The notes below the pieces were generated by a model, which was not told where the DNA came from, searched no databases, and saw only the letters and a program-made list of their open reading frames with translations. A DNA stretch of 64,000 nucleotides from NCBI GenBank assembly GCA_951406725.2, contig OX597814.1, positions 115,134,001 to 115,198,000 on the forward strand. Reading direction: 5' to 3'. Source of the DNA: Octopus vulgaris (lineage: Eukaryota). Every line of letters starts with the position of its first letter. Positions within the stretch are counted from its first letter, which is position 1. This document shows positions 1 to 64,000 of this stretch, one piece after another. Position numbers and translations under genes: made by a program.

Positions 1-310
1 ATTCCCAGACCGGGCTTTGTGTGTGTTTATTGAGCGAAAGTACCTAAAAGCTCCACCAGGCTCCAACAGGGGGTGGTGGCGACCCCTGTTGTACTCTTTC
101 GCTCCAACTTTCTCTTACTCTTTCTTCCTGTTTCTTCTCCCCGACTTCTTACGCAACCGCTGAGCCTAGATGCGTATTTATCCATCCGTCGATGCTCTCG
201 GTGTCGGGAGTTGACCTGCTTTCTCTTCTGCGGGTCTTACGAATAGCAAAGGACCACGTTTCGGACTTCTCCCATCTTGCGAGGTCTGGGACGAAGACCA
301 ATCGCTCAGC
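1..310 (+). mobile_element. tRNA-derived SINE, head type C (cut by window edge), tail variant a
   Basis: ATTCCCAGACCGGGC...GAGCGAAA..ACCTAAAAGCTCCA...GTACTCTTTCGC..CAACTTTCTCT body shared with copies at 2668, 5736, 28095, 35876 and 40158. Confidence 0.75.
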
Positions 311-778
311 AGCAACACTAATAGCAGCAGCATTAGGCTTATTAACTGATTACTTTTTTAAATAAGCATTTATTTGCTTATTTGTTTATTTGCAACATCA
401 GTGCCTGAACGGCTACTGAAATTCCATATATCGCTGGCAGTTCAGATTTGGATGCATGCTGCTACCAGACAATCTGCTACTGAAGAGACGGAGCATGTCG
501 AAATCACGTGCCCTGACAGTTCTGCTGCCAGTAGCAAACGATTCTCGACTGCCAGGAATATAAATATGTATACTTTTATGCACCACACGTCTCTTTGAGA
601 GGTTCTCACAATATAAATAATGAAGTATTCGCCGCTCTAAGAATACATCCAAGTTGGATATTGAGATTGTCTTTTGATATTAATACTGCTTCTGTCGCTA
701 TTATTTGACATACATACATATATCTGTTTGTATGTCCAATTGTAATAAAAACAATTTTATATTAATCTGGATTCTTTT

Positions 779-1201
779 TTTCTTTTCTATTTTACTTGTT
801 TCAGTCGTTTGACTGCGGCCATGCTGGAGCACCGCATTTAGTCGAGCAAATTGATCCGAGGACTTATTTTTTGGAAGCCTAGTACTTATTCTATCAGGCT
901 CTTTTGTCGAGCCGATAAGTTACGGGGACGTAAACACACCAGCATCGGTTGTCAAGCGATGTTGGGGGAAAACGCAAACACACAAACATATACATGTACA
1001 AACATACATATATATATATATATAAGTATACATATATACGACGGGCTTCTTTCAGTTTCCGTCTACCAAATCCACTCACAAGGCTTTGGTCAGCTCGAGG
1101 CTATAGTAGAATACACTTGCCCAAGTTGCCACGCAGTAGGAATGAACCCGGAACCATGTGGTTGGTAAGCAGGCTACTTACCACACAGCCACTCCTGCGC
1201 C
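779..1201 (-). mobile_element. tRNA-derived SINE family A (~400 bp with internal microsatellite)
   Basis: Reverse complement reads GGCGCAGGAGTGGCTGTGTGGTAAG (A box)...GGTTCCGGGTTCA (B box)...GCGGTGCTCCAGCATGGCCGCAGTCAAACGACTGAAACAAGTAAAA. About 15 copies or fragments in the window. Confidence 0.9.
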
Positions 1202-1240
1202 TATTTTCTTGTAGAGTATGATTTTATATTTAAGCAAAAT

Positions 1241-1340
1241 TATCATTGACAGTGCCTTCGAAGTTTCGGACAGCTAAGCAATCGTCAGACTGCTGAATAT
1301 AGCTTAACTGATAAGAACTTCGAAGTCACTATCAATGATA
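1241..1340. repeat. Palindrome of two head-to-head degenerate hammerhead motifs
   Basis: TATCATTGACAGTGCCTTCGAAGTTTC...GAACTTCGAAGTCACTATCAATGATA. Minus strand reads CAGT-CTGACGA-..-GAAA-CTTCGAAG-GC-ACTG. Confidence 0.7.
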
Positions 1341-1728
1341 TTCTTGATAGAATTATATACATATATATGTATGTGTGTGTGCATACATGTATAATGTTGG
1401 GTATGGCGATATATCAGGAATATGATGTACTTCGAGGAAGTAATTGAATACGGATAGCATAATCGTGTATTCTGAAATTAAAAGTGGTTTTGTCGCATAT
1501 AATTATATTGCAGTGTTTGTTATATCGCTTGGTCACTTGCAAACATGTGTTTACTTCCTAAGTAATGAAGCAGAAACGAAAATCTTGCTAAATTTGGAGT
1601 TTTCCAGCTTTGTAGACTGTTATAATTTAATGGGGGAAATTAATTAGTGTCTCTGGTTAATGACGAAAATATCAACACTCATTCATTAATGCGTGTGGAT
1701 GTATATATACATATATATATCTGTGTGC

Positions 1729-1770
<42 letters not shown>

Positions 1771-1804
1771 ATGCGTGTTATACGTACGCAACACACATGT
1801 ATAT

Positions 1805-2036
1805 ATTTTTCTCTACTACCCACAAGGGGCTAAACACAGAGGGGATAAACATGGACAGACAAACGGATTAAGTCGATTACATCGACCCCAGTGCGTAACT
1901 GGTACTTATTTAATCGACCCCGAAAGGATGAAAGTCAAAGTCAACCTCGGCGGAATTTGAACTCAGAGCGTGACGGCAGACGAAATACGGCTACGCATTT
2001 CGCCCGGCGTGCTAATGTTTCTGCCAGCTCGCCGCC
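1805..2036 (-). mobile_element. tRNA-derived SINE family B (~230 bp)
   Basis: Reverse complement GGCGGCGAGCTGGCAGAAAC...CTGAGTTCAAATTCCGCCGAGG...CTTTCATCCTTTCGGGGTCGAT..AAGTACCAG; repeated many times in the window. Confidence 0.9.
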
Positions 2037-2179
2037 AACACACATGTATATATGCATGCATACATACATAAATGGGTGGATACATACATACATAATGCCA
2101 TCCAGAAAAATGAGTGTCAACTCAAGGAATACAAGCATCAACTCAAGGAATACTGGTGGAACATTCCCATCAAAACATG

Positions 2180-2620
2180 TGTCAAGTGTAATCATAACAG
2201 GCTAGATATTGTTCTTTAAAACAGGCAAGAAAATGTATGTACTAGCATAGAGGTCACCTCTCCTGTTAATATGACCAATTAAAGAGAAAGAGGAATAACT
2301 ATGGACCACTGCTTCGAAACCTCCAGCTTCTATATCAGCATCACAAATTTACATTTATATCAAGGATAATTTGTGCACTTTTTTGTGAGTAAACGCCTAA
2401 CTGATAGTCTGGATAAGCTTGGATTTTCTGAAAAATAAACCAACCAGTTGACTTGCACATTACAAATAGAATTCATAGGTGGAACAGTAAAAATATGCAA
2501 GACTTTTCTTTAGGCTAAAATGTGACATTGTTTTCGTTATCGCCATTCCAGCGATAGAGCTATTTTTCATCTTTGTTAGAAACCAGCTCCTTTCTTAGAG
2601 GAATACTTAGAAACAGAAGA
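2180..2620 (+). mobile_element. Decayed 3' end of an RLE-endonuclease non-LTR retrotransposon (R4/Dong-like)
   Basis: Translates with frameshifts and stops to KCNHNRLDIV..NRQENVCTSIEVTSP..KEKEE.YGPLLRNLQLLY..GTVKICKTF, the HNRPD..E..K restriction-like endonuclease tail. Confidence 0.6.
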
Positions 2621-2667
2621 GAACATGCTTACACAGCCGTTTATGCATCATACATAATGTAACTGCA

Positions 2668-2955
2668 GAGGCACATGGTCTAGCAGTTAGAGCAGCGGAC
2701 TCGTGGTTGAGGGATCACGGGTTCGAATCTCAGAGCGGGCAATGTGTGTGTTTATGAACGAAACACCTAAGCTCCACGCAGCTCCGGCAGAAGGCAATGG
2801 CGAACCTATGCTGACTCTTTCGCCACTACTTTCTCTCACTCTTTTCCCGTGCATCTAGCAGCTCACCTGCGACGGACCGGCGTTCCGTCCAAGCGGGGAA
2901 CCTATACGCCAATGAAACCTGGAAACCGCCCCTTATGAGCCAGGCATGGCTCGCG
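2668..2955 (+). mobile_element. SINE head C with tail variant b
   Basis: GGCACATGGTCTAGCAGTTAGAGCAGCGGACTCG..GGTTCGAATC head. Tail CTGCGACGGACCGGCG..CCGTCCA..GGGGAACCTATACGC recurs at 63265-63362. Confidence 0.75.
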
Positions 2956-3241
2956 ATGTACTCATAACTATTATTAGAGACTTATAACTAACAATAGAGA
3001 CTCAGCAGGGACTCATTTTTCGCCTTCTAAAAAAGTACAGAACGCTACAGCTTCATACGAATAATGGAAAATATTCATACAAATATAACTAAATTAACTT
3101 AATGATACAACGTTGGCCATAGAGACTCAATAATTATAAATTCCCTCTCTATCTCTCTTACTCACACACACACACTCAGACACAGACGCGCGCGCACAGA
3201 TACACACACACACACTCAGACACAGACGCGCGCGCACAGAT

Positions 3242-3273
<32 letters not shown>

Positions 3274-3404
3274 TCATACATGACGGGTTTCCTCAGTTTT
3301 TACTCTCTATTTTCACTTAAGATGCTAATATCAGACACTTGCCCAAGTTACCAGCAATAAGTGAAGCGAACATCTTATCCACACAGTCTTCCTTGCGCCA
3401 ACAA

Positions 3405-3462
<58 letters not shown>

Positions 3463-4856
3463 AAAAAGTTTTGTGGAAGTATTTACATCTATATTACCGC
3501 GTAAAAGGTATATAACTGAACAACAAACAATTTTGATGCGTTAGCATATTACTCGGGTTAAGTTACAGCCAGCCAGCTTCAGTTGTTAATGATTTCTCTT
3601 GATACTATGCCATGAGTTTAAGTTGTATTCATTACATAAAAAATACAACACTAAATAATAAGCACCATTCAATACAAAGATCTATTGATTAGTTGTTGCT
3701 TGCAACGAGGACATCTGTAAATGGCGAGTATTCTGTAAGCTCCTACATTTAATCCTGCAATTAACAGGCATAATATTTCGTAAGAAAGAATGAAATCAGA
3801 CCCGGCGTACCACCGTCATAACCACTTGATCGCTAGATGTGTGGCCTCTTAACTGACAAAATTAGTAGGTTAATTTTCCGAAAATCACATTTGCATCTTA
3901 AACATGAAGAACGAATGTAATCTAAGACATTTTTCTTGGAAACAAGATAGAATGTCATGGCCTAAAAGTGTATGATCAGATATTCGTTCAATCAGGGCTG
4001 ACATGGAGTCAGATATACCAAAAGACAAATTAAACAGCAATTTGTGCCAATAGTAGAAAACCTGACTTGTTGCTTTTGTAGCAACTACTTAAAAGCTTGG
4101 GCTCGTGCCTTGTAAGTATTAATCATATAGAGAGTTTCATTAAATCATTGAAATCCATATCAAACCAAAAGAATTCGTAATGTAAAATTCTGTTATCAGT
4201 CAGAAATTTTAACTAGTTATAAGAGAGAAGTGGTTCAAAGGAACCAGACTGAATAGTAAAGCTATTTTTTTAATTGGTCAATTTGGAACTGACACTTTAG
4301 TGATTGTGTCAAAATTTGAACCGAATGCGGAGTCAAATTTAAAGAATCTTTATCAGACCGAGTTTTACTTGTCAAGAATTGGTAAGTTAGTGTACATTCA
4401 ATAAATATTTATTTTACTTGACAAGTTAGACAGATATCCAGTATTGAATGATTAATTTAATCATTTAAACTAAAGAAACGATTTCTTTTCGTTACCCCAA
4501 TGTCTTACAAAATAATATAATCCGAGAAAGATTCGTAAACAAAACTCAATCTGTTCTTTTTAATAATAAATCGAATTATCTCTACAGGCACTGCTTTTAA
4601 TTAAAGAGCATAGTATGGAGAAGAAAATAAAATTGATGTTTTCCTAGCCTTTTCACCAGCTAATCGATTTTTTTTATCATTTTCTGTTTTACGTGTGCAA
4701 ATTGAGTTCACTCGTATTTTTTACTATCCGCTCTTTGTGCTGCACTGCATTATAAGAATGGAGATTTTTCGTGCTTTCTACGACGTTCATTCTCTCCATT
4801 CACAAAGAACTGAAAAAGCTAAGAACAACTTACAAAGAATTTAATAAGATTTTAAG

Positions 4857-4909
<53 letters not shown>

Positions 4910-5241
4910 ACGTTAATATTTTATCATTTTGCTTTCTTGTATAATTAAGTTATAATACAAAATAATATTTCAATACATTTTGTTTAGTTTTATTATTTCT
5001 TCATTTCTTGTCTTAGTTTTAATACTTTGCAGATGGTGTGAGTTAACTAATTTCCCGAAGTATTAGCCGTTGTAGTAATGGTAAATGATACGGAGAGAAT
5101 ACATAGGCCGTCTATACGTTGTTTCACAATAAACCGATATACGCCTCTGTGTATAGTTTAATGTGTGATATATGGCAGGAACACCGATGTGGGTTACATT
5201 TGTGCTGGTATTTTCCTTTCTTGAAGTAAGGTCAATGGCAA

Positions 5242-5298
<57 letters not shown>

Positions 5299-5735
5299 TT
5301 CAGAATTCAAGTGAATGAGGTACCTAAATAATAAAGCACCAAGCTCGGGTCAAAGAAATAGCAATCGTGTACCAAACAAACTTCTCCCCGTTGTTTAATT
5401 GATATTACCTATTAATGTTTTTTTACTATTATTCACCTTACTCGGAACGTACGTTTAGCGTGGATCTGGAGTCTATTAATCGCAGTACAATAGGGGCAGT
5501 GTGCGCTTCTAAGTACAGCATTGAGACTCGTGGTATATTCAGTCAGGCGCTTGTGATCGTATATGCAACTGGAATATTAATCTGTCTGTACTTCGGTTAG
5601 TACGTATGCTTCTCTAATTTTGTTTGGTACACACCGCCATATGTGCACTTATACTAAGATGGCTTTACACTGTTACAACTTGACCAACACCAGAGAAATG
5701 AAAAAGAACGGCTTTTTTCGTCTATTTATAGTAAT

Positions 5736-6108
5736 GTGGGGGCAAAATTGCCCAGTGGTTAGGGCAGCGGACTCGGGGTCGTAGGATCACGGTTTCGATT
5801 CCCAGACTGGACGTTAAGAGAGTTTATTGAACGAAAACACCTAAAGCTCCATCAGGCTCTGGCAGTGGGTGATGGCGAACCCTGCTGTACTCTTGCACAA
5901 CAACTTTCTCTCATACTTTCTTCCTGTTTCTGTTGTACCTGTATTTCAAAGGTACAACAGCCTTTTCACACTGAATCTCCCTGAGAACTACATTAAGGGC
6001 CCACGTGTCTGTGGAGTGCTCGGTCACTTACACGTTAATTTCACGAGCAAGCTGTTCCATTGATCGGGTCAGCTGGAACCCTAGTCGTCACAACCGACGG
6101 AGTGCCAC
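5736..6108 (+). mobile_element. SINE head C with tail variant c
   Basis: tRNA-like head CCCAGTGGTTAGGGCAGCGGACTC..GGTTTCGATTCCC; tail ends GGAACCCT.GTCGTC..AACCGACGGAGTGCCA. Confidence 0.8.
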
Positions 6109-6297
6109 GATTTATAGTAATAAAGATAGTGAGGAAATCTAAAAGATTTTCACTGATATTTTATGGAGAGGAAGCCTGTTACTCCTGTTTAAGGACCACA
6201 TACTTGAAGTAATGTCATAAACTAAACATAAACTTATTGCTTAAATGTTTTTACTGCATACATTGAAGTGTCAAACTCCGTATGTATTATTCTAAGT

Positions 6298-7037
6298 CAG
6301 GGTTTCTCAAACTTTTAGGGCCACCGCACCCTCATACCCACATAATACCTTCAGCGCCCCACCCCTATTTTTATGTATAAATAAAAATTTATATTTTACT
6401 AATTTATATATAGTATGAATAATTTGATATTTAACATTATATAATTTATAGGGTGGCGAGCTGGCAGAAACGTTAGCATGCCGGGCGAAATGCTCAGTGG
6501 TATTTCGTCTGCCGTTACGTTCTGAGTTCAAATTCCGCCGAGGTCGACTTTGCCTTTCATCCTTTCGGGGTCGATTAAATAAGTACCAGTTACGCACTGG
6601 GGTCGATATAATCGACTGAATCCGTTTGTATGTCCTTGTTTGTCCCTTCTGTGTTTAGCCCCTTGTGGGTAGCAAAGAAATAGGTATTTCGTCTGCCGTT
6701 ACGTTCTGAGTTCAAATTCCGCCAAGATCGACAGTGCCTTTCATCTTTTCGGGGTCGATTAAATAAGTACCAGTTACGCACTGGGTCGATATAATCGACT
6801 TAATCCGTCTGTCTGTCCTTGTTTGTCCCCTCTATGCTTAGCCCACTGTGGACAAAACAGGAATAAATATTATATAATTTGTATACAATACTATAATATT
6901 ATAAATTCAAAAGCGTCCTCCAATCCACTGCCTTTCTCCTAATGCCTCCTTTTTCTCTACCACCTCCTTAGACGCCAGCACCCATCTGGATCCTCTCAAC
7001 GCCCACCGGGGGCAGGCGCCCACTTTGAGAATCTATG
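6298..7037. mobile_element. hAT (Charlie-like) MITE with nested SINE-B dimer
   Basis: TIRs CAGGGTTTCTCAAA / TTTGAGAATCTATG; perfect 8-bp TSD TTCTAAGT at 6290-6297 and 7038-7045. Confidence 0.85.
6451..6868 (+). mobile_element. Tandem SINE-B dimer (full copy 6451-6682 plus 5'-truncated copy 6683-6868)
   Basis: Two consecutive SINE-B bodies flanked by one TSD, ATTATATAATTT(A/G)TA (6436-6450, 6869-6883). Confidence 0.85.
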
Positions 7038-7589
7038 TTCTAAGTGTTTAGAAAAGCTATGTTGCAGGTGAAATTAATAAAATGTTGCATGAAATATACA
7101 GACACTAATCACATGCCAAGTTAACGATATGGTTGTCAACACATCGTAACCCTCTGTTAAAGTTAAATAACTAGTTCCATCTTTCGAGCACTAATTTCTT
7201 CTACGTACAAACATAACTAAAGAAAGGAAGCTACCAGGGAATATTTTGTAAACTGCTGATGCCAGTTTGATAAAATTTCAGCAATTGTTTTTTTTATTTT
7301 ATTTATTTATCTTGTATCGAAACTTTTGACTCCTCTCAGGGTGAAAAAATAAACAATAACGTTTCTCAAACTTGTTATAAATATGGAAGAAGTTAGTAAC
7401 AAAATTGTGTCGAATATGGAAGGTGTTATTCATATCTAGTCTTTTAATTTAAACAAATATATATATATAGTCTGAGAAGCTTTGCATTCGTCGACAAGAA
7501 ATATATATGTAGTCAATTACGTCTGTTTGCTGAAGCTTATATACAGCGAAGTGAAGAGGAATCTGATTTGAAGGAACCGACTACTAATA

Positions 7590-7624
<35 letters not shown>

Positions 7625-7626
<2 letters not shown>

Positions 7627-7890
7627 ATTATAAATAAGGGCAAAAGAAAAAAAATTCTATGCCAATATGGTGATTAACGATTTAAAGCCTATTTCTCAGC
7701 ATATTGGCATAGAATTTTTTTTCTTTTGCTCTTTCTTATAAATTGTTTATAATTTTCCCCTTTAAAGATATGCCCACTTGATGAAATTTTTGAAAAAAAT
7801 TTTATCCTATATTAGAAATATATATAAACAAAGGCTGTGTAAATTTTTGAATATTTATTTATAAATGTTCTAAAATCCACACAGCCTTGC
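7625..7890. repeat. Two adjacent long hairpins in a (TA)n-embedded element
   Basis: GCAAAAGAAAAAAAATTCTATGCCAATATG / CATATTGGCATAGAATTTTTTTCTTTTGC, then AAGGCTGTGTAAATTTTTGAATATTTAT / ATAAATGTTCTAAAATCCACACAGCCTT. Confidence 0.75.
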
Positions 7891-8097
7891 TTTTTTTTAT
7901 CTCATTACGAAAAAATATTTTTTTATATACACACGCTGATATATGTCCTACATTGGACCAACCCTTTTTCACATAATCACCAAACCTGGAACTTAACTAT
8001 GGTCTATCCATAGCACTTATTCAGCATTACCTGACACCTTTCGGTCTCACTGACACCATTATGTCTCATAACCTATATATGCATGAATGTATATGTA

Positions 8098-8152
<55 letters not shown>

Positions 8153-8162
8153 TGTATTAATT

Positions 8163-8369
8163 ATTTCTTTATTACCCACAAGGGGCTAAACACAGAGGGG
8201 ATAAACAAGAACAGATATCGACCCCAGTGCGTAACTGGTACTTAATTTATCGACCCCGAAAGGATGAAAGGCAAAGTCGACCTCGGCGGAATTTGAACTC
8301 ATAACGTAACGGCAGACGAAATACGGCTACGCATTTCGCCCAGCGTGCTAACGTTTCTGCCAGCTCGCC
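8163..8369 (-). mobile_element. SINE family B
   Basis: Same sequence as 1805-2036 with an internal deletion. Confidence 0.85.
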
Positions 8370-8617
8370 AATGTTTGTTTTATGTTCAGTTATAATAAAA
8401 ACCATTGATGATGGCTTAACTGGCCGAAACTTCCAAATCACCAAAATGGAGACGAGTTGATAAATGTTCAGAGATCCTTCTTTTATATGAAGTCATTGGC
8501 AGCCCCTTGTTAACCCAGAAATAAAGTATATTTATCCACCAATGCCATGTTTAGCACTCATTCTCACTCTTTGATATTAGCATATATACATATGTGTGTG
8601 TGAGAGAGAGAGGGGGT

Positions 8618-8662
<45 letters not shown>

Positions 8663-8720
8663 GATAGATAGATAGATAGCTATATATGTATGAAACTTAT
8701 ACAGACATTACGATTATCTT

Positions 8721-8760
<40 letters not shown>

Positions 8761-9404
8761 TCTCTCAGACGAAGTAAGTCTCAAAATGTGCTATTCCTTT
8801 TCTCCGCTACAATAAACAAAATTATCGAAAGCAACGAAAGAAGATACAAAAGACAAAGTATATCGAAAGAGATTTGAAAATATATTTACAACAATATCTA
8901 AAAATAGTTCATGTGACTGTCATTGTTAGTAAAATTTAGCTAAAAAAAAAAAAAAACTCTTGCAAGTCACACGTCAGAGCGACTTAGAACCATAATAATC
9001 CTTTGAAATCTGGTAGTGACCTGGAAGCTGTGACACAAAAAGCTAAAGAAGGGAAGAAACGATATTTCATATACATCCATACAAACACGCACACTCACTC
9101 ACAAACATACATACATACATATTCATACATGCATCGGTATATGTGTCTATATGTGTGTGAGCATGAATTCCTGTTTTAGTTTTCTCCACGAAAGAATTAG
9201 CTTTTGTATACAATTTTCATCGTTTTAAAGTAAAGTTAAATAGACAGTCCAACAAAACCAGTGTCACGTGTTTCATTTCATTATTGTATATTCGATATTT
9301 TGAGTGTATTCAGTAATGCGGTTGCTGATAATGTATTGTCTTACCTTGATCTATTCACATGCCAAAATGTATTCTTCAACATTTTCATTTTTCTTGCTTT
9401 GCAG

Positions 9405-9563
9405 TTAACTGAACTGGAGGAAGAATTCATTTACGCTGCAGAATTCGGAGACATTCCTACGGTGCAAAGAATCCTTCAGGATAATACAAACTTTAATATC
9501 GACTATAATGACATTCTGGGTCGCACACCGCTTCGTCTGGCAGTCGGCAATGAGCATCTGGAG
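9405..9563 (+). CDS. TRPC: Internal coding exon of a TRPC (canonical transient receptor potential) channel, N-terminal ankyrin repeats, TRPC3/6/7-like
   Basis: Polypyrimidine tract plus TTGCAG acceptor (AG 9403-9404) and GAG|GTAAGG donor at 9564. 53 codons LTELEEEFIYAAEFGDIPTVQRILQDNTNFNIDYNDILGRTPLRLAVGNEHLE match the TRPC3/6/7 N-terminus pattern LT.EEE.F..AAE.G.IP.V...L..AVGNEHLE. Confidence 0.92.
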
Positions 9564-9652
9564 GTAAGGTTCACTTTATACGTCTATTCTACAATTCAAT
9601 ATTTAAAAAAGCAAACTTAGAATGGATAAACCATACATGTGGTTAGGTAATT

Positions 9653-9717
<65 letters not shown>

Positions 9718-9720
<3 letters not shown>

Positions 9721-10124
9721 CACAGGAGTGGCTGTGTGGTAGGTAGCCTGCTTACCAACCACATGGTTCCGGGTTCAGTCGCACTGCATGGCACCTTGGG
9801 CAAGTGTCTTCTACTATAGCCTCGGGCCAACCAAAGGCTTGTGAGTGGATTTGGTAGACGGAAACTGAAAGAAGCCCGTCGTGTATATGTATATATTTAT
9901 GTATGTGTGTATATGTTTGTGTGTTTGTGTTTGTACCCCCAACATCACTTAACAACCGATGGTGGTGTGTTTACGTCCCGTAACTTAGCGGCTCGGCAAA
10001 AGAGACCGATAGAATAAGTACTAGGCTTACAAAGAATAAGTCCTGGGGTCGATTTGCTCGACTAAAAGGCGGTGCTCCAGCATGGCCACAGTCAAATGAC
10101 TGAAACAAGTAAAAGAGTAAAAGA
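9718..10124 (+). mobile_element. SINE family A
   Basis: Full-length copy 155 bp downstream of the TRPC exon, followed by a truncated diverged copy at ~10135-10473. Confidence 0.9.
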
Positions 10125-10619
10125 ATATATATTGTGGCATCAGGATCAGACCCACGGTGCAGCACCTTGGGCAAGTTTCTTCTACTATATAACTGCGGAT
10201 AGACCAATGCTTTGTGAGTAAATTTGGTAAATAGAAAATGTGTAGAAGCCTGTTATATAGTATGGGTTTGTGTGTGTGTGTGTTGTGTTTGTTCCTCTTT
10301 AACGCCTGTCAATCTGTGTTGGTTTGTTTATGTCTCCGGCAAAAAGGTTCAGACATTAGAGGTACCAGACTTAGAAATAATTACTAAGGTCAATGTGTTC
10401 GACTATAAGCTTTGCAATGCGGTGCCCCAGCATGGCCAGAGTTCAGTGACTGAAACAAGTAAAAGATAAAAGATGCTTGATAATTGTCTGAAGCGAACTA
10501 AGATAAATTTAATTATTGCAGTGTGGTAGTATATGAGATTCTTCAACTTAGAATTCTGCTTTTATGTTTATATGCCGTACGAGAAAGAGTGGTCTGGTTT
10601 TTTCAGAACTGACTGGACG

Positions 10620-10830
10620 TCTGAAAGACAAAACCAAAATGTTGCTTCCTGACATCTCAAAGGAAATCTTCCAAGATGTCTATCAATCATTATAAATTAC
10701 TGGAACATTGTTCTACAAGCACAACCATAAACACCTGATAACATAAACTGACAAAGAACTCAGTACAGACGAAGGCTCTAAATATTTTATTCGAACGAAA
10801 TGCAGAGTCACTGTGACTGCCATCGAGCTG
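10620..10830 (+). mobile_element. Possible Penelope-like element 3' remnant (GIY-YIG C-terminus plus degenerate HHR)
   Basis: Broken translation ..ISKEIFQ..WNIVLQAQP*TP resembles the PLE LSK.IW..W.I...A.PY motif, followed by CAGT-A-CAGACGA..GAAA-TGCAGAG-TC-ACTG at 10761-10813. Confidence 0.35.
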
Positions 10831-10977
10831 CTGCCAGCGAAACATCAAAGTCATTTGAATTTTTGTATCTCGATTGACATAGGTGTTGATATTAAAGGCG
10901 GATTTTCAAGATAACTTATTTTCATAGAAAGATAGTGGTAATTGATGAAGGCAAGACAAAAGCCTGTTCCTAATATA

Positions 10978-11405
10978 GGAGCAGGCATGGCTGTGTAGTA
11001 AGAAGTTTCCTTCCAACCAGATGGTTCTGGGTTCAGTTCCATTGTGTGGCAATTTGGGCAAGTATTTTCTACTATAACCTCGGCCCGCCAAAGCCTTGTG
11101 AGTGGATTTGATAGACGGAAACTGAAAGAAGCCCGTGGTATGTTTGTGTGTGTGTGTGTGTGTGTATGTGTGCGTGTGTGTGCGTGTGTGTGCGTATGTG
11201 TGTGCGCGTCCACCAATACTTGACAACTGGTGTTGGTTTGTTTACCTGCTCGTAACTTAGCGGTTCAGCAAGAGAAAAAAACTGATATAAAAAAGTACTG
11301 GGCTTAAAAAAGAATAAGTACTGTAATCAATTCGTTCAACTAAAATTCTTCAAGGCGATGCCCCAGCATGGCCGCATTTTAATGACTGAAACAAGTAAAA
11401 GATAA
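10978..11405 (+). mobile_element. SINE family A (older subfamily)
   Basis: Diverged head and GGCGATGCCCCAGCATGGCCGCA..ATGACTGAAACAAGTAAAAG tail. Confidence 0.85.
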
Positions 11406-11844
11406 AAAATAAAGCAGATGTGTTAGCGACGCCATTGTGGACGGCGTGTATCATGAGAGTTTGTTGTCAACAGAACATTACCGATCGCTGAGAAAATTCC
11501 TTATGTTTGTTTCTTTGGACAAAACGAATATTTTTTATACATGTTAGAGTAAACGATTATTATTGATTTCTTTTTGTGTTAAACTAGAATCCTTGGAATG
11601 CTGGTTGATTGTTTGGTAATTAGGTTTTAGATGTTCAAACTAGTTTTCTTCTATAGCAATGGAACATAGCATACGGTTTTATACATGCATTTTACAAAGT
11701 AACTGGGAAACGTTTAATATTTGGAGTAGATTGGAAGGTGTTTATTCTCGTTTAAACTGTCTGCGTTTCTAAGATATGTACGTATTCTCGCATATCTTTA
11801 GTAACCTTAACCTCGCTCGGACAAATGCCATTATACCTATTCAG

Positions 11845-12052
11845 GGCGACGAGCTGGCAGGATCGTAAGCAAGCCTGACAAAATTAGCTTCACGGCATTT
11901 CTTCTGGTTTTACGTTCTGAGTCCAAATTCTGTCGACTTCGCCTTTCATCCTTTCACGAACGATAAAATAAGTAACAGTTGAGCACAGGGGTCGATATAA
12001 TAGACAATGACCCTCCCCTAAAATTTCAAGTATTGTCCCTATAGTAGAAAGT
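11845..12052 (+). mobile_element. SINE family B (diverged)
   Basis: GGCGACGAGCTGGCAGGATCG..GCCTTTCATCCTTT..GGGGTCGATATAAT. Confidence 0.75.
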
Positions 12053-13715
12053 ACGATACTAATTCAAAAATCATCCGTTCTTTCTTTAAAATCCTTCATC
12101 CTCACTTATCATCGTATTATGTACCTTCCTAACCCATTTCCTACAAATAAAGGTCGCCCCGTTTCAAACGCTTATCCTTCATACCGCCTTAGCTTCTGTC
12201 TTAACAGACTCTCATCTGGTTCCTGTTGCATATATATCGCACCAGGCTCTTCTGTCAGACATGTTTTCTGTATCTTGACGAGTTTCATCACACAGGTTTA
12301 TAGTAAACCATCTAACAATTACCTTTTGACAGCATTACTAACACAATAAGTTTCTTCCTGTCCATCTAAGGTATTACATCGAGATAGATAGATGTTTCTT
12401 TATTGGTTACTCAGGGCTGAACACAGAAGGGACAAAATACAAAGTAGAGCTTTTCTTTTTGGGAAGAAGAGAAGAAAACAAAAAGTGGGTCGAATTCCGA
12501 TCAAAAGAGATCGTGAAAAAAAAAGTAGGGGCCGATCAATAGATAGACAGACAGACAGACAGACTGACTGACAGGTAGATAGACAAACAGGTAGGCAGAT
12601 AAATAGACAGACAGACGGATGGACATATTGTATTTTATGATTTTGCTTTGGCAGAGCGATACAAATAACCAGTTGTTAGAACGCAATATACATATGCTCT
12701 AGAGTAGAGCGTTGGCCGAATGCAAAGAATAATATCTGTTAATAAATGATAAAAGAACAGGGAGGTACATAATCGGCTTCATTAGCTTACAGTTGTTTCT
12801 GCTATTAAAAGCAATGCTCTCAGAACTGAGCGGTTGTGTATGAGCCACTAATTTTAATGGCTTCCTCCACGGTCATTAAAATAATACGCGTGTACACTCT
12901 CTCGTAAGCCTCAGTCAACTGAAAACTTACAATAAACTTTACTCTCATTAAAGAGTCTCCAAATTCCGTTATTTGAAACTATCTTTTAAAATAATTCCTA
13001 TTTAACATTTATGATACGCGCGTGCACGCAAGTGTGTGCGTGTGGGTATATGTCTATGTGTAATGGTGCTGGAAACTTCAACAATTCTTTCCTCATATTC
13101 GATCTGAGGACAATAGTGTTAGTATGCACAAAATAGTAAGTTTTCATAATCTAACGTAAGTAAACTTCATGAAAAATACAGGGAAATACAGAAAATATTG
13201 GAATATGATTCTCGACTCCGTTGCAATTTGTGCCAAAGTGGGAAGATGCATATCCTGCAAATAGGTTCTAATGGTTGAATCTGAGATCAGATCTTCTCAC
13301 ATAATGCAGACAGACACTAAAATAGCTTTTGGTCTTTTATAAATCACCTTAATGCATGTTCTGTGCGTTGATTGGATATTGATTCTGTAAGACAGCAGCA
13401 TTTTTTAAAGCTTTTCTAACCTTTCTTTTTTGAAGAGCTTCCGTGTATGCAATGTGCATAACATATATTTATACATAGTGTGTGGTATGTGTATTTGTAT
13501 TTCTATGTATGAGCATTCTCGTGCAAGAGAGCCTACATGTACGTCAATACGTACGCCCATGTATATGCATATCTATCTATATATATATATATATACACAT
13601 ATATATATAAACATACATACGTATGTACACACACTAAATATACACACACACACACATACGTATGTACACACACAAAATATACACACACACATACGTATGT
13701 ACACGCACAAAATAT

Positions 13716-13758
<43 letters not shown>

Positions 13759-14039
13759 AGTAAATAGATATCTTTCTATTACATGTACTTCTTCCTGATT
13801 TTTTCTCTTTTCCTTTCTTTCTGCTATTATTTATCTCTTAGAGTCTTTCCTTCTTACTAATCTCCACTTCATATATAGCATGCCTGCATTTCCGATTTTT
13901 CGCATTTCTCAATACTTTTAATGAAATATGGCTTTTTTGCAATCGAACCAACTTTTATTGTTCTCCTTTTAACATACTCATATTCTGTAGCTATATATAT
14001 ATTGCGCGCATGCTCACATTACTGCATGTTTGTGCGTGC

Positions 14040-14066
14040 ATCTATATCCGTCTCTGCACAAGTATA

Positions 14067-14137
<71 letters not shown>

Positions 14138-14700
14138 ACAATCATATATATATATATTTATATATGTATATGAATATATATATGCATATATATATAATGT
14201 GTGTATATACATAAATATATATGTATATATATATGTGTGTATATACATACATATATATATATGCATATATATAATGTGTGTATATACATAAATATATATA
14301 TGTATATATAATTTGTGTGTGTATACATACATATATGTGTATGTATATATATAATGGTATGTGTGTATACATTTGTATGTGTATATAGAATAGTATATGT
14401 GTATACATACATATATATATAATGGTATGTGTGTATACATATGTATGTATATATAGAATGGTATGTGTGTATACATATATATATAAATATATATATACAT
14501 AGAATGGTATATGTGTATACATGCATATATATGTATATATATATATATATATAATGGTATGTGTGTATACATATGTATGTATATATAGAATGGTATATGT
14601 GTATACATACATAGATATATATACATATATATACATATATATACATATATATATACATGTATGTGTGTATGTATATGCATGCATCTGTATGTATATATGG
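14040..14700. repeat. Compound (TA/CA/TG) microsatellite with higher-order repeat units
   Basis: Recurrent AATGGTATGTGTGTATACAT units. Similar low-complexity arrays at 13520-13760, 32620-33290, 36730-37340 and 60320-61260. Confidence 0.9.
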
Positions 14701-15339
14701 GTGTTCAAATATGAAAGTATGTCTTTCTATGCATCTTGATGGATGCGTACATGTGTGTGTCAACATAAATATATTTGTAAGTATGCATATATATTCACAT
14801 ATGCGCACCCACCCACCTACATACATATGAGAGCAAATGAGAGACTGTGTGTGCATGAAACGGTGTTATATATACATGGTTTTCTCCCTTGAAACATATT
14901 CAAGACACACTTTATGTAAATTTTATTGCTTATGATTCAAATACGTGGAGGTTTCATTGGCGTTTAGTATTATTTATAAGTGAATTTGTTTTTGTTTTGT
15001 TGCTGTATTCCATTCTTGTGCAACAGAAGACATTTCGAAACTCGGTTTCACCCCCATCCTACTTTATTTATGCTTATCTCACCAGAAACAAAAGAATGAA
15101 TGTTATGGAATTTTTAACATCCAATCGCATTCAAAATTTTGAGTATATTTCCCGTACATTTCCTATGTTAAAATTATAGATATGCTTATTTTGTTTTACT
15201 CCTCTGAATATAGGATTCGAGACACTTAGTGTAAGGATTAATAAAGCTTTCAGTTTCTAGTAAAACAAATTACGTAACGTGTTTCGACAATACTCCTTAC
15301 CTTCTTGTTTCACTCATGTTTGTTTGGAATGCTAATCCG

Positions 15340-15383
<44 letters not shown>

Positions 15384-15641
15384 TGAGGGAGATAAATTAA
15401 TATTAATTTTAATATCAATTTAAAACCAGTAGTCTAGCATACAAAAAATCTGAGAAATAAGAGAAAATTCTAATATATGTGTATATTGGTAGGGCAAGAC
15501 TGCTAGGTAGTCGGCCGTATGCTAGAAATAGATCATCAACGATCAAACTACAAAGAAAGTTCTCTAGAGGAAAATTCAGCGAACACCAGAACCAAATTTG
15601 GCGGGCAGGACAGATGAAAATTTATATAAAAAACATAATTA

Positions 15642-15718
15642 ATTACATACCCCGGTTTCGGCCTTTAACAAAAGAATTACTTAAATAATTCAAATGTCCG
15701 TGGCCTCATCAGTACAAT
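15642..15718 (-). ncRNA. Type I hammerhead ribozyme motif, intact core
   Basis: Minus strand: ATTGTA-CTGATGA-GGCC...GAATTATTTAAGTAATTC...GGCC-GAAA-CCGGGG-TA-TGTAAT. Stem I has two G.U pairs; GUA triplet. Confidence 0.7.
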
Positions 15719-15843
15719 CGTTCAGTGTAAATGCAATCTGAAAACTAACCCTAGCTTTCTGTGCCAAAACAGACACGTGTTTAGTTTTACCGATTACATT
15801 AGGTATAAAATTTCAAATGTCTTATTTCCGGCGCGCTAAAAAA

Positions 15844-15931
15844 TTCCTGAAGCGAAGAACTGCAGTAAATAATTACACCATTTTATTCCTTTCGAATTAT
15901 ACCAGTGATATCTTCGAAACATGCGTCGGAA
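15844..15931 (+). ncRNA. Degenerate type I hammerhead motif (A9 to C)
   Basis: TTC-CTGAAGC-GAAGA...TCTTC-GAAA-CATGCG-TC-GGAA. Confidence 0.45.
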
Positions 15932-16924
15932 GTAAAAGAATTTGAATAACACCTGCGTTTAACTCCATATATATATATGTATGTATAAAGTAATGAAAGA
16001 AGGGAAATGCACACAGTTTACATACAGTTTTAATACAGTTTTTGATATATTTTATAATTGAAAGAATATTGTGTTTGTCGATAGGTTTCGATTTCACTAA
16101 TCATGACATTGAAATTATTGTAATTTCGTATTTTCTTTTACACACACACACACACACACAGACAGGTGTGGATGTATATATACATAAATATATATATACG
16201 CATACGTATATGCATACATACAAACACATGCACACACACACACATATATATACACATACACATATGCAACGAGTGTGTATATGGGTAAGCATATAATATA
16301 TGTGAATACACAGAAGAAAAAAGACACTCAAAACAGACACGCCCATAAAATAAACTAAAGTCCGAATTTATGGATCAAATACTTTTCAAGTAAATGTCAA
16401 ACCCTTCCAGTTCTCAAGATGTAACAAAAAGTCAAATTTGCAGAGGAATTTCAAGAGAGTAACAATAAACTGCAAGAATATGAAGGGTAAAGGTGTTGTG
16501 TGCGTCGTAAGTGTCAAGTGATGTTCAAGTAGGATCCTCTTGAAAAATGACATCGCTTGATTGTTGTGTTGTTTTTTTGTTTTTTCTATAGGAGACAAGT
16601 GACTTAAAAATAGTGATTTAGAATTACCATCATAACAGATATATATCTAAATACCATTGCACACACAACGAATCATCGTTAAATGCAACATTTGTATTTT
16701 TAGTGACACTTCATTTCGATCGGTATCTCTTCCAGTGGTGATCTGGTGTCAAACGTAAAGTGTTTCTTTTAATAATATGATGTAACTAGCGCTTGCAAGA
16801 AGCGATGAGTCAAAGTTCAAACATACACACACACAGTAAGAAAAAGGAAGGAGGAGAATTTCGATTATCCCGACGTGTTAAGTTATAATGCAATATATAT
16901 ACATATAAAAGATAAAACGATCAT

Positions 16925-17120
16925 GAAACATGAAAACACAAAGAGAAAACACAACGCGAGGACGTGGAACAAATATAGTATTATTGGACGCTCAGGAAGA
17001 ATGGGTAGAAGGGGGGGTTAACATTTCGAGCGGAGCTCTTCGTCGGAAACATAGAAGGAAAGATCCAGAGAAGGGAAGACAGAGGGAAAAAAATCGCCAA
17101 CGGTACACACGCAGTCACAT
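16925..17120 (-). mobile_element. ~190-bp (TA)n-anchored element with minimal HHR variant
   Basis: Near-identical inverted copy at 62066-62262. Minus strand 17016-17050 reads GTTT-CCGACGA-A-GAGC-TCC-GCTC-GAAA-TG-TT-AACC. Confidence 0.7.
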
Positions 17121-17270
17121 TTATATATATATATATATATAATACGAGGGGTTTAGTTCACTTGTAATCTAAACGAATAGGTACGCTGGGTAAGTGGTAT
17201 AGTTGGTCGACCATGAGATTCCAAGGTTACAACTAAGACTGGATCTTATGTATTATATTATGAGAAAAAA

Positions 17271-17908
17271 ATCAAGCCATGGCACAACGAGTATCTCAAG
17301 TTATTTGGAATAATCTAATCAAGGTAATGTGAATTTGAAGTCTTACAGCTGTTTCTGGGATAACCCAAGTGGTTGGTCAGCATAACCGTACATTGGGTAT
17401 TCCGCCATCAAAGATAAAGTATGAATAGTTAAAAACCCAGGTAAATCTGGGCAACATATTAGCAGTGCTCTGAATGACATTTACAATAGGAATACATCAT
17501 TCAGAACATTGCCAAAATATTGCCTGGATTTCCCTGGGATTTTAGCTAAAAACCTGTACCTTCATGGAAGTAGCGACCAGCATGCATATCCTCAGGAAAA
17601 AGGTGAATTGGGAACTTTATTCTTCTGCCTATATTCTTCTAGCTACCATTACTCTTTATTCTTCAATTCTACTCCATTATTCTTCCATTTTATTCCTTAT
17701 AAACTGTGAATTTTATTCCTTGTAAACTGTAAATTTTCTCAGTCTATGATATTCGTACTTTGTCTCTGATGACAGAATACCCAGTGCATGGACAAGCTAA
17801 GCAACCACTCGGGTTATCCCAGAAACAGCTGTAAGACGTCAAATTTACCTTACCCTAATTAAATCATTCTAAATGTTTTGAGATACTCGTTCTGCCCTGG
17901 CCTTGATA
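17271..17908. repeat. Nested inverted repeat (outer arms ~155 bp, each with an HHR motif; inner hairpin 17427-17548)
   Basis: 17271-17426 is the approximate reverse complement of 17750-17908. Inner arms AAAACCCAGGTAAATCTGGGCAACAT / ATATTGCCTGGATTTCCCTGGGATTTT. Confidence 0.85.
17762..17837 (+). ncRNA. Type I hammerhead motif with palindromic stem III
   Basis: GTCT-CTGATGA-C-AGAATACCCAGTG...CACTCGGGTTATCCC-A-GAAA-CAGCTG-TA-AGAC. Base of stem II is partly mismatched. Confidence 0.6.
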
Positions 17909-18038
17909 CACACACACACACACCTAAAAGCCTGGATAATCATAGCTAGAATAAGTTACATCATACGCTTCTCCGAATGGAGTTGACACACAAATAGCCA
18001 CATACATACAAATATACATACTTATATATAAGTATGTA

Positions 18039-18089
<51 letters not shown>

Positions 18090-19204
18090 CGCACGCACAC
18101 ACAGAATTCGATGATCTTAAAGATATTCAAGACATTTTATTTTTCAACCCAGAAATAAATAAGAAAGCTTAAATAATTAATGAAATAATTTAACATTTAT
18201 CCTAAAGATACGAGTCATGTCTCAATGTGTCTTTAGTACATTCTACGATAGTATGGTCGCTATTTATTTTGATATTCTGCGAGAGCTTATGCAGGGACGT
18301 AGATGTGGGAGAGGAAACAGCTCCACTTGATTACAGTTTTGCAGATGGACGAATGGCAGAAGTTGTTAGTACTGTGATTAGGAACTAAGATACAAAAGGC
18401 GATAACGAGAAGAGATATTGATACATCTAGTTAGTCTGAACAGGAGAAATACGGAAATAAAATACAGCTGTGACATTAGAGAAGTGTATATATATTATAT
18501 TGGTTCGAAGGAGAACAGTGTGGAATGAAAAGAATGTAAAGATGATAATAGTAAAGGAAGTGATTACAGTTTGTTGGCTTGAAAGAGAGTATCTCTGAAT
18601 TTATTATTTTATGGAAGCTGAACTATTTATAGTAACAGAAGTGAGGGAAGGCCTGGTGCAATGGCTGATTAGTAAATATAGCTCTTTGGTGAGCTATTAA
18701 TTGGATTGCCTACGATTTTCAATGAGACAGAATGTTTATGTGTTTATGGGGCCTTACAACTTTTCAGCAATGCAAAAATGTGGGCTGTGCTTGTTTCATA
18801 GAATGAAGGATCCTCTGAAGTTTTTAGGAGAGCAAAAATTGCAAAGCTAAACATGATAGCTAACAGCGTGACGCAAAAAATGATGTTTAATTAAATGAAA
18901 TTAACACATGCAACGAGAAGAGAAATATTATTAGTGTTAATGTTAATTTTTATTAAGTGGGACAAGGAAAAGAACTCTGAAATTTACATTGAATAAAAAT
19001 TAGATTGAGATGTGATGGTTGGTGAACCAGGTCTTCGATAATTGATGTCACAACAGTTGACATCTTTCTCTCTTATTTCACCTCTTTAATATAACTTCTA
19101 GACAAAATACTGTATTCTCTCAAAATCATTCAAATTTGAGAGAATATAGTATTTTGTGCGAAATACTGAATACACTGTGTTTGAGAGACGTACATTCATA
19201 CACA

Positions 19205-19570
19205 CATACGTACATGCATATATATGTATGTGTACATACATTCATGCATATATACATATATATGTATGTGTACATACATTCATGCATATATACATATATA
19301 TGTATGTGTACATACATTCATGCATATATACATATATATTCACATACATATATACATGCATCTATATGTATGTGTACATACATTCATGCATATATACATA
19401 TATATGTATGTGTACATACATTCATGCATATATACATATATATTCACATACATATATACATGCATCTATATATATACATGCATCTATATATATACATGCA
19501 TCTATATATATACATGCATCTATATATATACATGCATCTATATATATATATATATATAGATATATATATA
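19205..19570. repeat. Minisatellite (~38-bp unit) grading into (TA)n
   Basis: Repeated TGTATGTGTACATACATTCATGCATATATACATATATA, then an 18-bp unit CATGCATCTATATATATA. Confidence 0.85.
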
Positions 19571-20483
19571 TATGCCAGTGTATTCTTTATTTTTGTACAC
19601 TTTCATAAGAACGGAAGTAATTTCACCGAAAGTATACCTAGAAACACATTTTAAATTATGACTTTTGCTGCTAATATAATCATCGATCGCTTTAATTTTC
19701 TGTGTAGCTTTTAACTTCCAAATTATATGCTTGCTTATTTACTCTTTGTAGGTCAGCTTTTACATTTATCCAGACAAAATATATACATTTCTTAGAAAGG
19801 ATATCAATTACCTTTACATCTATGGCAAAACGCATTGCCAGCTTGCTTGGCAAACTAACTGCCCATTCATCAAAACTAATTTATTAGTCTTTCTCGTATA
19901 TTAAAAGCAACGCGCATAATATTTGTCAGTTAATGGATTCAGTCCAACAGAAATGTTTTTGTTCTTTCTATTTTAGTTTTTCGTTAATTTTTATATTAAG
20001 CTGATGATGATACTGATAAAAGTAACAAGAAATAATATATGGATTATATTTAATTTTACTTTATATAATTTCTTCCTCCGTGTTTTTATTTATGAAATGA
20101 ACGAATCTTGTATAGATTCAATGACTATGTTTTCAAATGGATTTTATTTCGCCCAAAGTATATTATATCTCTGGATAAGTAAATCAATCGCTGGAACCAG
20201 ATTTCAGCCGAAGTATTATGCTCAGGTTATCGATTCCAAATACTTTTCTTGACAAATAGATTCACAATCACTGCCAAAAGAAAATATTTTTGTTTCGTAA
20301 ATTTGTTGTCGATAATTCACCTTTTATCATGAGATTTACTTTTCTGTCGACGTTGATTGTATATCTATTCATTCTAAAGTGTCTGTGACTCCGAGCACTC
20401 GGAATACAAATAAATTTGGGCGAATCTTTGTTAAAGAAATCTGTCAATGAATTACCAAAACCAATTATTCAGTTTCTTTTTCC

Positions 20484-20516
<33 letters not shown>

Positions 20517-20974
20517 TGTTATAGTTGGGGACAAACGCACTATCTATTTGATCTTCACTTTAGTATTGTTATTATTATTGGTTTAGTTGTCAGAGATCTT
20601 TCGTCCTACTTTCTGTGACCTCTTCTATCTGTTCTTCGTGTCACCTTTTCTTCGAATCTTCATACGTTAGAAAAACAAGATGTAATGTTTCCTAACATGT
20701 TTTAAGAGATGTTTATTTTCCCTTAAGGACAAACCATAAGAAATATGTAGATACATTTCAGTATTTCTTCTGTTACAATTTTATCCAATTCTACATTAAT
20801 AAAAGACTAGATATTATGTCTCAGTTTCTCGACTATCACCCTCTACCAACAATGAACATGTTCCTCCCATCATACTTTAACTTCTCAATATCTATACCTG
20901 CTACATTTCCTCCCGATATCGCTTACTTTCATGGAAGCTCTTTCATCACGCAAGTTACAGGAAGACTTTATCTC

Positions 20975-21190
20975 TGTAGGTGTCACGAAAACACTGCACC
21001 TTGTAGACTCTGTAAAGGAGATGCCATCAGGGATGGCACCCAGCCGTAGGCACCATGCCAAATCCGACATATTGGAGCAAGACCATTGGCTGACTGACCT
21101 TTTGGATCTTGATGAACTATCCACCCTATACCACCGTGGAAAACGAACGTATGATGATAATGGTGATGATGACATCGACGACGATGATAA
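20975..21190 (+). mobile_element. Old SINE/LINE fragment with RTE-type tail
   Basis: GGGATGGCACCCAGCCGTAG..CCATGCCAAA..GTGGAAAACGAACGT followed by a (GAT)n tail. Confidence 0.5.
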
Positions 21191-21861
21191 TTCTAGCATT
21201 AAGAGGAGCGGTAAATAACACCAGATAGATATGATGCTTAATCTAATCCCATCTCAAGAACGAGGATCCAATTCAACCCCCCACCCCCACCTCCAATATT
21301 ATAGCGAGTTCTCTAAGATGTCTATAAGTGTTCCACCTTCACTTCTAGGCAGCCCATTCTTGTCGAGTATTATTCAAAACAATGTTTTCTCCTGAGATAT
21401 TTCCGTAAAATATAATTCCAGTTTCCTTGACATTTCAACAATACATTACGTGATAATATCTCTGTAATATTTCAGCTAAGTTTTATAGCAGACTCTTTCC
21501 TACAGCCTTTCATCGAAGACACTTTTATAGTATCTCCCCGTACAAAAAAAATAACTAATTGTTGAAAGCATACAACTACTAACATTGATATTAAAAAAAA
21601 TGAAATATTTAAACTAACATTATTTATCTCTTCATTGAATTATAATAGCTGTTTTATGTTTATGTTTGGTAATATATCTCCACAAAAAAAAGCGTTGGCA
21701 TAATTTAGGTATACATTTAAGACCAAATAGGGAATTCGAAAATAACATTTCATATAAATACACGATAAACAGTTTCACTAGCTTTACATTGGCTTTCATC
21801 TGCCTGTTTTGTTGGTATTTTGTTTTCTGGATAAATTACATTGCTTTTCCCAGTTCTCTTA

Positions 21862-22244
21862 TCTCTATATATATGAAGCTGAAGTTGTCTGTGTATGGCA
21901 GGTTTGGTAGCCTTCAACTAACACTATCTCGTCAGAGAGCCTGCGGCACAAGTTGATCAAAATTGAGAGTATGATAGAAGAAGACTTGCTCTACCTTCCG
22001 TAGAAGAAAACATTCAAATCGGACCATGTTAACACCAAAAATTATTTACATCAAAACGGTGCTTTTTTTCTATGAAAATCCCTATTTTTTGCGATTTTTT
22101 GACTGCTCTGTCGTCATTTTTTTAAGTGAATTTCAACCAGAAAAATGGTCACTTAAAGAGAATAACAAGCTACATACTTTTCAATTCCAATCCTAAAGGG
22201 TCGAAAAGAAAACAAGCCCGAGCAACGCTGGGCTATACTGCAAG
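21862..22244 (+). mobile_element. Non-autonomous Helitron
   Basis: A|TC 5' end, subterminal hairpin GCCCGAGCAACGCTGGGC (22216-22233), CAAG|T 3' end (CTAG variant), no TSD. Confidence 0.6.
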
Positions 22245-22544
22245 TATATTATAAAATGCGTTTATAACAGACAATCTTGTTCCAAACCCATCAACTCTGA
22301 GCATGGAATACTGCTAGAAGTGACAGTAAAAATCATTTATAAATCACACTTTTACCATCTAAATATTCAGTATGTAAAACGTTGATTGAGATCATCGACG
22401 CTGCTACTAACTTCGTGCAACAGGCCTCGATTGGAGTTTACCTGGTGTTAAAGAACTGAAACGCAGAAAGATCGATAAATACTACGTGACAGTCGACTGC
22501 TCTATTGTTTTTAACCTATGTATGTGTATAGCTGTATACAGGAA

Positions 22545-22860
22545 GCACTCCATCGGTAACGACGACGAGTGTCCAGTTGACCCAATCAACAGAATAGCCT
22601 GCTCGCGAAATTAAGGTGCAGGTGGTTGAGCGCTCCACAGACACCCGTACCCTTAATGTATTTCTCAGGAAGTTTCAGCGTGACACAGAATGTGACAAGG
22701 CTGGTCCGTTTGAAATACAGGTACAACTCATTATGCCATCTGAGTGCACTGGAGCAACGTGAAATAAAGTCTCTTGCTCAAGGACAGAACGGGCTGCCGA
22801 GAACCGAACCCACGACCTTACGACCGTGAGCCGAATACCCTAAAAACTAAACCACGTGCA
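22545..22860 (-). mobile_element. SINE head D (CORE-like) with tail variant c
   Basis: tRNA-like head, then TCCTTGAGCAAGAGACTTTATTTCACGTTGCTCCAGTGCACTCAG; same tail as 5736-6108. A + copy lies at ~28960-29212. Confidence 0.75.
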
Positions 22861-23388
22861 CACATACATATGTACTTGTGTGTATATGCATGTGTTTATA
22901 TTTGTCTATATATGGCTCAATGCATACATTGTGTGTATGTGTGTGGATGTGTGTATATAAAACGTATATTTTCGTATAATACTTACACCTGTGCGTAATT
23001 TTTGTAGCCATACACGCCTGTGTGTGTATAATTGATATGTATGTTTATATGTAGAAAGAAATGTCGGGAGAAGAGAAGGAGAACGATAAAACAAATGTGC
23101 TGACAGATAAGTAATTGTATACTCTGGCGGATAGACGACTAGATAGAGCACAAGTAAACATATGCAGGTTGGTGAGTGAGCATATACAGGGTGTTCAAAA
23201 AGTCTCTCCGCGGTAAGTATTTCATTGCAAAATAAATATTTATAAGATAGTATGACTACAAAAGAATATATTAGACTTTACAAGAGACTTTACAGAGCTG
23301 AAACAAGTTCAAAGCGCCGCTAAGCATTTTGCCCAGCGCCATGAGGATTCTGCCGGCTCACCGCCTTAAATACCATTTTATATATTAA

Positions 23389-23420
23389 CTAGCACTATGA
23401 CCCGGCAACTGGTCGCGGAG
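23389..23420 (-). mobile_element. Helitron 3' terminus
   Basis: Minus strand GACCAGTTGCCGGGTC hairpin followed by ATAGTGCTAG|T. Confidence 0.5.
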
Positions 23421-23682
23421 AAAAGATTCTCGCTTAACACAAATAGGTGTTAGAACACAATAGTATGTTTGTGCGCGCTTGTGTGTGTGTGTGTATGTAT
23501 GTATGTGTTATATTACCAAGGCTCCCATGTGGAAGGCTTGATAATTGTTGAGAGATTTTTCTCCTCATGAAACCATTGGTGACCTTGTTAACCCACAAAT
23601 AAAGAATATGTATCTATACAATGCGGTGTTAAGCGCCGCTCATTCTCTCATGTCGACATTACTGTGTGTGTGTGTGTGTGTT

Positions 23683-23747
<65 letters not shown>

Positions 23748-23748
<1 letters not shown>

Positions 23749-23941
23749 CAGGGAAAGTTTACGAAAAAAGCAAAAGACGAAGACTGGTGGTGTACAAAAC
23801 AAACAGATGTATTAGTATAACGCTCAGGAATAAAAAAAAAGTCTTTTATGTTTCGAGCCTACGCTCTTCTACAGAAAGGGACACAGAAAAAACAAGGAGA
23901 GAAAAAAATGTGTGTAGTGGCTAACGATCTATCATGGTGAC

Positions 23942-23943
<2 letters not shown>
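23748..23943 (-). mobile_element. ~190-bp (TA)n-embedded element with HHR-like variant
   Basis: Flanked by (TA)n on both sides; shares ACGCTCAGGAA with the 16925 and 62066 elements. Minus strand 23843-23878 reads CTTT-CTGTAGA-A-GAGC-GTAG-GCTC-GAAA-CA-TA-AAAG. Confidence 0.6.
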
Positions 23944-23987
<44 letters not shown>

Positions 23988-23989
23988 GT

Positions 23990-24372
23990 TTTATCCTTTT
24001 ACATGTGTCAGTCATTTGATTGCGGCCATGCTGGAGCACCGCCTTTTAGTCGAACAAATCGACCTCAGGACTTATTTTTTGTAAGCCTAGTACTTATTCT
24101 ATCGGTTTCTTTTACCGAACCGCTAAGTTACGGGAATGTAAAAGCGTCGATTGTCAAGCGATGGTGGGGCGTCAAACATACAAACATACATACACACATA
24201 CATACGACGGGCTTCTTTCAGTTTCCGTCTACCAAATCCACTCGTAATGCTTCGGTCAGCCAGAGGCTATAGTAGAAGACAGTTGCCCAAAGTGCCACAC
24301 AGGGGGACTCGACCCGGAACCATGTGTTTTGGTTGGGAAGCAGGCTTCTTACCACACAGCCAGTCCTGCGCC
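23990..24372 (-). mobile_element. SINE family A
   Basis: Full-length match to the other family A copies. Confidence 0.85.
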
Positions 24373-25344
24373 CATATATATATATATATAACACAGCCTA
24401 CTGTCCAGTTGTAGATCAGACAATTTACTACGGTGATTATATAACGAATCAGGTATATTGAATCTATAACATTCTCTAAAGAACCTTTTATCGACCAAAC
24501 GTTCTATTCAATTGACACGGCCTATTTCATTGACATGGTGAAGAGATGTCGAAGAGGAGGAATTTATCTTTCTGAAACCTAAAATTCATTAATGCTAGCC
24601 TTAAGCACTAATCTTCTGATATTGATTTCTTACCTATACAGAAGACACTACTGTTAGAAAGGGAAACGTTTGATTGTGTGACATGCATGCCATTCTGAAT
24701 AAAACTACAGAGATAAGTGAGATAAAAATGGCTGCAACGGGAAATCAAGACTACATCGCAGATTCGATTTAATGGTAAATTGCTTTTAATTTACGATACA
24801 ACAATAATCTTGTGTAGTAACCGACACGAATTCTATGAAATGTACTTTTGTTATAATATATAACCTTCAGCGACAACGTTTTATTTAAATAAAACTTTAA
24901 ATATAAAGAGTTCCTGCTTTGCAAAGTAATTCTCTACATTGTTCAGAAAACACATTTTGCGGCAAGTTTACAGTCGACTATATCGACTTGTTACTTGATT
25001 AAATTTTATTTCCTATAACCGAGAACGATGTGAGATACACTTGATCCTAACAATATTTAATCTCAGCATGTAAAAGAACTGTCATGCTTGAGTGAACTTA
25101 ACTGTTCGGCAAAAGGGACCGATAGAATAAGTACCAGACTTTACAAACCAAAATATTAAGTACTAGGATCGATTCGTTCGACTAAAATTCTTCAGGGCGA
25201 TGCCCCAGCATGGCCGCAGTCTAATGGCTGAAACAAGTAAAAGATAAAAGATGTCTCCAAAATATATATTAATGTTACGATGTATACATGAAAAACGATT
25301 GTAACCATTTACAAACGTCTATTAAAAGTATTAATAAAATAAAT

Positions 25345-25591
25345 GCGCCCTTTTAAAGCCTAGTCATGCTCATGGGCCGGGTTTCTCGGTTTCTATGGCG
25401 TATGTGTTCCCCTGCTGGACGGGACGCCAGTCCATCGCAACGTTACTCATTTTTGCCAGCTGAATGGACTGGAGCAACTTGAAATGAAGTGTTTTGCTCA
25501 AGAACACAACGCGTCGCCCAGTCCAGGAATCGAAACCACAATTTTACGATCATGGTGCTGATATCCTAACCACTAAGCCACGCGCATCCAC
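25345..25591 (-). mobile_element. SINE head D with tail variant e
   Basis: Head GCGCGTGGCTTAGTGGTTAGG..GGTTTCGATTCC; tail GCGATGGACTGGCGTCCCGTCCAGC..GGCCCATGAGC. Second copy at 39320-39561. Confidence 0.8.
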
Positions 25592-25745
25592 ATTAAAAAT
25601 ATTACTTCATTAAAATTCATAACAATTTGTATAACTTTCTATTGAGCCACATTTCTGGCTAAAGTGAACTGTGGAAAAGTTCTGACACCAGTCGTAGGAA
25701 AACTCTAAGATAGTTTAAGTTATATATGTTCAAACAAGCTTATTA

Positions 25746-25940
25746 TTAGACCGTCCGTCGTTGTCGACGATGACCAGGGCACGGTGTGTCCGTAGGCAGA
25801 GCACAGTGTGTCCGGCCGTGGCTAATTTGTCCGATGCGTACTCCAACGACTCTGTTGCAGGTCAGGTACTGGTTGTCTGTTGGGTCTGAAAGCAAGGAGC
25901 TGTCTCTGGACTTGCGTAGTTCACGTTTTCTGGTCACAAA
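25746..25940 (-). mobile_element. RTE (BovB-like) LINE 3' end
   Basis: ORF ..KRELRK..TCNRVVGVRIGQISHGRTH resembles the RTE C-terminal zinc finger (C..C.R....RIGL.SH.RTH); tail TGGTCATCGTCGACAACGACGGACGG. Confidence 0.7.
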
Positions 25941-28094
25941 TTATTCAAATGTCCCTCTCTCATTCGGCAATCAATAAGTTTCAAACGTGGTTACATTCAT
26001 AACTTCACGATTAGTTCTTTACAGGAATTTCCCTTAAAGTCGTTCAAAACCTTTTCGATAGTGATCCACCTCAGCCAAAGTCACATGTTCTTTGAATCGT
26101 TATAAACTTTTATAAAGTAATATTTATATTTGTTTTAAGTGGTGTTATTTGTTTATACACTGTGATATGACCGCATGTGGGACAAGTACTATCTGCCAAA
26201 TTGTTTTCAATATTCGTGATCCGAACTAATCTAACCGTAATGTATAAAAGAAAGATTTATTCATTATCAGATCAGTCGTCTGAAAATCGGAAACGAGATA
26301 CTCAGAGGAAAAGGACAAATTTAAATTATCATAAAGTATGAGTTAAACATAAAGGAGAAGATAGATCGAAAATGCAAGAAAGAACAGTAAGAAGCTGCAA
26401 CCAAGAACTGTAGATTAATTGAAGGAAAGGAAAACTGAACGTTTGTAATAGCTGAAATAGCTGTAAGTGTATACATATATTTGCATAGCAATCGGTAATT
26501 TATGTATGTGAAACTTTTCTGTATCAATTCATGATCAACAAGCTGTGCCAAATAAATGGTACGGCTACGTATTTTATATCATCGTCTGTTGTGGATATAA
26601 TTATCATAAAATCTATTGTTACATCAAAGATCCAATATTGATACACCGACTTAATAACATGATCTATCTTGCAACCTCGCTTCACGTCGTTATACACAAC
26701 GTTTGCAGTATCGTGTCTTTAACTAAAAATCGATGCTGAGCACAATATTTTATTCGTAGACCGATATTATACGACAGGAAGCAGTTATAAAATGCCTTAA
26801 AACATTAAACAAAATGTTTCCTTTACTATTTCTTTGGGAAGATTCTGTTCAATAATTCTATATTTCCTTATATCTCTGCGAAACCTGCTGAGTTCTGTGG
26901 TTCGTGTACCGAATCGCTTGTTTAATCAATAAATTGTCAGATACTTTATTTCAGTGTTTACACGGAGTCCAAAAACAACTACAAGATTATTTGTATAGTT
27001 ATAACTAATTTAATACAATGAATGTTATTAATGCGATGTACTAAGAAAGCCAAATCTGATAAGCTAATGTCAAATATTCGGACAAAATGCCTTGTGGTAT
27101 TTAGATGCGACCCTTTACGTCTAGAGCCGGAAATCCCACCGAGATTACCTTTACCTTTCATCATCTCACGCTCGAAAACTAAAATAAAAGTGAACTGAAA
27201 TGGGATATAATCTTATCCCTTCCCACAAAATGCGTGGGTTTTGCGTCAGTATTACACATCAAATATATTCGAATATTTGTTATTGATTAACCTGTGATCG
27301 AACAAATGTCTGGTATACAAGTAGTTATTCGAAATTCATTAGACTCTTTCCAGCACAAACCATCCGGTCTCTAGGCAAATGAATTCAATGCTGCATTATC
27401 CGGTGTTCATCCTTACCTTAAGATGATAGAATGTTAACTCAAGCAATTCTTTCGAGCGCGTAGAAGCACTCACGTTGTCACACTCGGAGATATTTTCTCA
27501 GAAGAGTATTAACAGTTTTATATTGGTTGCAGGATTCTTATGGGGGCAGTCATGACTGGGTGGTTATGAAACTCGCATTGCAACCACGTAGTTTTGGGTT
27601 CGATCTCACTGCGCGGCACCTTGGACAAGTGTCTTATAATATAGCACCGGACCAACAATACGTAGTGATTGAGCTCGGTACGCGGAAACTGTGTCGAAGC
27701 CAGTCGTATATACTTATGTGTGTGGGAGAGAGTACACCTGTGTGTATATTGAGTGTGTCTGGTCTATGTTTGTTTCCTCCCCGCTGGTGTTGGTTTGTTT
27801 ATGTCCCTGTAATCTAACGTTTCGCCAAAAAAATATTAACGATCGAGGAAGTACCAGACTCTAAAAAAGGTTGTTTTGTTCGACTAAACACTTCAAGGTG
27901 CTGCCCCAGCATGGCTGCTGTCCAATGCTTCAAATAAGTCAAACGAATCACTTCCTTGTGTTTTAATATAAACCATTGAATAAGAATGAACCATCATTTT
28001 ACTGATTTCTTTAAAATAAAAACGAATTATCATTGCCACTTCCTATCAACAGAATGTTCAGTGTCAAAATATTCTACTGCACATGGGATCGAGT

Positions 28095-28471
28095 GGCACT
28101 CCGTCGGTTGCGACGACGAGGGTTCCAGTTGATCCGATCAACGGAACAGCCTGCTCGTGAGATTAACGTGTAAATGGCTGAGCATTCCACAGACACGTGT
28201 ACACTTAACGTAGTTCTCAGGGAGATTCAGCGTGTCACACAGTGTGACAAGACTGGCCCTTTGAAATACACGCACAACAAAAACAGGAAGAGGAGTGAAA
28301 GAATGTTGTGGCGAAAGAGTACAGCAGAGTTCGCCACCACCCACTGCCGGAGCCTTGTGGAGCTTTAGGTATTTTCGCTCAATAAATACTCACAATGCCC
28401 GGTATATGATCGAAACTGCGATCCCACGACCCCGAGTCCGCTGCCCAAGTCGCTAGGCCATTGTGCCTCCA
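28095..28471 (-). mobile_element. SINE head C with tail variant c
   Basis: Reverse-complement match to 5736-6108. Confidence 0.8.
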
Positions 28472-28504
28472 CATATAGTATCATTACGACCATGAACAAG
28501 ACAG

Positions 28505-28905
28505 CGTGATGGCAGAATCGTTAGCGCACCGGGAGAATGCTTAGTGGCACTTCGTCCGTCTTAAAGACGTTCTGAGTTCAAAATTCCGCTGAGGTCGAGT
28601 TCGCCTCCCATCCTTCCGGAGCCGATAAATTATGTACCAGTTGAGTACTGGGGCCTATGCAACCGACTATTCTCCTGCCCCACATTTCAGGCCTTGTGTC
28701 TATAGTAGAAAAGTATCCTTAGCACACCGAAAAAATTGCGTAGCGGCATTTCGTCCGGCTTAAACTTCTGAGTTCAAATTCCACCAAAATTGACTTTCAT
28801 CCCTTTCGGTGTCGATAAAATACATACCAGTTCAACACTGGGGTCGAACTAATCCACTTATCCCTTTCCCCAAAATTGCGGACTTTGTGCCAAAATTTGA
28901 AACCA
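28505..28905 (+). mobile_element. Two tandem diverged SINE-B copies
   Basis: TTCTGAGTTCAAA(A)TTCC and CATCC.TT.CGG.G.CGATAAA motifs each present twice. Confidence 0.7.
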
Positions 28906-29413
28906 GTATATATCACTCATCTTAAAGCACAATATTAACGTATCTGATTGCTCCCAATTGTAAGGCTGTGAGTTCGATTCCCAACAGCTCATTGTGTCCT
29001 TGGACAAGACGCTTCATTTCACTCAACGGGCAAAAATGAGTTGTACCTGTAACTAAAAGGGCCAGCCTTGTCACACTGATTCTCCCAGAGAACTACGTTA
29101 AAGGTTCGCATGTATGTGGAGTGCTCAGCCACTTGCACCTTAATTTCACGAGCAGGCTTTTCAGTTGATTGGATTTGATGAAACGTTCGTCGCCGCAAAC
29201 GACGGAATGCCAGTTGTTTTGTTTCTTTTACGCTGTTTCTCACAACTGCTTGACAACCAGTGTTGGTTGGCTTACGTCTCCAGCATGGCCGCAACCCATA
29301 CTCACTAGTTTTAAACCAGACTATTTGATACAGCGACTACTGATTTGATCAACCATATTGGACGTCTAAAATATTCTTGAAGTCCATGATCGGTTAAACC
29401 GAATTATATAGCC

Positions 29414-29680
29414 CAGTGGTTCCCAAAGTGGGCGGTACCGCCCTCTAGAGACGATGGAAAAATCTGGTGGGAGAGTTGCAGAAAAATGCGGTGATAATGG
29501 GTGACCAAAATGGGGCAATGGATTAAAAAGAAAACAAAATACAGGGTTAATTAGGTAAAGTTTAAAGTTTTAATTACGAAATACTGCTGTTTTGAATTTG
29601 CTACAGAAAATAGCCAATGTATGTGATGGTGAGTGGATGGAGGTGCACCAGAACTGCCTGAAAAATTTTGGGAACCACTA
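29414..29680. mobile_element. hAT-type MITE
   Basis: TIRs CAGTGGTTCCCAAA / TTTGGGAACCACTA; TSD not preserved. Confidence 0.7.
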
Positions 29681-29888
29681 CATATTATAGTCTATTTTGC
29701 CTATTTCTAATTCACTGTTGTCTTAGAAAATTCTGAATTGAAGATGGCTTAATTTGATAATCCTACTTCATACAGAATATATTCTTAGAGATATCAAGCG
29801 ACTCTCTAAGGTGGGGTTGGGATATCTGTATTGTAAAATGTCCAAGCGGAACTAAAGTGAATGATACAAATGAAAAAAGTGCCCATAT

Positions 29889-30278
29889 AGGCGAAGGAGT
29901 GACTGTGTGGTAAGTAGCTATAGGCGCAGGAGTGGCTATGTGTTAAATAGTTTGCTTACGAACCACATGGTTCCGGGTTCAGTCCCACTGCGTGTTATCT
30001 TGGGCAGGTGTTTTCTACTATAGCCTCGGGTCGACCAAAGCCTCATGAGTGGATTTCGTAGATAGAAACTGAAAGAAGCCCGTTTGTCCCCCTAGCATTG
30101 CTTGACAACCGATGCTGGTGTGTTTATGTCCCCATCACTTAGCGGTTCAGCAAAAGAGCCCGATAGAATAAGTACTAAACTTACAAAGAATAAGTCCCGG
30201 GATCGATTTGCTCGACTAAAGGCGGTGCTGCAGCATGGCCGCAGTCAAATGATTGAAACAAGTAAAAGAGTAAAAGAG
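29889..30278 (+). mobile_element. SINE family A with duplicated 5' ~30 nt
   Basis: GGCGAAGGAGTGACTGTGTGGTAAGTAGCT precedes a full copy that lacks the central microsatellite. Confidence 0.85.
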
Positions 30279-31443
30279 TATATGCGCAGGCATGGTTGTG
30301 CGGTTAAGAATCTCGCTTTGTAACCATATGGTTTCGGGTTCATCCGCACTGCACGGTAGTCTGGGCAAGCGTGTCTTCTTCTGTAGCCCCGAGCCGACCA
30401 ATGCATTGTGAGTGAGTTTGATTGACGGATATTGTGTGGAAGCCTGTCGTACATATCTGTGTGTGTATATGTATATGTGTATGTACGTGTGTATTTGTTT
30501 TATGATCTTTATTGTAGAGGAGAGACAGCTATATACAGTCACTCGTTATTATTTTATGAATTTAGAAAGAAATAGTAATCTAAGAATGGTTCTGAAGAAG
30601 ACAACAGTTAAAATACATTTGGTTACATCCATTTATTTTCTGAGTGTATATGCCACGAAGGTCAATATTACTTTTCTTCATTTCTAAATTGATAAAATAA
30701 GAACCAATACAAAAGTACCAGGTTCCACAGAAATCAACTATTCTCTTGACAGTTGTACTTCCACATAACCATAAACGAATGACATAAAACAGCAAAAGAT
30801 CAAATAACCATTTCGAATAATGGAAGTGGATCAAAGTCCATACTCTGGATAAATATTACGTAATAACTGTAAAAGGATTTCTGTTTTCTTCAATTTGTTC
30901 TACGAGATTAGTTCTGCGAGCATCTTATCGTAGAAGCAATTTTCTAGTAAACTAGATCAGCAACACGGTTTTGATTTCATATACAATAATTTCATCTTAC
31001 TTAGTGTTACTGGGAAAGGCAAAAACGTTACACAGCCATGTAACTCCTTTATTTTTAAAGTTGGCGTCTCCTTTTGAGAGAAATCGATATTGGAAGATTA
31101 GTCTTTAGGTAAGTATTAATGGAATTTAGGCTCTAAATAGTACACACATTTCTTTCTTTTTCTCTCTCTTTCTCTCTATCTATCTACCTCTGTCCGCCAC
31201 CCCACCCCCAGAGTCAATAAAATAAGCCATATCAATTGAGTTAGAGGTTTAATCGATCATGGACTCTCTAGAGTATTTTAACTGTCCAATACGGCTGATT
31301 TCAGTGGTAATCACCGTAGCAAATAGTTTGATCTAAGACTGGTCAGTACGTATTTTAATTTCTGCAAACAGTATGCTTGCCCTTATGGACACAAAATACA
31401 TTCATATAAGCTCATCACATGCGTTATGATGAATACACACATA

Positions 31444-32315
31444 CGTGGTCTGATCAATAAGTATCCGGACTGTTGCCATAGTAACCAACCTAAAGGACAC
31501 AGAGTAAAACCGTTTGACACAAATTGACCTTAAACTCTGCTGTTCACGTGCACTAAATTTTCGTAATTTACGGCACTACTTGGAAGGAATGTGTGTAGCG
31601 TGCGATCGTCGCATTGACCAAAACAGAGGAGCTGAGCGGATAATCTGCATCAACTTTTGCCAAAATCCTGGCGATACCTGCTCAGAGGCCTACTCAGAGT
31701 TTTCAAAAACTTTTCATCGTTCTCGACACAGCCAAGGAACTCTTGTACAAATGAAATTCGTATGTCTTTTTAGTCAGCTGAAAGTAATTTTGGCACAAAC
31801 TTGGCAGACGCACGTCTCATACCCAAATCTTCATACCCAAAACTGAACTGAACCGTAACTAATCTACACATTCCCTGATAACTCACGGATGGTAATTCGA
31901 CGATTTTCTCTCACAGTTGCACACATCTGCGATGGTTTTCTCTGTTCTGCAGGTTGCGGAGCTCCCAGAACATTCGTCAATATCGCCATTTTTTCAGCCA
32001 TCTTGAAAACGTCTGAACCTCTCGCACACTTGTGTATGGCTCATACACTCCTTTCCATATACTTTTTACAACTTCGCGTAGACCTCTGAGCAGGTATCGC
32101 CATGACAACTTTCTTTGTCATGGTCAATGCGACGATCACACGCCACACACCTTCCTCCCAAGCACTGCTGTAAACAGCGAAAATGAGCTAGAACGTTAAA
32201 ATTTAGTGCGCATGCACAGCAGAGTTCAAGGTCAATCTTTACCAAGCGGCTTCACTCTGCATACTTTAGCTGCGTTACTATAGCAACAGCCCGGATACTT
32301 ATTGATCAGGCGTTG
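31444..32315. mobile_element. Mariner-derived fold-back non-autonomous element
   Basis: TA TSDs; ~180-200 bp inverted arms starting CGTGGTCTGATCAATAAGTATCCGGACTGTTGCCATAGTAAC. Mariner N-terminus ICINFCQNPGDTCSEAY on +, and VSAKFVPKLLSADQK on -. Confidence 0.85.
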
Positions 32316-32680
32316 TATGCGTATAATTACATGCTCTAATGATTGAATTTGTAATTTAGAAATGCTAATCAAAGATCACACTAGCATTTTTATGATAATA
32401 GATTCAAACCGCAGCCCATTATGCGTCTGAATACCAAAAAGTATAATCACCAGGATTTCTATTCTATTTCCCTTCATTATTCTCTATAGCCATATCCCCG
32501 CACGAGTTCCCCCTGTCAATATAAATATATAGAGCCACCCACTAACCAGCCTCAGTTATATTACTAAACCGTCCCACTTGTCCTCCAATGTATCAAAAAA
32601 ATCTACACACATGCATAAATTGCTACATATGTAAGTATAGTTATATATGTATGTATCTGTGTGTAAGTACATTCATACAC

Positions 32681-32726
<46 letters not shown>

Positions 32727-32777
32727 TTACATGCATACACGCATAAATATATATATACATACGCACACGCGCGCATG

Positions 32778-32808
<31 letters not shown>

Positions 32809-32819
32809 GTATGTATAAA

Positions 32820-32860
<41 letters not shown>

Positions 32861-33249
32861 TTATATATGTATGTATTATGTATATATGTATATATATATA
32901 TATATGTGTGTATGTGTATATATATGTGCAGATATGTGCATATATATGTGTATGTATATATATATATGTGTATGTGTGTGTATGTGTATATATATGTGTG
33001 TGTGCATATGTATATATATATATATGTGTGTGTATATATGTATATATATATGTGTATATATGTATATATATATATGAGTGTAAATATATATTTATATATA
33101 TATATATGTGTGTGTACATATATATGTATATATGTATACATATATATGTATATATGTATACATATATATATGTGTGTGTACATATATATATGTATACATA
33201 TATATTTGTGTGCGTATATGTATATATGTATACATATATATTTGTGTGC

Positions 33250-33294
<45 letters not shown>

Positions 33295-34723
33295 CCTTTA
33301 AACTTATCTCTAATTCCAAGATTCGTGGAATTTAGTTCAACATTGATCGTGCTCATCACTTTATACTGATACCCAAACATAAAACATACTTTCTGTCAGA
33401 GATAAAGCTTCCCATTTGTTCGTTCTCATGTGCGATGTGGCAGTACAAACAAAAAATAAAAGTATTATATTTGCAATACTTGGTGAAAATCACCTTCACG
33501 TTCAAATGAACGTGGCGGCTCTACGTAGTATACAAGAAATCGTAGGCGCCATCCCCCTCGAATAACAATCATTTTATAAATGTATACACGCTGGGTAATG
33601 GAATTTTTCTACAACCCTCCTATTCCCCACATCCCAAACAAGATAACCGTCTAATCCCATTGTGAAACTGAATCAGTCAATTCGCCGCCCATTTTGATTT
33701 CAAACACTCAATGAGTTTTCACATCTAATCTCTTTTAAGCTCTCTGCTGTCCCTTCAAATATCTCGCCACCATGTACACTGTCAAATTTAGACAATTCTC
33801 TGATTGCTTTCACCCGAGTAAGCACCACCCGTTACTTTCAAACATTGCTCTAAAATGCTTCACCAAAACCACACTAAATGTTTAACATACCTACTTTGAC
33901 AGATTCCATGGGACTATATTTCTTATTCTCAGTCTTAGCAACCTTTCTCGCTCACTTCGAATATCTCAAATTTCTCTCTGTCTCCGCGCGCGCGCACACA
34001 CAAACACGCTTACACACACACGTATACACAATCATACGCACACACATATACACGCATACACATATGCAAACGGGCGCACGCGCACACATAGCGATGTTGT
34101 GGGACAAACACAGACACATATACACACACACATATATATATGTATATACATATATACTACGGGCTTCTTTTCGGTTTCCGTCTACCAAATCCACTCACAA
34201 GGCTATATAGTAGAAGGCACTTGCCCAAGGTTCCACGCAGTGAGACTGAACCCGGAACCATGTGGTTTGTAAGCAAGCTACTTACCACACAGCCACTCCT
34301 ACTCCTATATATATATATAATAATAATAATAGGGAGTATAACTCCAAACTTACAGGGAAAAATTCAATTTAGTATTAAATCAAATTTCACAATATAAATA
34401 TATAATATATATAGATTAGAGAAAAACCACTATTATGTAATTCAAACAATGTTCGACGAGTCGTGTTCTGTCCTACCTTCGAAACACGCTGGAGTTGAAC
34501 TAGGGACAGCTGATGAAGGTGATTTTTCCTTGTGTAGTTTGTCTTGCACTCTGTTTTTCGTTGTAAAAAAATGGTCTGTTCCATGCTTGTTTTTCCGTTT
34601 TCGTTTGTCGTTGAGTTCTACGTCTATTTGTGGTGTCCTGTACTCACATATATATTTATATATGCATGTATATATACATGTAGATGTAGGTACGTACATA
34701 TATGTATGTATGTATGCATATAT

Positions 34724-34777
<54 letters not shown>

Positions 34778-35334
34778 AAAGCGGTAAGGTAACAAAAGGT
34801 TTCTCCGATGGCCGGATAACTGAAGAGATGGTGGCGTGGATTTACACCTCGGAGTTTTACATTGGCTACCGAATAATTGTCACATATTACATTTACAGAT
34901 ATATATATATATATACTTTTATTTGATTCGATCATTTGACTGTCGCCATGCTGGAACATCGCCTTTAGTCGAACAAATTCACCTTAGGTTTTGTTCATTG
35001 TAAGCCGTGTACTTATTCTATCGGACTCTTTTGCCGAACCGCTAGTTTATAGAGACGTAAACACATCAACATCTGTTGTCAAAGCGATGATTGGTGGGCA
35101 ATCACACACACACACACACACACACGTTTCCGCCTACCAAATCCACTCAGAACACTTTGGTCGTCCCAAGGTATTATGCAATGGGACTGATCCCGGTACC
35201 ATATGGTTGGGAAGCTTGCACCTATGTATATATATTTATAATTTTCCCTCTTACCGTTTTTGAAATCAACGTATGACCTCAACAGAAATCTTATAAGCTG
35301 GCAAGGCAAGATGAGATTCTAGACGCGATGAGGA

Positions 35335-35392
35335 CCACTGATGAGCGTTAAGATGCATTAAGCATCAGAAAGCGAAATCATCGATGATCTGG
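35335..35392 (+). ncRNA. Type I hammerhead ribozyme, fully canonical core
   Basis: CCA-CTGATGA-GC(GTTAA GATGC ATTAA GCATC AGAAA)GC-GAAA-TCAT CG ATGA-TC-TGG. AUC cleavage predicted after 35389. Confidence 0.8.
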
Positions 35393-35518
35393 CTGTATCT
35401 CCGAGCATATAGAGCTTGTCAGTTTATTAAGATAGTGGTTTTGTTGACTATTGAGTTGTTTGCCTGTTATTTCTAGCAATACTGGTGTTAAGTAGTGCAT
35501 TTGTTCACTTTAGTGACG

Positions 35519-35545
<27 letters not shown>

Positions 35546-35550
<5 letters not shown>

Positions 35551-35648
35551 CGTGACCGTGATCACCGTGACCGTGATCACCGTGACCGTGATCACCGTGA
35601 CCGTGATCACCGTGACCGTGATCACCGTGACCGTGATCACTGTGACCG
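35546..35648. repeat. 15-bp tandem array (ATCACCGTGACCGTG) x ~7 forming the 3' tail of a SINE
   Basis: Six perfect units plus one variant unit, between a (TA)n tract and SINE tail d. Confidence 0.95.
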
Positions 35649-35838
35649 ACCAGGCTATCACATGTTGCTACACATCGCTGGTCACAATGCGCTTCGCATT
35701 GTTTTAGCCTTCAAATGATTGCCACCCCGCTGGCTAAGTGAACAGGCCAACAGAAGAAAGAGTGAGAGAAAGTTGTGGCGAAAGAGTACAGCAGAGATCG
35801 CTACCACCCACTGCCGGAGCCTTGTGGAGCTTTAGGTG

Positions 35839-35876
<38 letters not shown>

Positions 35877-36172
35877 CCCGTGACCGACCAGACCATCAGA
35901 TGCTGTTACACATCGCTGGTCACAATGCATTCGCATTGTTTTAGCCTTCGAATGACGCCACCCCGCTGGCTAAGTGAGCAGGCCAACAGAAGAAAGAGTG
36001 AGAGAAAGAGTGGTGAAATAGTACAGCAGGGACGACCACCCCCTGCCCTAGACTCGTGGAGCTTTTTAAGGTTTTTTTCGCTCAATAAACACTCACAACG
36101 CCCGGTCTGGGAATCAAAACCGCGATCCTACGACCGCGAGTGCGCTGCCCTAACCACTGGGCCATTGCGCCT

Positions 36173-36176
<4 letters not shown>
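35649..36176 (-). mobile_element. Two SINE head C / tail d copies separated by (TA)n
   Basis: 35649-35840 (5'-truncated) and 35876-36176 (full). Tail CTGTTGGCCTG.TCACTTAGCCAGCGGGGTGGC..GACCAGCGATGTGTA.CA.CAT. Third copy at 47490-47728. Confidence 0.8.
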
Positions 36177-36246
<70 letters not shown>

Positions 36247-37205
36247 TTTCTGTATTTCTTCCACTTCCTTCGTCTTTCTCTCATAATCCTCTGCAAGATT
36301 TCTGCATAACAAGATCGACTTAAGGTTTTCTTTTCTACCCCCACCCCCTTCACCATTGGTCTCTCACTCACAAAAAACAATTTGTAAAAACAAAGTTGTT
36401 GGCATGGATCTCTAGGCGACACTTCAAGAGCCATGGGTGCCGCTTCTTCTTCCCTAATATATAAAGTGATTGCGAATCATGGCACCACCTCCCTGTGTTT
36501 AGAATGCTGACTGATACTTTACAATGTGATACACTTAAGTATAGTAATATTCATAGCACGATGCTTTAGTGTTGCTACATAATACATTTTGCTAAATCAT
36601 AAGGTGAGAGATAATAACCTCATTGTGTTATAAATAGCAATATCATGATACCATTTTCAACCGAATCATGATGCTAGGAATAACAATAAGAAAACGTGTT
36701 AATTTTAAATTATCATGGTTAATTCAGCATATATAATATATATACATATATATATGTGTATATTTATGTATGTATATATATATATGTATATATATATACT
36801 ATATATATATATGTATGTATGTGTATATATATATATGTATATATATATACATATATATATGTATATATGTATATATATATACATATATATATGTACGTAT
36901 GTATGTATGTATATATATATATATATGTATATATATATACATATATATATGTATATATGTATATATATATATATGTATATATATATACATATATATATGT
37001 ATATATGTACATATATATATATATATATATGTACGTATGTATGTATGTATGTATATATATATATGTATATATATATACATCTATATATGTATATATGTAT
37101 ATATACATATATATATATGTACGTATGTATGTATATATATATGCATATATATATATGTACGTATGTATGTATATATATATGCATATATATATGTACGTAT
37201 GTATG

Positions 37206-37237
<32 letters not shown>

Positions 37238-37307
37238 TATATGCATATATATATATATGTACGTATGTATGTATATATATATATATGCATATATATATGT
37301 ACGTATG

Positions 37308-37339
<32 letters not shown>

Positions 37340-37652
37340 CAACATCACCATCAAAATACAGGTCCAGATACTGCAACAGCTTGGGTTTCAGAGGACCACA
37401 GCTCTTTAACATCCTCCTAAATGCCTGAGAGACTTACATGGTGTGGATGGGCCTAAACTGGATCTCTTCTTGTTGGGAGTCCCAGATGAACCTACCTCAC
37501 GACAGGAGACACGGATGCGGGCAGCAGCATCGAACTCCCTTGTTGATCAAGTGCCACGTATCAGAGGTGGATTCACAAACTAGTGTAGCTCATTCAACGG
37601 TGGTGCCCCAGCATGGCCGCGGCCTTCGGGCTAAAACATATTTAAGGATTTA
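37340..37652 (+). mobile_element. CR1/L2-clade LINE 3' end
   Basis: Translates to [56 protein letters not shown]; 3' UTR GGTGGTGCCCCAGCATGGCCGCGGCCTTCGGGCTAAAAC. Confidence 0.8.
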
Positions 37653-37877
37653 TATGTACGTATGTATGTGTATATATATATACATATATATATGTACGTA
37701 TGTATGTGCGTGTGTGTGTATATATATATATATATATAGCCATTTATATACATATATGCATGTGTCTGGAGTGTGTATGTTTGTGTGCGTATACATTCAT
37801 TTTGGGTTTTATGTTCAGTTGTAATTAAAAAAATTTACATTAATCTGATGGGTCTTTTGTAGAGTACAAACTCATTC

Positions 37878-37989
37878 TTAAACAAGTATATTACTGACGG
37901 TGACTTCGGAGTTTCAGCTACCTGAGCCATCGTCGGGCGATGGCTCGACTGGCCGAAACTTCGAAGTTACTCTCAATAATATTGCTTAA
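37878..37989. repeat. Palindrome of two head-to-head hammerhead halves (same family as 1241-1340)
   Basis: GTGACTTCGGAGTTTCAGCTACCTGAGCCATCGTC | GGGCGATGGCTCGACTGGCCGAAACTTCGAAGTTAC. Confidence 0.75.
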
Positions 37990-37994
37990 ATATA

Positions 37995-38032
<38 letters not shown>

Positions 38033-38034
<2 letters not shown>

Positions 38035-38196
38035 GCGTAGAAGTGGCTATGGGGTCAGTAGCTTGCTTACCAACCACATGGTTCCGGGTTCAGTCCCACT
38101 GCATGGCACTTTGGCCAAGTGTCTTCTACTATAGCCTCGGGACGACCAAAGCCTTCTGAGTGGATTTGGAAGACGGAAACTGAAAGAAGCCCGTCG

Positions 38197-38232
<36 letters not shown>

Positions 38233-38463
38233 CATGTATGTGTGTATATGTTTGTTTGTCTGTGTTTGTCCCCCAAACATCGTTTGACAACTGATGCTTG
38301 TCTGTTTACGTCCCCGTAAATTAGCGGTTCGGCAAAAGAGACTGATAGAATAAGTACTAGGCTTACACATAATAAGTCTTGGGGTCGATTTTCTCGGCTA
38401 AAAGGCGGTGCTCCAGCATGGCCACAGTCAAATGACTGAAGCAAGGTAAAGAGTAAAAGAGTA
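38033..38463 (+). mobile_element. SINE family A
   Basis: Full-length copy following a (GATA)n tract. Confidence 0.9.
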
Positions 38464-38556
38464 GATACACGCAGGCGCACACACACACACGCACACACAC
38501 ACATATATATATATAATAATAAATATTAGGGAATAAATCCAAATTTTTTGTCTCTA

Positions 38557-38596
<40 letters not shown>

Positions 38597-39664
38597 CTTG
38601 GTAAAATTCCTCTCGGTATCCCATGCTTTTTGTACGAAGACTAAAGTGTTAGATTAGATAAAATCAAGTTAACACAGACAAATGAATACATAATGAAGAT
38701 TTAGTAATTTTTTTTTTTGAGAAAATATATATTTGTTAAACATTCCTTTATGTAATATTCAGTTATATTTTTCTTTGCGTTGTGCTTCCTAGAGGGAAGA
38801 TTATAAAAAGACTAACCTAACTAACTGCTAATTGTGTTTACAATATATTTTAACTCGTTGTTAAAATATTACCTAATTACTTAGAATTATGAAATGATAA
38901 ATTGGTTTTCTGCTTACTTATTGCTTATATCCCTAACAACCATTCTCTGGAAATTACTATATTTTGCAAAAATCGGATATTTGTTGTCTATTATACCGTC
39001 AAATTTACCTTTGTTTTAGGCTCCTATATCTAAATTTATCTATTCCCAGTGTTTTGTTGATTCAAGCTAACATTTATAATTTCATCACAGAGATCATAAA
39101 ACATACAATTTCTTAAAATATTATAATGCGATGCCTGAACATTGAAAGGTGGGAACGAAATGTCAATAGTACTTGGCTAGAGTTCTTTTGGAGTCAATGA
39201 CTGTTGAATACGTCGTGGAATAGATGACGTCAACTTGTAATATTGCTCACAGGTGGTGGAAGCTAAGACGTTCTCGATAGCGGCCTTCAAGCTCTCTTTG
39301 ATAAAAACAGATAAAGATCATTTCCGAGTCATATGAACGAATAGGGCCGGTTTCCCGGTTCCCGTGACGCATATGTTTAAACCTCTGGATAGGGGCCAGT
39401 CCGTCGCAGTAAATGCTCATTTTCTTCAGCTGACTGGACTGGAGTAACGTCAAAGTTAGTGGTTTGCTCAAGAACACGACGCATCACCCGGTCCGAGAAT
39501 CGAAACCACAATCTTATGATCATAAGTCCAACACCCTAACCATTGAGCCACGCACCTCCACCTTTGGTAACTAGGGTGAAAGTTTGCCGTCTTTTCTTCT
39601 TTTCCTTTGTTTTTCAATTATAATCACTATAAGGTTCATGTCAGATAGGTTACCTAATGAAAAA

Positions 39665-39890
39665 GGCGGCGAGCTGGCAGAATTGCTTGCGGGCTGGATG
39701 AAATGCTTAACGGTATTTCGTCTGCCGCTACGTTCTGAGTTCAAATTCCGCCGAGGTCGACTTTGCCTTTCATCCTTTCGGGGTCGATTAAATAAGTACC
39801 AGTTACGCACTGGGGTCGATATAATCGGCTTAATCCGTGTGTCTGTGTGTTTGTCCCCTCTGTGTTTAGCCCCTTGTGAGTAGTAAAGAA
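39665..39890 (+). mobile_element. SINE family B with perfect 18-bp TSD
   Basis: ATAGGTTACCTAATGAAA at 39645-39662 and 39891-39908. Confidence 0.92.
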
Positions 39891-40157
39891 ATAGGTTACC
39901 TAATGAAAGGAAATACGTTATTGTGGTGACCACCAAATCAGGCATTGGTTGCTTCGGTACTGTGTGCAGGTGCCAAATCTTGCTGGAATGCAAATTCGAT
40001 ATCACCAAGCAGTCTGTTGTTTAAGGGAAACATGAAAACACTTCCAGTCTTTGTGGACCGCTGCACTGATTGAGACCCCGAAGAAGCAAAGTGGTTCAAC
40101 GCTTGCATATGACATGCTTCCCCACCCTACCCCATAGGCATCACTTCTTTTCTTTAC

Positions 40158-40447
40158 GCCCTTTTCAAGCCTAGCCAGGCTTATGGGCCCTGTTTCCCCA
40201 GCTGGACAACACGTATGTGTTCCCCCCAGCTGGACAGGACGCCAATCCATCGCAGCGTTACCCAAGAAACAGGAAGAAAGAGTGAGAGAAAGTTGGGGCG
40301 AAAGAGTACAACAGAGGTCACCACCAACCCCTGACGGAGCCTCGTGGAGCTTTAGGTGTTTTTGCTCAACGCCCGGTCTGGGAATCAAAACCGCGATCCA
40401 CCGACCGCGAGTCTGCTGCCTTAACCACTGGTCCATTGCGCCTCCAC
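40158..40447 (-). mobile_element. SINE head C with tail variant e
   Basis: Head C body joined to the tail that is found behind head D at 25345. Confidence 0.8.
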
Positions 40448-43147
40448 ACAGGCATCACTTAGTGCAGGAATATGACACTGGATCTAAAACAGCGGCGTCG
40501 CAGGGTTTCGAATAGGGTTAGACTATTGATCATTTTCGTATCTTACATCAACAAACTAACTAAAACAGATTAGTTTAGAGTTAGTTAGTAAACCTAAGAT
40601 AACTGAACATTTTACCTTATCACTAAACTGACAACAAATACCTAATTTTTACATTGTAATTTATTATTGTTAGATGAACCTGTATTTGTGGTTTTTCATT
40701 GTTATTTCTCTTTCACTTTCAAGCCTTCAAAAGAGATATTTGAGCATGTAGTGTTATTTATTTAACACAAGAATTTGTCAATATTCTTTATTTATTTATT
40801 TTGTCTAAATAAGATTAGTAGTCAATGACATATCCGTATATTTTTCTTTCTAAAACAGTTTTATGCTAATTGATTGAGATATATACGCTTTTTACGTGGT
40901 TAAAGAGAGCCTTGGTCTTCGAATAATCATTTTGTCTTATTGCCCCCCGTCGTAAATAAAATAAATCAGTGAGAACAAGGAAATGGTTGGAAGAAGCTAA
41001 CTTCCATGTCATCTCGACATCTGGCCGTGTTGTTTTATAATATTAAATTACTTATATCTTTTGGTCTGTGTTTGAAATTGCCTGCCATTTATTATTCATT
41101 ACTTTGCAGATAAAACTGATAACTTATGTAAAATTTTATCACAAACTGAATCAAAGTCTATCGGTAGATGAAAATAACACAATAGATTCGGCGCAGGATT
41201 GGAAGAAATTTCATATCGCCGAGAAAGTTGAATATATTTCTAATGTTGTCACATTTGTTTCATCAAACGAGATGTATTACTCCTTCTCTCTCAAAAAGCT
41301 TCAAAGTCAACAAAAGCTTAAAGTATAATATTTCTGCGGGATGATATTTCTGTTATCGAATTTTAAGTTTTACGTCATGTGATTATTATTCCTTAGACAT
41401 TAACTGACAGCCATATTTAAAGGATTTTGCTTTATATCTTTTATTTATATATATATATTTCTTTTTTCCTTATTTCGCCTTCTCTTCCCCATCTCACTCT
41501 TTCACATCCTTTTATTCGTGAGTTGAAATCACTTTGTAGTTAAAAGGATGTTTTGTAACCAAACCGAGTATCTTGATAAACTACTTCTTCGACTATCTTG
41601 TAACATGATAGTTTCAATTATCAAACATTCAATAACAAGTTCGAATTGAACATTAATACCGAAGAAAGATTGCAAACAATTTTATTTTACATCTATATTT
41701 AATATTATTGTTATTATTATTGTTGCTAATGTTGTTCTTCTACTTTTTCTTCCCCCTCTTCTTAGCCTCCTCCTCTACTACTACTAATAATAATGATAAT
41801 AATAATACTTCCTTTTTCTTTTTGTCATGTTATTTCATTTACGCACAACAGATTAGACTATTGGAAAAAATTCCTAACATCGAGGTACAAGCAACCTTAG
41901 ATGCCAAGAACCTTTCCATTATTATTATTATTATTATCATAATTATTATTATTATCAGTATTATTATTATTATTATTTTTATTATTATTAAACCAATTTG
42001 TTGATTTCTCAGTGGAAAGGTAAAATACAATTTTCTTTCATTCTGAAAATTGAACTCATGTTTTGCGGGCTGATACATTATCTTTCAAATACGTTACATA
42101 ACAACATTTACCTTTCAGCTAAACATGAAAATCTTCTCAGAGAAGAAATGCCTAACCATAACTTCAAGACGAAATCCGACACTAAGCTATATTTCTTTCT
42201 TGAAGCTAATATGTTACTCTTCAAAGTTGCAAGTGCAACTGTTTACACATAACTTATTGAATGTTAACAATACCAAACAACGGCACCGACTCTGTTTGGC
42301 GGAACAAATCCAAAAATGGTAAAATCCTTTTAGGCAGCGAACTAGCCGAGTCGATAAAGTGATGAACAGAAAGCTTCACAGTAATTGTTCCGGCTCTCTA
42401 CTCTGAGTTCAAATCTCGATAGGGCCAACTTTGCATTTCATCCTTTTGAGATCGTTAAACACTAACAATCGGGTTGAATGCTTAGTGGTGTTTATTCCGG
42501 TCCACTGCATTCTGAGTTCAATTTCCACCATCGCCTACTTGGCTGGTAGACTTAAATTTGTCGCCTAATTTAATACTATCACCTTCCCCTGCTAACCAGG
42601 TACTTTTAGCGGGGTCCTCTATGATGGAAGCACTTGGGCTAAGTTTTCTGTTGTAGGATACTTTCCTTCCTCCTAGTAGTCTCTGAGAGCCTGTCGGGGG
42701 TCATGGGCATTGCCTTTAATTCTAGCTAAGAGCTAAAGCATGAACTTACAAGTTAGTTCCGGTTGATGCATAGTTGATTGAGCCAAGCCCCTGTACATGA
42801 CTACTGTTCATTTTATTGACTCAGAAGGATGAAACGCATTGACAACCTCGACCAAATTCAGAACATAGAGAAATGAAACAAGACACTGGAACGGGATTCT
42901 ACCTTCCTGAAAGAAGATGACCAAGAATAAGTACATGACAAGGATTACTAATGAATTGCAATAGGAGGATTGTACTGATAGTGCCGATATGCCTCACTAG
43001 GATGTTAGACAGAGTAAAATAGCTACCAAACCAGTAAAAGATTCTCTCTCGTCTACTACGATTATACAACTAAAAACAAGTATAATTGTTTTCCTAATGA
43101 AACCGTATCAACGAACTTTACATAAGTTATATAGGACCGTGTAAGTA

Positions 43148-44697
43148 TATATGTTGAATTACATAAATGTATAAATGATAGAACCGGGTGCAAATTGTAA
43201 ATTCAAGAACGTCACGTTTTAATCATGATAAAATTACGCAGTACATAAATGGATATTAAATCAGTAAACTAGAAGCATGATGGAGGTTGCCAGAATGCTA
43301 AATACAAGCTGAATCACATCCCATGATTAGACTTCCGCCAGTACATATTGATCAATGATAGCCAGTCAGTTTACATCGAAGAAGAAGGCGCCGAAAGGGA
43401 GATATTTCAAAATGGCCAACACAGAAACACTGCACCCATAAATAGTTCAGACTAAATGACAAGGCTGAGGCTGACAGTCAATATCTCTACTTTAAAATTC
43501 TGCACAATTACATGAAAGTAATGAATATGTAGACGAGATAAAATACTCCCCTAAAATTATTGTTATTGCATGTACAAAGAGCCACAAGCTGTGTATTATA
43601 TTATATTATATTATATTATATTATATTATAGAGTAAAGTTTATTTTCCAACGTAAAGTGGCAGTCCTGCTTAGGATGGTGTTGCTACTTTTTTTTAGCGC
43701 CAGGAAAACATCTTTTCGAGCTGGCTATCGATGCACATTTACGTCCTTATACCTCGAACAAGGGAGCTAATGTCTCCACTCAGCCTTAAACGGCACATGT
43801 GGACCAATGGTTTCTGGGTTATTTCTCTTCATTGGCACAGGATAACTGTTGGCAGCACTAGGCGTAGTTCGAGGCATATACTTTTAAAGTGACACACAGT
43901 CACTGATCTCGTAAGGAGAAAAAACAATTAGTTTTAAATCTCTGAACGAGAAATAAGTAGTAACAGTACTACAGAGTAAAGTTTATTTGACAAAGGGGCA
44001 GTTCCGAATAGGACCGTGTTACAACTTTTTTTACCCCCGGGAAAACATCTTTTCCAGCTGGCTATTATATTATAGTATATTACATTATACTATATCATAT
44101 CAGACCATATATCACCATATATGTATGTGTGCATGTATGTGTGTGTGTGTGTGTGTGAGTATGCATGCTTATTCATACATACACACGCATACATACATAC
44201 ATAATATATTATAATTTGATATATAACATAATACACAGTTTGTGGCTCTTTGTATATGCAATAACAATAATTATAGGGGAGTATTTTATCTCGTCTACAC
44301 ATTCATTGCTTTCATGTTGTTGTTCTTTTGTCAGACATAACTGTGCAGAATTTTAAAGCAGAAATATTGACTGTCAGCCTCAGCCTTGTCATTTAGTCTG
44401 AACTATTTGTGGGTGCAGTGTTTCTGTGTTGGCCATTTTGAAATGTCTCTCAGCGCCGCCTTCTTCGATGTAAACTGACTGGCTATCATTGATCAATATG
44501 TACTGGCGGAAGTCTAATCATTGGGATGTGATTCAGCTTGTATTTAGCATTCTGGCAACCTCCATCTTGCTTCTAGTTCACTGATTTAATATCCATTTAT
44601 GTACTGCGTAATTTTATCATGATTAAAACGTGACGTTCTTGTATTTGCAATTTGCACCCGGTCCTATCCTTTATACATATTTGAAATTCAAGATATA
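43148..44697. repeat. Long inverted repeat (arms 43148-43606 and 44221-44697), possible fold-back element or long-TIR MITE
   Basis: Arms roughly 90% identical by eye, e.g. GATTAGACTTCCGCCAGTACATATTGATCAATGATAGCCAGTCAGTTTACATCGAAGAAG versus its reverse complement at 44460-44519. Weaker similarity extends to ~42905 and ~44778. Confidence 0.93.
43630..44065 (-). mobile_element. Retrozyme / Penelope pLTR-like unit: 343-bp period, ~95-bp terminal direct repeats, degenerate HHR
   Basis: Direct repeats 43630-43728 and 43973-44065. Minus strand 43798-43839 reads TGTG-CCAATGA-A-GAG-AAATAA-CCC-A-GAAA-CCATTGG-TC-CACA. Inserted in (ATATT)n. Confidence 0.6.
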
Positions 44698-45436
44698 GTT
44701 CACAGAGTTTATGTAAGAACCAAGTTCAGTATTGTCGTAGCAGTTGTACTTATTCTTGGTATATTCGTTCTAGGATGACATTACATTCTGGTACTCAACT
44801 TGATGATTATCCACTTCACATATTTGACAATGGTACTTTCTGAAAAAAGCTTATTCCTTTCTGCTTGCTGTTATGTCACCTGCGAAGTCTTTAAGAAGGC
44901 CTTTGAGGCTTCTATTGTCATTGGACAGGATGTATCCGGATATGCTTCAGTACAGGCTTTATGAATCTGAAGATTTTTTTTTTACAATATCAGTTATGCT
45001 GTAATATATATATATATACATATATATGTTAACTTATATTGTTCTTATATTTAGGCAGGTACAAGTGAATCTCCACCCCAAAATGTCGAGGATGACACAG
45101 TTTGTATAATTACCAATTTGCAAGCTGCCTGCTGCTCCATCTCTGGCTGGATGTCTGCCTGTCTGTCTGTATCTCTATCTCGCTCTCTCTCTCTCTTGCT
45201 CTCTCACTTTCTCTCTCCCTTTCACTGTCTCCTCCTTTCATTTTCTTCCTCTGTTCTCTCTCTATATCTGTCTATCTCTCCCCTTTATTCTGACTATTTT
45301 TCTCTTTCCTTCTTTCGCCCCCACTCTACCTAGCCGTCTGTTATTCTTCATTTTTTCCCTAATTGGAATCCCCTCTCGCTTTCCCTTTCTCAAAAATTCG
45401 TGTAATTTATCTCATTTCTCCTTGATTCTTTCTCTA

Positions 45437-45483
<47 letters not shown>

Positions 45484-45594
45484 TACTGCTTCTTACTCTA
45501 GTCGCCTCCTTTCCCTCTTCATATCCCATTGTCTTTTCCTAAGCCTCAAGACACCCCCATCTTTATTTTATCTCTCACACACTCTCTCCCTCCC

Positions 45595-45640
<46 letters not shown>

Positions 45641-45900
45641 TAAATCATACAGCGACATCACTACGCAGTTGGACAAAAGGTCATCTGGCTTTGCTCTGTT
45701 ACTGTCCAATACAGTGAATTTTCGAATAATGCGTTTCACTGTGAGGTAAATGTACACAATCGAGGTAACGAACCTAAACATTTTTGGAATTCAAAAATAA
45801 CTCGTTAACCTCCAGTGCTAAGCTAGATTCCTAATAATGGATGTGTATGTTCTATTAATATAATATACTTACCTTGGTACAATTAGTCATATGTAGATGG

Positions 45901-45954
<54 letters not shown>

Positions 45955-45959
45955 TTATC

Positions 45960-46620
45960 ATTTGAGTTTTATTTAGATTCTTCTTGAGAGAGTTCAAGCC
46001 GGTCACTAACGAAGTGGCAGGGCTTTTTGAGTAAAGAGAGTTCCTAGTGTTTGTAAATATGTGGTTCAGTTGGTGCGTTGGCCGAACTGTCGATGCATAC
46101 AACCAAGTGCGTGCATCTATTCACATAAGGATCTCAGATGAAGGGTTTTGGGAATGTCTTACAAATCTTTACTTTGCCGTTCAGCAGATGTTGTCTGAGT
46201 GATACAATGGGGATTCAAAGGCTGTTTGGACTGACCATCACTTCATCTCACATAAATCCTAATGTAGAAGTTGCCAGTGGTTTTGATGTTTATGTGGTGT
46301 ATCTCATCGTGTGCCCAGTCTAATAACCCAAATATCGGTACTAGCACTGGTAATGCAAAAGCATTGCGAGACCTAGTTTTGTTGAATGCAGACAGCTTTG
46401 AGTTCTATATTTTCCAGAGCCTACAGAAGTACATTTCTATTATTCTGGCTTTAGTCACAGCACCAACGTATACAACATTTTCTCGATTCCGAGGTACTTG
46501 TAGCTTTCAGCATTAGATATAGAGGAGATAGACAAGTCGTTGACGTTCATGTTCTCTGTCTGGCCAACAACTATTCCTCGGTTGATTATCGTGTATGAGC
46601 ATTTATCTTGTCCACACTCT
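45960..46620 (-). mobile_element. Decayed reverse-transcriptase C-terminal region of an RLE-type (R4/Dong-like) LINE
   Basis: Minus-strand translation ESYKYLGI..KI*NSKLSAFNK..NAFALPVLVPIFGLLDW. Confidence 0.7.
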
Positions 46621-47414
46621 ATTCATATATCTCGTGAGAATGTGGTATAGTTCTAATTATCTCTTGATGTTGAAAGAATTGTAATACTCAACGACCTCTT
46701 CCATCCCTTTTTCTAACCAATTTGATTATCACGTTATAAGCAATGTTTGTTTCCTCCGAAATGGAGTATTGGAATTTTCTCCCTAATCTCGATGAGACGA
46801 ACTAAACTGGATTCATTTATTGAAATAATATATTGATCAATTATCAGATCATCTGTATTTACTATACAAGCCGTGTATAAGTTAAAGACTAGCAAACTGC
46901 ATTTTACTGCCATCACTCGTCTGACCCTACTACATTTTATTATTATACATACATATTTGTATGTATATATATATATAGTCAACAGAGCGAAATGCTGGAC
47001 TGAGATGAAAGCTTTTAATCAGCAAAGAATGTCATGTATTCTGGGATATATAGCATTATATTCTAAAGCTTTCTCTAAGAAGATTTCGATATAAAAAAAC
47101 TGGTATTTTGTGTCCATCCCTTAACGAAACCCCATCTATATTCCTAGGAGTTGTTTTTTGACATTTTGTTTCATTCTTTTCAGAAAAATCTTAGCAGCAA
47201 ATATATATATATATATATAAAGAGACAGAGAGATTCCACCACCACTGCTTGATAACTGGCGTTGGTGTGTTTACGTCCCCGTAACTTAGCATTTCAGCAA
47301 AAGGAAACGACAGAATAAAGTACAAGACCTAAAAAAATATAGGTACTGGGGACGATTCATTCGACTAAAATTCTTCAAAGGCCGCAGCCTAATGACTGAC
47401 ACAAAAGATAAGAT

Positions 47415-47445
<31 letters not shown>

Positions 47446-47725
47446 CATATATATATCACATATATATATATCACCGTGATATATATATATCACCGTGACC
47501 GACCAGGTTATCAGATGTTGCTACACATCGCTGGTGACAATGCGCTTCGCATTGTTTTAGCCTTCAAGTGACGCCACCTCGCTGGCTAAGCGAGCAGGCC
47601 AACAGAAGAAAGAGTGAGAGAAAGTCGTGGAGCTTTAGGTGTTTTCGCTCAATAAACACTAACAACGCCCGGTCTGGGAATCGAAACCGCGAGTCCGCTA
47701 CCCTAACCACTAGGCCATTGCGCCT

Positions 47726-47846
<121 letters not shown>

Positions 47847-48544
47847 TAGATATATATTTATATATATATATATATATATTTATTTATAGATATATAGATA
47901 TTTGTGTATATATATATATATATATATTATATACATATGTGAAGGATGACCACTATGTGGATAAACCTAATGCTAGAAGTAGATCCGCTATGGTATTACC
48001 ACTATGAAATGCTCTTTAGAAAATTTAGCAAACACCAGAAAATTTTGATTATAAATATATATATATGTACATAAAAATACACACCCACACACGAAATATG
48101 TACAAATGCATATGTTTATGTACGTATGTCACCCACATCTTCATATTCTTTGTTACGTTTATATTCTTATCGTTATTAACGGATCACTTTTTTACGTCTT
48201 CACCTACGTATTTATATCCACGTCAATGACCAAATATTGACACTTGGATATTGTTCTGTCGTCATATCTTCTTAGCCCACTGGTTTAATTTATTCCCACG
48301 CAACTTTTGTCATGGCGTCTCTCTGTCACCTGAACAGACACATTCTCACATCACCATCGTTGTGTATATCGTTACTCTACGCATTCAAATATATCTTATC
48401 AGTCAATAGATTTTGTCTATACGTGAGCATCGTTAATGCAAAACTCTTTACTGTGAAGGAATGATCTTACTATGCAATGATGATTGGGACCCCCTTAAAA
48501 CGTAAAATGTTTAGTCTCTCCAGCACAACGTGGACAATATAACA

Positions 48545-48648
48545 CCAGTGGTTAAGAGCGTGGGCTACTAACCCCAAGATTCCGAGTTCTATTCCAGGCA
48601 GTGACCTGAATAATAATAATAATAATGATAATAATAATAATAATAATG

Positions 48649-48705
<57 letters not shown>

Positions 48706-48880
48706 TCGAAAAATATCTCAGGAATGAGAACCCAGATTCAAAATTTCCCCAAGATCCCTGATGAAGGCTGGAGGGTATATCAGCCGAAACGACGTGTTAA
48801 CAACAAACAGGATGAAGACAAATATCCGTCAAATGTAAATAATTTAAATAATTCTTTATCCCTTAAATATAGAACTGTAT
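48545..48880 (+). mobile_element. tRNA-headed SINE-like element with (TAA)n spacer and hammerhead-motif tail
   Basis: GTGGTTAAGAGCGTGGGCTACTAACCCCAAGATTCCGAGTTCTATTCC head; CTGATGA-A-GGCTG-GAGGGTATAT-CAGCC-GAAA at 48758-48789. Confidence 0.7.
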
Positions 48881-49029
48881 TACCATCAGCATTTCCCACA
48901 CGACCTTAACATCAGATTCAGAATTCATTTAAGGCTGGGGTTACATGTCCTACGTGCACAATTCAGATTCGCAACACATAATTCATGCAACACAATTTCT
49001 TTTCCTTATGGCCCAAACAAATTAAAGTT

Positions 49030-49235
49030 AAAAAAAACCTATTACCTTCAAACGAAACCTGGACAATTTTCTTCAAATTATACCTGATAAGCCACCTATA
49101 TTTGGAAATATCTCAGTCAACAAGCATTCCCTACTTGTATGGTCCATGAGAGCACGAAACCTATCTTTAAAATGACTCAACAGATCTTATCAAGTGGCGC
49201 TATTAATTTAGACATGTCCCTTGCGAATCATACCT
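49030..49235 (+). mobile_element. CR1/L2-clade LINE 3' fragment
   Basis: Translates to TFKRNLDNFLQIIPDKPP..NKHSLL. Confidence 0.55.
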
Positions 49236-50741
49236 CAGTTATATTCTCCACTATTTTGGATTGAATACTTTGTCTTTTAGAAACTCAAAATCAAAAACAT
49301 GCGCATGCGTGTTACCCACTCCTTGTGAATGGGCATGTTTTTCATAGCTCTGGCCAGTCGGGACCTGAAGAAACAGGATTCAACGCAGCCCAGCTATTCA
49401 ACTAGAATGTACCTAGTTTTTCTTTTCTTTTTTTTTTTTACAAGTACGTGGAAAAGCTTGGTGCTGTACTGGTAAATGGGTGTAGAACGCCAACCAGTCC
49501 CATAGCAACATGTCAGGCGTCGCGACGACAACTCGTTAGCCAGCAGCGAATGGCACCTGCCTTGGTTTCACTATCGGACCTCATTCCACCCAAACTTACC
49601 TCGGCAAGTCTGAATTCACTACAGCATACTACTACCATTACGAAAGGTCAGAATCTGCTTCAAAAGGTTAATGCTAGTGCAACTACATCAAGAACATTGT
49701 CCAAAGATTCTCCTCAGCTCCATCGCGTGACTTTTAGAAGACCCCTGCAACTTTTTATTTCGAGTCCCCACCACTTCATTCAAAATTCATAATCTATGCA
49801 CCTTTTATTCATAGCTATATTTTACTTTATTCTATCTAAAATTCAATATTTCACGTTAAAAGTGCTATAAGTTAAATTTATTTAGGTCTATTACGAATTT
49901 CAATAAATAAAACTTCCATATATGAATAAAAGAGCACTTTTATTATCCAGGCAACTTTCAAAGACAAACACGGCGCACTTTTCACTTCGTGAAATCATCG
50001 ATCAGTTTAGAATAATCAAGCTGAGAGCTAAGTTCATGTTGAAAAGATATCATAGACAATTCAAAAAGCCTGGTACACATTCGCGGGTACAGTGTAATAA
50101 GCTTTAGAAGAACTTTTGCGGATACAATGTATGACCATTTTATTTCTTGAAATTTTCAGTTAACATGGATAGTTTAATTCTTGTTTAACATCTTAACCAA
50201 GTAAATAGATGACTCATTTACATACTTTGATCTTAACATGGGGGCCCCTCAACCGTGGAGGCTCCCTGCGACCACAGGGATTGCAGGGCTTAGCAACGGC
50301 CCTGATTCTCCTTCACTTCACATGCCAAAACAGAAAAAAAACTAATCTACTTCAAAAACAAATTTGAACTTAGCGGTAGCAACAACAAAAGTGACTTCTC
50401 TTTCTCTCATCTTCCCTTATGCTACAGGTTTATAAAGAGCATTTCTCCATATGGTATAACGGGAAAATTCTTTCCTACCAACTTTGCCCCTAATGCTGTC
50501 GCGAATAAGAGTCCATGACCCTAATCATAAATATGGATGGTCAAAAGGTATGCCTTCTTCCATCATAAATTCTGCCAGAATTTTTCTCTTTTAGAATATG
50601 CCTGAACCGGAAATCCGCTACAACCATCTGAAAGGCACAAAACGAATGAAAAATAAACAGCAAGATGGTGGCTGCAACAAACACAAAATATCACCACAAA
50701 CCACCTGCTAACATTAACCAGCGAAATATATATATATATAT

Positions 50742-50890
50742 GATGGCTGCCCCCTCATTATCGAGTATGGCCATTGCATGAAGCTTAACTGTTACTGGTG
50801 CTGTGATCGAATGTGACTTTTTAGCCCAGCTAAAGATCTACAATGTTTTGTGCAGAATTGGCAACTAAGAGCTTTACCGGTAATAGCTGG
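50742..50890 (-). mobile_element. RTE LINE 3' end
   Basis: Minus strand encodes the zinc finger CQFCTKHCRSLAGLKSHIRSQHQ*, then tail TGGCCATACTCGATAATGAGGGGGCAGCCATCAT. Confidence 0.65.
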
Positions 50891-50903
50891 CTGTAGTTGC
50901 AGC

Positions 50904-50957
<54 letters not shown>

Positions 50958-51099
50958 TACGTACATTTATGTTATATTATTTTCATATCTGGTTATTATC
51001 TGTAATTTAATGTTTCATCTGTCAAATTCTGGAGAAAATTTGCATGATAACCCACTTGCTAACTTTCTATGAGCAATCATTCTTTCTGCCTCCTTATCC

Positions 51100-51155
<56 letters not shown>

Positions 51156-51424
51156 TTGTGTCATCATCTCATGTGTTCTCCCTTTCTCCTTTTTCTTTCC
51201 ATGATATTAAATACGTGTTTCTTTTTGTAATCCTTTCTCTCTATATTTTTTCACTCTCTCTCTCCCTCTCCCTCTCTTCCTTTGGCTCTCACTCTACCTT
51301 ACAGTCTGTTATTCGCCATCTCTTCCTGATCTTGCTCTTCAACCTCGTTAATCTCTCCTTCAGCCTTAATTATCTCGTCTTTTGCGTTTATCTTCCTTTC
51401 TATTTCATCTCTCTCACTCTCATA

Positions 51425-51459
<35 letters not shown>

Positions 51460-52058
51460 TACTTGGAGATTTCCTCTCCTCTTCGTCCCCCCATTGCCTC
51501 CACTTTCCCGTCCTTCTAACATCTACCTTTCCCACATTCTCTCCCTTTCATTTCTCTCTCTTCCACTCTTTCTCTTTTAGTCAACAATTAAACATTATCA
51601 AACAAACTAACACTTACATCAACTTTCAATGGCGATACACAGCAAACAGTACAATATACAGTCACCTGAAGAGCTATGAGAGATCTTAGTAAAACCAACA
51701 AGGTATTCATCGTCTCCATCTTGAGACGTAGAAATTGTTCTGTTTTCCAACGTTCTTTTAGCAGAAACAATAGAAACGATATGCAATAATGTATACATAC
51801 ATATGAGAATATAACCACTCCGCGATACTATCAAACACATTCAAGAATTTATGAAGATATTACACGACATAAATATCCTTTTGTTGTCTAGAAAACAAAG
51901 TATCATATATACAAGATGGAGAAGCCATGCGGTCTCTCTTAGGATCCATGTTCACACAGGCATTCTACATTACTACGATAGATAACAAAGTGATACAGTG
52001 GCATAAGCGTACGATATACATCAAGTGTTTGGGCGATATACTAGGAATAATGGACGCA

Positions 52059-52244
52059 GGGCGCAGGAGTGGCTGCGTGGTAAGTAGCTTGCTTACCAAC
52101 CACATGGTTCCTTGCTTACCAACCACATTGTTCCGGATTCAATCCCACTGCGTTGCACCTTGGCCAAGTGTCTTCTACCATAGCCTCGGGCCGATCAAAG
52201 CCTTGTGAGTGGATTTGGTAGACGGAAACTGAAAGAAACCCGTC

Positions 52245-52335
<91 letters not shown>

Positions 52336-52532
52336 TGTGTATGTGTTTGTCCCCCCAACATCGCTTGACAACAAATGCTGGTGTGTTTACGTCCCCGTAA
52401 CTTAGCGGTTCGGCAAAAGATTCCGATAGAATAAGTACTATGCTTACAAAGAATAAGTCCTAGGGTCGATTTCCTCGACTAAAGGCGGTGCTCCAGCATG
52501 GCCACAGTCGCGTGACTGAAACGAGTAAGAGT
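52059..52532 (+). mobile_element. SINE family A, followed by an inverted partial copy at ~52630-52875
   Basis: Match to other family A copies; adjacent opposite-orientation copy. Confidence 0.88.
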
Positions 52533-53398
52533 ACATCGGGAGACATTCAGAAAGTTTTGTTTTTTGGGGAGGGGGTTGAAGTTAACTAAAAAGGAAAATG
52601 AGTCGACGCGTGTACATTTTTTTTTGTTTTTGAACCTGGTATTATTCTATCGCTCTCTTTTGCCGAACCGCTAGGTTACGGGGACGTAAACCCACCAACA
52701 CCGATATTCAAGCAGTGGTGGGAGACGAGCATACACACACACACACATATATACATAATAGGCTTCTTTCAGTTTCCGTCTACCAAATCCATTCACAAGG
52801 CTTTGGTCAACCCGAAGCTATAGCAGAAGATACTTGCCCAAGGTGCCACGCAATGGAACTGAATCCGGAACCCTGCCCATTTAAACCGAAGCCATAAACA
52901 AATTATTACACTCACATAATGATAATGAATATCTGTACCGACCCAAAAATAGTAATTATAAAATCACCATATAGAAAACAAGCATTTAGAGTCTCATCTA
53001 CAAAAGAAGCATCCTATGAAGACATATTCAGACTAATCCCTTTGTTATAGGGGCAACAAGGCTTGGAATTTGGGAGAAAGGGTACAGTCGATTACATCGA
53101 CTCCGGTGTTCAACTGGTGATTATTTTATCGACCACGGAGGGACTTAAGACAAAGTCGACTTCAGCAGAATTCGAACTCAGAACGTAAAGACGGACGAAA
53201 TGCCGCTAAGCATTTGGCTCGGCATACTAACGATTCTGCCAGCTCCTCGCCTGACATGTACAGAATAATACGAACACTTATCAACGACGATTTTCTAATA
53301 ATCCAAGTCGTTGGCCAAATTTGCATAAAAAAATACACAAGGCCCAATAGAAAACCCGCACAAAAGATTTTGTATAAATTCAATGCCCATTGAGTCTA

Positions 53399-55069
53399 CA
53401 CTTGCGTCAGAAATTAATTAGCACTTCTCAAATTTCTACATTTTCTTACATTTTCTTAATTTAATTAACTTATTATCAGAAACGAACCCGTTTTTAATCA
53501 AAAATTTATTAAAACATATCCCAGCATACCACATAATAGTCAATATCTTGTTGCTCCTCATTTGGCAGCAATGACAGCTGCTACGCAGGCCGGCATGCTG
53601 TCTATGAGCGCCTGCAGGTACTGAGCAGGGATAACCCTCCATGCAGCAAGAAGTGCCCCAAACAGCTCGTGTCGGTTCCTGTATTGCTGCACATTCAAAT
53701 CCCTACACAATCGACTCCAGAGGTTCTCAATAGGGTTCAGGTCAGGTGACTGGCCAGGCCAGGCCAGGCCAGTCCATGACCGTCACCCTATGGTCCTTGA
53801 AGAAACCGGTTGTGAGCTTGGCTGTGTGGGGAGGCGCGTTGTCCTGCTGGAGCACGTACTCCTCGCCACCAAAGAGGTATCCCGCAGAGGGTAGGGCAGC
53901 ATTCCGTACTATCTCAACGTACTTTGCTGCGTTGATGTTGCCTTCGACGGCATAGAGCCGCCCAACACCACTGTAGCTGAACGCTCCCCACACCATCAGA
54001 CCACATCGCACCATCGCACATGGACAGGCTTGTCACTGACGAGACTGAATCGCGACTCGTCAGTGAACATCACTGTCCGCCACTGCTGCACGGTCCATGT
54101 CTTGTGGGCACGGGCCCAGAGCAGCCGCCTCTTCCAGTTTTGGGCTGTAAGGAGCGGCTTACGGGCGGCCCTACAGGATTTTAGACCAGCTTCCAGTAAT
54201 CTGGTCTTGACGGTGGTTGTAGACAACTGCTTCCCTGTCATCTTTTGCATCTCCTCCGCCAGTTGCCGGCTCGTTGCCCTTCGGTTGTTCAGCGACTTTC
54301 AGATCAGCATCCGGTCCTCCCGCTGGGTCGTCAGCCTCTTCTGTCCCCTACCCTTTTTGTCAGCTGCTGATCCGGTTTCTTCGTATTTCTTAAATAAGCA
54401 CTGAATTGTGCGCCTGGCTACACCAAGTTTTCTGGCTATTGCAGCCTCCGACAGCTTCCCACGCCACGAGAGAGCCTCGTACCATCTCTCCAAGGTCATG
54501 CGAGGTCTTGGGCCCATCTAGGAATGAACGATAAAGACCAGTTATTTTCATTAAAACTATTCATTTGAATAATGTTATGCTATAACAAAACTACTATGAG
54601 TTATTATTCATTAAACAAAAAAGAAAGAAAGCAGAATTTCTCACTTTATTTGATGTATAACAGAAAGTTTTGTGAACCGGAAGTAACGTCACGAAGCAGA
54701 GTGTAGGAGAATTTGTGAGGAAAAAAAATCTTGCAAATACACAAATCAATTAACCTACAAGCTGTTCAAAACGTCTTACGCGATGAGAAAACTTAGTACG
54801 GTGCGATTTTGGTCCTTGCGAGGCGCTACCTATATCTATTAAACAAAGGAAGATTTGTCTGCATCCGCACTCCAAGTTGTTGTTGCACTGCTATGTCAAC
54901 ATCATTAGGCTGTAGACTCTCAAACCGCTCTGCAAACAAAGTTACGTCATCGTTCTGCGCAACAGTGAATTCACAACAAAGCAATAGTTCGAGATATGGC
55001 CACTAGGTGACAGCACATACCTTGAGTGAAGAGCAAATCAAGGGTGCTAATTAATTTCTGACGGTAGTG
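53399..55069 (-). mobile_element. Complete Tc1 (DD34E) DNA transposon, 1671 bp
   Basis: 26-bp TIRs CACT(TG/AC)CGTCAGAAATTAATTAGCAC (53399-53424, 55044-55069); TA TSDs at 53397-53398 and 55070-55071. Confidence 0.96.
53540..54517 (-). pseudogene. Tc1 transposase pseudogene
   Basis: Paired-like HTH, ARKPLL, FTDESRF, LMVWG, QQDNAPPH and SPDLNPIENLW motifs with 34 residues between D and E. Stop at 54299-54301, deletion/frameshift near 54010, 10-bp (CCTGG)2 expansion near 53755, late stop near 53560. Confidence 0.95.
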
Positions 55070-55124
55070 TATATAGAATGCTTAATCGGATTATCAAAAA
55101 TCTCATAAAACTAAAACTAATAAT

Positions 55125-55533
55125 TTACTCTCTTTACTCTTTTACTTGTTTTAGTCATTTGACTGCGGCCATGCTGGAGCACCGCCTTTAGTCGAGCAAA
55201 TCGACCCCAAGACTTATTCTTTGTAAGAATAGTACTTATTCTATCGATCTCTTTTGCCGAACCGCTAAGTTACGGAGACGTAAACACAACAGCATCGGTT
55301 GTCAAGCGATGTTGGGGGACAAACACAGGCACACAAACATATACTCACACATACATATATATATACATATATACGACGGGCTTCTTTCAGTTTCCGTCTA
55401 CCAAATTCACTCACAAGGCTTTGGTCGGCCCGATGCTATAGTAGAAGACAATTACCCAAGGTGCCACGCAGTGGGATTGAACCCGGAACTATGTGTTTCG
55501 TAAGCAAGCTACTTACCACACAGCCACTCCTAC
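55125..55533 (-). mobile_element. SINE family A
   Basis: Full-length match to the other family A copies. Confidence 0.9.
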
Positions 55534-56149
55534 GTCAACAGAAAAAATGAAATTAACTACAGAAAAGTGAAATTTAAAATATTTTCAATAACAAAAATTA
55601 TGCAAACCCGGGAACAAGCTTCTAAAAAGTGATATGCCTCGTAAATTCGATTGCAAATGGGATAATCGCCCATTATGCACTTACAAGGGACACTCGTAAT
55701 GTATTAGATTACAAAACACAACTAGACTGGAAAAGTACAGAATGATCAAATGGTCAAAAAGTTCCCTTTAGAACACAGAATTCCATGTTAGTGTTTTCTA
55801 TGCGATCCCTAGTCATGTGAGTAAAGATTGATAAACGAAAACTGTATGGAATCCCGTAATGTGGATTATGCAAATACTTTAATGTCGTACTGTGTCACAT
55901 GTCGTACTGTGTCACACTGATAACACCTGAGAATTACTTTAAGGATACACGTGTCTTTGGAATACTCAGCCACATGTTAATACTATGAACCGGTAATTTT
56001 GTTGATTGAACATCTTAGTGATCAACAACAACGAACGGAGAACCATTTATATTTTCTCTGTGGATAAAGAAATCAAAGAGGCCTCATACAATTGGAGGGG
56101 ACATTATAAAACCATCAGCAGTTAAAACGGTCCGTATTATATGGCGAGA

Positions 56150-57260
56150 TAATGTACTAAGAAGTTATCAAATGATACAATCTGAAGACGTAATCTAGAG
56201 ATTATATAAAAAAAAAAACACAACTGATTTTCTGAAACGCAAAAGAGAAAAAAATAGCAAGTGATGTATTTAATATTCAGCTATATGAAATAATTCCTAG
56301 ATGTAAAGATATATGTGGAAGAAAAACCCGAAGAAAACATTTTTTCTCTGTAACGTTTACAAAATGATATTTTCGTAATAGATTGATTTTCATTTTTATA
56401 AGAACTATTAAGCAAGAATGAGAATTACAGTGTATTGTCCGACGATACAGCATTTATGCTTGAATCCCATCTAGGGTTTTACAGAAAAGAAAGGGAAATC
56501 AATCATTGTATCATATTTAAGTTTTTCCAGTCTTTACATAGAAAGCCTTCATTCAAAATACGTATGTTTGGAATGTCATCGTTTAGTTTGTAATCTAAGC
56601 TTTACAAAGCAAAAACCTCATAGTAACAAACTCTTCAGTGAATTTTGTTGTTCTATCGGATTTTTCAAGATGAACATGTATTATATTACACCACGATGAT
56701 CAGACTGTTATCATTCGAGAAATTCTCAGCGAGCTATGTCACTGCGAAATGAAGAAGAGATTGCTTAATCCGGAACAAAAAGAAAAAAGAAAATCATGCT
56801 TTTACTTCAAGATTCCAAGTGAATGCTTCAATTACATTTTGTTTCCGATATTTTTTTCTTTACTCAACAACTTAAACATCTCTCTGCAAGGCCGTGATCA
56901 AACAATTATTGGCTTCACGGAGAAAATAAATGTGCTGAAAGAAAAAGAAAAGAAGGAACAAAGAAATGCTTCATCTTTTTTGTTAGCATCCAATCTATTG
57001 AAAGAATAATATAGAAATAATTCTAATGACGTACGGAATATTATCTAGAACTATCTAACAAACTTCACAACAGAATTCAATCATTACGTTCTGACAGAAG
57101 ATGTTGAGAATTAAATTTGAGAGAAAATTCCATTTAATATTGACATTAACGATTTGCATAAGGATTTTGTCAATATCAATAAATTTCAAGAACAGTTTAT
57201 TGATGAACAAAGTGATGTGACAGATATAGTTTCAATAAAAATGTCGAATCTATTAGAACG
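56150..57260 (+). pseudogene. Highly decayed hAT (Charlie/Buster-type) transposase
   Basis: Translated segment IFFSLLNNLNISLQGRDQTIIGFTEKINVLK resembles the Charlie/ZBED5 motif DIF..LN.LN.SLQG...TI....KI..F; many stops and frameshifts. Confidence 0.6.
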
Positions 57261-57801
57261 TTCTAGTTGAATGTTAGGAAGGGGGGAAAAACGGTTGTTG
57301 GAAAATGAAGTAATAAAGGTGATATGGTGAAATGGCTGATGATGGTTAGAGAAGTTTGTTGAGTAGGATAGGCATTTGAGAAAGTAGTAGGAAGTGGATG
57401 TGAAGTGTTAGTGTTACTGGAAATCCAGGTGAGAGACTGGCAGATTGGATTATGTGTGCAAATACGACATTTCAGAGCAAACTTGATGCACATACTGTAT
57501 GTGTGTATATATACATATACATACATTATACATATACATACATTATATATATATATATATATATGTATAGATATATATATACACACACAATCAGTTGAGA
57601 ACGAATACAAACTCTTCAACAGGCACAAAATACGCATAAGTATATTTATATTTTACACACACACACACACACGCGTGTGTGTATGTGTTTGCAATTCAAA
57701 ATTCTTTTTGTACTAGTGTAAACGAACTGTTCAGTCCGAGAATCGAACCGATGGTCTACCGATCGTGAGTGCAATACTCTAACCACTTGGCCACGCACCT
57801 T

Positions 57802-57842
<41 letters not shown>

Positions 57843-59029
57843 TTATATATTATGTGATATTTGAAGCAAAATATGTACAGTATTAATAACATCTAACAAG
57901 ATTGAAAAATATAAACATATATCAATTAAATACTAAAGTGGCTTTTAATATGTGTGTGAGCGTGTGTGTGTGTGTGTGTGGAGATAGAAAATATATAGAT
58001 AAATAGATAAATAGATACATACATACATACAAACGTTCAAACAGACATTTCTATATATACGTGTTTCACAGATAATAACGTAGTAGTCTGTGGTGTAAGG
58101 CCGTCAATAATGTATGAGAACACGCGAGAATATGAAGTACTTGTGAGTAAATGTAAATATTGTACTGGGCGCGTTAACTTAGATTTAATCAAACGTCCCC
58201 CGTTCTATCAATACATATGCCTGTATCGAAATTGAAATCTGTGGGTGGCACATCAGGTCTGTATTGAGGCTAGGCTAGGTCGATGTAGACGTGATTTCAA
58301 ATTTTCTCCTTTAAAATTTCAATCTATTTTTTCCTTTTTTTAAATTTCAGCAAAATGGATCCGTGAAACTTTTATGAAGGTTCATGCTGGAAGTATGCTT
58401 AATTGTGGCCTGATAGTTTATTGAACTTTTTTATATATGTATAAAGATGGTGTTGCGTGTGTGTGTGTGTGAGAGAGTGAGAGAGAGAGAGAGAGGGTTT
58501 AGATTCTTGGGTGTTTAAGATATGAAAAACAGTTGTAAATGGAAGTGCGCTGTTTGATCTGTGTGGTGTGACATGGTGTTGCTGATCTGGTGTTAAAGGA
58601 TTTTACATTTGGACAGGATAAAATCATATATGCATCAGCACCCCTAAAAACAGCTGTAAATTCACAGCTTTATTTCTACCGCGTTGTACAGAACATACAA
58701 ATATAATATTAAAGGACTGTCCAACAAAAATTAACCCTTCATTGTATAAATCTGAATTTATACTACAATATTCAAATTTACTCATAAACAGCTTGTTTCC
58801 CTGCAGGTTTTCATAAATTAGTGTCATTCAGTACATGATATAAAATAAGTCGTCCTGATGGTTGAAGTGAGGGAAAATCCCTAGCTTTACGCCAGACGAA
58901 ACTAGATATCTTCATTTGAACATGAAATTTGAGTTGCTGCTCAAAACTACTAAGTTATTGTATATAGACGGCATTTAATTGTATAGAGTACTTTCAATTT
59001 CTGAACCTATCAACAAACAATAGACGTGC

Positions 59030-59065
<36 letters not shown>

Positions 59066-59235
59066 ATATAAATGTTGAGAGGGAGAGGTAGCGAATTGGT
59101 AGGGTTACTAGAGCGTCGGGTCTAATACCTAGCGGTGTGTGTGCGCGCGCGCGTTGATCTGTACTAAAAAAAACCATTGATAATAATTTCAATGTTTCAG
59201 CTTATTAGCCATTATCAGGATTCTCAGTCATCAAA

Positions 59236-59670
59236 TAGGAGTGGCTATGTTGTAAGTAGCTGGGCGTAGGAGTGGCTGTGTGGTAAGTAGTTTGCTTACG
59301 AACCACATGGTTCCAGGTTCAGTCCCACTGTGTGGCACCTTGGGTAGGAGTCTTCTACTATAGCCTCGGGCCGACCAAAGCCTTGTCAGTGGATTTGGTA
59401 GACGGAAACTGAAAGAAGCCCGTCGTATATATGTATACATATATGTATGTGTGTGTATATGTTTGTGTGTCTGTATTTGTCCCCCAACATCGCTTGACAA
59501 TCGATGCTGGTGTGTTTACGTCCCCGTAACTTAACGGTTCAGCAAAAGAGACCGATAGAATAAGTACTAGGCTTACAAAGAATAAGTCTTGGGGTCGATT
59601 TGCTCGACTAAAGGCGGTCCCCCAGCAAGGCCGCAGTCAAATGACTGAAACAAGTAAAAGAGTAAAAGAG
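59236..59670 (+). mobile_element. SINE family A with duplicated 5' segment
   Basis: AGGAGTGGCTATGTTGTAAGTAGCT precedes a full copy starting at ~59263. Confidence 0.88.
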
Positions 59671-61205
59671 TATTTATTCTACTTAAAGCATTCAGTCATC
59701 CTTCAGTTCAATATTAAATTGCCTTTTATATATAACCCCATCTAAAAACAAGAACTAAATCAACACTAATGAAGCAGGTCTGTGGCTAATGGTTTTCTAC
59801 CTATGACCATCACATCTTTCAGTAAGGTAAAACAGGAACTGAGTTCCATTTTTAGTAAATGGTTACTGCGTAGTCTCTGTCTTGTAGGCTCCGATGAATG
59901 TCCTTTGGTTTTTAAAGAAGGTAAGGTATTCTTCGAGGAAGATTTAACTGTAGTTTAGAACCACTCACATATTGATCGTCAATGGGTCTGTAAAGATATC
60001 AATAGTCGGTAGTAACAGAGGAACAGAGGTGTCTGGATGGATATGTAGTTGATTAGGTAAACAAATAGGAACCTTAGATCTGGAGCACATCTGTAGAACG
60101 CCATAAAAACTAAACAATAAGATATGAATTACGACTTTCATTCATGTTTTTATATATACTTTATTTATTTGAAACTAGACTGCTTTGGACTCACCAGGCG
60201 TCGTCAAACTACTTATCGGCACAAATTATATATACATACAGCTATATATACACGAACGCACTCCCTCAAATGTGTTTGTGTGTCTATGGAAGTATGGTGA
60301 GTGAGAGAGACGCATAGGTATATAAATACACATATATGTGTGTGTATAGGTATATATGTGTGTATAGGTATATATGTGTGTATAGGTATATATGAGTATA
60401 TATGTGTGTATAAGTATATATGAGTATATATGAGTATATATGTGTGTATAGATATATATGAGTATGTGTGTGTGTAAATATAATTATATAGAGAGAGATA
60501 AATACTTAGTACGTACAAGTACGTACTTAAATGCGAAAGTGTGTGTGAGTGATGGTGGTGGTAGTTGTGGGAAGCGTTTGTTGTTTGCGTGCGCGTATGC
60601 GTGTTAATATTCATTTAAAATGATGACAGATATAAAACCAATTTAATGATGAGTGAATAAAAAAAATTTTAACATCCAAAGCAATTTTTTTCATGACTAT
60701 TCTGTTTACCTCCTGCGTGAGCTGAGAGGTATTTATCACGTTTACATTTTTGCTTTTTGTTGATTGATCTATGCTAACATGCAAGTATTTGTGCATATAA
60801 ACATATATACATGTGCGTTTGTTTGTATTTATGTATGTATATATACGTATATACACATGTGTATGCATTTATGTATGTGTATATATATTATATATATATA
60901 TTATATATATATGTATATATATGTATATATATATTATATATATATGTATATATATGTATATATATATATTATATATATATATGTATATATATGTATATAT
61001 ATGTTATATATATATATATATGTATATATATGTATATATATATTATATATATATAAATACATACTCATATGTGCGTCTATACATATATGTATATATAAAC
61101 ACACACATATATATACGCAGGTATGTATACATGTATATGTGCGTGTGGTGTGCATGTATGAAAGTATTGTACACATATATGCATATATATATATATATAT
61201 ACAAT

Positions 61206-61255
<50 letters not shown>

Positions 61256-62027
61256 TGTATGTATGCATGCATTTATGTTTGTGTTCATGTATGTAAATAT
61301 TGTACGTGTGTACGTACGGATGAGTTGTATGTATATATGTACGTATTTAGATATGAGTTTATGTATATGCGTAAATATATGCGTGCGCGTGAGCTGCTGG
61401 AAGAAAAAGTAGTGTTGTTCAATAACTAAAGTTAATCAATTCGATGAGTAATCTTTCAAGAAGGGCATCTGTGTTCGAACCAGCTGCTCTCGGAACTAAT
61501 TCAATTTTCATTCGTTTTAAACAATAAAATAATTGGGAACAGAAGCTAATTGATTAATTTTTGTGGAATTAAGGTAGCCACATTTCCTTAATGAGTAAAG
61601 AATTTTTTTTGTCTTTGATCTTTTAACTATGGTTCTTTAACACAGTTTCCTTGCCAATGGCTGCAGCCATGCGCGGGAAAACATTTCAAAAGATAACGTG
61701 AAAAGAAAACGATGATCAATCATGAATATGTAAAGAGAGAATGACAAAGATACATGTACAGAGAGAGAGAGAGAGAGAGAGTGGGAAAGACATAAAGTCA
61801 CACACATCCATACATAATACGTATATATATGTACATACATATATATACTTTACATATGTAATTTAGATTTAGTTCAATTAGGTACTTAAATTGAGGCACC
61901 TTGTTTGGACGAACTAATTTGCACACTCAAGCAGTCTTAGGTGAGTATCAAACTCTACGAAGACATTTTGATCTCCCCTGTTACTCTTACAGTGTAAGTA
62001 TATGTCTGTAAAGATTTATGTAAATAA

Positions 62028-62065
<38 letters not shown>

Positions 62066-62068
<3 letters not shown>

Positions 62069-62261
62069 ACCTCGTGTGTACCGTTGGCGATTTTTTTCCT
62101 CTGTCTTCCCTTCTCTGGATCTTTCCTTCTCCTCTGTTTCCGACGAAGAGCTCCGCTCGAAGCGTTAAACCCTCCTTCTTTCCTGAGCGTCCAATAATAC
62201 TATATTTGTTCCACGTCCTCGCGTTGTTGAGTTTTTTGTGCTTTCTTGTTTGGATTAACTT

Positions 62262-62262
<1 letters not shown>
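62066..62262 (+). mobile_element. ~190-bp (TA)n-embedded element with minimal HHR variant
   Basis: Flanked by (TA)n on both sides; 62136-62170 reads GTTT-CCGACGA-A-GAGC-TCC-GCTC-GAAG-CG-TT-AAAC. Confidence 0.7.
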
Positions 62263-62316
<54 letters not shown>

Positions 62317-62744
62317 GAGATTAGGTACTTAAGTTCAACCACCATGTCAGTCCGGTATTATCCGCACAGCTCGAAGTAAGGTGAATAATTTTCATGTGTG
62401 TGTGTGTGTGCGTGCGTGTATATATAAATTCAGGATTTGACCGTTATTTGAGCTTCCACTGAATTTCAGGAATCAGAGAATCCAAAGAGCTTGAAACTCT
62501 GGTAGCACGCAAATTGTCGATTTATACAAACACAGCAACAAACTTTACATCCTACATTGGTTATTATTATGAACATCCCCAAAGAAAACTAAAATAAAAT
62601 GTTACTGAGCGCCACCGGTTTATTGGAAGGAACGATAACTCTTCAGCTGATGTTTCTTGTGTACCATTGATGCTTAAATAGCTTTTGAAAAACTTAAATT
62701 TCAATTAAATTTACTAATAAGGCAAATATTATCTTGTGAGTTGT

Positions 62745-62955
62745 ACTGATGACCACCCTGCTAGGGCTTTACTCTCATTTAACGCATCACTGCGGGCTGG
62801 AAGAGGCCTCGTGGAAGGCCCAGTACCAGATGGCTAGTCGCTGTTTGGGAAGATCTCCAAAGGCTCGATGTCACCTTGGAGGATGCAGAAGGGCTGGAAT
62901 GGTATTGCCAGCGATGGAGAGCACTGAATTTGGTCAGTTCTACACATGATGTCTC
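62745..62955 (+). mobile_element. RTE/RTE-X-like LINE ORF C-terminal fragment
   Basis: Translates to DDHPARALL..GWKRPRGRPSTRWL..VWEDLQ..RWRAL. Confidence 0.6.
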
Positions 62956-64000
62956 TGAAACCATTTACCGGTGATGAGTCCCAGCCACATCAAACAAGTG
63001 CAAAAAGCAGCAGTGTGTGTGTGTATGTGTGTATGTGCGCGCGTGTGCGCGCGCATGTGTGTGTGTGTGCGTGTGCGTGTACACGTGCGCACGTGTGTAT
63101 TCATAACTTAGTAAGTCGTTAAGTAGAATTCGGAAACAAATAACCAAATAAAAGTAGTGTTTTGGTTCGATACGGTTGACTAAATAACAGTGAAATCAGT
63201 GCTCAAGCGTAACCACAGTCCAGTAACTCAAACCACTTAAATAATAACAGACTATGTACTATTTCACCTGCGACGGACCGGCGTCCCGTCCAGTGGGGAA
63301 CCTATACGCTAAGAAAACTGGGAAACCGGCCCTTATGAGCCAGGCATGGCTCGAGAAGAAACAAACATGTACTATTTATACCAACTGTATCTACTTGGAA
63401 TAATTTAGTAGTAGTTCGAGTAGCTGTAAACTTAAAACACTAAAATATGTGTTCAACGTCTGAAATACATGACTTCAATTCAACAGTAAATTTGCTTTAA
63501 ACAAAAACGAGAACTAACATTAAACAGTCTTATTTATCGTAATCGAAATCTTTACCAACTCGAATGTTAGCAATGGCAGTATATGTTTCACAGCATTCTC
63601 ATCTCCAGCTCCCATCTTGACTTAAACTAAATTAAGATTGCTGGATGGGGATTGCGTTAGTGTTTAGTTATATGAGTGAAAATGTATTATGTTTATATAA
63701 ACATTGATGTGTATCGAGCGATGTAAAATAATGACAGCGCACTAAGATATATTGAAAAGTAACCTTGAATGTAAGGCTTTATCAGATTCTACCGGGTAGA
63801 GTCGTAGATACATAAAACAAACAAATCAAATCTTGTTTACATTCATAAAGTGTATTCAAATATGGAGTAGACATTCAAAAGAACTTCAACAAAAACAAAA
63901 GAGAATAAGACTTGTTAGGCTCCTTGATTAATAATGTAAGGTTTCGGTTCTTGCCCAAGCTAAATCGTATGTAATCTCTCCCCTTCTGCTTTTTTTCTCT

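Follow-up and report, generated by a model that had tools for sequence, protein, structure and literature searches.

The arms of palindromes on primate Y chromosomes have been reported to diverge less than their spacers through gene conversion, and doubled sequencing depth revealed the presence of both arms (PMC3723533). In the human palindrome P6, arms differ from those of chimpanzee by 1.44% and spacers by 2.00%, with conversion biased towards the ancestral state (PMC3723533). Non-repetitive inverted duplicates are reportedly common in Drosophila (PMC3176832). Octopus has been described as having one of the strongest hyper-editing signals, tied to double-stranded RNA (dsRNA), and many near-perfect dsRNA loci (PMC5625713); the targets of editing are reported to be mainly young repeats (PMC9989829). 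Here we describe an inverted repeat in Octopus vulgaris that we read, with a probability of roughly 0.55, as an old single-locus palindrome whose arms have been homogenised by conversion, which was split by the insertion of a repeat and whose transcript is predicted to form a duplex of ~450 bp. No literature on this locus was found by title or start of abstract, a search from which subscription journals fell outside the scope.

The locus lies in a 64,000-nucleotide stretch of DNA (the window), to which all coordinates refer. On the basis of protein identity and splice sites, we assigned 9405-9563 on the forward strand to a coding exon for the ankyrin region of a TRPC3/7-like channel gene. Its product is 100% identical to TRPC proteins of Octopus bimaculoides and O. 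sinensis, and its borders are canonical, with an acceptor ending in TTTGCAG and a donor beginning with GTAAGG. No following TRPC exon was found in 9564-64000, either by tblastn with four relatives or by exact six-residue matches. The inverted repeat begins ~33.6 kb beyond the exon donor, and a location inside a TRPC3/7-like intron of more than 54 kb is supported, given that the gene is collinear. On the same proviso, a place inside the TRPC pre-mRNA, which an earlier note made from this DNA had set as a condition, is supported. Counting the repeat under study, 29 inverted pairs with 150 or more columns and 75% or more identity lie in the intron part at 9567-64000. The intron also holds another inverted repeat with a short spacer, 17271-17427 paired with 17750-17907 (82% over 158 columns, 323 nt apart). 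Elsewhere in the window we observed a small self-complementary stem-loop at 7619-7751 (82% over 136 columns, not (TA)n), a tandem array with a self-complementary 15-bp unit at 35583-35640 and, on the reverse strand at 53558-54517, a Tc1/mariner transposase broken into several frames, three of whose four fragments match HTH_23, HTH_Tnp_Tc3_2 and DDE_3.

Self-BLAST of the window returned a sole strong inverted match, between 43148-43629 and 44201-44697 (504 columns including 29 gaps, 88.9% identity, reported E value 0.0), and no further copies of the arms within the 64 kb. This confirms that the inverted repeat exists with arms that the earlier note had judged by eye to be about 90% alike. The left arm occupies 43148-43593 and is delimited by self-BLAST, an ungapped count, its stop codons and a depth of one to two times single copy in four sequencing runs; the right arm, its reverse complement, occupies 44201-44697, as defined by self-BLAST, alignments and right-arm letters on separate contigs. 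Across 43148-43595, 421 of 444 ungapped columns match (94.8%), and 23 substitutions set the arms 5.2% apart. Most gap columns belong to one 21-nt block, which the right arm carries in addition to the left sequence together with a 1-nt base, while 4 nt of the left arm are missing from it. The longest perfect runs measure 62, 62, 45 and 44 bp. The outer 60 bp hold 8 mismatches, the middle 276 bp hold 7 and the inner 112 bp hold 8, which makes the middle, and not the inner end, the best-matched part. This unevenness is modest (P = 0.006 if the outer 60 bp are preset, P = 0.19 for any 60-bp window and chi-square P = 0.44 for thirds).

All six frames of both arms are full of stops, with no long open frame, which rules out coding potential and agrees with the earlier description of the arms as non-coding. 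No Rfam family reached its gathering score on the arms, where an arm gave four weak matches; across 41000-47000 there were 16 matches at E of 1 or less, all below gathering score and 14 of them on the central microsatellite hairpin. Exact 20-22-nt arm motifs had zero matches in metagenome and viral contigs, and the arm had none among plasmids; these collections are not of eukaryotic genomes and carry little weight. As noted before, the arm termini have no target-site duplication (TSD) beyond TA-rich 4-6-mers, with a 2-bp TA duplication still conceivable. An 8-bp direct repeat at ~42998 and 44771 was considered as a TSD and rejected, because the bases that it encloses fail to mirror each other. 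We also rejected an outer extension of the arms. Similarity had been said to decay outwards while staying traceable to ~42905 and ~44778, but the outer 268-nt pair scores 49, a chance-level value: 24 of 300 shuffles reached it, as did 28 of 300 pairs drawn at random from the window. Beyond the arms the single standout is a 16-nt exact match between 42920 and 44745.

The sequence between the arms proved to be composite. Its length, previously given as 614 bp, stands at ~615-625 nt when the (TATTA)n ends are left out and falls to 571 nt when they are counted as arm. It does separate the arms, as had been recognized; overlooked were a high-copy repeat, its 105-bp direct repeat and a loopless microsatellite palindrome that runs into the right arm. 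On the forward strand, a (TATTA)7.4 microsatellite at 43594-43630 forms both the inner end of the left arm and the left border of the inserted repeat, and a decayed (TATTA)7.6 tract at 44063-44100 forms the right border. From self-BLAST, depth and joints, we delimited at 43624-44065 a high-copy dispersed repeat of unassigned class, made of a ~340-bp unit plus a 105-bp terminal direct repeat whose copies (43624-43728 and 43967-44065) are 78% identical. Further copies of this repeat are arranged head to tail, starting at a fixed end (44064), with joints that go back 318-321 from 44060-44064; inverted joints from 44064 also occur, and the repeat is abundant in all four runs. Its layout recalls the tandem-core MITEs of molluscs or Penelope-derived elements. 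A hammerhead ribozyme in the tandem unit is a hallmark of retrozymes and Penelope-like elements. The tandem ~340-bp unit is present here, and no hammerhead matched the one copy searched up to an E value of 10; Rfam gave two weak matches for the spacer.

At 44107-44224 a (TATG/TG)n tract meets a (CA/CATA)n tract in a palindrome that has no loop and is centred on 44163-44166. Its 59-nt arms are 71% complementary, lie 0 nt apart and continue into the right arm. The ungapped score is 31/40, which 15 loci in the window, most of them (TA)n tracts, also reach. This palindrome is likely to be the original centre of symmetry, for which the sequence provides modest support. With 43630-44062 taken out, the whole structure reads as a near-loopless fold-back, and the palindrome would predate insertion of the repeat.

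To count the arms, we compared four of 24 public runs (X1, X9, X12 and X14), using contigs only, over 42000-44110, a region that takes in the left flank, the left arm and the greater part of the spacer, with a threshold of 80% identity. Arm depth was 6-14 in X1 (flank 7.9), 8-13 in X9 (flank 7-7.7), 13-29 in X12 (flank 7.5) and 21-38 in X14 (~17 on long contigs), so that in every run the arms stand at roughly 1-2x the depth of a single copy. By contrast, the spacer repeat reached 933-4082 in X1, or 118-515 times the flank, and summed depth from 43633 onwards was 500-9500 across runs. Summed contig depth gives no exact copy number, but the contrast between arm and spacer is hundredfold. Depth noise is visible in the cores, for which arms like those of the window predict 1.39x, while X1 gave 1.13x and X9 gave 1.07x. 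The locus thus carries the arms as two copies, and what is mobile is the spacer between them, the opposite arrangement to that of a MITE. Of the two origins proposed in the earlier note, a local inverted duplication agrees with there being only two copies by contig depth; a fold-back transposon, understood as a family, does not fit this depth or the lack of a TSD. The known high-copy MITE that the same note had envisaged as a counter-case is also at odds with arms at one to two copies in four of four runs.

Both arms can be followed in the runs. In X1 and X9, which come from two studies and are close to the window, one contig passes out of the left flank into the arm, and another aligns from 43147 onwards with right-arm letters; the left contig of X1 differs from the window at 2 of 1234 positions. 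Right-arm letters on a separate contig aligned from the arm boundary onwards recur in X12 and X14, and this outer boundary, at 43147-43149, is sharp and common to all four runs. None of the contigs listed spans both arms or the centre, and adjacency and orientation rest on the window assembly.

X12 and X14 come from diverged organisms. In X12, the contig that covers the flank plus outer arm departs from the window by 90 letters and 33 gaps in 1130 bases. Two parallel X12 contigs (depths 7.5 and 7.0) are followed by core contigs at 15.7-16.6 (2.1-2.2x), which is the pattern of two near-identical copies merging. Among the differences listed, the X12 arm at 43255-43507 departs from the left arm at a minimum of 7 of 253 positions and from the right arm at a deduced 6 of 253. 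Compared with 90 of 1130 in the mostly-flank contig (Fisher P = 0.002 for left and 0.0009 for right, on the same listed differences), the arm has changed ~2.9-fold more slowly, at about one third of the flank's rate; such arm counts in the runs are lower bounds. In X14, 7 of 30 bins lack cover at 80% identity or more, all in the left flank, which weakly suggests that X14 is more distant than X12, although the holes may reflect turnover or filtering. The X14 arm has at least 8/198 differences among those listed, and its core contigs, at 26.7, 38.2 and 34.9, correspond to 1.6-2.3x. Changed places total 125 in X14 and 114 in X1, a near-equality that limits how many arm differences could be hidden. 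X12 shares the outer boundary and has two copies, and X14 shows the boundary with roughly double depth, their adjacency and orientation being taken over from the window. Both diverged organisms therefore also appear to carry about two copies of an arm that changes less than its flank.

Four sites seem to have been copied between arms, each with a lineage-specific letter in both. Site 43205 is A in both window arms, with no G in X1 or X9, and is G in both parallel X12 contigs. Site 43182 is A on the left and G on the right in the window, X1 and X12, and G in both X9 contigs. At 43290 a 2.2x X12 contig has T, and at 43585 a 2.1x X14 contig has G, where both window arms have C. Two of these four are A/G transitions that could recur. 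Other letters are less telling: those of X14 at 43293, 43327, 43329 and 43339 sit in a 1.58x contig, close to the 1.56x expected if they were private to one arm, and so do not show conversion, and the two X14 contigs at 43205 may merely overlap. The relatives share the right-arm letter of the window at seven listed sites, and X12 has the left-arm letters at 43385-43386, which suggests that both window arms hold private changes. Neutral copies older than the X12 split should differ by at least the 8% of the flank. The window arms differ by 5.2% and those of X12 merge at double depth, which argues for conversion. The earlier proposal that the inner arms were homogenised by conversion is therefore in part sustained, by the four copied-looking sites and by there being two copies only, but its location is not, as similarity peaks in the middle and not at the inner end.

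We propose that a fold-back or template switch at a (TG)n/(CA)n tract could have produced a near-loopless palindrome. Hairpin or cruciform pairing would then let one arm overwrite the other, so that the arms stay alike and change between species slows. Later, a ~435-bp mobile repeat may have landed in the left (TATTA)n tract, opening the loop to ~570 nt, and in the window lineage both arms would since have gained their private changes. The duplex would be spliced out with the intron and need no function of its own. The ~2.9-fold slowing exceeds the 1.4-fold of Y palindrome P6, which means that conversion alone may not suffice and makes selection a serious rival.

As RNA, the region 43200-44697 is predicted to fold into one long stem with a minimum free energy of -863 kcal/mol. 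From its structure, the repeat is a plausible ADAR substrate, and editing is likely if the intron is transcribed. As such a substrate it is not special: it is one of the 29 inverted pairs in this part of the intron, and a SINE pair at 55126 and 59265 is about as stable (-711.5 kcal/mol, versus -721.2 kcal/mol for the palindrome). That SINE-like inverted pair (55126-55534 and 59265-59672) consists of a common ~410-bp repeat at 92.9% identity, 3.7 kb apart.

Purifying selection on the arms, whether as a duplex that regulates the splicing or expression of TRPC (through ADAR binding, for example) or as a duplicated cis-regulatory element, with conversion merely its upkeep, is a tentative alternative that we take seriously. 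It would account for the X12 arm changing at a third of the flank rate among the differences listed, and for the few listed differences in the X14 arm next to a left flank with uncovered bins, although the missing cover may again be turnover or filtering. Each arm has one match to each of the YY1, ETS and CRE consensus motifs, but the window contains 10, 8 and 15 occurrences of them, which adds little, and CpG observed/expected is 0.65 in the arm, below the 0.87 of the window. The window arms have nevertheless gathered 23 substitutions and three indels, on both sides, and a 435-bp repeat in the loop, and an RNA duplex requires pairing and not a fixed sequence. Conserved human dsRNAs are reported to be enriched in neuronal genes, which is in favour of selection, but also to be short (median 65 bp) and seldom edited, so that a selected 450-bp duplex would come as a surprise (PMC11838218). 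In its most specific form, in which selection would have kept a ~450-bp non-repetitive duplex in an ion-channel intron, with conversion repairing it over millions of years, as a docking site for ADAR or a regulator of TRPC splicing, the idea is doubtful.

It is unlikely that the arms are instead long terminal inverted repeats (TIRs) of an old non-autonomous DNA transposon (Mutator-, Foldback- or Polinton-like) that has lost its inside and whose other copies have fallen below 80% identity. O. vulgaris is reported to be rich in TIR families, including Mutator and unclassified ones (PMC13282606). The outer boundary of the arms is sharp and shared by the four runs. Arms of this length fit long TIRs. 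However, none of the four runs has extra copies at 80% identity or more, the termini lack a TSD beyond TA-rich 4-6-mers, the outermost 60 bp are the least alike and the arms have no open frame. Moreover, the inner ends meet in the loopless microsatellite palindrome, which leaves no room for internal sequence.

Production of small RNAs from the locus, as an endo-siRNA source or as a giant microRNA hairpin cut near its base, is very improbable. The duplex is long, stable and conserved, and invertebrate giant microRNA hairpins with more than 1 kb between microRNA and star strand are reported to be missed by short-hairpin models (PMC12553114). We found no Rfam match at gathering score, from models that expect short hairpins, and it is the middle of the arms, not the base, that is most alike; the giant-hairpin reading thus fits poorly. 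Endo-siRNA production from the arms, which the earlier note had raised, is unlikely: a survey reports no evidence that molluscs have a dedicated siRNA pathway (PMC12479628). Finally, an artefact of assembly, from either a chimeric fold-back read or the head-to-head joining of two haplotypes, is highly improbable, even though no listed contig covers the whole structure, because the arms are 5% apart with indels, whereas the X1 left contig is nearly identical to the window, and both arm versions occur with different outer flanks in two studies and one diverged organism.

If the palindrome is indeed maintained by conversion, the locus offers a small, tractable case of a palindrome that apparently preserves itself by gene conversion outside mammalian sex chromosomes. 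It also serves as a warning that a sequence kept up by conversion can look like a conserved non-coding element. In one lineage the loop may have been opened by a dated insertion, and the locus could for this reason serve as a natural experiment on the control of conversion by loop size. Should selection on the duplex prove true instead, the animals in which RNA editing is heaviest would possess a conserved dsRNA element of unusual length, one that exceeds by far the conserved dsRNAs catalogued in humans and is possibly one of a class in octopus neural genes.

The locus resembles several known systems in part. Like Drosophila hpRNAs and giant microRNA hairpins (PMC12553114), it is a long single-locus fold-back with a possible extended stem; unlike the latter, its pattern of conservation is reversed and it has no known microRNA match among the Rfam models, and the siRNA pathway is reportedly absent in molluscs. 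With MITE and Foldback elements, among them mollusc tandem-repeat MITEs such as DTC84 (PMC3879986), it shares a pair of inverted arms that enclose a tandem core and a microsatellite. Here, though, the arms lack a TSD and are no multi-copy family at 80% identity or more, and high copy number is confined to the central ~435 bp, which alone may resemble the core-plus-microsatellite layout.

The predicted near-perfect duplex in a pre-mRNA, in a group with heavy hyper-editing, recalls the intronic inverted repeats edited by ADAR (PMC11838218, PMC5625713, PMC9989829). Unlike most edited duplexes, which come from young repeats, the octopus palindrome is single-locus and apparently old, and at ~450 bp it exceeds the medians reported for human edited non-repetitive dsRNA (144 bp) and conserved dsRNA (65 bp; PMC11838218).

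As in the palindromes of mammalian sex chromosomes, of which P6 is an example (PMC3723533), two inverted arms lie at one locus and, judged by contig depth and boundary, may be shared by related species. The octopus arms, at 0.45 kb, are ~200 times shorter than P6 (~100 kb), intronic and gene-free; they are 94.8% alike in the window lineage, whereas those of P6 are more than 99.9% alike, and their apparent slowing is ~2.9-fold as opposed to 1.4-fold. Like the Y palindromes, they seem to carry lineage-specific letters in both arms and, among the differences listed, change less than the neighbouring DNA.
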